Origin: Candidatus Methylomirabilota bacterium | GTDB taxonomy: Bacteria; Eisenbacteria; RBG-16-71-46 | Length of the DNA stretch: 62,220 bases | Assembly (NCBI GenBank): GCA_035606545.1 | Contig: DATNFC010000162.1 | Coordinates: 1 to 62,220, forward strand | Direction of reading: 5' to 3' | In this document: piece by piece, positions 1 through 62,220 of the stretch | Numbering within the stretch: the first letter of the stretch is position 1 | How the letters are laid out: every line of letters starts with the position of its first letter | Position numbers and translations under genes: made by a program | Notes under the pieces: generated by a model | Databases searched by the model: none | What the model saw: only the letters and a program-made list of their open reading frames with translations | Told to the model about the DNA's origin: nothing

Positions 1-1
1 C

Positions 2-175
2 GACGTGGTCGGCCGCAGGGTGCGCACGCTCGCCGACCGGGTGTTCCCGGCCGGCGAGCAGGTGCTGCAATGGGACGGCACCGACGATGCGGGCCGCGGC
101 GTCGGCCGCGGCGTCTACTTCGTCCGGAGCAGCAACGACAAAGGCACCGGCCGCATCATCGTCCTGAACCGCTAG
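2..175 (+). CDS. 3' end of a secreted protein: C-terminal FlgD-Ig-like / T9SS-type sorting domain (5' partial)
   Basis: Open frame from the window edge to TAG 173-175. Translates ...VLQWDGTDDAGRGVGRGVYFVRSSNDKGTGRIIVLNR*. This is the same WDG-D-G-GVYF...hydrophobic-R-stop pattern seen at the C-termini of 17000-18982, 20068-22461 and 36141-38918. Confidence 0.7.
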   Translation, partial: DVVGRRVRTLADRVFPAGEQVLQWDGTDDAGRGVGRGVYFVRSSNDKGTGRIIVLNR

Positions 176-3100
176 TCGCCGCGTCCGTGCCGGCGGTCTG
201 CTTCTTGTAGGCAGGTCGCGCCGGCCGGTTCACGGGGTTCTTCTTCAGCTGGTCGAGCGTCCACTCGATGGCCTTGTCCAGCTGCAGGTCCTTGCCATCC
301 ACGCCGGACTCCGGCGTGTTCTCCACCTCGATGTCGGGGTCCACGCCGTGGTTCTCGACGATCCACTTGCCGTCGGTGCTGTAGATGCCGAAGTCCGGCA
401 TCGTCACCGAGCCGCCGTCCACGAGCGGCAGGTCGTGGGAGATGCCCACGAGCCCGCCCCACGTGCGCTTGCCGATGATCGGCCCGACGCCCTGCTGCTT
501 GAAGTAGAACGGGAAGCAGTCGCCGCCCGAGCCGGCGTACTCGTTCGCGAGGATGCACTTCGGCCCGTCGATGCTCTGGGTCGGGGTGCGGAACGACTCG
601 CGGTCGCGGTTCGACCAGTACGTCCACGTCTTGCGCATCAGCCGCTCGACGAAGAAGTCGGGGATGAAGCCGCCGCCGTTGAAACGCTCGTCGACGATGA
701 TCCCCTGCCGGTCCACCTGCGCGTAGTAGCCCTTGCTGAACTCCTGGATGCCCGCGACCGCGGTGTTCGGCACGTGGATGTACGCCACGCGGCCGCCGGT
801 CGCCTTCCACACCTTCTCGCGGTTCGCCGTCACCCACGCGGTGTAGCGCAGCGACGACTCGCTTCCGACCGGCTTCACCGTGACGGTGCGCGGCTTGGAG
901 TCGTTCGGCGACGAGCCCAGCTTCAGCACGGTCTGCTTGCCGACCGTGCCCACGAACGCCTCGTACACGTTCTCGGGCGCCTTCACCGGCTGGCCGTTCA
1001 CGGCGAGCAGGTAGTCGCCTTCCCTCACCGCGATGCCGGGCTCGCCCAGCGGCGCCGGCACGTCCGAGTTCCAGTCGCGCGCGCGGTAGATCTTCGCCAG
1101 CCGGTAGAGCCCGCTCGAGGCGTCCACCGACCAGTCCACGCCGAGCAGGCCCGTGCCCACGCGCCGGACCTTCGGGAACTCGCCGCCGCCCACGTACGCG
1201 TGCGACGTGGCCAGCTCGCCGATGAGCTCGCCGAGGATGTAGTTCAGGTCCGAGCGGTGCGCCGCGAACGGCACCAGCTGGCGGTAGCGCTCGCCGACCG
1301 CCTTCCAGTCCAGCCCGCCCATCCCCGGGTCGTAGTAGAAGTCACGCTCGAGCCGCCACGCCTCGTTGAACATCTGCATCCACTCGGCGTGCGGATCCAC
1401 CCACGCCATCATCTGGTCGGTGGCGAGCTTGCCGTCGCCTACCTTCTTGCCCTCGCCCACGTCCACGATGCCCAACGTGGAATCCTTCCGGTACATGAGC
1501 TTGCCGCCGTCCTTGGAGAGCGCGAAGCGCCCGGAGACGCCGGAGATCACGGTCTTGTCCTCGCGCTTGTCGAGGTCGTAGACATGGATGCTGCGCGGCG
1601 CCTCGCCGTTCTCGTCGGGCGTCTCGTCCTCGGCGAGGAACACGACCTTGCCCTTGACGCCGACCACCGCGAGGTAGCGGCCGGCCTTGACCGGCAGCTC
1701 GGCGACACGCGTGCCCATCCCGTCCAGGTCGATGACCGTGGCGTCGGACTTGCCGCCGTCGTCGGCCGACTTCGCAGCTTTCCCGCCCTTGCCGCCCTTG
1801 TCGGACTTGTCGTCACCCTTGTCCGCGCTCTCGCCCGGCTCCTCGTCGCTCTCGGGTCCCACCGGTGAGCCCGTGGTGTCGCGCAGCGTCATCGCGTAGA
1901 GCTTGTCCGTGGTCGAGAACGTCATGTCCAGCTCGAACGTGCCGAACTCGGGCCGGAACGTGCGCCGGGAGATGAAGTAGAGGTAGCGGTTCTCGGGATC
2001 GAACGACGGCGCGAAGTCGTCGCTCATGCCGTCGGTGACCGCGGTCGATTTGCCGTTCGCGAGCGAGTGGAGCCAGATCACGCCGAAGTTGGCACCCGTC
2101 GGCTTCACGTATGCGAGCCACCTGGAGTCCGGCGACCACGCGAGCTGGAGGATCTCGCCGAACTCGCCCTTGTCCACCTGCGTCACCTTGCCGGAGGAGA
2201 CGTCGCACCAGAACACGCGCCCGGTCTTGTCCGAGAACGCGAGTTTCTTCGAGTCCGGCGACCAGGTGAGCGGGAAGCGGAACGTGCCGGACTCCTTCGT
2301 CACCTGGCGGCTTGGAGCCTTGCCGTCGGCGCCGATCACGTACGCCTGGTACTCGCCGGTGGCGTCGGACCAGTACGCGACCCACTTGCCGTCCGGCGAC
2401 CACGCGGGATCGCGCTCGCGCGCGCCCGGCGTGTTCGTGAGGTTGCGCACGTCGCCCTTCTCGGCCGGCACGGTGAACAGATCGCCGCGCGCCTCGATCA
2501 CGGCGCGCTTCGCCGACGGCGACAGGTCGAAGCCGGCCATCCAGTCGGCGACCGAGCGATACTCGGGCCGCGTCGCCGGCTTGTCGTCGGGCACCTGCAC
2601 GGAGAGCTTGTGCAGCTTCTCCGAGGGCAGGTCCATGACATACAGCCAGCCGCCGTTCTCGAACACGATCGCGTCGGTACCCACGCTCGGCCACTTCACG
2701 TCGTAGTCGGTGAACGTCGTCACCTGGCGCTGCGTCTTCTTGTCCAGGTCGTAGGCCCAGATGTTCGCGGTGCGGCCATTGCGGTCGGAGCAGTAGTAGA
2801 CCGTGCGGCCGTGGAACATCGGCCACTCGTCGGGGCCCGGCCAGTCGGCGGTGACGTTCTCCGACTTGTTCGCCTTGAAGTCGTAGACCCAGATGTTGGG
2901 CGAGTTGCCGCCCTTGTAGCGCTTCCAGGTGCGGTTGTCGTACGTGGGGGAGACGAACGCGATCTGGTTCGCGTCGGCGGAGAAGCTCGCGTAGCCCGCG
3001 GTCGGCAGCTTCAGCATGTCCTCGAAGCCGCCGGCAGCGGGGATCTTGAAGAAGCGCGTGTAGCGCTGGATGTTCGATGCGCGCGACGAGCGGAACAGCA

Positions 3101-3509
3101 GTGACTTGCCGTCCGGGTACCACTCCGCGACCACGTCGGCCCCGGGATGGAACGTGAGCCGGTTCGGCTCACCGCCCGCGTACGGGATCGTGTACGCGTC
3201 GGCGTTGCCGTCGTACTCTGCCGTGAACGCCACGGTGTTGCCGTCGGGCGAGAGCTTCGGGAACAACTCCTGGCCCTCGTGCGTCGTGAGCCGCTGCGCG
3301 ACACCGCCCGCGCGCGGCAGCGTCCACAGGTCGCCGGCGTACACGAACACGATGTGGTCGCCCTGGATGTCGGGCTGGCGCATGAGCCGGCACTCCTCGA
3401 GCGCCGCAGCGTTCCGGGGAACGAACGCGGCGCACGCGAGCGCGAGCGCGGGGATCAACAGGCGGCGCATGCGGCGGGCGCGCGACGGGTCGGCGTGCAT
3501 GGAGTCCAT
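156..3509 (-). CDS. Tricorn-like protease (TolB-type beta-propellers + PDZ-like + S41 peptidase region), secreted
   Basis: Part of the 1164-aa ORF. Repeated SPDG propeller motifs (LSPDGNTVAF, WSPDGKWVAY, WSPDSKKLAF, WSPDSRWLAY). C-terminal S41-like block (RFNGGGFIPDFF, EYAGSGGDCFPFYF, GKRTWGG). Signal peptide MRRLLIPALALACAAFVP. Start is ATG 3509 (GGAGG 11 nt upstream) or ATG 3470. Confidence 0.85.
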   Translation of the reverse strand: MDSMHADPSRARRMRRLLIPALALACAAFVPRNAAALEECRLMRQPDIQGDHIVFVYAGDLWTLPRAGGVAQRLTTHEGQELFPKLSPDGNTVAFTAEYDGNADAYTIPYAGGEPNRLTFHPGADVVAEWYPDGKSLLFRSSRASNIQRYTRFFKIPAAGGFEDMLKLPTAGYASFSADANQIAFVSPTYDNRTWKRYKGGNSPNIWVYDFKANKSENVTADWPGPDEWPMFHGRTVYYCSDRNGRTANIWAYDLDKKTQRQVTTFTDYDVKWPSVGTDAIVFENGGWLYVMDLPSEKLHKLSVQVPDDKPATRPEYRSVADWMAGFDLSPSAKRAVIEARGDLFTVPAEKGDVRNLTNTPGARERDPAWSPDGKWVAYWSDATGEYQAYVIGADGKAPSRQVTKESGTFRFPLTWSPDSKKLAFSDKTGRVFWCDVSSGKVTQVDKGEFGEILQLAWSPDSRWLAYVKPTGANFGVIWLHSLANGKSTAVTDGMSDDFAPSFDPENRYLYFISRRTFRPEFGTFELDMTFSTTDKLYAMTLRDTTGSPVGPESDEEPGESADKGDDKSDKGGKGGKAAKSADDGGKSDATVIDLDGMGTRVAELPVKAGRYLAVVGVKGKVVFLAEDETPDENGEAPRSIHVYDLDKREDKTVISGVSGRFALSKDGGKLMYRKDSTLGIVDVGEGKKVGDGKLATDQMMAWVDPHAEWMQMFNEAWRLERDFYYDPGMGGLDWKAVGERYRQLVPFAAHRSDLNYILGELIGELATSHAYVGGGEFPKVRRVGTGLLGVDWSVDASSGLYRLAKIYRARDWNSDVPAPLGEPGIAVREGDYLLAVNGQPVKAPENVYEAFVGTVGKQTVLKLGSSPNDSKPRTVTVKPVGSESSLRYTAWVTANREKVWKATGGRVAYIHVPNTAVAGIQEFSKGYYAQVDRQGIIVDERFNGGGFIPDFFVERLMRKTWTYWSNRDRESFRTPTQSIDGPKCILANEYAGSGGDCFPFYFKQQGVGPIIGKRTWGGLVGISHDLPLVDGGSVTMPDFGIYSTDGKWIVENHGVDPDIEVENTPESGVDGKDLQLDKAIEWTLDQLKKNPVNRPARPAYKKQTAGTDAATSGSGR

Positions 3510-3721
3510 GGGGGGAACGCATCCTCCGGAGGGGTCGAGGCTGGGGGGCCAGCGGAATGAGCAGTGTCCGGAGCGGTCCGCCGGCGGGTCAAGGCCCGCG
3601 CCACGAGCGCGCCGCCGCGGGCCGCGAACGAGGCGAGGACGCCGTCTCAAGAGCCTGCCCCGGAAAGTCGATAACCGGGGAGCGGCGTTGCCCCGACCCG
3701 CACACGGAGGTGGATGGCGTC

Positions 3722-5647
3722 ATGGTGGTGAACCCCGGCGGGAAGCCGGGAGAGCCCGAGCCGAGCAAGCGACCCCGTCGGCCCGTCGACGACGGGCTCG
3801 ACGACCTGTTCGCGGATCTTGGCTCGCCGCGGCCCGCAGGGCCCGCGCGCGAGCCCGCGGGCGGTCTCGGCTGGGACGTGCTCCCGGCTGCGAACGAGCC
3901 GCCCGCGCTCGAGGCGGACGAGTTGCACGCCGCTCCCGAGGACGATGCGCTCGAGGACGACGGCCGCGCGCCGCTCGAGCCCGCGGTCAAGGCCGCGGGC
4001 GTGTGGCTGAACATGTTCGCCCGCACGCTCAAGACCTGCCGGCTCTACGACGCCGGCAACCCGGCCGCCGTGCGCTTCCGCGAGGAGCTGGCGCGTTCGC
4101 TCCGCCAGCTGCTCACCGAGTGGGGCGCGGTGACGTACCGCTTCACTGCGGACGACGTCACCTGCGATGGGCACTCGCTCCACCCGGCGCGCTCGCGCGA
4201 GGACAACCTCGCGTTCGCGTTCTATCGCGACGGCGTGCGCGGCCTCACGATCACGCCCGGCGCCGAGCCGCGCGAGTGCGACGCGCTCGTGGACGCTGTG
4301 CTCGGCGTGACCGGCCAGAACCTGGACGGCGACGATCTCGTGACGCTGCTCTGGGAGGCGAACCTCCGCCACGTCGACGTGGACTACATCCCCGCCGAGG
4401 GCGAGACCGGCACCGCGGACGCGGCGGCGCAGCCGGAGGAGGGCGCGCTCCTGCCGTGGCCCACGGCGGGCGGCGGCGAGCAGGAGAAGTCGGCGGGCGA
4501 GCCGTCCGCGGGCCCCGAGCGCTCCGAAGACTGGTCCATGGGCCAGCTCACCGAGGAGGTGGAGGCCACGTTCGCCGAGCTGGACTTCATGTCGCAGCAG
4601 GAGGTGCCACGCTTCATGCAGGAGTTCGCGGCCGAGCGCAACGTGCCGCCGGCGACCGCGGCGCTGGCGGTGGCGCACGCCTGCCTGAACGCCGATCCCG
4701 GCGAAGACGACCGCAAGGAGATGGCGCGCTTCCTGCCGCGCGTGCTGCGCGCGGCGATCGCGGCCGGCGCCTGGGCCGACGCGCGCGAGGCGGTGCGGCT
4801 CGTGCGCGTGTGCGGCTCCAGCGAATGGTCGGACGAGCGCTTCTCGCAGGAGGTGCTGCAGCCGGTGTCGATCACGCGCGCGGCCGAGATGCTCGACACG
4901 CAGGGCCCGGCGGCGTTGAGCGAGTTCATCGCGCTCGCGAACGAGCTGGGCCCGACCGCGCTCGACTGGCTCACGCTCACGCTCAGCGAGTGCCAGACGC
5001 GCATGGCCCGCCAGCTCGTGGCCGAGGCCATCGCCGTGCGCGCGCAGGAGGATCCGTCGCGCCTGGCGCCCTGGATCGCCGACCCGCGCTGGTACGTGGT
5101 CCGCAATGTCGTCCACATCCTCGGTTGGGTGGGCGGGCCGGGCGTCGTGCCGCTGCTCCAGAACGCAGTCAAGTACCCCGACCCGCGGGTGACCGGGGAA
5201 GTGGTGAACGCGCTGCAGGCGGTGGAGCCGCGGCTCGCGCGCCCGGTGCTGATCCGCGCGCTCGAGGGCGCGGACTCGAAACTGTTCTGCCAGATCCTGC
5301 AGCAGCTCTCGGCCGCGAGAGATCCGGCTGTCGCGCGCTACGTCACCGCGTTCATCACCCAGGACCGCTTCCTCCAGCGCCCGGTCGAGGAGCGGCGCGC
5401 GATCTACGCCGCGATCGCCTCCACCGGCGGCGACGAGATCGTGGCCGAGCTGGAAGCGGCGATGAACGGCGGCAACTGGTTCGATCGCGAGCAGGAGGTG
5501 CACCGGCACGCGATCGCGCGCTGTCTCGCGCGCATCAACACGCCCAAGGCGATCGCCGCGCTCGAGGCCGGCGTCCGCTCGCGGCGCGCGCCGGTGCGCC
5601 AGGCGTGCGAGGCGGCGCTGCAACAGCAGCAGCGGAAGGCGGCATGA
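3722..5647 (+). CDS. HEAT-repeat protein with an N-terminal module shared with the downstream HD-GYP protein
   Basis: ATG 3722 lies 11 nt after GGAGG (3706-3710). The C-terminal half has HEAT/PBS-lyase-like repeats (VRNVVHILGWVGGPGVVPLLQNAVKYPDPRVTGEVVNALQAV, RPVLIRALEG, INTPKAIAALEAG). Stop TGA 5645-5647 overlaps the next ATG. Confidence 0.7.
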   Translation: MVVNPGGKPGEPEPSKRPRRPVDDGLDDLFADLGSPRPAGPAREPAGGLGWDVLPAANEPPALEADELHAAPEDDALEDDGRAPLEPAVKAAGVWLNMFARTLKTCRLYDAGNPAAVRFREELARSLRQLLTEWGAVTYRFTADDVTCDGHSLHPARSREDNLAFAFYRDGVRGLTITPGAEPRECDALVDAVLGVTGQNLDGDDLVTLLWEANLRHVDVDYIPAEGETGTADAAAQPEEGALLPWPTAGGGEQEKSAGEPSAGPERSEDWSMGQLTEEVEATFAELDFMSQQEVPRFMQEFAAERNVPPATAALAVAHACLNADPGEDDRKEMARFLPRVLRAAIAAGAWADAREAVRLVRVCGSSEWSDERFSQEVLQPVSITRAAEMLDTQGPAALSEFIALANELGPTALDWLTLTLSECQTRMARQLVAEAIAVRAQEDPSRLAPWIADPRWYVVRNVVHILGWVGGPGVVPLLQNAVKYPDPRVTGEVVNALQAVEPRLARPVLIRALEGADSKLFCQILQQLSAARDPAVARYVTAFITQDRFLQRPVEERRAIYAAIASTGGDEIVAELEAAMNGGNWFDREQEVHRHAIARCLARINTPKAIAALEAGVRSRRAPVRQACEAALQQQQRKAA

Positions 5648-7128
5648 CCGAGCCCGCGACCCCCGGCATCCCCGGACCCGACGATGCCGCCCATGCCGGC
5701 GCCGGCGACGCGCAGGCGCTCGCTGAGCAGGGCGCGCTGATCATCCAGCGCGTGGTGGCGCTGATGCGCACCGCGCGCACGTACGACGTGTCGAACATGG
5801 CATTCCAGCGCCAGCTCCAGGAGTTCATGAGCGTGCTGCGCCGGCTGCTCGACGAGGAGGAAGAGGTCACGCTGGTCGCGGTGGCCGACTACTTCTACCT
5901 GAACGGCGTGCGCGTGAAGGCCTCGACCGCGCTCATGGGCCAGTACCACACGCTGCTCACCGACTTCGAGCGGCGGCAGACCGGCGGCCTGCGGTTCACG
6001 CAGGGCGTGAACGAGGCCGAGGTCGAGCGCTTCTTCCAGATCTTCCTCGCCGCCGAGGACCCGGCGTTGGCGCCCAAGCTCCCGGAGACCGTGGACGAGG
6101 CGCAGATCCAGAACATCGTGCCGTTCCCGGCCGCACACCTGGACGCCGAGGACCTCGTGCGCGAGCTGGACGACCTTCCGAAAGCGCAGCAGGAACGAGC
6201 CCGCGCGAAACAGGTGTTCTGGCGGGCGGTCGTGGGTACGAAGAAAGTCGTGCTGCGCGCGCGGCAGACCGGCCGGCCGGACCTGCGGCATGCGAAGCGC
6301 GTCGTCCAGCCGATCGTCGACACGGTGATGAAGAGCGACTACACGCTGGTCGGGCTCACGGCGCTCAAGGACCACGACGAGTACACGTACGCGCACTGCG
6401 TGAACGTGGCCGTGCTCTCGGTGGGCATGGGGCAATCGCTTGGGCTCCCGCGCCAGGCGCTCGCCGACCTCGGCGTGGCGGGGCTGCTGCACGACCTCGG
6501 CAAGATGCGCGTCGCCGGCGACGTGCTGCGGAAGCCCGGCGCGCTCTCCGCCGAGGAGTGGCTGCAGATGCGCCGTCACCCGATCGAGGGCGCGAAGATG
6601 GTCGCGCGCATGCCGGGCCTGTCGCAGGTGATGATCGACTCGATGCGCGGCTGCTTCGAGCACCATATGAACTACAACCGCACCGGCTACCCGGACGTGG
6701 TCGTGGACTGGGGGCAGGCGACGCTGTCGCGGATCATCGCCATGGCCGACTGCTTCGACGCCATCACCGCGCACCGCGCCTACTACAAGCGGCCGCACAC
6801 CGCGTTCGAGGGGCTTCAGGTGCTGATGGGCCCGAACCGCGTGAACTTCGATCCCGCCGTGCTGTGGGCGCTGGTCAAGACCGTGGGGCTCTACCCGGCG
6901 GGCACGGTGATGCAGACCGAGTCGGGCCACCTCGTGCTGTCGATGTCGCCGAACGCGAACGACGTCACGCGGCCGAACTGCCGGGTGCTGCACCGGCCCG
7001 TCGATGCGGGGACCACCGGCACCGCGGACGACGAGATCTGGGACCCGATGCCGGCGACCGAGACGGTGCGCCGCGTGCTGCCGCCCGAGGAGCACCAGAC
7101 CGACACGGAGCAGTTGCTGGCGGCCTAG
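5644..7128 (+). CDS. HD-GYP-type metal-dependent phosphohydrolase (putative cyclic-di-GMP phosphodiesterase or receptor)
   Basis: ATG 5644 forms an ATGA overlap with the upstream stop. Motifs: HCVNVAVLSVGMG, GLLHDLGK, RRHPIEGAKM, FEHHMNYNRTGYPD (HD plus a GYP-like motif). Confidence 0.85.
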   Translation: MTEPATPGIPGPDDAAHAGAGDAQALAEQGALIIQRVVALMRTARTYDVSNMAFQRQLQEFMSVLRRLLDEEEEVTLVAVADYFYLNGVRVKASTALMGQYHTLLTDFERRQTGGLRFTQGVNEAEVERFFQIFLAAEDPALAPKLPETVDEAQIQNIVPFPAAHLDAEDLVRELDDLPKAQQERARAKQVFWRAVVGTKKVVLRARQTGRPDLRHAKRVVQPIVDTVMKSDYTLVGLTALKDHDEYTYAHCVNVAVLSVGMGQSLGLPRQALADLGVAGLLHDLGKMRVAGDVLRKPGALSAEEWLQMRRHPIEGAKMVARMPGLSQVMIDSMRGCFEHHMNYNRTGYPDVVVDWGQATLSRIIAMADCFDAITAHRAYYKRPHTAFEGLQVLMGPNRVNFDPAVLWALVKTVGLYPAGTVMQTESGHLVLSMSPNANDVTRPNCRVLHRPVDAGTTGTADDEIWDPMPATETVRRVLPPEEHQTDTEQLLAA

Positions 7129-7144
7129 GCCGGTACAAAGCGAG

Positions 7145-7170
7145 AGGGCGGCGCCTTTCGGCGCCGCCCT
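7145..7170. terminator. Hairpin terminator between convergent genes
   Basis: AGGGCGGCGCC-TTTC-GGCGCCGCCCT: an 11-bp perfect stem with a 4-nt loop, followed by TCGCGTTTC. It lies 17 nt after the HD-GYP stop and downstream of the minus-strand gene ending at 7280. Confidence 0.6.
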
Positions 7171-7279
7171 TCGCGTTTCAGTGGGTCAGCCGTGCGAGCC
7201 TGGACGCTCCCCGTTTGTTCCAGCCCCACCGCCGCAGACCCACTCCCTGCGGGCGTCGATCGCGTCGACGCCCAAGTCG

Positions 7280-7714
7280 TCAGCCGTCGTACCGATGCCA
7301 CGCACCGTGGTGGTAACGGAGCGAGCGGATGTGGCGGCCGCTGTTCACGTCGACCACGTACACGAGGCGCGGGTGGTGATAGGTGAACTGGCACTCGTCG
7401 AGCGACTCGTACCAGACGCCCGCGTACGGATCCCAGTAGCGGTACACGACCGCCGGATGGCTGTAGTACACCGGTTCGTGCACGATGACCGGGTTCGCGC
7501 TCGACGCGATCGCCGAGCCGATGATGAAGCCGCCGATCAGCGCGGCGACGGCCGGCGCGGCGCTCGAGCGTTCGCGCACGATCACGCGCTGCACGGGGTA
7601 GGCGTTGCTCACGCCCTTGTACCGGCGGTGACCCGCGTATGCCACCGACGCCGTGGAGAGCAACATCGAGGCGAGCAGGGCGCTATGGATGGTGCGCGTG
7701 ACGTTCGAGTTCAT
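7280..7714 (-). CDS. Small secreted Tyr/His-rich hypothetical protein
   Basis: ATG 7714 is preceded by GGAGG with a 5-nt spacer. Signal-peptide-like ALLASMLLSTASVAYA. Aromatic/His-rich C-terminus (YYSHPAVVYRYWDPYAGVWY, YHHGAWHRYDG). No family recognised. Confidence 0.6.
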   Translation of the reverse strand: MNSNVTRTIHSALLASMLLSTASVAYAGHRRYKGVSNAYPVQRVIVRERSSAAPAVAALIGGFIIGSAIASSANPVIVHEPVYYSHPAVVYRYWDPYAGVWYESLDECQFTYHHPRLVYVVDVNSGRHIRSLRYHHGAWHRYDG

Positions 7715-7897
7715 GATGTCCTCCGGGTGCGGTCCGACTGCTTGCCCGGAGTAAAAGCAGCCCTCGTGCCATGTACGGCACGGGGCTGCATGTCCGCTGG
7801 CGCGATGGGGTTAGCGCGCCCGGGCGAATCGCCCCGGCGCCGGCCGCTGTGGCGGCCCCGCCACAGCGCGCGACCGCGCCGCGGCACCGGACGCGAC

Positions 7898-7930
7898 GAG
7901 GCCGCGGCGGAGGGAGATCGCCGCGGCCTC
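7898..7930 (-). terminator. GC-rich hairpin downstream of the cupredoxin gene
   Basis: GAGGCCGCGGCG-(9 nt loop)-CGCCGCGGCCTC: a 12-bp perfect stem about 27 nt past the stop at 7957. There is no U-tract, so its function is uncertain. Confidence 0.35.
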
Positions 7931-7956
7931 GGGTCGCGAACCAGGATGTCGCGGCG

Positions 7957-8361
7957 CTAGGGCCGCGTCACCGTGTGGTTCGACATGTTGCTGACGTTGG
8001 CCCAGCGCACGTAGCCACCGGTGTCGATCGTCACCGTGGCGGGACTGAACGAGAGCGTGTTGCCCGCGCCCACCTGTACGAACGCGGAGTCGGCAGCGCC
8101 CACGACGACGTTGATCGTACCCGTCATGCCGCTGCTGCCGTGCGGGATGCAGTGATAGGCCCAGGCTCCGACGTCGTGGAAGAACAGCCGGTTCGACGTG
8201 CCGGGCGTGCCGGCGGTTCCCTGCGCCGGGAACGCGAGGCTGAACGTGGGGCCGATAACGGGCGGCGTCGGCGCCGTGCTGTCGCTGCTCTTGGAGCAGC
8301 CGGCGAGGATCGCGGCGAAGAGGGCCAGGGCGAGGGCGCCCCGGGCGAGTCGGGACTGCAT
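7957..8361 (-). CDS. Cupredoxin (type-1 blue copper) lipoprotein, apparently circularly permuted
   Basis: ATG 8361 follows AGGAGG. Lipobox signal MQSRLARGALALALFAAILAGC. Cys-His-Met copper loop YHCIPHGSSGMTG. The fourth ligand candidate lies in the C-terminal SFSPATVTIDTGGYVRWANVSNMSNHTVT block. Confidence 0.75.
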   Translation of the reverse strand: MQSRLARGALALALFAAILAGCSKSSDSTAPTPPVIGPTFSLAFPAQGTAGTPGTSNRLFFHDVGAWAYHCIPHGSSGMTGTINVVVGAADSAFVQVGAGNTLSFSPATVTIDTGGYVRWANVSNMSNHTVTRP

Positions 8362-8530
8362 GCATCCTCCTGGTTCGAATGTGAGGCACCCGGTCGGGGG
8401 AACGTATCGTCCTCCATTCGATGACCCGGGTCCATGACGGGGTCGCGCAGCCGCGAAGTGGGCGTGGAGGCTTTGTGAATTCCCGCGTGCGATGGTTCCG
8501 CTTCGGCCTTCGAATCTCGCATTCTTGTGG

Positions 8531-8552
8531 AGGACGCTCATGGGAGCGTCCT
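8531..8552 (-). terminator. Hairpin downstream of the 8675-12639 operon
   Basis: AGGACGCTC-ATGG-GAGCGTCCT: a 9-bp stem about 120 nt past the stop at 8675. No U-tract. Confidence 0.3.
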
Positions 8553-8674
8553 GAAGTCGCTGCACGACTCACAGCGTAGCGAAGCGTCACGCGCACGGGC
8601 CCTGCTCCCGGAAGGATCGGGGCTCGTGCCGTCGTGTTTCGGGGATCGCGTTTGCCGCCGCGACGTCGCCCCGC

Positions 8675-9184
8675 TCAGGGCCGCGTTTCGTGGTGCTTCT
8701 TGTGGTGCCTCGGTCCCTGCGCGATGAGCAGCGCGAGTCCAACCACCAGTCCGCCGAGCAGGACCTGGAACAGCACGAACGCGCCCACCTTGAGCCACGC
8801 GAAGCCGGGGTGGACGAAGCGCGTGAGCCAGCCGGCGGCCTCCATGAGCAGCGCGGAGACGAACGAGGCGATGATGAGCGCCGCCTTCTTCGCGTTGTGC
8901 GTGGGCGCGAACACGAGCAGGTGGGTGAGCAGCAGCAACACGAGCGCGAACATCGGCAGGTGCATGTGCGTCACCTCGAGCAGGCTCTCGGCCGAGCGCG
9001 GCGCCATGAAGCGCGCTTCGTCGCCGCGGTAGTAGGCGACGACGCTCGCGGGATCGAGGCTCATGTGGGCGAAGTAGAGCGCCAGGTTGCTCACCCAGAA
9101 GCCCGCGAGCAGCACGAGCGCCAGCCCCAGCGTGAGGCGCATGAGCGGGTTGTTCTGGAAGCCGCCCTGCTGCAGGTACTTCAT
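8675..9184 (-). CDS. His-rich four-TM inner-membrane protein (unknown family)
   Basis: ATG 9184 forms an ATGA overlap with the upstream stop, and GGAGGAG lies upstream. Four hydrophobic helices. Histidines within or next to the helices (YFAHM, VTHMHLP, LLTHLL, APTHN, FVHP). Confidence 0.75.
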   Translation of the reverse strand: MKYLQQGGFQNNPLMRLTLGLALVLLAGFWVSNLALYFAHMSLDPASVVAYYRGDEARFMAPRSAESLLEVTHMHLPMFALVLLLLTHLLVFAPTHNAKKAALIIASFVSALLMEAAGWLTRFVHPGFAWLKVGAFVLFQVLLGGLVVGLALLIAQGPRHHKKHHETRP

Positions 9185-9750
9185 CGGTGCTCCTCCTGAG
9201 CCTTGCTCGCAGCGGTGCGCTTCGCCAGCTCGGGGACGAGCCGCAAGGCATGCCATGCGAGTGCCAACCGTGCGCACTCGCTCACGGCGCGCGACGTGAG
9301 CGAGGCGCCCGCGATGGGCGGCACGTTCGCATGGGCGCCCTTGAAACGCGCGAGCCAGCGCTCGCTCGGCCGGTAGTCCGGCGGCTCGAAGAACGCGAGC
9401 ACGTCGATGCGCGCCACGGTCGTGTCGGGTGCGATCGTGGTCATGAGCAGAGCTTCGCGCGTGCGCACCACGCGGCGGTCGGTGTAGGCGGTGCCCACGA
9501 GCGTGTCGCCGTGCCAGGCCACGTACGCCGTGACCAGCCGCGCCTCGCAGCGCGCGTGTGCGCGCTGCTCCACGGCCTTCACGTCGGTTGCGGAGAGCGC
9601 GAGCGCAAGCTGCTCGATGCGCGCACCCGGGAACGCGCGCGCGAGTGCTTCGTCGAGCGGCGTGAGCGTGGACGCGGGCGCGCCGCTCGCGGCGAGCGCC
9701 ACGCCCACGATCACGAGCCCGATGCCGAGCCGGGGGTTCAGAACAGCCAC
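9181..9750 (-). CDS. Exported FMN-binding-domain protein (predicted ApbE substrate)
   Basis: GTG 9750. Signal peptide LGIGLVIVGVALAASGAPA. The C-terminal block VARIDVLAFFEPPDY...FKG...PPIAGASLTSRAV resembles the FMN_bind domain with the GA[ST] flavinylation motif (codons 9301-9315). Confidence 0.7.
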   Translation of the reverse strand: MAVLNPRLGIGLVIVGVALAASGAPASTLTPLDEALARAFPGARIEQLALALSATDVKAVEQRAHARCEARLVTAYVAWHGDTLVGTAYTDRRVVRTREALLMTTIAPDTTVARIDVLAFFEPPDYRPSERWLARFKGAHANVPPIAGASLTSRAVSECARLALAWHALRLVPELAKRTAASKAQEEHR

Positions 9751-11102
9751 CCCAGCGCCACGTTCCAGCGACTGGTCTCGCCGTCGCCATCGCTCCGGCG
9801 CTGCTCGCGGTCGGCCTTCGCGACCACGTTCGGGTGCGGCTTCACCGCAAGGCCGAACAGCAGCACGCTGCGCGCAAGCGCGGGATCTTCATCGCCACCG
9901 GGGACTTCCTCCTGTGAGTCGAGCGTCTCGGCGCGCAGATACGGCGCAATCGCCCAGCGCGTGCCGGGCCACGCGAGCGGCGCCACGTCGTACCCGGCCT
10001 CGATGTAGCCGCCGGAGAAACGCTCGCCCAATCGCTCCTGTCCGGTGAGGCCCAGCTCATCCGAGAGCGCGCCCGCGTCGCCGAGGCTGCCCCTGGTCCA
10101 CAGCCCGCGCGCCTCGAGCCCACGCCACGCCAGCGTCGCGTGCAGGTCATAGAGCGTGACGCGCGCGGAGAGCGGCACACCCGTGGGGCGTGCTTCCTGC
10201 CACGAGTCGCCGGTGAACACGGACACGCCCGCGAGCAGCCCCGGCGTGCCCTTCCAGTCGAGCCGTCCCGTGAGCGCCGGGTGCGTGAACACCGCCTGCG
10301 AGCCGTTCTGGCGGCCGCCGCGAATCGGGACCGCGGCGCGGAACTCCCGCGCATCCAGTCCTTCCATGAGATAGGCGCGCCATTCGAGGCCGGCGGTGGT
10401 CTGCCCGTAGAAACCCGCGCCGGCGCCGGACCACGTGCTCGGGATCAGGATCGTCTCCACGTCGGGCCGTCGCGCGCCGTAGAACACCGGCGGCTCGTGC
10501 TGCTCGTTCACGAGGCCCACCGGCACGAGCATCTTGCCCGCGCGCACGCCCAACCACGGCTTCGCCTGCCAGTCGAGGTAGCCGAACTCCATCACCACCT
10601 CGCCCGAGAGCTCGGCTTCGCCCTCACCGGTAATCGGATCCACCTCGGCCACGGCCTCGTCCTTGATGCCCGCGTGCTCGAACTCGATCTCGGAGTTGAA
10701 CAGCAGCTCGGGCGTGAACTTGTAGCCGACGTAGAACACCGCACGCAGCAGGTCGGCGCTCGGGCGCTGGCCTGACGGCGCACCGCCCTCGGTCTCGCCA
10801 TCCGGCGAGCTGAAGAGCGCCTCACCGTAGCCGCCGATCGACGCTCCGACCGGGTGGTCGTAGATGCGCGAGGCGGCCGGCGCGAAGCCGTGCCGAGATG
10901 CGCGCGTCACCGACGTGTCGGGAGCCGCGGCGCCCAGCTTCAGGCGTTCGATCTCGGCGAGCGCTGCGTCCAGCTTCTTCTCGGCCGCGTCGAGCCGGTC
11001 GCTCGTGGCATCGGCGCTGGCTGGCGAAGCGGGGGCGAGCATGAGCAGCGAGGGCAGGAGAAGCAGCGCGGTGAACAACGTGAGCAGTCGGGGGAGTCTC
11101 AT
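9738..11102 (-). CDS. Outer-membrane beta-barrel porin with N-terminal coiled coil
   Basis: ATG 11102 forms an ATGA overlap with the apbE stop. Signal peptide MRLPRLLTLFTALLLLPSLLMLAPASPASA. Coiled coil DRLDAAEKKLDAALAEIERLKL. Alternating-strand pattern ending NVALGWLF (terminal Phe). Confidence 0.7.
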   Translation of the reverse strand: MRLPRLLTLFTALLLLPSLLMLAPASPASADATSDRLDAAEKKLDAALAEIERLKLGAAAPDTSVTRASRHGFAPAASRIYDHPVGASIGGYGEALFSSPDGETEGGAPSGQRPSADLLRAVFYVGYKFTPELLFNSEIEFEHAGIKDEAVAEVDPITGEGEAELSGEVVMEFGYLDWQAKPWLGVRAGKMLVPVGLVNEQHEPPVFYGARRPDVETILIPSTWSGAGAGFYGQTTAGLEWRAYLMEGLDAREFRAAVPIRGGRQNGSQAVFTHPALTGRLDWKGTPGLLAGVSVFTGDSWQEARPTGVPLSARVTLYDLHATLAWRGLEARGLWTRGSLGDAGALSDELGLTGQERLGERFSGGYIEAGYDVAPLAWPGTRWAIAPYLRAETLDSQEEVPGGDEDPALARSVLLFGLAVKPHPNVVAKADREQRRSDGDGETSRWNVALGWLF

Positions 11103-12127
11103 GGGTTCGTGCGGTTCCTTGCGAGTGGGGTTGAGGGTGACGGCAGCAGCGTGACGAACGGGGCGGTCGCGACGACAGCGAGGTTCCAGGCTTCGGCGAC
11201 GATGCGCGTGCCTTCCGGCTCGAGCCAGAGCACGCCCAGCTCGGGGTGCGCGGTGGCGAATCGACGTGCGCGCTCGCGGCCCATGACGAGCAACGCGGTG
11301 GAGAGCGCGTCGGCGCGCGTGCCTGAGCATGCGAACACGCTCACCGAGGCGCGCGTCGCGACGGGTTGGCCGGTCTGCGGGTCCACCACGTGGCCGATGC
11401 GGTTCCCGCCGCGGCGAAGACTGTGCTCCGACTGCGCACTGGTGCTGAGCGAGCCGGGACCGAGCACGAGCAGCACGCTCGCGCGGTCGCGCTCAACCGG
11501 GTGCGCCACCCACACGCTGCACGGTTCCGCGCCCAGCAGCAGCCGCTGGCCGCCCGCGTCGAGCGAAGCCGAGAGCACGCCGCGCGCGCGCAGCGTGCTC
11601 AGCGCGCGGTCGAGCGCGAAGCCCTTGGCGATGCCGCCGAGATCGAGTCGCGTGCCACCGAGCGTCACGTGCGGGCCAGCGAGCGAGAGCCGGCGCCAGC
11701 CGACGCCCGCGCGTGCCGCGGACAGCTCCGATGCGCTCGGCACACGGCCCTCGCCGCGCAGGTCCCAGGCGAGCGTGAGCGCTTCCACCGTGGGATCGAA
11801 CGCGCCGTCGGTGGTTTCAGCCAGCGCGCGCGCCGAGTCGAGAACCGCGAAGAGCGGGTCCGACACCTCGCCCTCGCCCGCTGCGTTCAGCCGCGACAGC
11901 TCGCTCGCGTCGCTCCAGTTGCTCAGCCGACGTTCGAGCGAAGCGACCGTGTCGAGCGCGGCATCGATCGCAGGCGCTGCATCGTGGCTCTCGGCCGTGA
12001 ACGTCCACAGCGTGCCCATGAGCCAGCGCGCACGCGTGGCCGACTCGGCGGCCGCCGGCCGCGGCGCACACACGCACGCCACCACAGCGCCGGCCAGCAG
12101 CCAGCGCTGTGCCCCGACTGCGATCAT
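11099..12127 (-). CDS. apbE: FAD:protein FMN transferase (ApbE family)
   Basis: ATG 12127 forms an ATGA overlap with the regulator stop. Motifs: RLSNWSDASELSRLN, GAFDPTV, LDLGGIAKGFALD, GHVVDPQTGQP, RADALSTAL. Confidence 0.9.
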   Translation of the reverse strand: MIAVGAQRWLLAGAVVACVCAPRPAAAESATRARWLMGTLWTFTAESHDAAPAIDAALDTVASLERRLSNWSDASELSRLNAAGEGEVSDPLFAVLDSARALAETTDGAFDPTVEALTLAWDLRGEGRVPSASELSAARAGVGWRRLSLAGPHVTLGGTRLDLGGIAKGFALDRALSTLRARGVLSASLDAGGQRLLLGAEPCSVWVAHPVERDRASVLLVLGPGSLSTSAQSEHSLRRGGNRIGHVVDPQTGQPVATRASVSVFACSGTRADALSTALLVMGRERARRFATAHPELGVLWLEPEGTRIVAEAWNLAVVATAPFVTLLPSPSTPLARNRTNP

Positions 12128-12639
12128 CGTGGCGGGGCTGTGAGGCAGGCGAGCCCGCAGTCGGCGCACGCGCGCGACGGACCGCACGAGCGATGGAACG
12201 CGTCGAAGCGGGCGCGGAACAGGCTCCCGACCTCGCGGTCCTCCTGCAGCAGCTTCAAGAAGTCGACGATGCGCTCGGTCGTGGCGGCGCTCACGTCGTG
12301 CTCGATCAGGTCCGCCTCGCGTTCGGCCGTCGGCTTGGGAACGCGCAGCACATCGGAAAGGAACGAGCGCAGGACCACGAAGCGGTGGTGCACCTCTCGC
12401 GCCACGCGCTCGCCGGCCGGCGTGAGCAGCAGGAAGCGCTGGTCGTCGTGCGCCACCAGCCGTCTCGCCTCGAGCGGTTTCAATCCCACCGAGAGCGTGG
12501 CCGGGGTCACATCGAGTTCGCGCGCGAGGTCTGCGAGCCGGGCGTAGCCGCGGCGGGAGCGCACCTCCCAGATCGCGCGCAGGTAGTGCTCCTGGCTGGG
12601 GGTGAGGTCGCGGTCGTGTGCGTGCTTGCCGGAGAGCAT
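12124..12639 (-). CDS. DtxR/MntR-family metal-dependent transcriptional regulator with a Cys4 C-terminal tail
   Basis: wHTH EHYLRAIWEVRSRRGYARLADLARELDVTPATLSVGLKPLE. Metal/dimerisation region VHHRF...EADLIEHDVS. Tail is SCGPSRACADCGLAC instead of an SH3-like domain. Confidence 0.85.
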   Translation of the reverse strand: MLSGKHAHDRDLTPSQEHYLRAIWEVRSRRGYARLADLARELDVTPATLSVGLKPLEARRLVAHDDQRFLLLTPAGERVAREVHHRFVVLRSFLSDVLRVPKPTAEREADLIEHDVSAATTERIVDFLKLLQEDREVGSLFRARFDAFHRSCGPSRACADCGLACLTAPPR

Positions 12640-12692
12640 GGGATGGCCCCACAGTGCTGGGGTGGGTGCGTTTCAGGGACAACAACCAAGCG

Positions 12693-12706
12693 TTAGGTGT
12701 GCCTAA
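12693..12706. promoter_or_regulatory. Candidate DtxR-family operator (TTAGG-N4-CCTAA)
   Basis: TTAGGTGTGCCTAA in the divergent intergenic region. TTAGG/CCTAA are the outer arms of the classical DtxR/IdeR box. It overlaps the predicted -10 of the minus-strand promoter. Confidence 0.45.
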
Positions 12707-12731
12707 TACCAGCGGTCCCGGCACCCGTCAA
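12703..12731 (-). promoter_or_regulatory. Sigma70-like promoter of the regulator-apbE-porin operon
   Basis: On the minus strand: TTGACG (12731-12726), 17-nt spacer, TATTAG (12708-12703). The same TTGACG -35 occurs at the 39187 promoter. Confidence 0.45.
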
Positions 12732-12745
12732 GGCCCGCCACCACG

Positions 12746-13984
12746 ATGACGTTCGACAACATCGCCCCGTTGCTGTTCCAGACGCTGTGCACGCTGGCGC
12801 TCTCGACCGTGCACTTCGGTCTCTGGCGCCAGCGGCGCCAGGCGTTCCACGCCACGTGGGCCGTCGCCTGGGCCGTGTACGCCCTGCGACTCGTTTTCAT
12901 CTCGGCGTACATCGAGAAGCGCGAGCTGGGCTGGCTGTTCGCTCACCAGGTGGTGACGTTCGGCTCGGGGCTGCTGCTGCTGTGGGCGGCGCTCCAGTTC
13001 GCCACGCAGGTGCGCTGGCGAGCGCGTTACGCGCTCGCGCCCATCCTCGCCGCCGCGTGGGCCTGGTACAGCGTGTTCGTGATTCACGACATGTTCACCG
13101 CCGGACTGTCCTCGGTGCTGCTGCTCTCGGCGGTGACGCTGGGCACCGCGTACGTGTTCATGCGCCACGACCGCGCCGCCCCCTCGACCGGCGCGCGGCT
13201 GCTGTCGTGGACGTTCCTGCTCTGGGGCCTCCACCACCTCGACTACCCGTTGCTGCGCGCGCAGGGCTCGGGCGTGCTGTTGGGCGTGTTCATGGACGTG
13301 ACGCTGCTGGTGCTCGTGGCCATGGGCACGCTGACGCTCGTGCTGGGCGAGGAGCGCACCACGCTCGCCCAGCGCTCGGCGCAGTTGGAGCAGCTTTCGG
13401 CGCTGCTGCTGCGCGCGCAGGAGGAGGAGCGGCGCCGGATCGCGCGCGAGTTGCACGACCAGGCCGGGCAGACGCTCACCGCGCTCAAGATCGAGCTGGA
13501 TCTCGAGGGCCGGAAGGAGGCCAGCACGCGCGTCGCCGAGGTGCTGGGGCAGATCCGCGACGTGAGCGAACTGCTGCGCCCGCGCGCGCTCGACGACCTC
13601 GGGCTCGTGCCCGCGCTGCGGGCGCTCGCGGCCGACTTCTCGCGGCGGACGAAGATCCCGGTCGAGATCGAGGGCGACGACACGCAGGGCTGGGCGCCCG
13701 AGACGGCGTTGACGCTCTACCGCGTGGCGCAGGAGGCACTCACGAACGTGGCCCGGCACTCGGGCGCCAAAGGGGCCTGGGTGCAGCTCGTGCGCGAGGG
13801 GGCCGCCTGCCGGCTGGTGATCGAGGACGACGGCCACGGCCTGCCCGAGGGCTTGAAGCCGCACCTGGGGCTCATGGGAATGCGCGAGCGCGTCACGGCC
13901 GCTGGTGGCACACTGCGGCTGGAGCCGGCGTCGAAAGGGGGACTGCGAGTGGAAGCCGATCTGCCCGTGGCGGTGCGCGCATGA
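12746..13984 (+). CDS. Membrane sensor histidine kinase (HisKA_3/NarX-DegS type)
   Basis: About six N-terminal TM helices without a large periplasmic loop. H-box EEERRRIARELHDQAGQTLTAL. HATPase blocks EALTNVARHS, IEDDGHGLP, GLMGMRERV. Confidence 0.9.
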   Translation: MTFDNIAPLLFQTLCTLALSTVHFGLWRQRRQAFHATWAVAWAVYALRLVFISAYIEKRELGWLFAHQVVTFGSGLLLLWAALQFATQVRWRARYALAPILAAAWAWYSVFVIHDMFTAGLSSVLLLSAVTLGTAYVFMRHDRAAPSTGARLLSWTFLLWGLHHLDYPLLRAQGSGVLLGVFMDVTLLVLVAMGTLTLVLGEERTTLAQRSAQLEQLSALLLRAQEEERRRIARELHDQAGQTLTALKIELDLEGRKEASTRVAEVLGQIRDVSELLRPRALDDLGLVPALRALAADFSRRTKIPVEIEGDDTQGWAPETALTLYRVAQEALTNVARHSGAKGAWVQLVREGAACRLVIEDDGHGLPEGLKPHLGLMGMRERVTAAGGTLRLEPASKGGLRVEADLPVAVRA

Positions 13985-14631
13985 GCGACAAGCGCGTGCG
14001 TGTGTTGCTTGCCGACGATCACGAACTGGTGCGCGCCGGCGTGCGCAAGGTGCTCGAGAGCTCACCCGGGATCGAGGTGGTGGGCGAGACCTCGCGCGGT
14101 GACGAGACGTTGAAGAAGCTCACCGAGCTCGAGCCCGACGTGCTGCTGCTCGACCTGAACATGCCGGGCGGCGACGGCTTCGAGGTGCTGCGCAAGGCCC
14201 GCGACGATGCGGGCGGCACCCGCATCGTGGTCCTGAGCCTGCACGTCCAGGCCGAGTATGTTTCGCGCGCCGTGCGCGACGGCGCCGACGGCTATCTCTC
14301 CAAGGACCTCGCGGTCGCGGAGCTGCCCGACGCCATCGCCAGCGTCATGGCGGGCAAGCCCTGGTATTCCGCCGCGGTGCAGGAGGTGCTCGCGAAGGTC
14401 GTGCGCACCGGCGGCGTGCGGCCGCTTGAGAAGCTGACGCCGCGCGAGCGCGAAGTGCTGGTGGGCATCGCGCGCGGGCTCACGTCCAAGGAGATCGGCT
14501 CGCAATTCAACATCAGCGCGCGCACGGTCGAGACCCACCGCGCGGCCCTCATGCGCAAACTCGACGTGCGCTCGATCGCGCTGCTGACCCAATTAGCGAT
14601 TCGCGAGGGATTGGTCGAGGGACCGGGGTGA
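13981..14631 (+). CDS. NarL/FixJ-family response regulator (REC + LuxR HTH)
   Basis: ATG 13981 forms an ATGA overlap with the kinase stop. Motifs: VLLADDHELVR, DVLLLDLNMPGGDG, LTPREREVL, SKEIGSQFNISARTVETHR. Confidence 0.92.
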   Translation: MSDKRVRVLLADDHELVRAGVRKVLESSPGIEVVGETSRGDETLKKLTELEPDVLLLDLNMPGGDGFEVLRKARDDAGGTRIVVLSLHVQAEYVSRAVRDGADGYLSKDLAVAELPDAIASVMAGKPWYSAAVQEVLAKVVRTGGVRPLEKLTPREREVLVGIARGLTSKEIGSQFNISARTVETHRAALMRKLDVRSIALLTQLAIREGLVEGPG

Positions 14632-14684
14632 ATTCGGCCCGAGCAGGCCTCCACATAAGTCGCAGTCCTGCTTTAGCTTGTTTA

Positions 14685-14713
14685 TCCACATCCGCCACGC
14701 TGCGTATTAATAC
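14685..14713 (+). promoter_or_regulatory. Possible promoter in the low-GC island upstream of the TonB-dependent receptor
   Basis: TCCACA, 17 nt, TAATAC within the AT-richest stretch of the 14632-14777 spacer. The match is weak. Confidence 0.25.
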
Positions 14714-14777
14714 TTAGCGACCCGCCCGCAACACTTCGAATAGAGCGGAGGTCGCTGCGCCGTCAATACTTGGCGCG

Positions 14778-17003
14778 ATGCGCTCGCCCCCCGTCCGTTT
14801 GGCCGTGCTCATTCCGGCGTTCGCTGCGGCGCTGTTCGGCGCGAAGGTGGTCAATGCCTCCCCAGGGCTTCCACTGGTCGCTGCCGACAGCGCCGGGGCG
14901 GACACCACGCGCCCGGCTCAGGTCCCCGCTGTATCTCCTGTCGATTCCACGCGTCAGGTGAGCACACCGGACACGGTCACGACGCACCGCCTGGGTGTGG
15001 CCGACACGATCACCACGCTGCCGCCCGTGCACGTCGAGGGCGACCGCGAGAACCCGAACGCCCGCTCCTCGGCCACATCGGTGCACCTGGACCGCGGAAC
15101 GATCGCGCGCTTCCAGCCGATGACGGTCGCCGACGCGCTCCTCGCCGCACCGGGGCTCTACGTGTCGCGCACCGGGCCGTGGGCGTCGCACATCTCGATG
15201 CGCGGACTCTCGGGCGAGCGCGTGCTCGTGCTCGTGGACGGCATGCGCCTGCAGACGGGACGCGGCCACGGCGCGCAGACCTCGCTCGTCGCCATCGACC
15301 GGCTGGAATCCGTGGACGTGCTCCCGGGCGCATCGGGTGCCCTGTATGGCTCCGACGCGCTCGGCGGCGTGGTCGAGCTGAACACGCACCACAACCTGCT
15401 CACCGAGCGCGCGGCCACGGTCATGCTCGTCGCGCACTCGGCCACGCCCGGCGAGGAGAACTCGGCAACGGGCCGGCTGCGCTACACGTCGCCCGTCTTC
15501 GGCGCCGAGTTCTGGGCCGGGGCGGGGGGGCTGGATGCGCTCGTGACTCCCGACGGCCGCGTGCCCAACAGCAGCTATCACGAGTACGACATCTCCGGTC
15601 GTGTGACCGCGAAACTCTGGACCTCGATGCTCGACTTCGAGCACACGCAGCACGAGACGCGCGACATCCAGCTGCCGGCGTTCAGCGATCTGGCCGGCTC
15701 GCACGCCGAGTTCCCGCTCCAGGGACGCGAGGCCAACCGGCTGGAGTGGTCGATGCCCGCCGCCGGTCGCCGCCCCGAGATGCGCGTGCTCGCCAACAAC
15801 CAGCGCTTCCGCACGAACTTCGTGGAGACGACCGTGGACAGCCAGTTCTTCCGCGGCCGCTACATCGCGACCAGGAACACACGCGCCGACGATCGCATCA
15901 CCACCACGTCCAGCGGCGTGCAGCCGTCGCTCACGATCGGCGTCCTCAAGCTGAACGGCGAATACCGCCGCGAAACGACACAGGGCCCCCGCTACACCGA
16001 CGTCAGCATCGTGAACACGTCGGGTGTGCAGACGAGCGCCACGCGCGAGCCCGGTGAGTCCATGCCGACGGCCACGCGCGACGTGCTCGCGGGGGCGGGG
16101 TACGTCGGATGGACGACGTGGAAGCATCTGCGGCTCGAGTCCGGCCTGCGCTACGACTGGCTCCGCTCCAGCGCCGACTCGACGCCGCAGAGTTTCACGC
16201 GCGAGCTGAACGTCACCGACCAGCGCTGGAGCGGCGAGGGTGGCCTCTCGCGTGCGTTCGGTGCGGTGACGCCGTACGGGCGCATCGCGACGGGCTTCCG
16301 CGCGCCGAACCTGGAAGAGCGTTACTTCAACGACGACATCCACGGCGGCCTGAGGCTGTTCGGGAACCCCGACCTGGTCGCCGAGCGCACGTACAGCACG
16401 GAGGTGGGCGTGCGCACGGGCGAGATGGCCGGCGGCCGGCTGATCGCCGCGCGCGTCTCGGCGTACCGCTCGCGCGTGGACGAACTGATCACGCTCAAGT
16501 ACCTGGGCCAGCTCTACCTCATCCCACGCTTCCAGTACACGAACGTGCACAAGGCGAGGCTGGACGGCATCGAGATGCAGGTGGACGGCAAGCTGGGCTG
16601 GCTGCGCGCAAGCGCGAACGCCGCGTTCCCGCGCGGCCGCGATCTCGAGACCGGCGTCACGATCCCCGACCTGGGCGCGGCGCGCGCGACGCTCGACCTG
16701 CGCATGCCGGTGGCGCGCGTGCTGCCGAACGGAGCGTTCGCGCTCCGCATCCGCTGGACCGACGCCAGCGCGCAGGACGACGTGAACCTGGCGCGCGCCG
16801 CATCGTGGTATGCCGCCACGGAACTTGCGTGCGTGGCCTGGGGGACGCGCATCTCCCTGGCCGTGACGAACCTCACGAACACCCGTTATCGCGAGCCGCT
16901 GAGCTTCATCCCCGCGCCCGGCCGCACCGTGCTGCTCTCGTTGCGGCGCGAGATGGCGCTCCCGTGGCCTCGCGTCGCTCATGACCCCGGAATGCGTCCA
17001 TGA
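14778..17003 (+). CDS. TonB-dependent outer-membrane receptor
   Basis: Signal peptide. Plug motifs TVADALLAAPGLYVSRTG, ISMRGLSGERVLVLVDGMRL, ESVDVLPGASGALYGSDALGGVV. Long beta-barrel with NLTNTRYREP near the end. Confidence 0.9.
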   Translation: MRSPPVRLAVLIPAFAAALFGAKVVNASPGLPLVAADSAGADTTRPAQVPAVSPVDSTRQVSTPDTVTTHRLGVADTITTLPPVHVEGDRENPNARSSATSVHLDRGTIARFQPMTVADALLAAPGLYVSRTGPWASHISMRGLSGERVLVLVDGMRLQTGRGHGAQTSLVAIDRLESVDVLPGASGALYGSDALGGVVELNTHHNLLTERAATVMLVAHSATPGEENSATGRLRYTSPVFGAEFWAGAGGLDALVTPDGRVPNSSYHEYDISGRVTAKLWTSMLDFEHTQHETRDIQLPAFSDLAGSHAEFPLQGREANRLEWSMPAAGRRPEMRVLANNQRFRTNFVETTVDSQFFRGRYIATRNTRADDRITTTSSGVQPSLTIGVLKLNGEYRRETTQGPRYTDVSIVNTSGVQTSATREPGESMPTATRDVLAGAGYVGWTTWKHLRLESGLRYDWLRSSADSTPQSFTRELNVTDQRWSGEGGLSRAFGAVTPYGRIATGFRAPNLEERYFNDDIHGGLRLFGNPDLVAERTYSTEVGVRTGEMAGGRLIAARVSAYRSRVDELITLKYLGQLYLIPRFQYTNVHKARLDGIEMQVDGKLGWLRASANAAFPRGRDLETGVTIPDLGAARATLDLRMPVARVLPNGAFALRIRWTDASAQDDVNLARAASWYAATELACVAWGTRISLAVTNLTNTRYREPLSFIPAPGRTVLLSLRREMALPWPRVAHDPGMRP

Positions 17004-18982
17004 TCTGCCACCTGTCCCCACGCAGGTGCTCGAACGCGACCCTCGTAGCATTGCTACTCGCACTTGCAACAGGTCTGGCGCACGCGCGCAGCGGCGCCAA
17101 CCCCGAGGGTCGCTTGATACTCGGGCCGGAAGGCCCGCGTCCCCCAGCGCCGGCGGCGTCCGCAGTGGGCGCCGCCGGCGAGGCTTTCGCACGGGCGCCG
17201 CATCCCACGTTCGCGGTCGGGCTGCCGCTGGGTGCGGTGCAGATCGACTCCACCTGGTACGACCTGCAGGACATGGGCTCGCTCGGTCACCGCATCGAGG
17301 TGGGCACCGACGGCCGCATCCACGTGACCTGGCAGGACGACTTCTGCGAGCTGGGCGGCGGCTGCCCACCGAACCTGTCCGCGCCGCAGCCGCACCCGAA
17401 CCGCGGCATGGGCTACGCCTACCGCGACGCCACCGGCGGGTGGCACAACCTCGGCAAGGTCATGGACCTGCGCATCCCGAACTGCTGCGCCCCTCGCGAC
17501 CTCGCGGGCGGCTTCGGCACGCTCGCGCTCCCGTCCTCGGGGCGGGTCGCGATCGCGCAGCACTTGAACGAGGAGGGCTGTGACCTGCGCGGCGAGTTCC
17601 ACCTCGAGGACGCGCCGGGATCGAACCTGTTCCGTGGCTACCTGAGCCCGATCGTGAGTCCCAGCTACCTGTTCCCGCAGGTGACGGCGAACCCGAATGG
17701 CTCGTTCACGTTGCTGGGCGAGATCCCCAAGGGAGGCGAGTACGACGAGACGAACGAGATCCGCGTCGCCTACCTCCCGGCGCCCGGCACCAACTACACC
17801 TGCTTCAACTGGCAGATCGGTGCATGGACCGCGATCGCGCCCGCGACGCTGTTCCGTGATGGGAAGCCCGCGTTCCCGTGCATCGCGGCGTCGTCGAACG
17901 GCCGCGTCGGCGTGGCCGTGACCGACCTGGGCGGCAACGTCTACCTGATCGAGTCGAGCAACGGTTCGTTCGTGCCCGGCACGGTCACCACGCGCAAGCT
18001 CACGAACTACAGCGACGCCACGGTCGTGAAGAGCGATTCCACGTCGACCGAGTGGCGGCCGTTCATCCACTGCCACATCGCCTACAACGACACCACGCCG
18101 AACGTGGTGTGGAGCGAATGGCAGGCGCGCAAGATCGACGCCGCGATCGAGTATTTCGACTGGCGGAGCAGGATTCGCCACTGGACGCCCGGGCGCGGTG
18201 TGCAGACCGTGTACCAGGTGCCGGCCGGCGACGCGGATCACTTCGACGACGTCGACCTCGGGCTCGCGGGGCCCGTCCCCGGGTTCAATACGCTGAGCGT
18301 GGATTGGCCGCAGGTGGGCTTCAGTCCCACCGGCGAAGAGACGTACGTGGCGTTCCTGCGTTTCACCGACTCCCAGGTGGACAACACGGCCAACGGCGGC
18401 TTTCCCGGCGTGATCACCGGCATCGGCTTCGGCGACATATTCTGCTCGGTCGCGCGGCCCTTTGGCGGGTACCAGCCGGCGCAGAACCTCACGAACACGC
18501 CCAACACGGACGAACGCTTCTTCTCGCTGGCCACGCGCAATCCGTTGGGAAGGGCGCGCGTGCTGTTCCAGGCCTCCGCCACGAACCAGGCGGGGTGCGC
18601 GATCATCGGCGATCGCGGCGTGGCACCCGGCAACATCCTGCGCCGCATCGCCTACATGGAGACCCCGCTCACCTACACCTGGCTCGACGTTCCCGCTTCT
18701 CTCGCGGGCCCGGTCACGGGTAGGCTGCGAGTGTCCCCGAACCCGGTGCTGGCGCATGCCCGGGTGCACTTCGACGCCGATCCCGCCGCGCTCGAGCGGA
18801 AGGTCGAAGTGCTGGATCTCACCGGCCGGAGGGTGGCAACGCTGACGCTGCCCGCCGGCGCGCGCTCGGCCGAGTGGGCCGGGCGCGACCTCGACGGCCG
18901 CGCCGCGCCGGCGGGGGTTTACTTCGCAAGGATGGAGGACGATGCGCGCGCTGCCAACGTGCGCTTCGTTCTGGCTCGATGA
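17000..18982 (+). CDS. Secreted beta-rich protein with C-terminal FlgD-Ig/T9SS-like sorting domain
   Basis: ATG 17000 forms an ATGA overlap with the receptor stop. Signal peptide LVALLLALATGLAHA. C-terminal domain (18719-18982): VSPNPV...VEVLDLTGRRVATL...WAGRDLDGRAAPAGVYFARM...VRFVLAR*. Confidence 0.8.
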   Translation: MICHLSPRRCSNATLVALLLALATGLAHARSGANPEGRLILGPEGPRPPAPAASAVGAAGEAFARAPHPTFAVGLPLGAVQIDSTWYDLQDMGSLGHRIEVGTDGRIHVTWQDDFCELGGGCPPNLSAPQPHPNRGMGYAYRDATGGWHNLGKVMDLRIPNCCAPRDLAGGFGTLALPSSGRVAIAQHLNEEGCDLRGEFHLEDAPGSNLFRGYLSPIVSPSYLFPQVTANPNGSFTLLGEIPKGGEYDETNEIRVAYLPAPGTNYTCFNWQIGAWTAIAPATLFRDGKPAFPCIAASSNGRVGVAVTDLGGNVYLIESSNGSFVPGTVTTRKLTNYSDATVVKSDSTSTEWRPFIHCHIAYNDTTPNVVWSEWQARKIDAAIEYFDWRSRIRHWTPGRGVQTVYQVPAGDADHFDDVDLGLAGPVPGFNTLSVDWPQVGFSPTGEETYVAFLRFTDSQVDNTANGGFPGVITGIGFGDIFCSVARPFGGYQPAQNLTNTPNTDERFFSLATRNPLGRARVLFQASATNQAGCAIIGDRGVAPGNILRRIAYMETPLTYTWLDVPASLAGPVTGRLRVSPNPVLAHARVHFDADPAALERKVEVLDLTGRRVATLTLPAGARSAEWAGRDLDGRAAPAGVYFARMEDDARAANVRFVLAR

Positions 18983-18997
18983 CACCGCACGTTGCTC

Positions 18998-19813
18998 ATG
19001 CCCCAGACAACCGCGTCCCGGAGGTGTCCCTTGTCCTTTGCTCGCAGTGTGTCCGCCGCGATCTTGCTCATCGCGGCATTCGCCGCAAGTGCCGACGCCG
19101 CACCGCCCATCTTCAAGCAGGAGCGCGTCCCCGGCGGCGTGTTGGAGCAGTACTGGGCGCCGGGCTTCGGCGTCGGCCGCATCTTCACCCCGCTCACGTT
19201 GTCGCCGGGTGATCCCGCGTCCCCCAACCCGTCCGGTGACAACACGGTCGCGGTGCTCACGAACAACGAGACCGGCCTCGGCGGCATCGCGGCGTCCTTG
19301 ACCGATACCGGCGGCCAATTCGATTACTCGTTCGAGGCCGACTTCTTCACCGGGGGCGGCGAGACGCGGCGCGGCATCATCGTCCGCGCCGATCCGTCGA
19401 ACGACTTCCAGACGTTCTACCAGTTCGTGATCAATGCCGGCCTGTTCCAGATCCGGTTCCGCAAGTTCGTCAACGGCGCTCCGGTCGTTCCCGACCTGGC
19501 GAGCTGGTTCACGACCGTGCTGCCGGGCAGCACCGGCGCGCTGGCGCAGAACTCGTGGCACCACATGGAGGTCCGCGCGTTCGGCAACCGATTCCACTGC
19601 CTCCTCGACGGTTTCGACCTCACCTCGTTGTTGAGCGGCGGGGAGATCGTCGACAACGACTCACCGCTCCTGGTCGGTTGGGTGGGCGCCTACAACTTCA
19701 GCGCCTCGATCGGCGAGGTGCCGGTCTACTTCGACAACCTGAGGGTCGGTCCGCCGCTGCCCACGCCGGTGGCGTCGAAGACCTGGGGCGCGCTCAAGAA
19801 GCTCTACCGGTAG
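18998..19813 (+). CDS. Secreted LamG/DUF1080-like (concanavalin-type lectin/glucanase fold) protein
   Basis: ATG 18998 (alternative TTG 18992). Signal peptide AAILLIAAFAASADA. Motifs: RRGIIVRAD, FYQFVINAGLFQIRFRKF, NSWHHMEVRAFGNRFHCLLDG. Confidence 0.7.
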   Translation: MPQTTASRRCPLSFARSVSAAILLIAAFAASADAAPPIFKQERVPGGVLEQYWAPGFGVGRIFTPLTLSPGDPASPNPSGDNTVAVLTNNETGLGGIAASLTDTGGQFDYSFEADFFTGGGETRRGIIVRADPSNDFQTFYQFVINAGLFQIRFRKFVNGAPVVPDLASWFTTVLPGSTGALAQNSWHHMEVRAFGNRFHCLLDGFDLTSLLSGGEIVDNDSPLLVGWVGAYNFSASIGEVPVYFDNLRVGPPLPTPVASKTWGALKKLYR

Positions 19814-19834
19814 CCAACTCTCATGCCGTGACAT

Positions 19835-19874
19835 TCGCCGGCCCCGGGGATTGTGGCTCGCCCGGGGCCGGCGA
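19835..19874 (+). terminator. Strong hairpin after the LamG-like gene
   Basis: TCGCCGGCCCCGGG-(12 nt)-CCCGGGGCCGGCGA: a 14-bp perfect stem beginning 22 nt after the stop and followed by TATCATTTCC. Confidence 0.55.
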
Positions 19875-19927
19875 TATCATTTCCGCCCCCTTCGTCCGGC
19901 ATCCCCCAGGTGGCCCGAGGAAGCGTA

Positions 19928-20071
19928 TTGACCCCCCGCGCGCCGATCGCCCTCACGCTCGGAGTCGCCGCCGGCCTGGCCCTCACGGCCATGCCCGCGA
20001 CCGCCGTGCTCGACGTGGAAAGCAGAGGACCGACGCTCAACGCCGGCGGCCGCTTCGTGGTCATGCGATGA
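19928..20071 (+). CDS. Mini-ORF (47 codons): signal peptide plus a 21-aa mature peptide that mimics both ends of the downstream 797-aa protein
   Basis: TTG 19928 lies 4 nt after GAGGAAG. Translates (M)TPRAPIALTLGVAAGLALTAMPATA|VLDVESRGPTLNAGGRFVVMR*. About 42 of 47 codons end in G/C. The stop overlaps the ATG of the next gene (ATGA). Confidence 0.5.
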   Translation: MTPRAPIALTLGVAAGLALTAMPATAVLDVESRGPTLNAGGRFVVMR

Positions 20072-22461
20072 ACGTCTGCTCGCTCGCGGTACTCCGGCTC
20101 GGGTTCGCGGTCGGGATCTGCGTCGCGCTCGCGACGCCCGCCTCCGCGGTGCTCGATGTCGAGAACCGCGGCCCCACGCTCAATGCCGGAGCGTTCGCCA
20201 TGCGCGTCACGAACATCGGCGCGCTGGGCAACCCGTTCTATGCCGTGGGCCGCTCGTTCGATCCGTCGTTCGAGTTCCCGCGCGGCAGCGGCCAGCAGCT
20301 CCTGAACCACGCCGCGCTGTGGGTCGGTGCCAGCGACCCGAGCGGCTTGAAGCGCGTCTCCGGCGGCCCGCTCATGGAGTGGCGGCCCACGCTCGACCCG
20401 GACGACCATGTGCGCGTGGCCTACGGCGGCAACCCGGGCACGCTGCGCTACGTCGATGACGACGGCGACGGGCGGATTGACGAGGAGTTCCTGGACGGCC
20501 GCGACGACGATGGCGACGGCGAGATCGACGAGGATCTCGGGCTGATCGGCACGCAGAACCTGTGCGCGCGCTACACGGACGACCAGCCCGAGGCGGTGCA
20601 ATTCGGCTACACGAACGGCGAAGCGCACGTGCCGCTGCACCTGGACGTGAAGCAGGAGGTGTTCACGTGGGCGATCCCGGGCTACGACCACGTCGCCGGG
20701 GTCAAGTTCGTGATCACGAACCAAGGCCAGCAGCCGCTCACCGACGTGCGCATCGGCCTGCTCGCGGACCTCGACGTGCGCGAGGCCGGCTCGGCGGGCG
20801 GACACGTCAACGACGTCGTGGCCACGACGCCGTACGACCAGGTGTTCTATGACGGCACGTCGCGGGTGAAGAACGTGCAGCGCTACGACCCGATCGCGGG
20901 CCCGGTGCCCTATTTCAAGGACTGTTTCTGGGACGAAAGAGGCAGCTGCCCCGCGCTCGAGGACGGCTTGAAGGGAAGTGGCCTGCCCGCGGTGGCCGTG
21001 GTGCCGCTATGGCACACGACCGACCCGCTCAACTGGCCGGTGGTGCAGGGCCGCATCAGCGACAGCATCGTGAGGCCCTACATCACCGCGCCGCTGCACG
21101 TGTCGTTCCAGCACTTCTGGTTCGCGAGCGACCTGCCGCCGGGCGAGGGCGGGCTCCCGATCGTCGACGCCGACCGCTACCGCGCGCTCGCCGGGCAGTA
21201 CCCCACGGTGGCCGACACGACCGACGCGCACGACTACGTGACGCTCATCTCGTGCGGGCCGTTCCCGAAGTTGAACCCGGGCAGCAGCTACGAGGTGGAC
21301 CTGGCGATCGTCGCGGCCACGCCCGATTCGCTGCCGGCCGCGATCGCCCACGCCGTGCAGGTGCACCACGGTGGCTATGTGAACGTGCTGCCCGACGAGC
21401 CCGAAGCGAACTGGGGCGTCTGGAACCATGGCAGGAGCGGCATCACCGGCCACGAGATCTGCTACGAGCCACCGGTCGGGCTCGAGTTCCTGATCGATCC
21501 GCACTGCCTGCTGAAGTTCATCCCCGATCCGATCGCGAACGTGGAATCGGCGGCGCACTACGAGCACGGCAACTGCGTGTGGTCCGACTTCGACTGCGAC
21601 GTGTGCACGGGCTTCGACGGCAAGGAGACGCTGGCCCGCTGGCGTGACCCGGCCGGGGCGCCGACGCCGCCCGCGTGGCGGACGGTCCCGGGCGACCGGC
21701 AGGTGACCGTGGAGTGGGACGACCGCAGCGAGGTGCTGCAGGACGCGCAGATCTATGGTGGAACGAACGTGCGCTTCATCGGGTACAACATCTACCGGCT
21801 CGACGACTGGCGCGGACGCAGCGCCGACGTGCCGCCCACAGGCAAGTTCCAGCAGGTGGCCTCGTTCGCACGCGACACCACGCTGGGCGCCCGACCCCTC
21901 GCCCAGGTCACCGACACCACCGTGGACTACGACCGCATCCTCTACGAGCGCAAGCTGCACCCGATCGGTCGCTACAAGTGGACCGACCCGCGCGTGCTGA
22001 ATGGGTTCGACTACCTCTACGTGGTCACCGCACTGACCCAGCGCACGCTCCAGGTGTTGAACGGTGTGCCGATCACCGAGCTGCTCGAGAGCCCGATCCT
22101 CGCCGGCCTCGACTCGGTGGTGACGCCGCACACGGAATCGCGCACGACCGGCTCGAGCGCGTGGGTGGTGCCGAACCCGTTCCGTGCGCACGCACCGTGG
22201 GACCGCCCGCCCGTGCCCGGCGACACGTTCGCACGCCATCTCGACTTCATGGGCCTGCCGCGGGCGACGTGCACGATCCGCATCTATACGCTCGCCGGCG
22301 ATCTCGTGCAGGTGATCGAGCACGACGGCACGCACGGCGACGGCCAGGCGCGCTGGGACCTGATTTCAAGGAACGGTCAGGACATCGCGTCCGGGATCTA
22401 CCTGTTCACCGTCGATTCGGGCGGATCGCACCAGGTGGGTCGGTTCGTGGTCATGCGATGA
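20068..22461 (+). CDS. Large secreted protein: Asp-rich Ca-binding-like repeats, FN3-like module, C-terminal FlgD-Ig/T9SS-like sorting domain
   Basis: Signal peptide ...VALATPASA|VLDVENRGPTLNAG. Motifs: DDDGDGRIDEEFLDGRDDDGDGEIDED; VTVEWDDRSE...GYNIYR. C-terminal domain (22156-22461): VVPNPF...IRIYTLAGDLV...WDLISRNGQDIASGIYLFTV...GRFVVMR*. Confidence 0.85.
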   Translation: MNVCSLAVLRLGFAVGICVALATPASAVLDVENRGPTLNAGAFAMRVTNIGALGNPFYAVGRSFDPSFEFPRGSGQQLLNHAALWVGASDPSGLKRVSGGPLMEWRPTLDPDDHVRVAYGGNPGTLRYVDDDGDGRIDEEFLDGRDDDGDGEIDEDLGLIGTQNLCARYTDDQPEAVQFGYTNGEAHVPLHLDVKQEVFTWAIPGYDHVAGVKFVITNQGQQPLTDVRIGLLADLDVREAGSAGGHVNDVVATTPYDQVFYDGTSRVKNVQRYDPIAGPVPYFKDCFWDERGSCPALEDGLKGSGLPAVAVVPLWHTTDPLNWPVVQGRISDSIVRPYITAPLHVSFQHFWFASDLPPGEGGLPIVDADRYRALAGQYPTVADTTDAHDYVTLISCGPFPKLNPGSSYEVDLAIVAATPDSLPAAIAHAVQVHHGGYVNVLPDEPEANWGVWNHGRSGITGHEICYEPPVGLEFLIDPHCLLKFIPDPIANVESAAHYEHGNCVWSDFDCDVCTGFDGKETLARWRDPAGAPTPPAWRTVPGDRQVTVEWDDRSEVLQDAQIYGGTNVRFIGYNIYRLDDWRGRSADVPPTGKFQQVASFARDTTLGARPLAQVTDTTVDYDRILYERKLHPIGRYKWTDPRVLNGFDYLYVVTALTQRTLQVLNGVPITELLESPILAGLDSVVTPHTESRTTGSSAWVVPNPFRAHAPWDRPPVPGDTFARHLDFMGLPRATCTIRIYTLAGDLVQVIEHDGTHGDGQARWDLISRNGQDIASGIYLFTVDSGGSHQVGRFVVMR

Positions 22462-22588
22462 CCGAATTCTCGCGCGCGAGCCTTGCGCCGGCTGGGAGCG
22501 GCGGTCACACTCGATGCGCCTCGTCGGCCCGCGACGGCCGGCGGGGCGTCTTCGTCCCATGTCCCCGTGTTCCCGGAGGCCAGGTTTG

Positions 22589-23332
22589 ATGCGGTTCGCT
22601 TGCGCTTTCCTGCTGCTCGCAGTCGCCTCGCCGGCTCTCGCTTCGGGCGTCGGGCTGCGCTGGGGATCCTGCGAGGGCCAGTCGAACCGCAATTTCGCGT
22701 GCGACAAGAGCACGGGCTCCGAGCTGCTCGTGGGCTCTTTCGACGCGCCGAGCGGCATCGCGAACCTGAGCGGCATGGAGGTGATCCTGCGCATCACCTC
22801 CGCGGGCGGCACCGTCCCCAGCTGGTGGCAGATGTTCGCGAACGGAAGCTGCCGGCGCTCATCGGTCGCCGCGTCGTTCGACATGAGCGACCAGTTCGAG
22901 TGCGACGACGTCTGGAATGGTCAGGCCGGGGGCGGTCTCGCCAAGTGGGAGAACGACGGCACCGGCATCAACGTGGGAATGGCCGCCGCGGTGCCGCGGT
23001 CAGCGTGGGGGCCCATCTCGAGCGGGCGCCAGTACGCCGCGTTCAAGCTCATCATCAACCACCTGAAGAGCAGTGGTCCGGGGGCGTGTGGCGGTTGTGA
23101 AACGCCGATGTGCATCAAGGTCGAGATGATCCGCCTCACGGATCCCGGCCGGCTCATCGACGCGAACAGCCACAAGTGGGAGAACAAGACCTGGGACCTC
23201 ACGGACGGCATCACCGGCATGGGCGGGGCATCGCAGGTTGCGACCTGGCAGGGCGGTACGCCGAACTGCGCCGCTGCCGCGTCGAAAGTCAGCACCTGGA
23301 GCGAACTGAAAGCCCGCTTCAAGGGGAAGTGA
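22589..23332 (+). CDS. Secreted Cys-rich hypothetical protein
   Basis: ATG 22589 follows GGAGG (22574-22578). Signal peptide MRFACAFLLLAVASPALASG. Many spaced Cys residues (WGSCEGQSNRNFAC, NGSC, FEC, GACGGCETPMC, PNC). Confidence 0.65.
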   Translation: MRFACAFLLLAVASPALASGVGLRWGSCEGQSNRNFACDKSTGSELLVGSFDAPSGIANLSGMEVILRITSAGGTVPSWWQMFANGSCRRSSVAASFDMSDQFECDDVWNGQAGGGLAKWENDGTGINVGMAAAVPRSAWGPISSGRQYAAFKLIINHLKSSGPGACGGCETPMCIKVEMIRLTDPGRLIDANSHKWENKTWDLTDGITGMGGASQVATWQGGTPNCAAAASKVSTWSELKARFKGK

Positions 23333-23340
23333 CGGTCGGG

Positions 23341-23928
23341 CTAGTGCCCGTGCCCGCGCGGCTCGCTGAGCCAGGCGAAGAACGTCACCACGAGCAGCTC
23401 GAGCAGGTTCTTTTCGAGGCGCACGCTCTCCGCCACCTCGACGGTCGCCTGGAAGCGGAAGAACGCGAAGCGCCGGCGCACGCGGAGGAGCTCGTGGCCC
23501 TCGGCGTCCTCGAGCACGTGGTCGCCGCCCCAGTGCCGGCGCCACGCGAGCGAGAGACCACTCGGGAACGCGAGCCGCCAGCGCCCGAGCCAGCCGTGCG
23601 GGATCGTCGCCAGCTCGCGGCCCTCCATGTCCGCGAGCGTCACGACGCCGGTCCACGAGCGCGTGAGCGTCCACGCGGCCCCCGGGGTCTCCGCCTGGAG
23701 CTTCCGCCGCGAGATGCCCTGCCCGTGGAGGACCACGTGCTCGCCGCGATCGGAGACCAGCCGCCACTCGCGCCGGAACACGCGCGGCTGCTCCCAGTAG
23801 AGCGCGCGATGAACGGCATCGCCGAGCGGCACGAGCGGGTGCATCTCGCCGTGCGCCTCGATCTCTCGCATGCCACGCCCGAGGTCGGCTCTGGGCGCGT
23901 GCACGATCATACGCGGGCGCTTCCTCAC
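23341..23928 (-). CDS. Hypothetical beta-rich protein with a C-terminal hydrophobic helix
   Basis: GTG 23928 forms a GTGA overlap with the RHH stop (alternative ATG 23910). Repeated W/R-rich strand-like segments (EWRLVSDRGEHVVLHG, AWTLTRSWTGVVTLAD, GRWRLAFPSGLSLAWRRHW). The tail LLELLVVTFFAWL is hydrophobic. Confidence 0.55.
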   Translation of the reverse strand: MRKRPRMIVHAPRADLGRGMREIEAHGEMHPLVPLGDAVHRALYWEQPRVFRREWRLVSDRGEHVVLHGQGISRRKLQAETPGAAWTLTRSWTGVVTLADMEGRELATIPHGWLGRWRLAFPSGLSLAWRRHWGGDHVLEDAEGHELLRVRRRFAFFRFQATVEVAESVRLEKNLLELLVVTFFAWLSEPRGHGH

Positions 23929-24128
23929 GATGACTCCTCCGTCTCTTCCTCGGGCGGGGCGGTGCGCGCGCTCCTCGCGCTGATCGCCCGCCCCTCGCGC
24001 TGTAACGCGCGCCGCAGCACGAACTCAATCTGGCTGTTCAGGCTCCTCAAGTCGTCCGCCGCCCAGCGCTGCAGTGCGTCCAGCACGGCCGGGTCGATCC
24101 GAAGCAGGAACGCCTTGCGCTCCGCCAC
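23925..24128 (-). CDS. Arc/MetJ-type ribbon-helix-helix DNA-binding protein
   Basis: GTG 24128 lies 7 nt after GAGGTGA. FLLRIDPAVLDALQRWAADDLRSLNSQIEFVLRRAL fits the beta-strand, helix, helix RHH pattern. Acidic tail. Confidence 0.7.
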   Translation of the reverse strand: MAERKAFLLRIDPAVLDALQRWAADDLRSLNSQIEFVLRRALQREGRAISARSARTAPPEEETEESS

Positions 24129-24140
24129 GAGCGGCTCACC

Positions 24141-25013
24141 TCATCCCTGGTAGAGCGTGCCGGCGTTCACGATCGGCTGCGTCTCGTGCTCGCTGCACAG
24201 CACCACCAGCAGGTTGCTCACCATGGCGGCCTTGCGCTCCTCGTCCAGCGTCACGACCGAGCGCTTCGCCAGCTCGTCGAGCGCCATCTCCACCATGCTC
24301 ACCGCGCCCTCGACGATCTTGGTGCGCGCCGCGATCACCGCGCTCGCCTGCTGCCGGCGCAGCATGGCGTTCGCGATCTCCGGCGCATACGCGAGGTGGC
24401 TGATGCGCGCCTCCATCACCTGCACGCCCGCCTTCTCGAGGCGCTCCTGGATCTCGCCCTTGAGCAGGTCCGCGATCTCGAGCGTGTTCCCACGCAGCGA
24501 CATCTGGCCGTCGTTGTGGGCGTCGTACGGATGGCCAGTGGCGAGATTGCGCAGCGCCGCCTCGCTCTGCACGTGCACGAAGTTGTCGTAGTTGTCGACC
24601 TGGAAGATGGCCTCCGCCGAATCCACCACGCGCCACACCACCACGGCGCCGATCTCGATCGGGTTGCCGTCGTGATCGTTCACCTTGAGCTTGCTGCTCT
24701 CGAAGTTGCGCACGCGCATGGTGACCCGCTTCTTGGTCATGAACGGGTTCGCCCACCACAGGCCGGGCCGGCGCTCGCTGCCGCGGTAGTTGCCGAACAG
24801 CATCAGCACCGTGGACTGGTTGGGCTCGACGACGAAGAACCCGCCGAGCGAGATGGACAGCACGGCGATGGCGAACACGGCGCCCAGCACCTGGAACGTC
24901 GAGCTGTGCTGGATGCTCTGCACCAGCCACCACACGGACAGGATGAGAAGCACCGGGATCAGGAGCAGCATGAACATCCCGGAGCTGGACCTCGCGGCAC
25001 TCTCGCGGATCAT
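24141..25013 (-). CDS. SPFH/band-7 (stomatin/flotillin-like) membrane protein
   Basis: ATG 25013 follows GGAGG. N-terminal TM helices. SPFH core [17 protein letters not shown]...[21 protein letters not shown]...[23 protein letters not shown]. Confidence 0.9.
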
Positions 25014-25036
25014 GGGTACGAGCCTCCTTTCGTGGC

Positions 25037-25060
25037 TTTCAGAATGATATCACTCTGAAA
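25037..25060. promoter_or_regulatory. 24-bp near-perfect palindrome (candidate operator) upstream of the SPFH operon
   Basis: TTTCAGAATGAT|ATCACTCTGAAA: 11 of 12 positions are symmetric. It overlaps the predicted -10 and the start region of the minus-strand promoter. Confidence 0.5.
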
Positions 25061-25071
25061 TCTGCTGTCCA
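25044..25071 (-). promoter_or_regulatory. Sigma70-like promoter of the SPFH-RHH-unknown operon
   Basis: On the minus strand: TGGACA (25071-25066), 16-nt spacer, TATCAT (25049-25044). It lies about 30 nt upstream of the ATG, in a low-GC spacer. Confidence 0.45.
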
Positions 25072-25120
25072 TACGTTTGAATTGGGTCCGGGGGTTGCAG
25101 TCGGCGGCTTGAATCCTGCT

Positions 25121-25143
25121 AACACGCTGCAGTACAGCGTGTT
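25121..25143 (-). terminator. Hairpin just downstream of the AtuA-like gene
   Basis: AACACGCTG-CAGTA-CAGCGTGTT: a 9-bp perfect stem beginning 6 nt past the stop at 25149. Confidence 0.45.
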
Positions 25144-25148
25144 GGTAG

Positions 25149-27095
25149 CTACGCCCGAGGCGCCTTCCGGGCCTTCGCCCCCGGCGTCGGCTTCGCCGCC
25201 GCGGGCCGCCTCGCCGGGGCTGGGCTAGCCGGCCTGGCCGCGGCGCCATCCACGCGCTCGAGCCGGGGCTTCAACCCCAGCAGGGCGCGGTGCTCGTCGT
25301 CGCCGCGCTCGGCGCACGCGATCAGCGCCCGGCTCGCGCGCACCGGCATCGCGAGCAGCGCGTGCGAAAGCGTCTTCCCCTGCGCGTCGAGCCGCAGGCT
25401 CACCGTGCCGCCACCGCCCAACGATTCCCCGAGCAGGAAGTTCAACGCCCAGAGATTCGGCACCTCGTGACGCTCGACCTCGCCGCGACAGATGCCGACG
25501 AAATGGTGCTTCACGCGCTTCGCGGTGAGCGTGGCCACGAGCCACGGGTAGATCTCGGGCGCGCGCGCGATGACGCCGACGTTCGCCGTGTCGCCCTTGT
25601 CGCCGCTCCTTGCGTGCGCCAGCTCCGAGAGCGGCACGGTGATCACCTCGTCGCCGCCAGCGGTCGCCGGCGGCTCGGGCCACTTCGGCACGTCGAGCTT
25701 CGCGGGCGACGTCGCGTCGACGAGCGGCGTGGGCCAGTCGAGCTGCCGTTCGCCGGCCGCGGTCGTGAGCGTCGGACGGACGAGGTCGCGCGGCACCAGC
25801 GCCGGCCAGTACGCCACCACCTCCTGCGCCTGCGGGCGACCGCCGGTCACGGCGACGCCGGGCGGACCGGAGAGGATGACCGCGGGCACCATCTTCGAGA
25901 ACGCGTCGATCTTGCCGCGGTCGGGATCGCGCACGGAGAGCCGCAGCAGGACTTCGTTCGGCTCGTTCGCCGCCGCGAGCGGCCCCCAGCACGCCGAGGC
26001 GCCCACGTGCTCGGTGAGCGTGTCCTCGAACTCCAGCCCCAGCCGCTCCCAGAACAGCTCCGCGAACGCTTTCGACTTCGCCAGCGCCTCGGGCCCAGAG
26101 ATGATGAGCGTGCCGTTCGCTTTCCAGCCCTCCGCGTACGCGGCACTGACCTTGAGCGACGACGGCGCCGGCCGGCCCTTCACGCCCCACACGCGCACGC
26201 GGTCGCGGCCGGCCTGCTCGAGCTTCGCGCTCGCGAAGTCCGCGACCACGTCCGGCGTGATGTAGCTGCGCGGGTCGCCCATCTCGTAGACCAGCTGCTC
26301 CTTCACCGTGCGCACGGTCACGGCGCCGCCCGTGCCCTCGTGCTTCGTGACCACGAACGAGCCGTCGGCGTGCACCTCGATCACCGGGTAGCCGATCTCG
26401 GCGAAGCGCGGCACGTCGTGCCAGTCGGTGAAGTTGCCGCCGGTGCTCTGCGCCCCGCACTCGACGATGTGGCCGGCCACGATGCCGGCGGCGAGCCGGT
26501 CCCAGTCGTCAGGCTTCCAGCCGAACGCGTGGATCATCGGCGCCAGCGTGATGCCCGTGTCCGTGCAGCGGCCGGTGACCACGATCTGCGCGCCGGTCTT
26601 CAGCGCCTCCACCACCGGCCAGGCTCCGAAGTAGGCGTTCGCCGACGACACGTGCTCGCGCACCGGGGCGAGCTTGCGGCCGTCCTCCATGTTGTCGAGC
26701 GCCGCGCCGGCCGCCGCCAGCTCGTCGAGCCGCGACATGAGATCGTCGCCCGCCACCGCCGCGACGTGGATGGCGCGGCCCTTCTTCGCGGCGGCGGCAA
26801 GGATGGCCTTCCGGCACGCGGCCGGGTTCACGCCGCCCGCGTTCGAGACCACCTTCACGGACTTCTGCAGCAGCTGGTCGAGCGTCAACTCGACCTGGGT
26901 GATGAAGTCGCGCGCGTACCCGGCCTGGGGATCGCGCGCGCGCTGCTTCTGCATGATGGACATCGTGATCTCGGCGAGGAAGTCGAGCGTCACGAAGTCC
27001 ACCGGACCCAGCTCCACCTGGCGCTTGAACTGCGACAGGTCGTCGCCCCAGTAGCCGCCAGCGTTGGCGATGCGGATGCTGTCGGGACGGGGCAT
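25149..27095 (-). CDS. AtuA-like protein (DUF1446 with a C-terminal DUF4387-like region) with a basic Pro/Ala/Lys tail
   Basis: ATG 27095. Motifs: IRIANAGGYWGDD, DFVTLDFLAEITM, VVSNAGGVNP, VVTGRCTD, HIVECGAQSTGGNF. C-terminal block LAHARSGDKGDTANVGVIAR. Tail is ARPASPAPARRPAAAKPTPGAKARKAPRA. Confidence 0.85.
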   Translation of the reverse strand: MPRPDSIRIANAGGYWGDDLSQFKRQVELGPVDFVTLDFLAEITMSIMQKQRARDPQAGYARDFITQVELTLDQLLQKSVKVVSNAGGVNPAACRKAILAAAAKKGRAIHVAAVAGDDLMSRLDELAAAGAALDNMEDGRKLAPVREHVSSANAYFGAWPVVEALKTGAQIVVTGRCTDTGITLAPMIHAFGWKPDDWDRLAAGIVAGHIVECGAQSTGGNFTDWHDVPRFAEIGYPVIEVHADGSFVVTKHEGTGGAVTVRTVKEQLVYEMGDPRSYITPDVVADFASAKLEQAGRDRVRVWGVKGRPAPSSLKVSAAYAEGWKANGTLIISGPEALAKSKAFAELFWERLGLEFEDTLTEHVGASACWGPLAAANEPNEVLLRLSVRDPDRGKIDAFSKMVPAVILSGPPGVAVTGGRPQAQEVVAYWPALVPRDLVRPTLTTAAGERQLDWPTPLVDATSPAKLDVPKWPEPPATAGGDEVITVPLSELAHARSGDKGDTANVGVIARAPEIYPWLVATLTAKRVKHHFVGICRGEVERHEVPNLWALNFLLGESLGGGGTVSLRLDAQGKTLSHALLAMPVRASRALIACAERGDDEHRALLGLKPRLERVDGAAARPASPAPARRPAAAKPTPGAKARKAPRA

Positions 27096-27280
27096 GGGGC
27101 GGGGCTCTCCGGTCGCTGGAAGCGGCTCGTGCAAACGCCGTCGCACGCTAGACCGGGGCTCGGGACCCGTCAACGCACGCGCCGCGCTCCGCCGCGCGCC
27201 CGACGCGGCCGCACGTGCCATCCCCGCGTCCGTCCGCGCGCAATGGTCGCGTACGCGCGCGCCGCCTTAGCGTGGTACCC

Positions 27281-28273
27281 ATGCTCGTCCTCAAACGACT
27301 CGCCCCGCTCGCCTTGCTCGTGTGCACCGCCGCGCTCGCCGACGACGCGCCGTCGCGCGTGGCGCAGCTCCAGACCGAAGCCAAGACGCTGGCGCCGCTC
27401 TACAAGACGCCGCTCGTGCGCGACTTCCTCGGCGCGGTGCCGAAACTCCCGAGTGTGCAACCGCGAACGGTCTATCGCGACTCCGCGCGCACGCACGCCT
27501 GGAGTTCGCGGCAGGCGGAGCAGCTCCCGGACAGCGTGCGGGCGAAGCTCGTGAGCCGGACGCTCGACGAGAAGTTCTACTACGACACGCGCTACGGCTC
27601 GCCGCTCGCGTACGCGCGGGCGCTCGAGGTGTTGGGCCAGAACGGGGTGAAGAGCGTGCGGGGCTATCGCGTCGCCGACTTCGGCTGCGGCATGCTCGGC
27701 CAGCTGCGGCTGCTCGCCGAGAACGGCGCCACCACGATCGGCATCGACGTCGACCCGCTGTTGCCCGCGCTCTACTCCGAGCCCGGCGACCAGGGCGCGG
27801 TCGGCGCCGGCAGCGTGGCGTTGGCCACCGGCCAGTGGCCCGCCACCGACGAGATGCGGCGCGCGGTGGGTGAGGGGCTCGACCTCTTCATCAGCAAGAA
27901 CACGCTCAAGAACGGCTACCTGCACCCGGCGGAGCCGGTGGACGCGCGGATGCTCGTCCATCTCGGCGTCAGTGACACCGAGTTCGTGGCCGCACTCGCC
28001 CGGAGCGTGAAAAAGGGCGGGCGCGTGCTCATCTACAACCTCTGCCCGGCGCAGGCGCCCGCGGGCAAGCCCTACATCCCGTGGGCCGACGGCCGCTGCC
28101 CGTTCCCGCGCGAGATGTGGACGGCGGCGGGGTTCAAGGTGGTGGAGTTCGACCGCGATGACTCCCCGGCCGCGCGCGCCATGGGACACGCACTGGGCTG
28201 GGACCAGGGCGAGGGCGGTATGAAGCTCGACACCGACCTGTTCGCCACCTGGAGCCTGTTCCAGCGCCAGTGA
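27281..28273 (+). CDS. Class I SAM-dependent methyltransferase fold with an N-terminal signal-like peptide
   Basis: ATG 27281. N-terminus MLVLKRLAPLALLVCTAALADD. Motif I is YRVADFGCGMLGQ. Further blocks: TTIGIDVD and LFISKNTL. Confidence 0.75.
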   Translation: MLVLKRLAPLALLVCTAALADDAPSRVAQLQTEAKTLAPLYKTPLVRDFLGAVPKLPSVQPRTVYRDSARTHAWSSRQAEQLPDSVRAKLVSRTLDEKFYYDTRYGSPLAYARALEVLGQNGVKSVRGYRVADFGCGMLGQLRLLAENGATTIGIDVDPLLPALYSEPGDQGAVGAGSVALATGQWPATDEMRRAVGEGLDLFISKNTLKNGYLHPAEPVDARMLVHLGVSDTEFVAALARSVKKGGRVLIYNLCPAQAPAGKPYIPWADGRCPFPREMWTAAGFKVVEFDRDDSPAARAMGHALGWDQGEGGMKLDTDLFATWSLFQRQ

Positions 28274-28503
28274 CCCTTTGGGGGGAGGAGCCGATCCGGG
28301 TCCGTTGAGCCCCAAGGGCCGCCTCGGGTTGGCGGCCCGGCGCTGGCCGGATGGGCCGGCACGCGGTGATTGCCGGCGCTCGCGGGGAACGGCTATCCTT
28401 CCGCTCGACTTTCCGATCGCAATCCGGGCGGCCATCCTCGCGTCGCGCTACCCCGCCCGGCCCGCCCGATCCCGCACCACGTCCAGGTCCTGGGGGCTTC
28501 CGC

Positions 28504-29094
28504 ATGGCGTCCGTCGCCCGTCCGCTCACGCTCGCCGACGTCGCACTGCCTCGTTCGAACGCGCTCACGGACACGCTGCTCGTGATCGCGGCCTCGCTGG
28601 TGACCGCCGCCGCGGCGCAGATCGAGATCCGCTTACCGTGGACGCCGGTGCCGATCACCGGCCAGACGTTCGCCGTGCTGTTGTCGGGAACGGTGCTGGG
28701 CGCGCGCCGCGCGTTCCTCGGTCAGTGCCTCTACCTGCTCGAGGGCACACTGGGCCTGCCGTTCTTCGCCGGCGGCGCCGCGGGCGTGGCCAAGCTCCTC
28801 GGGCCCACGGGCGGCTACCTGATCGCGTTTCCGTTTGCCGCCGCCATGACCGGGGCGTTTGCCGAGCACGCGCTCGACCGCACGCCGGTGCGGATGTTCC
28901 TCGTCATGATCGCCGGCAGCATCGTCATCTTCGGCCTCGGCCTGGGCCAGCTGTCGCGGTTCGTGCCGGGCGAAGCACTGCTCGCGAGCGGGCTGCTGCC
29001 GTTCGTCCCCGGCGACCTCATCAAGGCGGCGCTGGCCGCCGCCGTGTTCCCGGCGACGTGGAAGTTCGTGAACCGGCTCGGAGGGCGCGCTTGA
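28504..29094 (+). CDS. bioY: Biotin transporter BioY
   Basis: Motifs: PVPITGQTFAVLLSGTVLG, LGLPFFAGG, LLGPTGGYLIAFP, LPFVPGDLIKA. Confidence 0.9.
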   Translation: MASVARPLTLADVALPRSNALTDTLLVIAASLVTAAAAQIEIRLPWTPVPITGQTFAVLLSGTVLGARRAFLGQCLYLLEGTLGLPFFAGGAAGVAKLLGPTGGYLIAFPFAAAMTGAFAEHALDRTPVRMFLVMIAGSIVIFGLGLGQLSRFVPGEALLASGLLPFVPGDLIKAALAAAVFPATWKFVNRLGGRA

Positions 29095-29966
29095 GCCTCC
29101 AGAACGTCGCGGTGCTGGGTGCGGGCATCATGGGCCGCGGCATCGCCTACGCGTCGGTGCTCGGTGGTTACGCCACCACGCTCCAGGACACGAGTCGCGA
29201 CCAGCTCGAGAAGGCCGCGAACGACATCGGCGCCATCCTCGAGAAGGGCGTCGCGACGGGCAAGGTGGCCGACCACGACGCGCTCGAGGCGCGCCGGCGG
29301 CTGCGCACGGTGACGTCGCTCGACGACGCCGCCCGCCAGGCGGACCTCGTGATCGAGGCGGTGCCCGAGCGCATGGAACTGAAGGTCGAGATCTTCGCCC
29401 AGGTCGATCGCGTCGCGCCCGCGCACGCGATCCTCGCCTCGAACACGTCGTCGCTCAGCATCACCGAGATGGCCGCGGCCACGCGGCGCGCGCCGCAGGT
29501 CGTTGGCCTGCACTTCTTCAACCCCGTCCACCGCATGAAGCTGCTGGAGATCGTGCGCGCCCTGGAGACCAGCGAGAAGACGCTGGCGCAGTGCGAGGAA
29601 GTGGGGCGGAGGATGGGCAAGGAGTGCGTGACCGTGCGCGAGTCGCCGGGTTTCGTCACCAGCCGCATCAATGCCATGATCGGCAACGAGGCGTTCTTCA
29701 TGCTGCAGGAGGGCGTCGCGAGCGCCGCCGACATCGACAAGGCACTGAAGCTGGGACTGAACCATCCGATGGGACCGTTCGAGCTCGTGGATCTCGTCGG
29801 GTTGGACACGCGGCTCGCGATTCTTCGCTTTCTCCACCGGACGCTCGGCGAGAAGTTCCGCCCGTGTCCGCTGATCGAGCAGTACGTGGCCGCCGGCCGG
29901 CTGGGCCGGAAGAGCGGCCGCGGGGTGTACGAGTATCCGGCGGTGGCGGACACCGTCGCGACGTAA
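29091..29966 (+). CDS. hbd: 3-hydroxyacyl/3-hydroxybutyryl-CoA dehydrogenase
   Basis: TTG 29091 forms a TTGA overlap with the bioY stop. Rossmann motif VAVLGAGIMGRGIA. Motifs: EAVPERMELK, NTSSLSITE, GLHFFNPVHRMKLLEIV, GFVTSRI, LNHPMGPFEL. Confidence 0.9.
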   Translation: MSLQNVAVLGAGIMGRGIAYASVLGGYATTLQDTSRDQLEKAANDIGAILEKGVATGKVADHDALEARRRLRTVTSLDDAARQADLVIEAVPERMELKVEIFAQVDRVAPAHAILASNTSSLSITEMAAATRRAPQVVGLHFFNPVHRMKLLEIVRALETSEKTLAQCEEVGRRMGKECVTVRESPGFVTSRINAMIGNEAFFMLQEGVASAADIDKALKLGLNHPMGPFELVDLVGLDTRLAILRFLHRTLGEKFRPCPLIEQYVAAGRLGRKSGRGVYEYPAVADTVAT

Positions 29967-30079
29967 CAAAGCAGGTCCCGTTCGCGACCGTCGCGACGGG
30001 GCCACACCCGGGGAAACCCAGGGCGACTCACGAAACGGCGCCGACCTCCGCGGGGGCGGCCGACCGAACGGGGCACCGC

Positions 30080-30877
30080 GTGGCACGCGCGGCAGGGAAG
30101 AAGCAGTCGAGGCGGAAACGCGCCGGGCGGAGCGCGAGCAGCGCGCGCTCCGGGAGGCCGCGCGCGGGTGCCAAGCGCCGGGCCCCGGCGAAGAAGAAGA
30201 GCGCGCGCGCGGCGCCTGCCGCGAAGCGCGCCGGCAAGCGCGTGAGCACGAAGCGCGCCGTGGCGCCGAAGCGCCGCACGCGGTCCACCACGCGCAGCGC
30301 CGTGCGCCGCCCGCGACCCGCGGCCGTACCGGGCACGCGTCCGGTCGCCGTCGCCGTGGCGAGCCCGCCGGCGTTCGCAGCGCAGCGCGCGCACGCCTCG
30401 TCGCGCGAGGAGCTGCTGTTCGAGATGGCGCGTGCGCGCGCCGCGGTGAAGGCCGCGATCCAGGGGCTCTCGGTGGCGAACGCCGCCCGGCCGATCGCGC
30501 GCGGCAAGTGGTCGCCGCTCGAGATCGTGCTCCACCTCGGCGAGCGCGATCGCGTGCGGCTCGAGGAGTTCCACCGCACGCTCCACGGCCAGCCGCGCAG
30601 CTGGGCGAGCATCAGCGACGCCGAGCAGGCCACGGTGAACGAGCAGCACCTGGCGCCCCTGCGCGCGCTCACCTGGGACAGCGCCGTGCGGCGCATGGAT
30701 TCGCTGCGCGAGCAGCTGCTGCTCCGGCTCCACGAGGTGCCGGCGCTGCCCGCCGACGTCTGGCAGCGCGGCCACACGTTCGCCGACATGTTGTGGGCAC
30801 TCCCCGAGCACGACCGGCATCACGCCGGACAGATCAAGCAGGTCCGCATCGGGGAACCGGTGCTGACGGAGGACTGA
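30080..30877 (+). CDS. DinB-family protein with a long Lys/Arg/Ala-rich (histone-H1-like) N-terminal extension
   Basis: DinB core WSPLEIVLHLGERD...WALPEHDRHHAGQI. High GC3 continues upstream through AAGKKQSRRKRAG...AKRRAPAKKKSARAAPAAKRAGKR. The start is uncertain: GTG 30080, or ATG 30425 for the core only. Confidence 0.6.
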   Translation: MARAAGKKQSRRKRAGRSASSARSGRPRAGAKRRAPAKKKSARAAPAAKRAGKRVSTKRAVAPKRRTRSTTRSAVRRPRPAAVPGTRPVAVAVASPPAFAAQRAHASSREELLFEMARARAAVKAAIQGLSVANAARPIARGKWSPLEIVLHLGERDRVRLEEFHRTLHGQPRSWASISDAEQATVNEQHLAPLRALTWDSAVRRMDSLREQLLLRLHEVPALPADVWQRGHTFADMLWALPEHDRHHAGQIKQVRIGEPVLTED

Positions 30878-30878
30878 A

Positions 30879-32339
30879 ATGGCCGAGACGCTCGCGCCGG
30901 TGAAGCCGGGCCGGTTGATCATCGACGGCAAAGCGGTCGACGCCGCATCGGGGGCCACGTTCACCACGGTGAACCCCGCCACCGAGGAGCCGATCACCAC
31001 CGTGGCCGAGGCGGGCCCCGAGGACGTGGACCGCGCGGTCAAGGCGGCCCGCATCGCCCTGGATGGGGCATGGGCGAAGATGAAGCCCATCGACCGTTCG
31101 CGCGTGCTGTGGAAGTTGGGCGACCTGGTGCTCGAGCACGCCGACGAGCTGGCGCGGCTGGAGACGCTCGACAACGGCAAGCCGATCTTCGAGTCGCGCT
31201 ACGTGGACATCGACATGGTGGCGCGCTGCTTCCACTACTTCTCGGGGTGGGCGACGAAGCTCACCGGCGACACCACGCCGGTGAACCCGTCGCTGTTCAC
31301 GTACACGCTGCGCGAGCCCGTCGGCGTGGTGGGCGCGATCATCCCCTGGAACTTCCCGATGATCATGGTCGGCTGGAAGACGGCACCCGCGCTCGCCGCC
31401 GGCAACACGGTCGTCCTGAAGCCCGCCGAGCTGACGCCGCTCACCGCGATCCGCATCGGCGAGCTGGCGCTCGAGGCCGGCATGCCGCCGGGCGTGTTCA
31501 ACGTGCTGCCGGGCAAGGGCCGCATCGCCGGCGAGGCGTTGGTCAAGCACCCCGGCGTGGCGAAGGTGAGCTTCACCGGTTCGACCGAGGTCGGGATCCA
31601 CCTGATGCGCACCGCGGCCGACTCTCTCAAGAAGCTGACACTGGAATTGGGTGGAAAATCACCGAACATCGTGTTCGCCGACGCCGACCTCGACGCCGCG
31701 GTGAAGGGCGCCACGATCGGCATCTTCTACGGCAAGGGCGAGGTCTGCGGCGCGGGATCGCGACTGTTCGTCGAGAAGTCGATCCACGACGATTTCGTGT
31801 CGAAGCTTGCGGAGCGCGCGAAAAAGCTGGTGCCGGCCGACCCGATGGATCCCAAGACGCGGTTGGGCTCGCTGGTCTCGAAGCCGCAGATGGAGCGGGT
31901 GCTCGGCTACGTGGAGAGCGGGGTCAAGGAGGGCGCGCAGTTGATCGCGGGCGGGCAGCGCCAGCCGATCAATGGCAAGGGCGCGTTCGTCCAGGCCACC
32001 GTGCTCGCGGGGGTCAACAACCGCATGCGCGTGGCGCAGGAAGAGATCTTCGGGCCGGTGCTGTCGGTGATCCCGTTCGACGGCGTCGACGACGCGGTGA
32101 CGCAGGCGAACGACGTGCCCTATGGGCTCGCCGCCGGCGTGTGGACGCGCGACGTGAAGAAGGCACACACGGTGGCGCGGCGGCTCGCCGCCGGCACCGT
32201 GTGGGTGAACATGTACGGGTTCTATGATCCCGCCATGCCCTTCGGCGGGGTGAAGGGGTCGGGTTTCGGCCGCGATCTCGGCGAGGCGTGCCTGCAGGAG
32301 TACACGCAAGTGAAAAGCGTATGGATGAACCTCGAGTGA
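30879..32339 (+). CDS. NAD(P)-dependent aldehyde dehydrogenase
   Basis: Motifs: IPWNFP, VVLKPAELTP, FTGSTEVG, LELGGKSPNIVF, GEVCGAGSRLFV, EEIFGPV. Confidence 0.93.
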   Translation: MAETLAPVKPGRLIIDGKAVDAASGATFTTVNPATEEPITTVAEAGPEDVDRAVKAARIALDGAWAKMKPIDRSRVLWKLGDLVLEHADELARLETLDNGKPIFESRYVDIDMVARCFHYFSGWATKLTGDTTPVNPSLFTYTLREPVGVVGAIIPWNFPMIMVGWKTAPALAAGNTVVLKPAELTPLTAIRIGELALEAGMPPGVFNVLPGKGRIAGEALVKHPGVAKVSFTGSTEVGIHLMRTAADSLKKLTLELGGKSPNIVFADADLDAAVKGATIGIFYGKGEVCGAGSRLFVEKSIHDDFVSKLAERAKKLVPADPMDPKTRLGSLVSKPQMERVLGYVESGVKEGAQLIAGGQRQPINGKGAFVQATVLAGVNNRMRVAQEEIFGPVLSVIPFDGVDDAVTQANDVPYGLAAGVWTRDVKKAHTVARRLAAGTVWVNMYGFYDPAMPFGGVKGSGFGRDLGEACLQEYTQVKSVWMNLE

Positions 32340-32357
32340 CGGAGTGAGGATGCGGCC

Positions 32358-33716
32358 ATGGGACGCCTGAGCATCGTCGTGCTGTTCACACCGGAGCTCG
32401 CGCGGCAGCGCGAGTTCTACGAGAAGTCGCTGGGCATGAGCGCCGGGAACGCGGCCGAACGCTGGGTGGCGTTCGGCACCCGCGACGCCGCCCTGGCGCT
32501 GCGCGCGCTCGGCACCGGGGAGAAGCCGCGCATCGAGCTGGGCTTCGACGTGGGCGCGCTCGACAGCCGGCTGGCGCAGCTCGACACCCGCGGGATCAAG
32601 CTCGCGGGCAAGCTCGAGGAGTCCGCCGACTGCCGCATCGCACGCGTCGCCGACCCCGAGGGCAACGTCATCCAGCTCATCGAGCGCACCAGGCCGATGA
32701 CCGGAGGGACGTGGCCGCGGCTCTCGCACGCCATCGTCAATGCGAAGGCATTCGACGCCTGTGCCCACTTCTATCACGACACGCTCGGTTTCAAGATGGC
32801 CGAGGAGCGCGAGCACTGGATCGAGTTCGACACCGGCGGCGCGCGGCTCACGCTGCACGCCTGGCGCGACGCCGATGGCCTGCCGCTCTCGCCCGACCAG
32901 CGCGTGTCGTTCGCGCTCATGGACGACGACCTCGACGCCTGGGCCGACGAGCTGCGCGGCCGCGGCGTGCGCTTCGCGACCACGCCCACGGAAGAGGAGA
33001 TGGGGCGCATGGCGGAGGTGGAGGACGCCGACGGCTGGTTCGTCGTGCTGCGCGGGCCGTCGCCCGACGTGCCGATCGAGGAGGCGCTCGCCGAGGACTA
33101 TGCCGACGAGGACGGCACGCGCATCGAGCAGATCCGGAAGACGACCGATGTGGAGCCCGGCGCGCGGCCCGGCTTCGGCTCGCGCAAGCTCGCGCGCAAG
33201 AAGATCGAGCGTGTGGCAACGAAGGGCTTCGACGCGCTGCAGAAGACGCGCGACGCGGACCGCGGCGGGTTCTCGCCGGGTGGCGGCGGCGGCTCGCGCC
33301 CGTTCACGCCGCGCCCGGAGGGCTCGCGCCCGTTCACGCCGCGCCCGGAGGGCTCGCGTCCGTTCACGCCACGCCCCGAGGGCTCGCGTCCGTTCACACC
33401 GCGCCCGGAGGGTTCGCGTCCGTTCACGCCGCGCCCCGACCGGCCGCCGCGTCCGGACGGCCCGCGCCCGTACTCGCCGGACCGGCCGCCGCGTCCCGAC
33501 GGTCCGCGCCCGTACCCGCCTCCGGCGGGTCCGCAACCGCGGTCCGATCGCCCAGGCGGCACGGGTCCTCGCCCCTACACACCGCGACCGGAAGGTCCGC
33601 GCCCTGGCGGGCCGCCGCGCCGCGACGGTGGCACGGGGCCTCGACCTGGCGGCGCGCGCCCGGGAGGTCCGCGCGAGGGCGGGCCGCCGCGTGGTCCGCG
33701 GCGCGACGAGCGCTGA
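32358..33716 (+). CDS. Tandem VOC/glyoxalase-fold protein with a Pro/Arg/Gly-rich repetitive C-terminal tail
   Basis: Two VOC-like halves (LSIVVLFTPE...DPEGNVIQLIE and LSHAIVNAKA...DADGWFVVLRG). These are followed by five SRPFTPRPEG repeats and two RPPRPDGPRPY repeats. Confidence 0.75.
   Translation: MGRLSIVVLFTPELARQREFYEKSLGMSAGNAAERWVAFGTRDAALALRALGTGEKPRIELGFDVGALDSRLAQLDTRGIKLAGKLEESADCRIARVADPEGNVIQLIERTRPMTGGTWPRLSHAIVNAKAFDACAHFYHDTLGFKMAEEREHWIEFDTGGARLTLHAWRDADGLPLSPDQRVSFALMDDDLDAWADELRGRGVRFATTPTEEEMGRMAEVEDADGWFVVLRGPSPDVPIEEALAEDYADEDGTRIEQIRKTTDVEPGARPGFGSRKLARKKIERVATKGFDALQKTRDADRGGFSPGGGGGSRPFTPRPEGSRPFTPRPEGSRPFTPRPEGSRPFTPRPEGSRPFTPRPDRPPRPDGPRPYSPDRPPRPDGPRPYPPPAGPQPRSDRPGGTGPRPYTPRPEGPRPGGPPRRDGGTGPRPGGARPGGPREGGPPRGPRRDER
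33291..33524 (+). repeat. In-frame tandem repeats: 5 x 30 nt, then 2 x 42 nt
   Basis: GGCTCGCGCCCGTTCACGCCGCGCCCGGAG at 33291, 33321, 33351, 33381 and 33411, with a few mostly synonymous differences. CGGCCGCCGCGTCC(G/C)GACGG(C/T)CCGCGCCCGTAC... at 33441 and 33483. Confidence 0.95.
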
Positions 33717-33749
33717 GCATCCAACCCATCGAGCACGAGGAGTGACGTG

Positions 33750-34934
33750 ATGGAGACGCGACGCGTCTACCTGGCGGGTGCCGTGCGCACGCCTATCGGC
33801 AACTTCGGCGGCGCGCTCGCGTCCGTGAGCGCCGCGCAGCTGGCCGGTGTCGCGGCCGCCGCTGCGGTCGAGCGGAGCGGCGTGCCGAAGGCGGCCGTGG
33901 ACGAGCTGCTCGTGGGCCACGCGCGCCAGGCCGGCAACGGTCCCAACCTCGCGCGCCAGGTCGTGCGCCGCGCCGGGCTTCCCGACACCGTGCCCGCGTT
34001 CACGATCCACAAGGCGTGCGCGAGCGGCATGCAGGCGGTGGTGAGTGCCGCGCAGTCGATACGACTGGGGGACTCCGACGTCGCGCTGGCGGGTGGCGTC
34101 GAGCACATGAGCAGCATCCCGTACCTGGCCATGGACGTGCGCTGGGGGAAGAAGCTGGGCGACGAGCCGCTGCTGGACGCCATGTACCGCGACGGCTACC
34201 TGTGTCCGCTCTGCAACCAGCTGATGGGCGAGACCAGCGAGACGCTGGCGAGCGAGTACGCGATCCCGCGCGAGGAGCAGGATCGCTACGCGCAGCGCAG
34301 CAACCAGCGCGCCGCGCGCGCGTGGGAGGAGGGACGCTTCACGCCGCGCGTGGTGCCGGTGAGCGTGGGCGAGGGCAAGCGCGCCACGGTCGTGGAGCGC
34401 GACGAACACCCGCGCGGCGACACGACGGTGGAAGAGTTGGGAAGACTGCGCCCCGTGTTCAAGAAGGACGGCTCGGTGACCGCCGGCAACGCCAGCGCCA
34501 TCACCGACGGCGCCGCGGCCGTGATGGTGCTCTCGGAAGCGGCCGTGAAGGCCCACGGCGTGAAGCCGCAGGCCGCACTGCTGGGGGCCGTGAGCGTGGG
34601 ACTGGATCCCGCGCGCATGGGCCTCGGGCCGGTGCCGGCGACCCGGAAGCTGCTCGAGCGGCACCAGATGAAGCTCGAGCAGATCGACGTCATCGAGCTG
34701 AACGAGGCGTTCGCCTCCCAGGTGCTGGCGTGTGACCGCGAGCTCAAGCTGGACCACGAGCGTCTCAACCCGAACGGCGGCGGGATCGCGATCGGCCACC
34801 CGACCGGCTGCAGCGGCACGCGCATCATCGTCGAGCTGGTGCACGAGCTCGCACGCGTGAACGGCCGCTATGGGATCGCCACGCTGTGCGTGAGCGGCGG
34901 CCTGGGGATGGCCGTGCTCGTCGAGCGGGTCTAG
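33750..34934 (+). CDS. Acetyl-CoA acetyltransferase (thiolase II)
   Basis: ATG 33750 lies 7 nt after GAGGAG (GTG 33747 is also possible). Motifs: RTPIGNFGG, HKACASGMQAV (active-site Cys), NASAITDGAAA, GHPTGCSGTRI, CVSGGLGMA. Confidence 0.93.
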   Translation: METRRVYLAGAVRTPIGNFGGALASVSAAQLAGVAAAAAVERSGVPKAAVDELLVGHARQAGNGPNLARQVVRRAGLPDTVPAFTIHKACASGMQAVVSAAQSIRLGDSDVALAGGVEHMSSIPYLAMDVRWGKKLGDEPLLDAMYRDGYLCPLCNQLMGETSETLASEYAIPREEQDRYAQRSNQRAARAWEEGRFTPRVVPVSVGEGKRATVVERDEHPRGDTTVEELGRLRPVFKKDGSVTAGNASAITDGAAAVMVLSEAAVKAHGVKPQAALLGAVSVGLDPARMGLGPVPATRKLLERHQMKLEQIDVIELNEAFASQVLACDRELKLDHERLNPNGGGIAIGHPTGCSGTRIIVELVHELARVNGRYGIATLCVSGGLGMAVLVERV

Positions 34935-34981
34935 CCCGAGCTAGTCATGAACCGCTACGCGCTTCATGACTAGCTCGGGCT
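34933..34981. terminator. 19-bp perfect inverted repeat between convergent genes
   Basis: AGCCCGAGCTAGTCATGAA-(11 nt)-TTCATGACTAGCTCGGGCT. It spans from the thiolase stop codon to 5 nt before the minus-strand gene stop. It is unusually AT-rich for this genome. Confidence 0.55.
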
Positions 34982-34985
34982 GGCG

Positions 34986-35906
34986 CTACTCGCGCTTGAG
35001 CAGCGTCATCGCCGTGAGCGTGTCGCCGGCGGCGAGCGCCACGAGGGCGCGGTCCGCGAGCGCGAGCCCGGCGGAATCGCCGGTCGCGATCTCGTAGCAG
35101 AGCACGTCCCGCATCGCGCCCGCGCGCTGGCCGCTCGCGGCGCGCGCGTAGGCGCGCCAGCGGTAGGCGTCGGCATACCACGGCGCCAGCACGAGCGCCC
35201 CGTCGAGCGCCTTCGCCAGGTCCGCGTTCGTCGCGCGCGACATGTCGCGCATCATGCGCTCGTGCGCGCCACGCGCCACGGTCAGCGCGTCGCCGGGGAT
35301 CGCGGGCGGCGTGCCGAAGCCCGCCGCGAGCCGGATGATGCGCTCGCGGATCACCCACTCGTTCCCGAGCCTGGGATGCACACCGACGCGCGCGAGCGAG
35401 CCCACCCAGGCGTCGAACGCATCGCGCGACTGGCCTCCGGCCTCCGCCGCGAGCGCCATACCGAACACGTCCGGCGAGAGCGGGTCCGCATCCACGGGCG
35501 GGCGAACGGTCACGGCCACGCTGATGCGCGCGGCGACCGGGCGGCCGTTCCGCAGCGCTGGCTCGAACTGCCACCAGCGGACGGCGTCCACCGCGGCGGA
35601 GTCGTACGGCGTGCCCCCGCGCTCGACCCGTGCCTGGCGGACCAAGCCCAGCGAGTCGACGAGCACGCACACCTGGACCGCCGCGCTGTCCGCCGACACC
35701 AGCATGTCGGCCGAGAAATTGAGCCCGACGCGATCGCGTGGCCGCGGCGGCGTGCCGGGCGCGGGCCCGGTGAGCGGCTCGCACGGCGGCGGCACCGTTC
35801 CCCCGGGCCTGTACTTCACGCGCGCGCCAACGGCCGGGGAGAACAGGGCGAGCGCGGCGAGCAGCGTGAGCGCGGTGACGAGCGGACGTGGGCCGGGGTG
35901 GTTCAC
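34986..35906 (-). CDS. TonB C-terminal-domain protein with an extra helical C-terminal region
   Basis: GTG 35906. Signal/anchor LVTALTLLAALALFSPAVGA. Pro-rich linker. TonB_C-like block VCVLVDSLGLVRQARVERGGTPYDSAAVDAVRWWQFEPALRNGRPVAARISVAVTV. Confidence 0.7.
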   Translation of the reverse strand: MNHPGPRPLVTALTLLAALALFSPAVGARVKYRPGGTVPPPCEPLTGPAPGTPPRPRDRVGLNFSADMLVSADSAAVQVCVLVDSLGLVRQARVERGGTPYDSAAVDAVRWWQFEPALRNGRPVAARISVAVTVRPPVDADPLSPDVFGMALAAEAGGQSRDAFDAWVGSLARVGVHPRLGNEWVIRERIIRLAAGFGTPPAIPGDALTVARGAHERMMRDMSRATNADLAKALDGALVLAPWYADAYRWRAYARAASGQRAGAMRDVLCYEIATGDSAGLALADRALVALAAGDTLTAMTLLKRE

Positions 35907-36140
35907 GGGAGGAAGAGCCTAGCGCGCGCCCCCCGGCGGCGTGTCAGGGGGCCGTCCGGAGCCGTCCGCGCGTCGAATGAGCCCTTCTCGGCGTTTCGCG
36001 CGCATGTACTCTCAAGAAGCCCCGGCCCGAGGCCGGGCGACCGGGGAACCCGCTGCCAGCGTAGCGGACGCCCCGGGCCGCAGGGATGCCGCCGCGAGGA
36101 GCAGATCCTCCGGCGCCACCCACCCGAACGGGAGAAGAAG

Positions 36141-38918
36141 ATGAAGCGCCGCACCCGCGAACCCCATGCCCCGCTGCTCTTCGCGATTGCCGTCCTCACG
36201 CTGCTCACCACCTCCGCACGCGCACAGGTGCCCGACGCCAACCGCTGGGTCACCGACGGCGACGTGCACACCATCGTGCCCTGGGGCAATACCGTCTACG
36301 TGGGCGGGAGCTTCGGCTACGTCGGGCCCAACACGGGCGGCTGGACCGAGGTGGACGGCACGGGCCGCGCCACGACGCTGTTGCCGCGGCTCGATGGCGA
36401 GGTGACCGCGATGGTCGCTGACGGCGCGGGCGGGTGGTTCATCGCCGGCACGTTCACGCACGTCGCAGGCGTCGCGCGCGCCGGGCTCGCGCGCGTCACC
36501 TCCAGCGGATCGCTCACGGCATGGACGCCCACGCCGGCGCCGAGCGGTGCGGTGACCGCGCTCGAGCACGGAGCCGGGCGCGTGTTCGTGGCCACCGATG
36601 CCGGCGGCGTGAAGGCGTTCGACGACGCCGCGGGAGCCGCGGTGGGCGTCTGGGCGCCGGTCATCACCGGCGTGGTCGCGTCAATGGCGGTCAACGGCAC
36701 CACGCTGTTCGCGGCCGGCGACATCACGTTCACGGGCGGCAGCGGTATCGCCGCCATCAACACCACCTCGGGCGCGATCACCGCGTGGGACCCGGCGCCC
36801 GACCAGCCGGTGACGAAGATCTTCATCGACGGCCGCTGGCTCTACGCCACCGGCACGTTCACCACCATCGGCGGCCAGTCGCACTCGGGTCTCGCGCGCG
36901 CGCTGGTCGCCACGCGGGTGTGGGATGGCGGCTGGAACCCGTCCGTGGACCAGCCGGTCGACGGGCTGGCGACGGCGCAGAGCGGCCTCTGGATCGGCGG
37001 CGGGTTCTTCATCGTGAACTTCGATTTCCGTCCCACCGGCATCGCTGTCCTGGACACGACCGATGGCAGCACCAAGGCGCTGGTGCCGGACCTGGTCGGT
37101 CTCAACAGCAAGGTGACCGCGATCGTCGTGGACCAGCTGAACGCGTACGTGGCGCTGGAAACCCAGCTCACGTACGCGCTCGGCGGCTCCGCCCGGCCGC
37201 TCGTCGTGCGCCTCACCACGCCCGACGGCAAGCTGGACAAGTTCTACAACGTGCTCGGTACGGCGGCGCCGAACGCCTTTGACAACGCCATGGTCCGCTG
37301 CATTCGGCGCTCACCCGCGGGGCTCGTGGTCGCGGGCCGCTTCGTCACCGCCGGCGGGCGGAGGCAGGTCGCGGTCGCGGCCATGGACCGCGTCACCGGG
37401 CTGCCGCGCAACTGGGATCCGGGGCTCGCCGTGGACGAGCCGTTCCCGACGGTGCCCATCGTCAACGCCATCGTGCCCACGAGCCACGCCATCTACCTCG
37501 GTGGCTACTTCACGCACGCCGGCGGCGCGCTGAAGAAATCGGTCGCGGCGGTCGATTCGTCATTCGCCACGGCACGGTCGTTCAATGCGGACCTGGGGCC
37601 CGTGGCCTCGAGCGCCGCGGGTACGGCGTACTCGCTCGCGCTCTACCAGAACCGGCTCATGGTGGGCGGGTCGTTCAACACCGTCGCGGGCGCGGCGCAC
37701 ACGGGGCTCGCGCAGGTGGACACCGTGACCGGCGCGCCGGTCGGCGGCTGGACCTGCGACGTGGGCGGCAACGTCCAGTGCATGCTGGTGCGCGGCACCA
37801 CCGTGTTCGTGGGTGGCGGGATCTCCACCGTCGGCGGCCAGTCGCGCTCGAACATCGGCGCGCTGAACGGCACCACGGGCGCGGTGCTGGCGTGGAACCC
37901 GAACGTGGCCGGCGTTTCCGTGGACGCGCTCGTGGCCTCCAACGACACGCTCTACATCGGCGGCGACTACTCGCAGGTGTCGGGCCAGGTCCGCGTCTGC
38001 CTCGCGGCCGTGTCCGCGTCCACGGGCGCGCTCCTCGGCTGGGGACCGCAGGCGTTCGGCCCGGTGCGGGAGCTGGTGATGGACGGGCCAGCGCTCGTTG
38101 TCGGCGGCGAGTTCAACGGCCTCGCTGGGGGGCCGACGAACTACCTGGGCCGGCTCGATCGCGTCACGGGCCTGCCGGGCAAGCCCCTGCCGGCACCGGA
38201 CCAGATCGTCCTCGCCCTTGCGCTCGACGGCACTTCGCTCCACGTCGGCGGTGCGTTCGCGAAGCTCGATACGAGCCCGACCGCGAACCTCTGCAAGCTT
38301 GGGCCGACGGACCCGAACGGGCCCGCCCTGGTGCTGGTCCAAGCGAACGGTGGCGAGTTTCTCGTGGTCGGCTCCACCTATCGCGTCGAGTGGATCGCGA
38401 GCGATCCCTCCGGCGTGGCGTCCGTGGAGGTGGACCTGTCGCGCACGGGCGCGGCCGGCCCGTGGACCGTGCTCGCTGCAGGCCTGCGCAACACCGGCCA
38501 CTTGGACTGGCTCGTCACCGCCCCGAACGTCGCGGGCAACGCGTTCTTCCGCATCACCGCGCTCGACTTCGCTGGCAACACCACGAAGGTCTCGAGCGCT
38601 GCCGCGTTCTCGATCGGTGCCGCCATCGCCGGCGTGGATCCCACGCGCGGCCAGGGCCCGCTCGTCTCGTTTCTCATGGGACCGAACCCGGCGCGGATGG
38701 AGACGAACCTCCGCTTCACGCTTCGCCAGCCGATGCGTGCGGGCTTCCGGCTGGTCGACGTCCAGGGCCGGGAGCTGTGGTTCCACCCCGAGCAGTCGTA
38801 CGACGTGGGCGAGCACGTCGTCGCCTGCCCGCTCGGGGATGTCCGACCGGGGCTCTACTTCCTGCGGTTCGACCACGGCGGCGAGGTGAGCCTGACGCGG
38901 CTGGCGGTGGTCCGGTGA
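36141..38918 (+). CDS. Large secreted beta-propeller repeat protein with C-terminal FlgD-Ig/T9SS-like sorting domain
   Basis: ATG 36141 follows GGAGAAG. Signal peptide LLFAIAVLTLLTTSARA. Many approximately 50-aa repeats of the form V.A....G..L.VGG.F..VGG..R..LA.....TG....W.P. C-terminal domain (38661-38918): GPNPAR...FRLVDVQGREL...RPGLYFLRF...TRLAVVR*. Confidence 0.85.
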   Translation: MKRRTREPHAPLLFAIAVLTLLTTSARAQVPDANRWVTDGDVHTIVPWGNTVYVGGSFGYVGPNTGGWTEVDGTGRATTLLPRLDGEVTAMVADGAGGWFIAGTFTHVAGVARAGLARVTSSGSLTAWTPTPAPSGAVTALEHGAGRVFVATDAGGVKAFDDAAGAAVGVWAPVITGVVASMAVNGTTLFAAGDITFTGGSGIAAINTTSGAITAWDPAPDQPVTKIFIDGRWLYATGTFTTIGGQSHSGLARALVATRVWDGGWNPSVDQPVDGLATAQSGLWIGGGFFIVNFDFRPTGIAVLDTTDGSTKALVPDLVGLNSKVTAIVVDQLNAYVALETQLTYALGGSARPLVVRLTTPDGKLDKFYNVLGTAAPNAFDNAMVRCIRRSPAGLVVAGRFVTAGGRRQVAVAAMDRVTGLPRNWDPGLAVDEPFPTVPIVNAIVPTSHAIYLGGYFTHAGGALKKSVAAVDSSFATARSFNADLGPVASSAAGTAYSLALYQNRLMVGGSFNTVAGAAHTGLAQVDTVTGAPVGGWTCDVGGNVQCMLVRGTTVFVGGGISTVGGQSRSNIGALNGTTGAVLAWNPNVAGVSVDALVASNDTLYIGGDYSQVSGQVRVCLAAVSASTGALLGWGPQAFGPVRELVMDGPALVVGGEFNGLAGGPTNYLGRLDRVTGLPGKPLPAPDQIVLALALDGTSLHVGGAFAKLDTSPTANLCKLGPTDPNGPALVLVQANGGEFLVVGSTYRVEWIASDPSGVASVEVDLSRTGAAGPWTVLAAGLRNTGHLDWLVTAPNVAGNAFFRITALDFAGNTTKVSSAAAFSIGAAIAGVDPTRGQGPLVSFLMGPNPARMETNLRFTLRQPMRAGFRLVDVQGRELWFHPEQSYDVGEHVVACPLGDVRPGLYFLRFDHGGEVSLTRLAVVR

Positions 38919-39014
38919 TGTCGTAAACTGTTGTCGCAGATAAGACTACAAGAAAGTTCTGGGTGGGGGCTTGTCGATCCACCGGAGCGGGCAAATATTG
39001 GTTCTGTTCGGGAT

Positions 39015-39052
39015 CGCCCGGAGGCCTCGCGCCACCGGGCGGTTTTCTTTTT
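39015..39052 (+). terminator. Rho-independent terminator
   Basis: CGCCCGG-AGGCCTCGCGCCA-CCGGGCG stem (with extra inner GGC/GCC pairs) followed by GTTTTCTTTTT. This is the clearest U-tract terminator in the window. Confidence 0.7.
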
Positions 39053-39186
39053 CCGGCCCGGCCGCCGTGGACTCTTCCGGCGTTGCCCTTGACGCGCCGA
39101 ACCCCGGCTTTTTCGCGCCTCGCAGCCCGGCGTGGCCTTGCAGCGGCACTGCGACCGGATGCGCTCCAACGCCGTATCCCCAAGCG

Positions 39187-39216
39187 TTGACGCTGGTTCC
39201 GGCCCCCTCCTATACT
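39187..39216 (+). promoter_or_regulatory. Sigma70-like promoter upstream of the enoyl-CoA hydratase gene
   Basis: TTGACG (39187-39192), 18-nt spacer, TATACT (39211-39216), about 110 nt upstream of ATG 39329. Confidence 0.6.
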
Positions 39217-39328
39217 GCGCGGGCGTTCTCGATGCCTTCACTCGCGGCCGTCCGCCGGCCTCTCGCGACCCAAGCGGACCCCGACCACCGGCCGCTGCCG
39301 CTTCCTCCAGTCCCACGAGGTCTCCGCC

Positions 39329-40156
39329 ATGGAATCCACGCAGACCAAGCTCGTCGTCACCTCGGTCAAGAACGGGGTCATGACGTTCGAGCTCACGTTC
39401 GACCCGGGCAACTGTTACACGCACGAGATGATGCGACAGATCGACGAGGCGATCCTCCAGGCGCGCTTCGACGAGAAGGTGCACGTCATCGTCATCCGCG
39501 GTTCGGGCGACAAGTTCTTCTGTGCGGGCGCCGACATCAACATGCTCAAGAAGGCCGACCCCACGTTCAAGTACTACTTCTGCCTGCACGCGAACGAGAC
39601 GCTCAACCGCCTCGAGCAGACGCCCAAGTTGGTGATCGCGGCGTTGAATGGCCACACCGTGGGCGGCGGCCTCGAGATCGCGATGGCGGCCGACATCCGC
39701 ATCGGCATGCGCAACACGACCGTGCCGAAGGAGAAGCAGCCGAAGATGGGGCTGCCTGAAGTGGCGCTCGGCGTGCTCCCGGGCACGGGCGGCACGCAGC
39801 GCATGGCGCGGCTCGTCAACAAGTCGACCGCGATCGAGCTGATGGTCGAGGGCAGCACGTTCGACTTCGAGCGCGGCCAGGCGCTGGGGCTCGTGAACCA
39901 GATCTGGGACGCGACGAACGTCCAGGAGTTCATGGACAAGGTGCAGGCGTACGCCGAGAAGTTCTGCCCGCCGCACAAGGCGTCCAGGGCCGTGGGCCGC
40001 ATCAAGCGCGCGGTGCAGAGCGGCGCGGAGATCCCGTTCGAGTCCGCGCTCGCCGTGGAGCGTGAGCTGCAGCAGTTGCTGTTCCAGGGTGACGACGCCA
40101 AGGAAGGGCTGGCGGCGTACATCGAGAAGCGCAAGGGCAACTTCACCGGTCGCTAG
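39329..40156 (+). CDS. Enoyl-CoA hydratase/isomerase (crotonase) family protein
   Basis: Motifs: VIVIRGSGDKFFCAGADI, AALNGHTVGGGLEIAMAADIRI, GVLPGTGGTQR, EGLAAYIEKR. Confidence 0.9.
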   Translation: MESTQTKLVVTSVKNGVMTFELTFDPGNCYTHEMMRQIDEAILQARFDEKVHVIVIRGSGDKFFCAGADINMLKKADPTFKYYFCLHANETLNRLEQTPKLVIAALNGHTVGGGLEIAMAADIRIGMRNTTVPKEKQPKMGLPEVALGVLPGTGGTQRMARLVNKSTAIELMVEGSTFDFERGQALGLVNQIWDATNVQEFMDKVQAYAEKFCPPHKASRAVGRIKRAVQSGAEIPFESALAVERELQQLLFQGDDAKEGLAAYIEKRKGNFTGR

Positions 40157-40157
40157 C

Positions 40158-41345
40158 GTGCACGCGTCCGGCCGTCGCGCTTCACCCGGGAATCCATCGA
40201 CCGCGGACCGCGGCGGGCGGCTCCGCCGCGGGTCCGCGGTTCTCTGCTTCCTGGCCCTCGCGATCGCGTCCGGCGCGCACGCGCAGGTGTTCTCGAACAA
40301 GGTGGTGGGGGAGAAGAACGCGGAGTACGCGGACAGCCTGAAGAAGTCCGTTTACCCCTACGCGCTGCCGATCTGGGGCGACAAGGCGACGAAGCGCGGC
40401 TACGACCTGCCCTATTCGGCCGGGCTGAGCATGCAGTACTTCGGCCAGCGCTCGGACATCGTCATCGAGAACCTGCAGGTCGGGTTCAACGGCGGCACGA
40501 TGCACGACCTGGACGGCATCGTCCGCTTCGACAAGGCGAAATCATCGAGCGACGGCATCTCGCTGCGCCCGGACATCTGGCTCTACCCGTTCCTCAACGT
40601 CTACGCGATCTTCGGCGTCTCGTCCGCCTCGACCGACGTGGGCTACAGCCTGTGGCTGCCCGACTCGTCCGGTCGGGAGCAGCAGATCCTGAGCCTGAAC
40701 ACGAAGGTCGACTTCACCGCGGCCACGCTCGGCATCGGCATCACGCCGACACTTGGCGTCGGCGGCGGCTGGCTGGCGCTCGACATGAACTTCACCTGGA
40801 CCGACATCCCGCAGCTCTCCGAGCCCGCCCAGTCGTTCGTGTTCGACCCGCGCATGGGCAAGACGTTCAAGTTGAGACGCCCCGACGAGAACATCAACCT
40901 CTGGGCCGGCGGGTTCCGGCTCGCGATCAACACCGGCACCACCGGATCGATCCCGCTCTCGGACGCGCTGCCGATCGACCAGTGGCAGACGAGCGTCGAC
41001 AACGCCCAGGCCGAGGTCGCGAGGCGGAACGCCGAGATCGACGCGTGGTGGAACAGCCTGACGCCGCCGCAGCAGGCGAACCCGGCGAACAAGGCGAAAT
41101 ACGAGGCATCGAAGGCGGCGCTGGCCCGCGCCGGCTCGTTCCTGAACTCGGCCGACCAGGCCGTCGGCAACGCGGGCTCGTCCTCGGTGGACTACTCGAT
41201 CGACAAGCACCCGGCCGACATGTGGAACCTGCTTGTGGGCGGCCAGTACCAGATGAACAAGAGCTGGATGTTCCGGTTCGAGGTCGGCTTCCTCACCTCA
41301 CGCACGCACATCATCAGCGGCGTGCAGTACCGGTTCGGGTTGTAG
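40158..41345 (+). CDS. Outer-membrane beta-barrel-like hypothetical protein
   Basis: GTG 40158 is 2 nt after the crotonase stop and is the only start candidate. Signal VLCFLALAIASGAHAQ. Strand-like pattern ending ISGVQYRFGL. Internal helical insert QAEVARRNAEIDAWWNSL. Confidence 0.6.
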   Translation: MHASGRRASPGNPSTADRGGRLRRGSAVLCFLALAIASGAHAQVFSNKVVGEKNAEYADSLKKSVYPYALPIWGDKATKRGYDLPYSAGLSMQYFGQRSDIVIENLQVGFNGGTMHDLDGIVRFDKAKSSSDGISLRPDIWLYPFLNVYAIFGVSSASTDVGYSLWLPDSSGREQQILSLNTKVDFTAATLGIGITPTLGVGGGWLALDMNFTWTDIPQLSEPAQSFVFDPRMGKTFKLRRPDENINLWAGGFRLAINTGTTGSIPLSDALPIDQWQTSVDNAQAEVARRNAEIDAWWNSLTPPQQANPANKAKYEASKAALARAGSFLNSADQAVGNAGSSSVDYSIDKHPADMWNLLVGGQYQMNKSWMFRFEVGFLTSRTHIISGVQYRFGL

Positions 41346-41370
41346 CGCGCGCGGCGTTCCCGGCCGCCGG

Positions 41371-42081
41371 CTACTTCGAAGGCTTCTTCCCGAGGTAGAT
41401 GCGCCCCGTGCCGGTGATCACGCGCGTGTGGCTCGCCTCGGAGGCGCCGTCGAGCCGCATGTCGGTGAGCCCTTCCGTGTAGCGGCCGGCGATCGAGAGC
41501 AGCGGGAAGCGCCACTCGGCCTCGAACGAGAGCCCGAAATCGACCGCGGGCAGGTGGTCGCCGATGTCGCGCTCGAGCGTGTAGCCCATACCGGCCGGCG
41601 TCACGGCCTGATAGCGGTCGCGGGCGCCGGTGACGACGCTCAGCGCCGGCCCCGCGCCGACGCGGATGCCATCCTGCTGGTCGGGCGACCACTTGAGCAG
41701 CGCCGAGAACTCGATCACGTCGAGGCTCCGCTCCATCGTGCGTCCGGCCGTCTGGCCATCGAACGCGGGGTCGCCGGTCGGAGCCGCGGCGAGCCCGTCC
41801 GCACCGCGGCCGGCGATGGGAAGGAGCGCGCCGCCGAGGTGGAAGTGCTCTGAGAACCGCCAATCGGCGAACAGGCCGAACACCGGGCGATTGACGCGCT
41901 GCGCGTCATTGAAGCCCTCGATCGTCGAAAAGTTGGCGCCCACCTCGAAACCGAGGTTGAACGTCGGGGTCGAGAGCTTCTCGCCGAACAGGTAGCCGAT
42001 CAGGACCTGGGCTCCCGCCGGCGCGGCGGTCAGGAGCAGCCCGGCAAAGAGCAGGACGGCGGCGGCACGGTGCGGGCGCAT
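41371..42081 (-). CDS. Small outer-membrane beta-barrel protein (OmpW/PorT-like size)
   Basis: Signal [19 protein letters not shown]. Alternating hydrophobic strands ([31 protein letters not shown]). Confidence 0.6.
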
Positions 42082-42170
42082 GCCGCCGAGCCTACATGCG
42101 GCACGCGGGCATGCACAGCGCCGGAGGACAGTTCTTGACGCCCGTGCGCGCGCACCGGGAAGATAAGTGC

Positions 42171-43043
42171 ATGCTCACCGATCAGCCGCCGGTGTCCCCA
42201 CCCCAGGCCAGGCCGGGCGAACGCCGTCCGGGGGACCCCGACCCGTCCTCGGCCCGGGCGCCGTTCGACCGCCGCCCCACCGGCAAGGTCGTGCTGGTGA
42301 TGCCCGCGTACAACGCCGCGGAGACGCTGCAGCAGACGTGGGGCGAGATCCCGGCCGGCTACGTCGACGAGCACATCCTCGTCGATGACGCGAGCCGCGA
42401 CGACACCGTGGCGATCGCGCGCTCGCTCGGCATCCATGTGCTCGAGCACGCGAAAAACCGCGGCTACGGCGGCAACCAGAAGTCGTGTTACCGCGAAGCG
42501 CTCGATCGCGGCGCCGACATCGTGGTCATGCTCCACCCGGACTACCAGTACGATCCGCGGCTCGTGCCCATGATGCTGCTGCCGCTCCAACTCGGGAGCC
42601 TGGACGTGATGATGGGCTCGCGCGTGCGCACGCGCCGCGAGTGCCTGGGGGCGGGGATGCCGCTCTACAAGTACCTCGGCAATCGCTTCCTCACGCTGAT
42701 CGAGAACGTCTGCCTGGGGCAGAACATGGGCGAGTTCCACAGCGGCTTCCGCGCCTACCGGCGCGAGGTGCTGGAAACGATCCCGTTCGAGCGCTTCTCC
42801 GACGACTTCGTGTTCGACTCGCAGTTCCTCGTCTCCGCGATCGATGCCGGCTTCCGCCTGGGCGAGATCCCGGTGCCGGTGCGCTACATGCCCGAAGCGT
42901 CAAGCATCGGCTTCCAGCGCAGCGTGCGCTACGGCCTGGGCACGCTCGTGGCGGTGGGGCAGTACCTGCTGAAGCTCATGGGGTTCCCGCCCGCGCGCAT
43001 CTTCGCTCCGCCGCGCTCGCGATCGCCGCGGATCCAGGGCTGA
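42171..43043 (+). CDS. GT2 polyprenyl-phosphate glycosyltransferase (ArnC/DPM1-like)
   Basis: ATG 42171 (upstream alternatives exist in the same ORF). Motifs: [48 protein letters not shown]. Confidence 0.85.
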
Positions 43044-43056
43044 TCGCCGGGAGCGC

Positions 43057-44625
43057 GTGACGACCGGGACGGACACGCCGGTCGCGAGGCTGCGCGCGCT
43101 GGTGCTGGACCCGCGTACGCACGCGACGTTGCTGACCGCGTGCGCGGCGCTCGTCCTGTTCGCGCGCGCCGGCGCCGGGCCGCTCCCGAACTACGACGAC
43201 GCCTACTACGCCGAGAAGGCGAAGCAGATGCTGAAGACCGGCGACTGGCTGACGCCACGATTCGCCGGCGTCGAGCGGCTCGACAATCCGCCGCTGTTTC
43301 TCTGGCTCATGGCGCTCTCGTTCGCCGTGCTGGGCGTGAACGCGTTCGCCGCCGTGCTGTGGAGCGCGCTCGCGGGCGTGGCGTGCGTGGCGCTCACGTA
43401 CCGCCTCGCCCGCCGCGTCGGGATGGAGCCGTTCGAGAGCTGGGCGGCCGCACTGGTGCTGCTCGCCACCGGCTACTTCCTGAAATACGCGAACCACGCC
43501 ATGTTCGACGTGTTCCTCACCGCGCTGTTCCTGCTCGCGCTGCTCGCGTACCGGCGCGCATGGGAGGGGGAGCGCGCCGCGTGGATCGCCGTTGGCGTGT
43601 TCACCGGGCTGGGTGTCCTGACGAAGAGCGCGCTGGGGCTGTTTCCCCTGATCGTGATCGCGGTGCACGTGAGCTGGTGCCGGCGCGTGACGCGCTCGCT
43701 CGCCACCGGCGCGTGGTGGGCACCGCTCGCGGCGGTCGCGGTGGTGCTGCCCTGGTACGGCATCCAGCTCGCCATGCACCGCGACGCGTTCTTGCGTGAG
43801 CACGTGGCGTGGCTGCTGTTTCAGCGCGGGTTCGGCACCGGCGGGGAAGCCACGTCACCCTGGTCGCCGTTCGGCTACGTCCGCGAGCTGCTGCTCACGT
43901 ACTGGCCGTGGCTCCCGGCCGCGGCGTACGGACTCTGGCTCGTGGCGCGCGAGTCGTTCGCGCCGGTGACCGTGTACACGTCGGCCAGTGCGCTGCCGCG
44001 CGAGTGGAAGCCGCGTGACAGCTCGCGGCTGCTGGTCGCGTGGCCCGTGGTCCTGGTCGTCATCCTGTCGGCGGCGCACGAGCAGAAGCTCTGGTACGCG
44101 ATGAGCGTGTTCCCCGCGCTGGCGCTGCTCTCGGCGCGCGCGCTCGGGACGTGGCTGCGGGACGAGCGCATGCGCACGCGCGCCCTGCTCGGCGGGTTCG
44201 CGCTCGCCGGCACGGCAGGCCTGGTGCTGGCGCTCACGCCGATCGGGCTTCCCGCGACGCGGCGTCCCGACATCCAGTTGCTCGCCGCCGCGGCGCGCTC
44301 GATGGTGCCGGAGGGCGAGACGATCGCGTTCGCCGGCGGCAATTACTTCTCGGTCGCGCACCAGTTCGTCTTCTACAGCGACCGCACGCTGGTGCAAAGC
44401 GGCGACGCGAAGAGCGGTGCGGCGGGAGTGCGGGCGGCGCTCGACCGCGGGCGCTGGGCGCTGGTCGCGCGCGATCGCTACGCCGGCGTCAGCGGCGGCG
44501 ATGCGCGCCGCTATCCGGCGGTGATCGCCGCCGGCGGCTGGATGCTGGTGCACGCCGCCCCGACACCGGCGGTGGTGCTCGGCCGCGCGGGTCCGGGCGC
44601 TTCGACCGCGATCAGCCGCGAGTGA
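43057..44625 (+). CDS. GT39/GT83-type membrane glycosyltransferase (ArnT/PMT-like)
   Basis: GTG 43057 follows GGGAG. Motifs: YDDAYYAEKAKQMLKTGDWLTPRF, NPPLFLWLMA. About 11 TM helices, then a soluble C-terminal domain. Confidence 0.85.
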   Translation: MTTGTDTPVARLRALVLDPRTHATLLTACAALVLFARAGAGPLPNYDDAYYAEKAKQMLKTGDWLTPRFAGVERLDNPPLFLWLMALSFAVLGVNAFAAVLWSALAGVACVALTYRLARRVGMEPFESWAAALVLLATGYFLKYANHAMFDVFLTALFLLALLAYRRAWEGERAAWIAVGVFTGLGVLTKSALGLFPLIVIAVHVSWCRRVTRSLATGAWWAPLAAVAVVLPWYGIQLAMHRDAFLREHVAWLLFQRGFGTGGEATSPWSPFGYVRELLLTYWPWLPAAAYGLWLVARESFAPVTVYTSASALPREWKPRDSSRLLVAWPVVLVVILSAAHEQKLWYAMSVFPALALLSARALGTWLRDERMRTRALLGGFALAGTAGLVLALTPIGLPATRRPDIQLLAAAARSMVPEGETIAFAGGNYFSVAHQFVFYSDRTLVQSGDAKSGAAGVRAALDRGRWALVARDRYAGVSGGDARRYPAVIAAGGWMLVHAAPTPAVVLGRAGPGASTAISRE

Positions 44626-45175
44626 CGGTCCGGGCGCGCGGGCGCTGGATCTTCGCTTCCCACGGCGGCGCCGGCGCGTCCATCAGCGTGGCGTAGCCCT
44701 TCGGCAGCTTGCCGAGCACGTCGAGCCGCACGTGCGCGAGCCCTGCCTGTGCGAACCCGAGCCGGCGCGCCGCGGCGGGCGTGACGTCGAGCACGCGGCC
44801 CCTCTTGAACGGGCCGCGGTCGTTGATGCGCACCACGACGCGGCGGCCGTTCTCCAGGTTCGTGACCCGTACGCGCGTGCCGAACGGTAGCGTGCGGTGC
44901 GCGGCGGTGAGGTCGTTCGGGTCCATGCGCTCCCCGCTCGCGGTGCGGCGGTGGAAGAACTCGCGACCGTAGTACGAGCACCAGCCGCTCTCGCGTTTCG
45001 CTTTCGCCGCGCGCTGCTTCACGGCGCGCGCGATCGCGTCGCCGGGAACGAGCGCACCGAGCGCGAACAGCGACAGCGTGAGCAACGCGGCGTACCGCTG
45101 CGCGCGCGCGAGCCGGGCGCCGGGTACGAAGACGCGTGGTGAGAAGGCGGAACCGGTGAGGGTGTGCAGCGCCAT
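44612..45175 (-). CDS. rlpA: RlpA-like (DPBB) septal-ring lytic transglycosylase family protein
   Basis: ATG 45175. Motifs: GWCSYYGREFFHRRTASGERMDPNDLTAAHRTLPFGTRVRVTNLENGRRVVVRINDRGPF. Its 3' end overlaps the convergent gene by 14 nt. Confidence 0.85.
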   Translation of the reverse strand: MALHTLTGSAFSPRVFVPGARLARAQRYAALLTLSLFALGALVPGDAIARAVKQRAAKAKRESGWCSYYGREFFHRRTASGERMDPNDLTAAHRTLPFGTRVRVTNLENGRRVVVRINDRGPFKRGRVLDVTPAAARRLGFAQAGLAHVRLDVLGKLPKGYATLMDAPAPPWEAKIQRPRARTVTRG

Positions 45176-45391
45176 GCACCGGTTATCGGCGACTTCCGCT
45201 TGCGCGCGACGCTTGGGGGCACGAATCGGCTTCCCGGCGCGCGCGATCCGTGCGAACCGCCACGCGGTGAATGCGCTCCTGCGCATGATGGGCTCGCGCC
45301 CGCTGGGTGGAACCCCGCACACGACGCATCACGCCCGACTTGGCACGCCCTGAACGCCTGCTGTCGGGCGCATGCTAGTGTCGTCGGGTCC

Positions 45392-46669
45392 ATGCCCCAC
45401 CGAACCCTGGTCGCACGCGTCGCCCTCGTCGCCCTGCTGCTTCCCACCGCGGCGGCGCACGCGCAGAAGCCACCCCAGAAGGCGTCGAAGCCACCCGCGA
45501 AGCAACCGGCGCGGCCCGACAGCGCGCTTCCTGAATCGCCGCCGGGGCCGCTCATCGTGACGCCGAAAGCGCCCCCGCCCGCCCCTGAGGACACCGCGCT
45601 CGCCGGTGCCCGGCGCCGTGCGCGCCAGGCGTACGCGCGCGGGATCGCGCTCGAACGGCAGGGGGCCTACGCGGCCGCGATCGTCTCCTACACCGAGGCC
45701 GCGCGCACCGACCCCACGCTCAGGGGGCCCAGCTTCCGCGTCGGCGAGTTGTTCGCGTGGAAGCACCAGTGGGATCCGGCCGCGCGCGCCTACCGCGAAG
45801 AGCTGCACCGCGACCCCGACAGCCGCGACGCCGCGCGCGAGTACGCGCTCATGCTCGTCGAGCTGGGCGACACCACGCGACCGGTGCGCATGCTCGAGGA
45901 GCTCACCCGCCGTGACGCGAACGACTCGAAGGCATGGCGGGCGCTCGGGTTTGCCTACGCTCGCCTCGGCCGGCTCGACGATGCCGAGCGCGCGATTCGC
46001 GGCTCGATCGCGCTCGATGCGAAGAGCGCCGCGGCGTGGCGCGACCTCGGCGTGATCTACGCCGAGCGGGGCGACGAGCGCGGGGCGCGCGACGCCTACC
46101 GCCGCGCGCTCGCGATCGACCCGAATGAGCTGCCCACGATCATCAACCTCGCGAACCTCGAGGGCCGCTCGGGGAATCACGAAGCGGCGCTCGCGCGCTA
46201 TCGCGAGGCGGCGCAGCGCGACTCCACGTACCTCGACGCCTACCGCGGGCAGATCCGCGAGCTGGTGGTGCTGGGCCGCGAGGAGGATGCGGGCGCGGTG
46301 TGGAAGCGCTGGCTTGCGGTGGCGCCCGACGACGAGGTGCGCGAGGGCGCGGCACGCCACTACGTGCGCCAGGGCCGCACCGACATCGCGATGGAGATCG
46401 CGCGCAACGCGGTGCGCGACGCGCCGCGCGCCGGCGAGCCGCGCTGGCTCCTCGGCGAGGTGCAGCTCGCGGCCGGCGACACCGTGGCCGCACTCGGCTC
46501 GTACCGTGACGCGTGGATGCGCTACAAGCAGACCAGCGACCGTGCGCGTGCCGAGGCGAGCATCGCCGCGCTGCGCGCGGCCGCGCGTTCCGACACGCTG
46601 CGCGCGCGGCTCGCCGCCGACAGCATGCGCTACGCGCGCGCCGACACCACGAACGTGGGCGCCCGGTGA
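45392..46669 (+). CDS. Secreted TPR-repeat protein
   Basis: ATG 45392. Signal VARVALVALLLPTAAAHA. Repeated 34-aa TPR-like units (AWRALGFAYARLGRLDDAERAIRGSIALD, AWRDLGVIYAERGDERGARDAYRRALAIDP). Confidence 0.8.
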   Translation: MPHRTLVARVALVALLLPTAAAHAQKPPQKASKPPAKQPARPDSALPESPPGPLIVTPKAPPPAPEDTALAGARRRARQAYARGIALERQGAYAAAIVSYTEAARTDPTLRGPSFRVGELFAWKHQWDPAARAYREELHRDPDSRDAAREYALMLVELGDTTRPVRMLEELTRRDANDSKAWRALGFAYARLGRLDDAERAIRGSIALDAKSAAAWRDLGVIYAERGDERGARDAYRRALAIDPNELPTIINLANLEGRSGNHEAALARYREAAQRDSTYLDAYRGQIRELVVLGREEDAGAVWKRWLAVAPDDEVREGAARHYVRQGRTDIAMEIARNAVRDAPRAGEPRWLLGEVQLAAGDTVAALGSYRDAWMRYKQTSDRARAEASIAALRAAARSDTLRARLAADSMRYARADTTNVGAR

Positions 46670-46712
46670 CTGGTCGCAACGTCATGCGTGCGCTAGCGTG
46701 CGGTCAAAGCCA

Positions 46713-47732
46713 ATGAACGCTCCCACCCGCAAGCTCTGGTTCGCCGCTCCGCGCGGCTTCTGCGCCGGCGTGGACCGCGCCATCGACATCGTGGACATGG
46801 CGCTCCAGGTCTACGGTGCGCCGATCTACGTGCGGCACGAGATCGTGCACAACCGTCACGTGGTCGAGGATCTGCGCCGCAAGGGCGCGGTGTTCACCGA
46901 CGACCTCGCCGACGTGCCGCACGGCGCCGTGGTCATCTTCTCCGCGCACGGCGTGTCGCCCGCGGTGCGCGCCGAGGCGCGCGAACGCGGCCTGCGCGCG
47001 CTGGACGCCACCTGCCCGCTCGTCACCAAGGTGCACCTGGAAGCACTCAAGTACGCGAAGCAGGGCTACTCGATCGTGCTCGTGGGCCACCGCCAGCACG
47101 TCGAGGTCATCGGCACGCTCGGCGAGGCCCCCGACGCGATCGTGGTCTGCGAGTCCGTGGCGGAGGTGGAGAAGCTCGAGCTGCCCGATCCCGACCGGGT
47201 TGCGTACATCACGCAGACCACGCTGTCGCTCGACGACTGCGCCGCGATCGTGGGCGCGTTGAAGCGCCGGTACCCGAACGTGAAGGAGCCGGCGAAGGAC
47301 GACATCTGCTACGCGACGCAGAACCGGCAGAACGCGGTGAAGCGCATGGCACCCGAATGTCGCACCGTGCTCGTGGTGGGAGCGCCGACGAGCAGCAACG
47401 CGAACCGCCTGGTCGAGGTCGCGGCGGCGCTGGGCGCGAAGGCGTACCTGATCGAAGGCCCGGAGGAGATCCAGGCCGGGTGGCTGGACGGCGACGTCGG
47501 TTTGACGGCGGGGGCGTCCACGCCCGAGTCCGTGGTGCAGGCGTGCGTCGACCGCGTGTGCGCGCTCGGGCCGTACGTGGTGGAGCCGTTCACGCTGGTC
47601 GAGGAGCGGATCATGTTCCCGCTCCCCTCCGAGCTGCTCGCGGTGGCGCAGCAGAAGGGCGTCGCGGTGGGGGCGGGCAACGAGCGCGCCGCAGAGCGCG
47701 CAGCGGCGGAGTTCCGCATCCGCCATCATTGA
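46713..47732 (+). CDS. ispH: 4-hydroxy-3-methylbut-2-enyl diphosphate reductase
   Basis: Motifs: PRGFCAGVDRAI, VRHEIVHN, SAHGVSP, DATCPLVTKVH, VGHRQHVEV, QTTLS, ICYATQNRQ, SSNANRL. Confidence 0.95.
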   Translation: MNAPTRKLWFAAPRGFCAGVDRAIDIVDMALQVYGAPIYVRHEIVHNRHVVEDLRRKGAVFTDDLADVPHGAVVIFSAHGVSPAVRAEARERGLRALDATCPLVTKVHLEALKYAKQGYSIVLVGHRQHVEVIGTLGEAPDAIVVCESVAEVEKLELPDPDRVAYITQTTLSLDDCAAIVGALKRRYPNVKEPAKDDICYATQNRQNAVKRMAPECRTVLVVGAPTSSNANRLVEVAAALGAKAYLIEGPEEIQAGWLDGDVGLTAGASTPESVVQACVDRVCALGPYVVEPFTLVEERIMFPLPSELLAVAQQKGVAVGAGNERAAERAAAEFRIRHH

Positions 47733-47899
47733 TCCCGGGTGGCGGCCGCCGCCTCGCGTCGTGCTTGGGGGGCACTCGCTTCGGGGGACGTTCGTCGGGG
47801 CCATCCTGGCCCCTCCTCACTCGTCTGGGAACGCGCTCCGCCGTCCATGGCTCCCGCGCGTTCCCAGGCGCCCCCTGTGCTCGACCCCCCTGCGCACGC

Positions 47900-47922
47900 C
47901 GCGAGGCGGCGGCCGCCTCGCG
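47900..47922 (-). terminator. Hairpin next to the methyltransferase stop
   Basis: CGCGAGGCGG-CGG-CCGCCTCGCG: a 10-bp stem ending 5 nt from the stop at 47927. A related GCCGCCTCGCGTC string occurs at 47748-47760, just after ispH. Confidence 0.35.
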
Positions 47923-47926
47923 TCAT

Positions 47927-48523
47927 TCAGCCGCGCCGGCGGGCGACCAGCTGCACCACGCTGCTCATGCCGCGGTGGCGATGGCCTTCCAGCACCTCGC
48001 GATCGACCTCGCGCGCGATGACGAACTCGAGCGTGGGCAATTCACGCCGCAGCCGCTCGAGGTTCACCATACGCTCGTCTTCGGGCGGGCCGCCGGTGCC
48101 GCGGCCGATCTGTTCGGGGCGGTAGGCCTCGAGCAGGAACACGCCGCCGGGGGCAAGGCCGCGTTCGACCTGCGCGTGCGTGCGCGCGCGGATGTCGCCG
48201 GCGACGTGCGCGTAGATGCTGACGATGCCCGCCCAGGCACCTGGCTCGATCTCGAACTCCGCCAAGTCGGCGCGCACGGTGGTGATCTTCACGCCGCGCT
48301 TGGCGGCGAGCTGGCGTGCGCCCTCGAGGCCGAACGCGGACTGGTCCATCGCGGTCACGTCGTGGCCGCCCTGCGCCAGCCACACCGCGTTCCGCCCCTG
48401 GCCCTCGGCCAGGCACAGCACGCGCCCCGGCGGCAGCTGGTGCGCCTGCTCGCGCAGGAAGTCGTTCGGCTCGGTGCCGAATGCCCAGCCCTCTTCGGCG
48501 TAGCGCGCGTCCCAATCGGTCAT
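47927..48523 (-). CDS. Small class I SAM-dependent methyltransferase (TehB/TPMT-like size)
   Basis: ATG 48523. Motifs: WDARYAEEGWAFGTEPN, RVLCLAEGQGRNAVWLA, GGVFLLEAY. Confidence 0.8.
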   Translation of the reverse strand: MTDWDARYAEEGWAFGTEPNDFLREQAHQLPPGRVLCLAEGQGRNAVWLAQGGHDVTAMDQSAFGLEGARQLAAKRGVKITTVRADLAEFEIEPGAWAGIVSIYAHVAGDIRARTHAQVERGLAPGGVFLLEAYRPEQIGRGTGGPPEDERMVNLERLRRELPTLEFVIAREVDREVLEGHRHRGMSSVVQLVARRRG

Positions 48524-48596
48524 GGCGGCGCAGCATAGGACATGCGCGCGCGCCGCGTTTGACCGTGCGCGAGCGCTGCGCCACCTTCCGTGCCCC

Positions 48597-49391
48597 ATGC
48601 TCACGACGCGCGCGTTGCTCCTGCCCAGCGTGCCCACGATGCTCATCGATGAGCAGCGGGGCGACTTCACCGAGATGATCGAGGCCGTGACCGCGGCCGG
48701 CGAGCGGCTCGCCTCGGAGAAGCCCGACGCGCTGGTGGCGCTGAGTGCGCGCTGGGTGAGCGCGGGCCCGTTCCACGCCGACGATGCGCGCGCCCACCGG
48801 AGCGTCATCGACCTTCCCGGCTTCGGCGTCGAGCCGCGCTACGACTGCCCCGGTCACCCGGCGCTCGCGCGCTCGGTCGTGGAGCATGCGACCCGCGCCG
48901 GCGTGCGCGCCGCGTGTGCGCGCCGTGGCACCGACACCGCGCTCTCGGTGCCGCTCCACTTCCTCGTGCGCGGCCGGCAGCTTCCGGTGGTCCCGTTGTC
49001 GCTCGCGGACGCGCCGCGCGCCGAGCACCGCGCCTGGGGCGAGGCGATCCGCCACGCGCTCGAGAAGCGCCCCGAGCGCGTGGCGTTCGTGGTCGGCGGA
49101 GCGCTTGCGTTCAACCTGCATGCGTTCAATCTGCGTCGGGATCTCGACGAAGCGAGAGAGTTGGACGAGCGCGTCTTGAATTCTCTGAAGCTCGGTAAGT
49201 GGGGCGCGCTCGCCGAGCTGGAGCCGCCGCTGCTCGAGAAGGCGCAGCCCGAGGCGGAGCTTCGCCATCTGGAAGTGCTCCGCGGCTTCCTGCTCGGCGA
49301 CCTGCGCGGTCGCGTGCTCGAGCACGAGACGTCGCCGGGCCTGGGCACCGCGCTCGTGGAGTTCACGCTCGATCCCAACGCCGCCGGCTGA
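48597..49391 (+). CDS. LigB/class III extradiol dioxygenase subunit B-like family protein
   Basis: ATG 48597. PDALVALSARW...ALSVPLHFL...LPVVPLSL...RVAFVVGGALAFNLH resembles the LigB-fold layout. The catalytic residues are not confidently seen. Confidence 0.5.
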   Translation: MLTTRALLLPSVPTMLIDEQRGDFTEMIEAVTAAGERLASEKPDALVALSARWVSAGPFHADDARAHRSVIDLPGFGVEPRYDCPGHPALARSVVEHATRAGVRAACARRGTDTALSVPLHFLVRGRQLPVVPLSLADAPRAEHRAWGEAIRHALEKRPERVAFVVGGALAFNLHAFNLRRDLDEARELDERVLNSLKLGKWGALAELEPPLLEKAQPEAELRHLEVLRGFLLGDLRGRVLEHETSPGLGTALVEFTLDPNAAG

Positions 49392-49403
49392 GCGACCTTC
49401 CCG

Positions 49404-50621
49404 ATGCGCGTGCTCATGCTCAACGCGTTCCACTGGCTCAAAGGTGGCGTCGAGCGCACCGTGTTCGACGAGACCGCATGGCTCGGGCGCGCGGGGCACG
49501 AGGTGGCGCACTTCGCGATCCAGGACGCGAGGAACGTGCCGTCGCCGTTCGCGAAGCATTTCGCGCCCGCGGCCGACTACAGCGAGTCGACGCCGGCGTG
49601 GCGGCAGCTCGCGCAGCTCCCGCGCGCGATCTGGTCGGCGCCCGCCGAGCACGCGCTCGAGGGATTGCTCACCGCGTGGCGGCCCGACGTGGCGCACGTG
49701 CACGCGCCGAGCCGGTACCTGACGCCGTCGGTGATCGCCGGGCTCGAGCGCGCGCGCATCCCCGTGGTGATGACGCTCCACGACTTCAAGCCCTGGTGCA
49801 CGAACCGCGTGTTGTTCGCGCGCGGCGAGGTGTGCGAGCGCTGCAAGGGCGGGCAGCACTGGCACGCGGTGAGCGTGGGCTGCGTCCAGCGCTCGCGGGC
49901 GAAGAGCCTGGTCGGCGCGCTCGAGGCCTACGACCACGACCGGCGCGGGGCGTACCGGCCGGTGCGCCGCTGGATCGCGCCGTCGCAGTTCGTACGCGGG
50001 AAAGCCGTGGAGCTGGGCGCCGACGCCGCGCGCGTGCGCGTGCTCGTGCACGGCGTCACGCCGGCGGCGCCGGCGGCCTCGGGCGTGCCGGAGCTGCCCG
50101 AGCGCTACGTGCTCTACGCCGGGCGGCTCGCCGATGAGAAAGGTGTGCGCATGCTGCCGGCGCTCGCGCGCGGCATCGCGCCCACGCCGCTCGTGGTCGC
50201 GGGCGGCGGACCGCTCGCGGGCTGGCTCGCGCGGCACGCCGCAGCCGGCGTGCGGACGCTGGGCCACCTCGGAACACAGGAGCTCGCACACGTGCGCGCG
50301 CGCTCCGCGGTGGTCGTGGTGCCGAGCCTGTTCCCGGAGACGTTCGGCTACGCCGTGGCCGAGGCGCAGCTCGATGCGCGTGCGGTGATCGCGTCGCGGA
50401 TCGGGGCGCTCACCGAGCTCGTGGAGCACGAGGTCAGCGGGTTGCTCGTTTCGCCGGGCGACGAGCCGGCGCTGGTCGCGGCCGCACGACGCGCGCTTGC
50501 GGAACCGGCAGTGGCGCAACGCTGGGGCGAGACGGCGCGCGCACGGGCGCGCGCGGCGCACGATCCCGAGGCACACACGCGCGGACTCGCCGCCGTCTAT
50601 CAAGAGGCGATGCAGGGGTGA
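49404..50621 (+). CDS. GT4-family glycosyltransferase
   Basis: Motifs: GGVERTVFDE, HVHAPS, YAGRLADEKG, VVPSLFPETFGYAVAEAQ, SGLLV. Confidence 0.88.
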   Translation: MRVLMLNAFHWLKGGVERTVFDETAWLGRAGHEVAHFAIQDARNVPSPFAKHFAPAADYSESTPAWRQLAQLPRAIWSAPAEHALEGLLTAWRPDVAHVHAPSRYLTPSVIAGLERARIPVVMTLHDFKPWCTNRVLFARGEVCERCKGGQHWHAVSVGCVQRSRAKSLVGALEAYDHDRRGAYRPVRRWIAPSQFVRGKAVELGADAARVRVLVHGVTPAAPAASGVPELPERYVLYAGRLADEKGVRMLPALARGIAPTPLVVAGGGPLAGWLARHAAAGVRTLGHLGTQELAHVRARSAVVVVPSLFPETFGYAVAEAQLDARAVIASRIGALTELVEHEVSGLLVSPGDEPALVAAARRALAEPAVAQRWGETARARARAAHDPEAHTRGLAAVYQEAMQG

Positions 50622-50680
50622 CGCTGGGCGTGCGTGGCGCTATCTTCTCTGTCCAATCCAACCCCCAGAGGAGGTGCTGA

Positions 50681-51277
50681 ATGCGCAAGGGTCTTCTGGT
50701 CCTGTCGCTCGCCGCGCTGCTCGTCCCGGCGTGGGCGGCCGCGCAGGACATGCCCGCCGGCATCCGCGGCGAGATCATCGCGTCGATGAAGGATGCGGGC
50801 AGCAAGATCGAAGAGCTGGCCGGCGCGATTCCCGACGGCAAGTACACGTGGAAGCCGAGCAAGGACGTGCGCTCCACCGGCCAGGTGTTCCTGCACGTGG
50901 TGGCGGCGAACTACCTGATCCCGTCGTTCATCGGCATCCAGCCGACGATGAGCAAGGACGAGCTGATGAAGCTCGACTCGCAGACGATGGAGCCGGCGAA
51001 GATCCGGCAGATGCTCAAGGAGTCCTACGAGTGGGCGGAGAAGGCGGTCGCGGACACGCCGGACAGCGACCTGGATACGCCGGTCGAGTTCTTCGGCATG
51101 AAGTGGACGAAGCGCTCGGCGATGTTGCTGCTCGCGTCCCACTCACACGAGCACCTCGGTCAGTCGATCGCGTACGCGCGCTCGAACAACATCGTGCCGC
51201 CGTGGACGGCGCGCGAGCTGGCGGATAAGAAGAAGAAGGCGGACGAGAAGAAGGCCGCGGAGAAGACCGGGAAGTAA
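50681..51277 (+). CDS. Secreted DinB-family protein with a Lys-rich tail
   Basis: Signal LLVLSLAALLVPAWAAAQ. Motifs: STGQVFLHVVAANY, ASHSHEHLGQSIAYAR. Tail is DKKKKADEKKAAEKTGK. Confidence 0.75.
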   Translation: MRKGLLVLSLAALLVPAWAAAQDMPAGIRGEIIASMKDAGSKIEELAGAIPDGKYTWKPSKDVRSTGQVFLHVVAANYLIPSFIGIQPTMSKDELMKLDSQTMEPAKIRQMLKESYEWAEKAVADTPDSDLDTPVEFFGMKWTKRSAMLLLASHSHEHLGQSIAYARSNNIVPPWTARELADKKKKADEKKAAEKTGK

Positions 51278-51330
51278 CGCCGCGAATCGCCTGGGGCACG
51301 GCGGAGCACGCCGTGCCCCGGCGCTGCTGC

Positions 51331-51900
51331 TCAGCGCTGGGCGCCGAACTCCCAGCGCGCCATCCCGTCCTCGAGCGGCACGCCGAGCGCCGACGCGACG
51401 CGGTTGACGAGGTTGTAGAGCGCCGCGATCTCGGTGAGCTTGAGGATCGAGCCGTCGTCGAAGCCGTATTCGCGCAGCCGCTCGACGTCGGCGTTCGTGC
51501 GCTCCGCGGGCTCGCAGGTGAGCGCCACCGCGGCATCCAGCAACACGCGGTCGCGCGCGGCGAGGTTCGCCTCGCGATAGTCGAGCGCCACCGCGCGCGC
51601 CAGTGGCTCGCCCGCGAGCGCCGCGAGCCGCGGACCGTGGTGCGCGACGCAGTACTCGCTGCCGTTCGTGGCTGAGACCACGAGCGCGATCATCTCGGCC
51701 TGCGCCCTGGTGAGCGGCGCCGGATCCCCCATGAGCGAGCGGTAGTGCGCGTGCAGCGTCTCGAGTCCGGGCGGGTCGCCGCCGAGGGCCTGCCACAGGT
51801 TCGAGACGCGGCCCCACTTCGAGAACGAGGCGGTCTTCTCGTACGTGCCCGCGAGCGCCGGGCCGGCCTGCGCCGGCGGCACGCTCTTGATCCAGGTCAT
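51331..51900 (-). CDS. Carboxymuconolactone decarboxylase/AhpD-like (CMD) family protein
   Basis: ATG 51900. Motifs: ALVVSATNGSEYCVAHH (CxxH), EIAALYNLVNR. Confidence 0.8.
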   Translation of the reverse strand: MTWIKSVPPAQAGPALAGTYEKTASFSKWGRVSNLWQALGGDPPGLETLHAHYRSLMGDPAPLTRAQAEMIALVVSATNGSEYCVAHHGPRLAALAGEPLARAVALDYREANLAARDRVLLDAAVALTCEPAERTNADVERLREYGFDDGSILKLTEIAALYNLVNRVASALGVPLEDGMARWEFGAQR

Positions 51901-51941
51901 CCGGCCTCCCAATGGGTGAGGCCGCAAAGACTAGTGGACCT

Positions 51942-52835
51942 TCACTCCTCGTGCATCCGCACGGTCACGGCCTCGAGCGACGCGGGCAGGTGCATGCGCC
52001 AGTACTTCCAGTCGTGCGTGCCCGGGAACTCGTGGTAGCTGTGGGCGACGCCCAACTTCGTGAGCATGGCGTCGAACTCGCGGTTCTGGGCGGCGCTCTC
52101 GTCGTTGGCGCCGCAGTCGAAGTAGATCACCGGCGGGTCCAGGTGCGGCAGCACCTCGGGTGCGTAGACGAGCGGGCTGTGCGCCGCGAGCAGCTTCGTC
52201 GCCCCCGGCTCGGGGCCGACCACACCGCCCATGCCCATGCCGCGCTCGAGCCGCAGGTCGGCACTGTGGCTGCCGGCGGCACTGAACAGGTCCGGGTGCT
52301 GGAGCACGAGGTTGATTGCGGCGGTGCCGCCGTCCGAGAGCCCGACGACGCCGCGGCTCTCCGGTGAGCGGATGGTGCGGAACGTGGAGTCCACCCACGG
52401 CACGAGGCGGTGGGTGAGGAACGCCTCCATGCGCGACGAGCCGTCGTACGAATCCATCCACAGCGAGCGGCCGAGAAACCCCCTGCCGTTGCCGTTCGGG
52501 AACACGAGCACCACCGGCGGGATGCGACCGCTGGCGATCAGCGAGTCGGCGGTGACCGCGGCCCGGCCCATGCCCGGCCAGTTGCCCTCGGAGCCGGGCC
52601 AGCCATGGAGCAGATAGACCGCCGGGTAGCGGCGGCCCGCGGCGGCGGATTCGGCGTAACCGGCCGGCGTGTAGACGCGGACCGAGCGGTGCGTGTCGTT
52701 CAGCTCCGGCGCGTCGATCTCGTAGCGCGTGAGCGTGCCGCGCGTGGCTGCGGGCGGCGCCGGCGCGGCCGCGGCGTCCGCCAACAGCGTCGGCCGCGAC
52801 TGCAGCGCGGCAGCGAGCGCGAACGCGGCGATCAC
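51942..52835 (-). CDS. Secreted alpha/beta-hydrolase esterase (PF00756-like)
   Basis: GTG 52835 forms a GTGA overlap with the upstream stop. Signal MIAAFALAAALQ. Motifs: YPAVYLLHGWPGSEGNW, nucleophile elbow VVGLSDGG, GTHDWKYW. Confidence 0.8.
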   Translation of the reverse strand: MIAAFALAAALQSRPTLLADAAAAPAPPAATRGTLTRYEIDAPELNDTHRSVRVYTPAGYAESAAAGRRYPAVYLLHGWPGSEGNWPGMGRAAVTADSLIASGRIPPVVLVFPNGNGRGFLGRSLWMDSYDGSSRMEAFLTHRLVPWVDSTFRTIRSPESRGVVGLSDGGTAAINLVLQHPDLFSAAGSHSADLRLERGMGMGGVVGPEPGATKLLAAHSPLVYAPEVLPHLDPPVIYFDCGANDESAAQNREFDAMLTKLGVAHSYHEFPGTHDWKYWRMHLPASLEAVTVRMHEE

Positions 52836-54769
52836 GCAGGCTTCGCGCGCGCGGGCTCGTCACCGCCCGCCGTGGCGTCGGCATCGGCGACGGGCGAGGC
52901 GGCGACGTCGGGTGCTGCATTGCGCGCGGCTCGCACCCACGGCAGGTAGGAACGCAGGCCCGCCGGGCTCTGCGCGCGGATCAGCGCCAGCGCCACGCGC
53001 GGCAGTGCGAGAGCCGCGGGATAGACGAGGTAGCGGTCCTCGAATGCCGGATCGAACCGGCGCTTCCAGCGGAACAGTCCCTTGAAGTCGTAGAACTGGG
53101 CGAGGTGCTGCATCAGGAACTCGCGCGCGCGTTCCGAGCCGGCGGTGCTGGCCGGCGGCGCGTCGTCGCACGCGCGCTCGTCCGGCACCATGGCGAGCGC
53201 CGAGAGCGACAGCGACAGCATCGCGTCGCCGCGTTCGCGCGCGGCCTGCACGGCGCGCACGACCAGCAGGTCCATCGCGCCGGCGGCGCCGTCCTGCCGG
53301 CGCCGGCCCAGGTCCAGCGCCCAGCCGAGCCGCGCCGGGATCGGCACCCACGTCGTGAACGCCTCGACGCGCCGCGCGGCCGGGTTCCACGCAGCGAGCA
53401 GCCACACGTCGCGCAGCCGGTTCGCGTCGAAGCGTCCCATGCAGAAACCCTTCTCGCCGCCGTGACGAGCGCGCAGCCAGTCGTCGGAGACGTCGCGCAA
53501 CTCCTCGGCGAAACCGGGCGGCCCTGCGCCCGGCTCGAACGGGTCCTCGCCCGCGGGGGAGCTCACCACCGTGAGCCCCGCGGCCTCGGCTTTCCGCACC
53601 GCGCGCCGCACCTGCGACATCGCCGCCCCGTCGAGCGTGAACCGGTTCGTCCACAGCACCGGGTCCTCACCGATGTGGAGCGCGCGCCAGCCGAGCGACT
53701 CGTACAGGCGCAGGCGCTCGGGCCGCGCCTGGAAGAACGCGAACGGCCAGTCGTGGCGGCGGCAGAACTCGGCGAACTCGACGAGCAGCGGTCCCAGCTC
53801 CTCGGCCGGGCCCACCGGGTCGCCGATGACGAGCAATGCATCGGATTCGAAGCGGTAGGCGATGACCGCGCGTTCGTTGCGACTGAAAAAGTAGTCGGCG
53901 TCGTCGTCGAGCGCGAACCAGGCGATCGACGAGGCGCCGTGGTCGCGCAGCAATTGCTCGACGCGCTCGGCCTCGGCGCGGTGCCGGCGGCGATGCCGCG
54001 CCGGCCGCAGCGACGCGAGTGCCAGCGTCACGGCCAGCGTCAGCGCCAGAAGCGGCAGCGAGCCCAGGTACCACGTCAGCAGCCGCTGCTGCGCTCGCGC
54101 CAGGTGCGCGGGCACCTCGCCCGGGTCACCGACGCCGAACAGCCGCGTGAACGCGTCGGCGAACGCGTCCGCGAACGAGTGCGCCATGCCGAAGTGGACT
54201 TCCAGGGCCCACGAACCGATGGCGACGTAGACGAGCAGCCCGGCCACGGCCCACAGCGCGCGCGAGCGCAGCATGACGAACGACAGCTCGCGGCTGCGCA
54301 CCCGGAACGCCTCGGAGCTCACACCGAGCGCGAACATGAGCGCGCTCGCGACCGTGGCTTCCTCGACGTCGAATGCCTTGAACAGGTTCACCGGCACGCT
54401 GAGTGCGCACAGGAACAGGGCCGCCACGAACGCGCGCCGCTTGCCGCGGCGCAGGCCCCAGGCGGTGACGAGCAGCAGCGAGCCCGCAAGCAGCGTGAAC
54501 GTGCGGCTCGAGTCCAGCACCTCGGTGGGCACGAGCCGTTCGAGCGCGACGAGCCGCTCCGGCGGGTGTGAGAGCAGCGCCGAGAGCAGGTCGATGATGC
54601 CCATGACCGCCACCGCCAGCGACAGCAGCACGCGACGGCCGGTGTACGTGCGCGGCGGCTGGACCGGCGGCGGGGGCGGGGCGTCCGCTCCGGGCACGGA
54701 CCGCTCCGCGCGCGACCCCGGATAGGCCGGGGTCGCGACGCGGGAGACGGTCCGTAACGCCGCGTGCAT
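52832..54769 (-). CDS. mprF: MprF-like aminoacyl-phosphatidylglycerol synthase (TM region + DUF2156 synthase domain)
   Basis: About six N-terminal TM helices. C-terminal blocks: AYRFESDALLVIGDPVG, DWPFAFFQARPE, GEKGFCMG, LDLGRRR, LSLSLSAL, YDFKGLFRWKRRFDP. Confidence 0.85.
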   Translation of the reverse strand: MHAALRTVSRVATPAYPGSRAERSVPGADAPPPPPVQPPRTYTGRRVLLSLAVAVMGIIDLLSALLSHPPERLVALERLVPTEVLDSSRTFTLLAGSLLLVTAWGLRRGKRRAFVAALFLCALSVPVNLFKAFDVEEATVASALMFALGVSSEAFRVRSRELSFVMLRSRALWAVAGLLVYVAIGSWALEVHFGMAHSFADAFADAFTRLFGVGDPGEVPAHLARAQQRLLTWYLGSLPLLALTLAVTLALASLRPARHRRRHRAEAERVEQLLRDHGASSIAWFALDDDADYFFSRNERAVIAYRFESDALLVIGDPVGPAEELGPLLVEFAEFCRRHDWPFAFFQARPERLRLYESLGWRALHIGEDPVLWTNRFTLDGAAMSQVRRAVRKAEAAGLTVVSSPAGEDPFEPGAGPPGFAEELRDVSDDWLRARHGGEKGFCMGRFDANRLRDVWLLAAWNPAARRVEAFTTWVPIPARLGWALDLGRRRQDGAAGAMDLLVVRAVQAARERGDAMLSLSLSALAMVPDERACDDAPPASTAGSERAREFLMQHLAQFYDFKGLFRWKRRFDPAFEDRYLVYPAALALPRVALALIRAQSPAGLRSYLPWVRAARNAAPDVAASPVADADATAGGDEPARAKPA

Positions 54770-54774
54770 CGGAC

Positions 54775-55140
54775 CTACTTCGCCGCGGTCTTCTGCGGCG
54801 GCGCGACCGTCACCTTCGCGCTGATCTTGCTGTACTCCTCCTTCGTGACGATGTTCTTCGTCTCGAGCTCGCTGTGGCTCTTGTACGGACGGGCCGCGAT
54901 GATCTTCTCGGCCAGCGCGTCGTCGACGCCCGGAAGCTTCATCAGATCTTCCTTCGACGCCGTGTTGAGGTCCGTCTTCGGAGCGTGCGTGGACTTGCTC
55001 GAGCTGCTGTGGTGATGCGTCGACGTCGACTTGGCGGCCGGCGCGGGCGTCGTCGTGGCCGCCGTCCCCTCCGCCAGGGCCACCGTCGCGGCGAACGCCA
55101 ACGCGGCCACGGTCACGAGCACTGCAGGGATGCGCTTCAT
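54775..55140 (-). CDS. ComEA-like helix-hairpin-helix protein, secreted
   Basis: ATG 55140 follows GGAGG. Signal VLVTVAALAFAATVALA. HhH block is DLNTASKEDLMKLPGVDDALAEKIIAARPY. Lower GC than its neighbours. Confidence 0.75.
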   Translation of the reverse strand: MKRIPAVLVTVAALAFAATVALAEGTAATTTPAPAAKSTSTHHHSSSSKSTHAPKTDLNTASKEDLMKLPGVDDALAEKIIAARPYKSHSELETKNIVTKEEYSKISAKVTVAPPQKTAAK

Positions 55141-55952
55141 CTGGATTCCTCCGATTTCGAGGGATCGACAGCGCGGAGCAACCGCCCTCGACCGGGCGCT
55201 CCGTGGGGGCCAGAGGCCCCTGTACAGCGGGGAATGGGGCGGGGAACGCGACTGCTGGCGGGACACGACGACGCGAGCAGCGACCAGGACGGGGCGCTCG
55301 AGCGGGACGTGTTCGAGATCGGGAGGGCGCGGGGTACCGGGGATGAGTTCACCCGGGGCAGCGGCGACCCTGCGTGGGTTGGGTGCGAGCGGCGAACGTC
55401 GGCGGTGGATTCACGCGCGGCGCGCGGCAGAGGGGATGCGAGGTTCGAGAGGGGTCCGGCGCGCGGGGGGCCGCGGCTCTCGAGCGGCTGGGACACGAAG
55501 CGCGGACGCAGGCGATGACGCTGGTGGACGCAGGCGCCGAGCACGGCGATCGACAGCGCGCCGGCTGCACTCACCGGCATGCCGGCGGCGCCGTTCGCCC
55601 GTGCGCCATCGTGGCGATGGCCGATCGCGAGCGCGTTCGCGCGATGGTTCGTGCGCGGCCGCTTCGGCGCGGGGGCGGGCACGGGCAGCGATACGGCGGT
55701 GATCTCGTGCGCGCGCAGGTTGGGCTCGGTGGGGTGCGTGCGGGCGTGGCGGCGGTGGTGCACGCCACCCACGTGCGCGGCGCGGTGCGTGGAGCTGGCA
55801 CCGGCGGCGGCGACCGTGGGCTTCAGGGTGGACCCGCCTGCGGCCGGTGCGGCGCTCGCGCTCGATGTGACGAGCAGCGCGGCGAACAACGTTCCGGCGA
55901 GCACGTACGAGGCGGTCAGGATCCGCGTGCGGGGACTCACGTAGCGAAGCAT
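55137..55952 (-). CDS. Possible His/Arg/Pro-rich exported protein (doubtful)
   Basis: ATG 55952. Signal-like ILTASYVLAGTLFAALLVTSSASA, then a His-rich stretch (THRAAHVGGVHHRRHARTHP). The stop forms an ATGA overlap with the comEA-like start. The C-terminal half looks like non-coding translation. Confidence 0.3.
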   Translation of the reverse strand: MLRYVSPRTRILTASYVLAGTLFAALLVTSSASAAPAAGGSTLKPTVAAAGASSTHRAAHVGGVHHRRHARTHPTEPNLRAHEITAVSLPVPAPAPKRPRTNHRANALAIGHRHDGARANGAAGMPVSAAGALSIAVLGACVHQRHRLRPRFVSQPLESRGPPRAGPLSNLASPLPRAARESTADVRRSHPTHAGSPLPRVNSSPVPRALPISNTSRSSAPSWSLLASSCPASSRVPRPIPRCTGASGPHGAPGRGRLLRAVDPSKSEESR

Positions 55953-56067
55953 CGACGGCTGCCGGCCGCCATGTATCAGGAACGCGCAAAGTCCAGTGGG
56001 AATCCCTGTGAACTGCAGCGGCGGACGCCGGATGCGCGCCAACCCCCGGTTCCACTAGGCTTACGGG

Positions 56068-56568
56068 GTGCGTTCTCCCCTTCGCCTGGTGGTGCTCGTC
56101 GGCCTGCTCGCCGTGATCGCGGTCGCGGCGTTCGCGCTGCGCGGCTCGTTCCGGATGCCCGTGCGCGAACACGCGTCCCCCGACGACGCGGGCGCACCGG
56201 CGACTTCCGAAGCGGTCATCGACTCCGGTGAGGACGTGGTCGCACGCGCGCTGCGACTCGCCGCGATCGACACCACGAAGAAGAAGGAGTGGGTGGACGA
56301 CATCCCCGACCTGGAGCTGGCGTCGCTGCCGGCGCCCGCGCGCGAGACGTTCCTGCGCATCGCGAACGGCCGGCGCTGCAACTGCGGCTGCGGCTTCACG
56401 CTCGCGGGCTGCCGGCGGTTCGACTCGGAGTGCGAGACGAGCGGTCCGCTCGCACGTGCGCTGTTCGACTCGGTTCGCGCCGGGCAGCTCTCGAGCGCCG
56501 AGGGTTTCCCCGAGCGGCCCGGAGGCGCCTCCGGCGCGGCCTTGCGGCGTCCGAACCGACAGGACTAA
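56068..56568 (+). CDS. Membrane-anchored hypothetical protein with a CxCGCG...C...C cysteine motif
   Basis: GTG 56068. TM anchor LRLVVLVGLLAVIAVAAFAL. Cys cluster is RRCNCGCGFTLAGCRRFDSEC. Confidence 0.6.
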   Translation: MRSPLRLVVLVGLLAVIAVAAFALRGSFRMPVREHASPDDAGAPATSEAVIDSGEDVVARALRLAAIDTTKKKEWVDDIPDLELASLPAPARETFLRIANGRRCNCGCGFTLAGCRRFDSECETSGPLARALFDSVRAGQLSSAEGFPERPGGASGAALRRPNRQD

Positions 56569-56658
56569 CCTGCGGGTGAAATCACGCGGACCACGCTGCC
56601 GGAGCCTTCGCGCACCCGCTCCGCGACCCACCCGAACTCTACCGACCGGAGGCATCCG

Positions 56659-57273
56659 ATGGCCTGGAAGGACCTGACGCCCAAGACGTTCGCTTCGATC
56701 CGCGAGTTGAACGGCATCTCGGCGCGCACGCAGGAAGAGCACTACGAGCTCTACAAGGGCTACGTGGGCAAGGTGAACGAGATCCAGAAGAAGCTGGACG
56801 CCGTGGACCGCACCACCGCGAACCAGATCTTCAGCGACCTGCGCTCGCTGCGCGTCGACTACTCGTTCGCGATCGGCGGCATGAAGAACCACGAGATCTT
56901 CTTCGGCCACCTGGGCGGCAAGGGCGGCGCGCCGAGCGGCAAGTTGAAGGAGCAGATCGCGCGCGATTTCCCCTCGTACGACGCGTGGCTCGCCGACTTC
57001 AAGGCCTCGGGCCTCGCCGCGCGCGGCTGGGTGTGGCTTGCGTACGACCACGACCTCTCCATGCTCACGACCGTGGTCGGCGACGCACAGAACTCGTTCC
57101 CGCTGTGGAACGCCACGCCGATCCTGGCGCTGGACGTGTACGAGCACGCGTACTGGCTGGACTACGGCCGCGCGCGCGCCAAGTACATCGATGCGTTCTT
57201 CAACAATCTCGACTGGGGCGTGGTGGCGGCGAACCTGGATCGCGCGCTGTCCATGCAGCCGGCCGCGAAGTAA
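56659..57273 (+). CDS. Fe/Mn-family superoxide dismutase
   Basis: ATG 56659 follows GGAGG. Motifs: EEHYELYKGYV, NHEIFF, GWVWL, LDVYEHAYWLDY. Confidence 0.85.
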   Translation: MAWKDLTPKTFASIRELNGISARTQEEHYELYKGYVGKVNEIQKKLDAVDRTTANQIFSDLRSLRVDYSFAIGGMKNHEIFFGHLGGKGGAPSGKLKEQIARDFPSYDAWLADFKASGLAARGWVWLAYDHDLSMLTTVVGDAQNSFPLWNATPILALDVYEHAYWLDYGRARAKYIDAFFNNLDWGVVAANLDRALSMQPAAK

Positions 57274-57360
57274 CGTTCGGCTCCGCCGCGCGCCGCGCGG
57301 TCCCACGAGTCGTGACGGGCCCCTTCGACCGGGGGCCCGCACGATTTTTCCGGAGGTTCA

Positions 57361-57843
57361 ATGCCCACGGCCACGCTGCTCCCGGTGATCGGGAAGCCCG
57401 CGCCGGATTTCACACTGCCGTCCACATCGGGCGAGTCCGTCTCGCTCAAGCAGTACAAGGGGAAGAAGACCGTGGTGCTGTTCTTCTATCCCGAGGACGA
57501 GACGCCTGGCTGCACCAAGGAGGCATGCGCCTTCCGCGACCTGACGGCGCAGTTCGAGGCCGCGGGCGTGACGATCCTGGGCGTGAGCGCGAACGACATG
57601 GAGACGCACCTGCGTTTCAAGGCCAAGCACAAGCTGCCGTTCGACCTGCTGGTCGACGCCGACGCGAACGTCAGCAAGGCGTACGGCGTGTGGAAGCAGA
57701 AGAACCTCTACGGCAAGAAGTTCATGGGCATCGAGCGCACGACGTTCGTGATCGACAAGACCGGTCGCATCGCGCAGATCTACCCCAAGGTGAAGGTCGA
57801 GGGTCACGTGGCCGAGGTGCTGGCGTTCCTCACCGAGGAGTGA
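57361..57843 (+). CDS. bcp: Thiol peroxidase Bcp (peroxiredoxin Q)
   Basis: Motifs: APDFTLPS, VVLFFYPEDETPGCTKEACAFRD, ILGVSAND, FDLLVDAD, RTTFVIDKTGRI. Confidence 0.93.
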   Translation: MPTATLLPVIGKPAPDFTLPSTSGESVSLKQYKGKKTVVLFFYPEDETPGCTKEACAFRDLTAQFEAAGVTILGVSANDMETHLRFKAKHKLPFDLLVDADANVSKAYGVWKQKNLYGKKFMGIERTTFVIDKTGRIAQIYPKVKVEGHVAEVLAFLTEE

Positions 57844-57904
57844 CTCGCGGCGGTCCGCGGGCGCCCGTTTCCGCCGGGCGCCGCGGCGCCGCGACCTCCA
57901 GCCC

Positions 57905-58558
57905 ATGGACCAGGCTCCGAAGCGACCCGTACCGGTGTTCCCGCTCCCGGGCGTGGTGCTGTTCCCCGGTGCCGAGATGAGCCTGCACGTGTTCGAGCTG
58001 CGCTACCGCACCATGGTGCGCGAAGCGCTCTCGGGTGAGCGGCGAATCGCGCTCGCGACGCTCGCGCCGGGCTGGGAGCGCGACTATGAAGCCAGTCCCG
58101 CGTTCCACGCCCTGGGCTGTGTCGCGCGTTTCGAAGAGGTGTCGTGGCTGCCGAACGACTGCTACGACCTGCGCGTGCGCGGCACGCTGCGCGTGCGCTT
58201 CGGCCGTCCGTCGAAGGAGTTCCCCTACCGCGCCTGCCCGGTGGAGCTGCTCGCCGACGCGCCGTACACCGAGTCCGACCCGCTGTGCCAGATGGCGCGG
58301 CAATCGCTGCTCGAGGAGCGCGTCCGGTTGGGGCCGCTCGGGCTCGAGGCCTGGCTCGCACCACCGCGGCTCGCGGACGACGCGCCGCTCACGGTCGTGG
58401 TCGCCGCACTCGCCACCGCAGCGCGATTCCCGGCCAGCGAGAAGCTGGCGCTGCTCGCGCACGACGACGTCATCGAGCGCGCGCACCGGCTGCACGAGGC
58501 GCTGCAGCGGATCGGGCGCGCAGTACCGCCGGAGCCGCCGGGGGTGAGCCGGAATTGA
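57905..58558 (+). CDS. LON substrate-binding (N-terminal) domain-only protein
   Basis: VPVFPLPGVVLFPGAEMSLHVFELRYRTMV. There is no AAA+ or protease region. Confidence 0.8.
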   Translation: MDQAPKRPVPVFPLPGVVLFPGAEMSLHVFELRYRTMVREALSGERRIALATLAPGWERDYEASPAFHALGCVARFEEVSWLPNDCYDLRVRGTLRVRFGRPSKEFPYRACPVELLADAPYTESDPLCQMARQSLLEERVRLGPLGLEAWLAPPRLADDAPLTVVVAALATAARFPASEKLALLAHDDVIERAHRLHEALQRIGRAVPPEPPGVSRN

Positions 58559-58617
58559 CCGTGCGCGGCGCGCGCGCGACAGTCGCGCGCCGAAGCGAGG
58601 CCTGACCGGAGGGAACG

Positions 58618-59337
58618 ATGAAGGCGTTCGACAAGGGATTCACACTCACCTGGCTGGGCCACGGCGCGTTCCACCTCGTGTCGCCGCGCGGCAAGCACCT
58701 GCTGATCGATCCGTGGCTCGAGGGCAACCCCATGGCGCCAGTGGGCGACGTGCCGATCACGCACGTCGACGCCATCCTCGTCACCCACGCGCACGGTGAT
58801 CACGCGAGCGACGTCGTGCGGCTGGCAAAGAAATTCCGCTGCGCGGTCGTATGCATCCATGAGGCGTCGCTGTGGTTCACGCGGCATGGCGTCGAGAACG
58901 TCGTGGGTATGAACAAGGGCGGCACGGCGCAGCTCGCCGGGCTGAAGCTGACGATGACGCACGCCGTGCACTCGAGCAGCTTCGATGCCGGCGACGAGCG
59001 CGTCTACGGCGGCGACCCGGCGGGCTTCGTGGTCACGCTCGAGAACGGCGCCACGATCTACTTCGCCGGCGACACGGGGCCGACGATGGACATGCAGATC
59101 GTGGGCGACCTCTACCGCCCCGACGTCTCGGTGCTGCCGATCGGCGACTTCTACACCATGGGCCCGCGCGAGGCGGCGTACGTGATGCGGCTGCTGCGCT
59201 CGCCGTTCGTCGTGCCGTGCCACTACGGCACGTTCCCCGCGCTCACCGGCACGCCGGACGCGTTCCGCGCCGAGCTGAGCAAACTGGGCGTGCAGGCGAC
59301 GGTCGTGGCGCCGAAGCCGGGAGAGAGCGTGCGCTGA
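58618..59337 (+). CDS. MBL-fold metal-dependent hydrolase (UPF0173-like)
   Basis: Motifs: [43 protein letters not shown]. Confidence 0.88.
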
Positions 59338-60140
59338 TGGCGCGCGGCGAGGACCCACAGCCGCCGTCCGATGCCGTCGCGCGCTTCAACCGCGGCGCTT
59401 GGGACGCGATGGTGGCGCGCGGCAATCGCTGGACGCTGGCGGTGGACGAAAGCGCCGTTGCCGCCGCTCGCCGCGGCGACTGGTCGATCGTGCTCACGCC
59501 CGAGAAACCGGTGCCGCGGGCGTGGTTCCCGCCGCTCGCGGGCGAGCCGGTGTTGTGTCTTGCCGGCGCGGGCGGCCAGCAGGCGCCCATTCTCGCTGCC
59601 GCCGGCGCGCGCGTCACCGTGCTCGACAACTCGCCGGCGCAGCTCGCGCAGGATCGCGCGGTGGCCGAGCGCGAGCGGCTGGACGTCACGTGTGTGCTCG
59701 GCGACATGCGCGACCTCTCGGCGTTCGCAGACCAGTCGTTCGCGCTGGTCTTCCACCCGTGCTCGAACGCGTTCGTGCCTGACGTTCGCCCGGTGTGGCG
59801 CGAGGCGTTCCGCGTGCTCCGGCCCGGCGGCGTGTTGCTCGCGGGCTTCACGAACCCGGTCGAGTACCTGTTCGACGCGGTGGCACTCGAGCGCGGCGAG
59901 CTGGTGGTACGTCACGCGCTGCCCTACTCGGACCTCACCAGCCCGACGCCGGAGGAGAAGGCGCTGCTCGAGGCCGCGGGCGAGCCGCTGTCGTTCGGGC
60001 ACACGCTCGAGGACCAGATCGGGGGCCAGCTCGATGCCGGCTTCGTGCTGACCGCGCTCTACGAGGACCGCTGGAGCGAGAGTGCGCTCGGCCGCTTCGC
60101 GGCCACGTTCATGGCGACGCGGGCGCTGCGTTCGCGCTGA
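59337..60140 (+). CDS. Class I SAM-dependent methyltransferase
   Basis: ATG 59337 overlaps the preceding TGA by 1 nt. Motifs: [35 protein letters not shown]. Confidence 0.8.
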
Positions 60141-61356
60141 TCACCGCGATGATGTCGTAGAGCGCGTGCACCACGATCGCGGTGGTGGTGTTCGTGCGCG
60201 CGCGCACGATGCCGAGCAGCACACCGAGCAGCAGGATCGTGAGCATGCCGAACCACGTGTACTGGACGTGGCCGGCGGCGAACAGCACCGACGCCCAGAA
60301 CAGCCCCGCGCGCGGCTGGAGCGCGCCGCGCACGAGCAGCTCCTCGCCGACGCCGGCGCTGACGCCGAGCAGGATGCTCGCGGCCAGGCTGAGATCGCCC
60401 GCGATCAGCCGGCCCATCTCCTGGTCGGCGGCCCACAGCGTCGGGAAGTGCGCGTGCTCGAGCGCTTCCATCCCCGAGTTGAGTGCGATCACGAGGCCGA
60501 GACCGACGACCGCGACCACCACGTGTCCGCCGCGCATCGCGGTGAGCCCCAGTCGCTCGCGCGCCGCGCGCGCGTCGCGCGCCACCCACAGCCCGATCGC
60601 CGCGGCCGCGAAAGCCACCTCGCCCACGAGCCCGGAGACCAGCCCGCCCACGTCCACGAGCGGCTGCCCGCTGAGAAGGTCGATCATCTCATCGATCACC
60701 AGGCGCATCGGCACCGGGAGCAGCAGGAGCGCGAGCGCGATCGACGCCGAGAGCCGCGCGGTGTACGACCACGTGGCGTAAGGCAGCAGCGATTGCGTGA
60801 TCGGGCGCGCGAGCGCCGGGATCGTCATCGCCATGCACGCGGCGGCAGCCGCCCAGCACCAGCGCTCGGCGCCCACGTGTCCGGCGGTCGGCGCCAACGA
60901 GTGTGCGTAGGAGCCCAACCCGATGTAGGCGAGCGTGGCGAGGACCTGCACCGCGATGGGCACGCTCATGCGCAGCGACAGCCCCACGGCGCCGGGCTCC
61001 AGCGCCGGCTCGCCCGCGAGCTCGCCGGCGCGCGCGCGGTCGCGCACGTCCCACGACTGGGTGAGCGCGAACAGCGCGGCCGCGGCGAGCATGATCGCCG
61101 CGTCCGGATGCTGGAGCAGCAACGCGAGGATCGCACCCGCCACCGCGAACACGAGCCAGCGCACGAGCCCCACGTGCACGCGGCCGCCGAGCGCGTCGGC
61201 GGCGATGCGCTTCGCGAGCGCCGCGCTCTCGCGCTCCGCGTCGGCGAGCCGCGCGAGTTCCGCGGCGTGTTCCTCCGCCGTCATCTCGGCCAGCGGCGGG
61301 CGGGAGTGAGGCGGCTCGGGGCCCCCGTCGTCCGGCGTGCCTTGATTCGCGACCAT
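60109..61356 (-). CDS. CPBP (CAAX) family intramembrane metalloprotease
   Basis: ATG 61356. Multiple TM helices. Motifs: [27 protein letters not shown]. Its 3' end overlaps the convergent gene by 32 nt. Confidence 0.8.
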
Positions 61357-61407
61357 GGTCGCGCGAGCATATGCGGTCACACACCGAAGCACGAGGGGGT
61401 CTGGCTC

Positions 61408-61653
61408 ATGAGAGTGTCCGTGAAGCTGTTCGCGCAGGCGCGCGAACGCGTCGGCAGCGCCGACGCACGGCTGGAGTTGCCGGCGGGCAGCCGCGTGGAG
61501 GACGCAATGGCGTCGCTCGTGCGCGCGTACCCGGCGCTCGCCGAGCTGCGCCCGCACCTTGCGGTGGCCGTGGACGGCACGCTCGCGAGGAGCGCCGATC
61601 CGCTTCCCGGCGACTGCGAGCTGGCGCTGTTGCCGCCGGTGAGCGGCGGCTGA
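61408..61653 (+). CDS. moaD: MoaD/ThiS-family sulfur carrier protein
   Basis: ATG 61408 follows GAGGGGG. 81 aa. MRVSVKLFAQARERVG...ELALLPPVSGG* (C-terminal Gly-Gly). Confidence 0.85.
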   Translation: MRVSVKLFAQARERVGSADARLELPAGSRVEDAMASLVRAYPALAELRPHLAVAVDGTLARSADPLPGDCELALLPPVSGG

Positions 61654-61768
61654 CGTGCCGGCGACGAGACGTCGTATCGCGCCCCGCGCGGGCGCCGCAG
61701 CCCCGCGCGCGAGGCGGACGAGCGCCGCGGCCCCGCGCGTACGCTCGGCGTCGAGCGCTCCGCGCATC

Positions 61769-62220
61769 GTGCCGGTGACCCCGGCGCGCTGGCCGGACCT
61801 CGAGGCGCTGTTCGGCGAGAAGGGCGCGTGCGCGGGTTGCTGGTGCATGTGGATGCGGCTGCCGCGCGCGCAGTTCGACCGCCAGAAAGGCGCCGGCAAT
61901 CGTCGTGCGCTGCGCGCGCTGGTGGGCAAGCGGCCGCCCGGGCTCATCGCCTACGTGGGCGGCGAACCCGCGGGCTGGGTGGCGGTGGCGCCGCGCGAGG
62001 AGTACGTGCGGCTCGAGAACTCGCGCGTGCTGGCGCCGGTCGAGGGCGAGGGCGTGTGGGCGGCGCCGTGCTTCTTCATCAAGGCGGCGCACCGCGGCGC
62101 CGGGCTCACGGCCTCGCTGCTGGCGGCCGCATCGGCACACGCCGCGAAGAGCGGTGCCCGCTCGATCGAGGGCTACCCGAACGTGAACCGCGCCCAACGC
62201 CAGCCGGCGGCGTTCGTGTG
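61769..62220 (+). CDS. GNAT-family N-acetyltransferase (3' partial)
   Basis: This frame is not in the track because it runs off the window. It translates PVTPARWPDLEALFGEKGACAGCWCMWMRL...GEPAGWVAVAPREEY...CFFIKAAHRGAGLTASLL. Start is GTG 61769, or upstream GTG 61655. Confidence 0.65.
   Translation, partial: MPVTPARWPDLEALFGEKGACAGCWCMWMRLPRAQFDRQKGAGNRRALRALVGKRPPGLIAYVGGEPAGWVAVAPREEYVRLENSRVLAPVEGEGVWAAPCFFIKAAHRGAGLTASLLAAASAHAAKSGARSIEGYPNVNRAQRQPAAFV

Follow-up and report, generated by a model that had tools for sequence, protein, structure and literature searches.

The 47-codon open reading frame (mini-ORF) in front of the gene for a 797-aa protein in the window (the whole stretch of 62,220 nucleotides analysed here) is quite probably the scar of a rearrangement, which now only passes ribosomes on to the intact gene behind it and does not represent a new functional peptide. 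We infer that the peptide encoded by the mini-ORF is itself without function.

The mini-ORF and the gene behind it

The mini-ORF starts with a TTG at 19928, and its stop codon TGA (20069-20071) shares the letters ATGA with the ATG at 20068 of the 797-aa gene (Table 1). The order in its product is signal peptide, VLDVESRGPTLNAG and finally GRFVVMR. The predicted signal peptide SP1 shows the usual basic, hydrophobic and A-x-A parts, and the signal peptides of full-length genes appear to be its orthologues. Both ends of the mini-ORF are homologous to the ends of the full-length parent gene, and the similarity to the window found by tblastn (E = 1.6e-9) is far above chance.

Everything that the preliminary description had reported on the sequence as such, i.e. 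the ORF, the repeat, the 18-nt 3' end, the codon usage, the ribosome binding site and the hairpin, was found to be correct. When the 15 codons 20003-20047 are compared to 20146-20190, 14 residues are identical, nine codons differ synonymously and one non-synonymously (S/N), with differences at 11 of 45 nt. The 18-nt 3' end (TTCGTGGTCATGCGATGA) at 20054-20071 is identical to 22444-22461, and the G and R codons preceding it encode the same residues with a synonymous difference (GGC CGC vs GGT CGG), so that the complete ends match apart from two synonymous differences. Of the 47 mini-ORF codons 42 end in G or C.

Table 1. Coordinates of the features at the mini-ORF locus, numbered along the window.
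Feature	Position	Strand	Remarks
GC-rich hairpin, terminator-like	19835..19874	+	3' of the 273-aa gene; stem of 13-14 bp
Conserved 5' leader GGCATCCCCCAGGTGGCCCGAGGAAG	19897..19923	+	ends in the Shine-Dalgarno sequence (SD) GAGGAAG (19917-19923); near-invariant ahead of the TTG of orthologues
Mini-ORF	19928..20071	+	47 codons; probable ancestral gene start (SP1 and 14 mature residues) joined in frame to the gene-end heptad
SP1, probable original signal peptide of the gene	19928..20005	+	nt identity of 85-87% with L003-L006 (single-copy orthologues), which share its TTG and SD
N-terminal motif copy A (VLDVESRGPTLNAG)	20006..20047	+	near-invariant family-wide
Cluster of mini-specific changes, 6 bases	20018..20032	+	GAA AGC AGA GGA CCG; the only amino acid change (N to S), three rare codons
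Family gene end (last 7 codons and stop)	20048..20071	+	GGC CGC TTC GTG GTC ATG CGA TGA
143-nt module	20048..20190	+	missing from all single-copy orthologues; register ambiguous within the repeat
Gene for 797-aa secreted protein, intact, Candidatus Eisenbacteria family	20068..22461	+	ATG inside the ATGA overlap, no SD
SP2, strongly diverged signal peptide (MNVCSLAVLRLGFAVGICVALATPASA)	20068..20148	+	54-65% nt identity to signal peptides of the clade
N-terminal motif copy B (VLDVENRGPTLNAG)	20149..20190	+	first residues of the mature 797-aa protein
3' end of the 797-aa gene (GRFVVMR and stop)	22438..22461	+	homologous to the end of the mini-ORF

Distribution of the mini-ORF

Only one population carries the mini-ORF. 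Its members, which are at least 99.6% identical, comprise the window and the contigs L001, L002 and L099, which come from three further JGI samples; the same ORF is also called on additional JGI and ENA contigs. Two haplotypes which differ by SNPs inside the region exist in this population. Short direct repeats can mislead assemblers, and an assembly chimera or a collapsed repeat could in principle produce such a structure. However, the identical junction is present in at least four JGI samples as well as in ENA assemblies, independently assembled and on both haplotypes, which leaves next to no room for a chimera and rules out the misassembly that the preliminary description had recommended to check for.

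At the same locus the mini-ORF is absent in L003-L007, L009, L010, L014, L016, L018 and L103. An ORF combining the N-terminal motif with the C-terminal heptad was found nowhere else among 14 metagenome and 80 GTDB loci. A scan of 98 loci for orphan N- or C-terminal motifs revealed none either, and 103 loci overall contain no equivalent. A word-indexed search of 5.8 billion proteins, which is insensitive to queries as short as the mini-ORF product, returned only the ORF of the window. Exhaustive searching of 1.84 billion representative proteins with HMMER yielded only the window ORF, a frameshifted stub (P0132, described below) and one unrelated protein. The preliminary description had made its reading of a selected peptide depend on the existence of homologous mini-ORFs in relatives, and none was found; the frameshifted stub on contig L100 is the only partial exception.

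Origin of the mini-ORF

The closest relatives (L003-L006, 91-92% aa identity) and the more distant L007, L009, L010, L014, L016, L018 and L103 all possess a single gene, which begins with an SP1-type signal peptide at the SD and TTG homologous to those of the mini-ORF. The hairpin, the leader, the SD and the first 120 nt of the mini-ORF are orthologous to the gene start in ten Candidatus Eisenbacteria contigs. Because the relatives lack exactly 143 nt, these 120 nt represent the ancestral start of the gene. The 143-nt module consists of GRFVVMR and stop, the ATGA overlap, SP2 and copy B of the N-terminal motif, in this order, and the segment 452-512 of L003 aligns twice, to 19988-20048 and to 20131-20191. 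At the junction (GGCCGCTTCGTGGTCATGCGATGAACGTC) there is a microhomology of only 1-2 nt.

Between the two motif copies 9 of 12.2 synonymous sites are different, and the divergence of SP2 from SP1 amounts to 42%. Compared to any signal peptide of the clade SP2 reaches 54-65% nt identity, with a null expectation of 51 +/- 3.7%. Yet on either side of the junction the dS between the window and L006 is no more than 0.20-0.26. Because the motif copies and signal peptides are so far apart at such a low distance to the nearest orthologue, the module would appear, on the basis of these distances, to derive from a diverged homologue and not from a young copy made in place. A recent duplication in place, or gene conversion without constraint, was rejected on account of the same values. 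A foreign tract reaching into the gene body was also rejected, since synonymous and non-synonymous divergence from L003-L006 is uniform along the length of the body and the flanking genes show a similar dS to L006. No donor of the module and no source of SP2 was found in the window or in the fetched loci; a match at 55210-55383 of the window was considered as a paralogue, but it is weak and not a family gene. The architecture expected of a precursor, with head-to-tail copies overlapping by ATGA, is present in L057, and none was found in the window's own clade.

We propose that in one population the 143-nt module split the original start of the gene (leader, SD, TTG, SP1 and 14 mature codons) from the gene body. 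The module would represent a head-to-tail junction, in which the end of an upstream copy leads through ATGA into the beginning of a downstream copy, with its start, its signal peptide and its first 14 mature codons; an in-frame loss of codons 42-790 from the upstream member of a tandem pair would have an equivalent outcome. With the reading frame preserved across the join, the former start would now open an ORF of 47 codons, and the TGA of this ORF overlaps with the ATG of the intact gene. Transcription and ribosome loading would stay at the ancestral leader and SD, and ribosomes would translate the 47-codon stub, terminate at 20069-20071 and re-initiate at the ATG at 20068. This re-initiation would be the only route to the 797-aa protein, which has no SD. 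The mini-peptide, composed of the signal peptide and 21 residues, would be a by-product which may undergo export and degradation. Survival of the in-frame join would be due to its having kept the hand-over of ribosomes.

The history could also have run in the opposite direction, with the mini-ORF plus gene or a full tandem as the ancestral state and the relatives collapsed between the motif repeats of 45-61 nt. Tandem pairs recur in the family, the motif of L003/L006 resembles the mini-ORF copy in its first five codons and the copy of the large gene thereafter, the high synonymous divergence between the motif copies would fit an old split, and L100 shows two 3' ends. However, the window is nested by dS (about 0.2) among L003/L006, L004 and L005, with L007, L103 and L010 outside (0.33-0.53). 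As all these relatives are single copy, at least three to four independent collapses would have to be assumed versus one gain, and a full tandem is retained in no close relative. We therefore regard this reversed history as improbable.

With truncated gene remnants the mini-ORF shares the restriction to one lineage, the ends homologous to the parent, the microhomology of 1-2 nt and a decayed example in L100. Unlike the usual remnants, the mini-ORF is joined in frame, is led by an SD and ends exactly at the start of the next gene, and the module comes from a diverged homologue instead of the resident copy. Because an in-frame ORF with its own SD ends exactly at the next start, the stub likely has a role in expression.

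Upstream region and probable translational coupling

The hairpin upstream of the mini-ORF is kept in 10 relatives, with compensatory changes at several pairs of the stem. The leader GGCATCCCCCAGGTGGCCCGAGGAAG is near-invariant before the TTG in L003-L006, L010, L014, L016 and L018, and its SD sits 4 nt before the TTG at 19928. This conservation among relatives is higher than that of the region coding for the signal peptide. In L016 a second copy of GCATCCCCCAG was observed at 1732. The loop of the hairpin reads TTGTGG and TATCAT follows just past the stem, at a spacing of 18 nt (TTGTGG-N18-TATCAT). This arrangement may represent a promoter nested in the terminator, plus a 5'-UTR element; a consensus scan for promoters gave none.

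The only conserved leader, SD and start at the locus precede the mini-ORF and not the 797-aa ORF. No GGAG, GAGG, AGGA, GGGA or AAGG was found at -20 to -4 of the ATG at 20068. The mini-ORF has its own SD and start, its stop overlaps the downstream start and this downstream start lacks an SD, which is the anatomy of a coupled gene pair. The same kind of 4-nt overlap without an SD is native to the window at 17000 and 52835 and is also found at the second gene of L057.

The 797-aa gene appears, from its substitution pattern, to evolve still under purifying selection. Its dN/dS against L003 is 0.19, equal to the value between L003 and L004, and the polymorphisms in the mature part which are younger than the rearrangement comprise four synonymous and one non-synonymous change. 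Because this gene lacks an own SD and yet is under purifying selection, the mini-ORF is probably a coupling leader, and translation of the 797-aa gene would depend on coupling via the mini-ORF. The suggestion of the preliminary description that the mini-ORF could be a translational-coupling leader controlling the large gene is thus supported by the anatomy of the locus, in the form of the leader, SD and start, the lack of an SD at 20068, the overlap and the constraint on the gene.

In E. coli trpE-trpD and trpB-trpA are classic operon pairs which are coupled through an overlapping stop and start (ATGA). As in such pairs, an SD of its own precedes the mini-ORF, whose stop overlaps the downstream ATG, and no SD is present at the downstream start; the same ATGA layout is native to the window (17000-17003) and to the full-length paralogues of L057. 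Unlike the trp pairs, the upstream partner in this putative coupling is not a gene but a 47-codon remnant of the former start of the downstream gene itself. Attenuator leader peptides and uORFs such as trpL and ermCL are short ORFs between a promoter and a structural gene, and in this position the mini-ORF resembles them. In contrast to them it shows no conservation in relatives, no alternative RNA structures and no run of codons suited for sensing. Rfam gave no match at the region. Nothing suggests that the mini-ORF serves a regulation which goes beyond plain ribosome hand-over. The idea that the six clustered changes within the mini-ORF open the downstream start was rejected, as the unpaired probability of 20058-20080 is 0.26-0.29 for the actual sequence versus 0.36 for the reverted one.

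It could be argued that the scar has no role at all, that the 797-aa ORF is translated by SD-independent initiation at the ATG at 20068 and that the overlap is incidental. An obvious SD is missing at roughly half of the window's crude gene starts, and SD-independent initiation may be common in this organism; in addition, the start region is not strongly structured, with a folding no more stable than that of shuffled sequences (z = +2.07). However, the surviving join is exactly in frame and the ATGA is kept, the same design is found at 17000 and in L057, and L100 has an out-of-frame join together with a dead downstream copy. We consider a scar without a role to be rather unlikely and prefer the interpretation as a scar which hands over ribosomes.

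A second scar in a different lineage

The stub P0132 (48 codons) is located on L100-L102 and on one ENA contig, which belong to a different lineage of the clade, and here the large gene is lost. In L100 (1308-1604) leader, start, signal peptide and VLDVENRGPTLNA are followed by a 9-nt filler and then by a gene end. This end is out of frame and consists of 28 well-preserved nt (STRTGRFVVMR and stop), 93% identical to L103; behind it a decayed copy of the last approximately 33 codons and the normal 3' flank are found. Because the junctions differ, the events in the window and in L100 are independent. They show that joins of an N-terminal and a C-terminal stub recur in this family as products of rearrangement, in L100 without a live downstream gene.

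The 5' breakpoint of L100 is only 5 nt apart from that of the window, and both are located inside the quasi-palindrome AACGC-CGGC-GCGTT. This near-shared breakpoint could reflect a mutational hotspot or, less likely, selection for such stubs. The stubs of L100-L102 show no differences among each other, and hence a population dN/dS is uninformative.

Sequence changes within the mini-ORF

The preliminary description had concluded from the synonymous-only divergence that the peptide is selected. This conclusion is not supported, as the compared segments are not sister copies which aged in place. Since both copies resided in functional genes for the larger part of their history, mostly synonymous differences are expected. 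The identity of the last 18 nt is uninformative, because the very same 18 nt also close the gene in L003-L006 and L010. The amino acid identity noted earlier belongs to the family as a whole, and the synonymous-only pattern mirrors constraint which acts on the parent genes throughout the family.

The changes specific to the mini-ORF copy are concentrated at 20018-20032, where the closest relatives have GAG AAC CGC/CGT GGC/GGT/GGG CCC/CCG. The Ser of the mini-ORF falls on a position at which 93 of 93 homologues have N or D. The codons of this cluster are rare (AGA 0.8% of Arg, GGA 6% of Gly, GAA 11% of Glu), and none of 61 family genes has AGA at this site. Four of the six derived changes lead from G/C to A, three of them from C to A, and the result is a purine-rich, SD-like stretch (AGCAGAGGA) built from the rarest codons of the genome. 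A source sequence for this cluster was found in none of the fetched loci.

Among the mini-specific steps within the motif 4-5 of 6-7 are synonymous, an excess with p of about 0.01-0.04 (Fisher 0.035, Nei-Gojobori counts) that is based on few sites. It may point, weakly, to a constrained peptide or to a conversion patch from an unseen functional homologue. The excess is unexplained, and the sample is too small to support selection.

The second haplotype (L099) carries a T to M polymorphism (T36M) in the mini-ORF. Five of the 14 SNPs private to L099 in a comparison of 7.2 kb lie within 184 nt (19926-20109): one in the spacer between SD and start, T36M in the mini-ORF, and in SP2 the changes V3A and L6R and one synonymous SNP. 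In addition, C20034T creates an in-frame ATG 4 nt past the derived GAGG. In SP2 there are three polymorphisms in 81 nt between the haplotypes. This clustering could be caused by a short recombination tract or by a fast-evolving junction region.

The mini-peptide and the sorting domain

According to the preliminary description the peptide might also serve as a minimal substrate or decoy of the sorting pathway. The peptide keeps just the last strand, seven residues, of a sorting domain of about 70 residues, which does not favour this idea. In published work, the signal for type IX secretion (T9SS) is a whole 7-stranded beta-sandwich, the architecture of which is essential (PMC11285876, PMC4804311). 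In the mini-peptide a complete C-terminal Ig-like beta-sandwich (approximately 70-100 residues) is lacking and GRFVVMR alone is left. The 47-aa product gave no match to NCBIfam. Comparison with the T9SS type A CTD cargo of Bacteroidota shows that the C-terminal domain of the parent 797-aa protein weakly matches TIGR04183 and the PorZ models. Even the parent stays below the cut-offs of these CTD models, and the mini-ORF retains only the final strand of a domain which, in the known systems, is the signal in its folded form.

Under the reading of a functional peptide kept by purifying selection, Sec export and cleavage would leave 21 residues, composed of the N-terminal strand and the last strand of the sorting domain. 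These might serve the CTD sorting pathway, or the 797-aa protein, as decoy, as minimal substrate or as a chaperone that complements a strand. Most mini-specific substitutions are indeed synonymous, the join is in frame with the signal peptide intact, and a second lineage, that of L100, also joined an N-terminal stub to a C-terminal piece. Against this stand the restriction to one population, with absence from ten relatives and from the 1.84 billion representative proteins, the Ser at the site conserved as N or D, the segregating T/M polymorphism, the drift of the codons to the rarest ones, and the remaining seven sorting-domain residues without a match to any family model. The stub of L100, furthermore, is frameshifted, so that the C-terminal strand is not encoded there. 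Such a functional peptide is in our view very unlikely. It is scarcely credible that VLDVESRGPTLNAG and GRFVVMR together form a selected strand mimic which engages the CTD-sorting machinery or the 797-aa protein, with the L100 join as a recurrent, favoured outcome.

The 797-aa protein and its family

A search with the 797-aa protein resulted in 545 matches, the named ones belonging to Candidatus Eisenbacteria. No Pfam domain was detected in it, and its C-terminus shows only sub-threshold matches to T9SS CTD (TIGR04183, PorZ) and FlgD-Ig models. In the predicted structural model (pLDDT 78.5, medium confidence) approximately the N-terminal half would resemble beta-sandwich domains of glycoside hydrolases and phosphorylases, and the C-terminus the CTDs of RgpB, PorU and PorZ, with a putative CTD at residues ~720-797. 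In the family (93 homologues) V[LM]D..[ND].GP.L..G behind the signal peptide is near-invariant, and the C-terminal motif is G[RK]FV..R. At residues ~125-160 there is an invariant stretch of acidic residues (VDDDGDGRIDEEFLDGRDDDGDGEIDED) reminiscent of a calcium-binding motif, and several cysteines are invariant in an alignment of 25 sequences.

Many Eisenbacteria genomes harbour multiple copies of this family, often in tandem, and 489 stretches were found in GTDB species representatives; L012/L061 and several GTDB MAGs also belong to these multi-copy, often tandem cases. L057 possesses two full-length tandem paralogues (156-2495 and 2492-4855), which overlap by ATGA and are old paralogues. Further tandem pairs are present in L044, L022, L026 and L053. 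In L098 (RBG_16_71_46 MAG, position 1683) the frame of the N-terminal motif meets a stop after 123 codons and the match runs on, which could be due to a frameshift, a pseudogene or a sequencing error.

Genes for two proteins of 273 and 272 aa, both lacking known domains, flank the 797-aa gene (locus window 14778-23332). These two genes show a much faster, mosaic evolution between relatives (dS 0.25-0.7, aa identity 65-82%). Further upstream a TonB-dependent receptor (14778-17003) overlaps by ATGA the gene of a 660-aa protein (17000-18982) with a FlgD-Ig/T9SS-like C-terminus.

Implications

The mini-ORF is a real feature of an ordinary kind, namely a lineage-specific scar which probably doubles as a coupling leader, and not a conserved, selected mini-protein. 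It opens no new kind of biology. For genome scans it gives reason for caution: if a mini-ORF copies the ends of its neighbour, synonymous-only differences do not show selection on it, and this applies whenever the copies descend from diverged functional genes with strongly conserved ends. The locus further illustrates how expression may be rescued, as an in-frame scar can deliver ribosomes to a gene stripped of its own start signals; the gene would have survived its decapitation because the overlap of stop and start was kept. For this family of Eisenbacteria surface proteins the findings point to repeated tandem duplication and end-to-end deletion, with two independent breakpoints within 5 nt.
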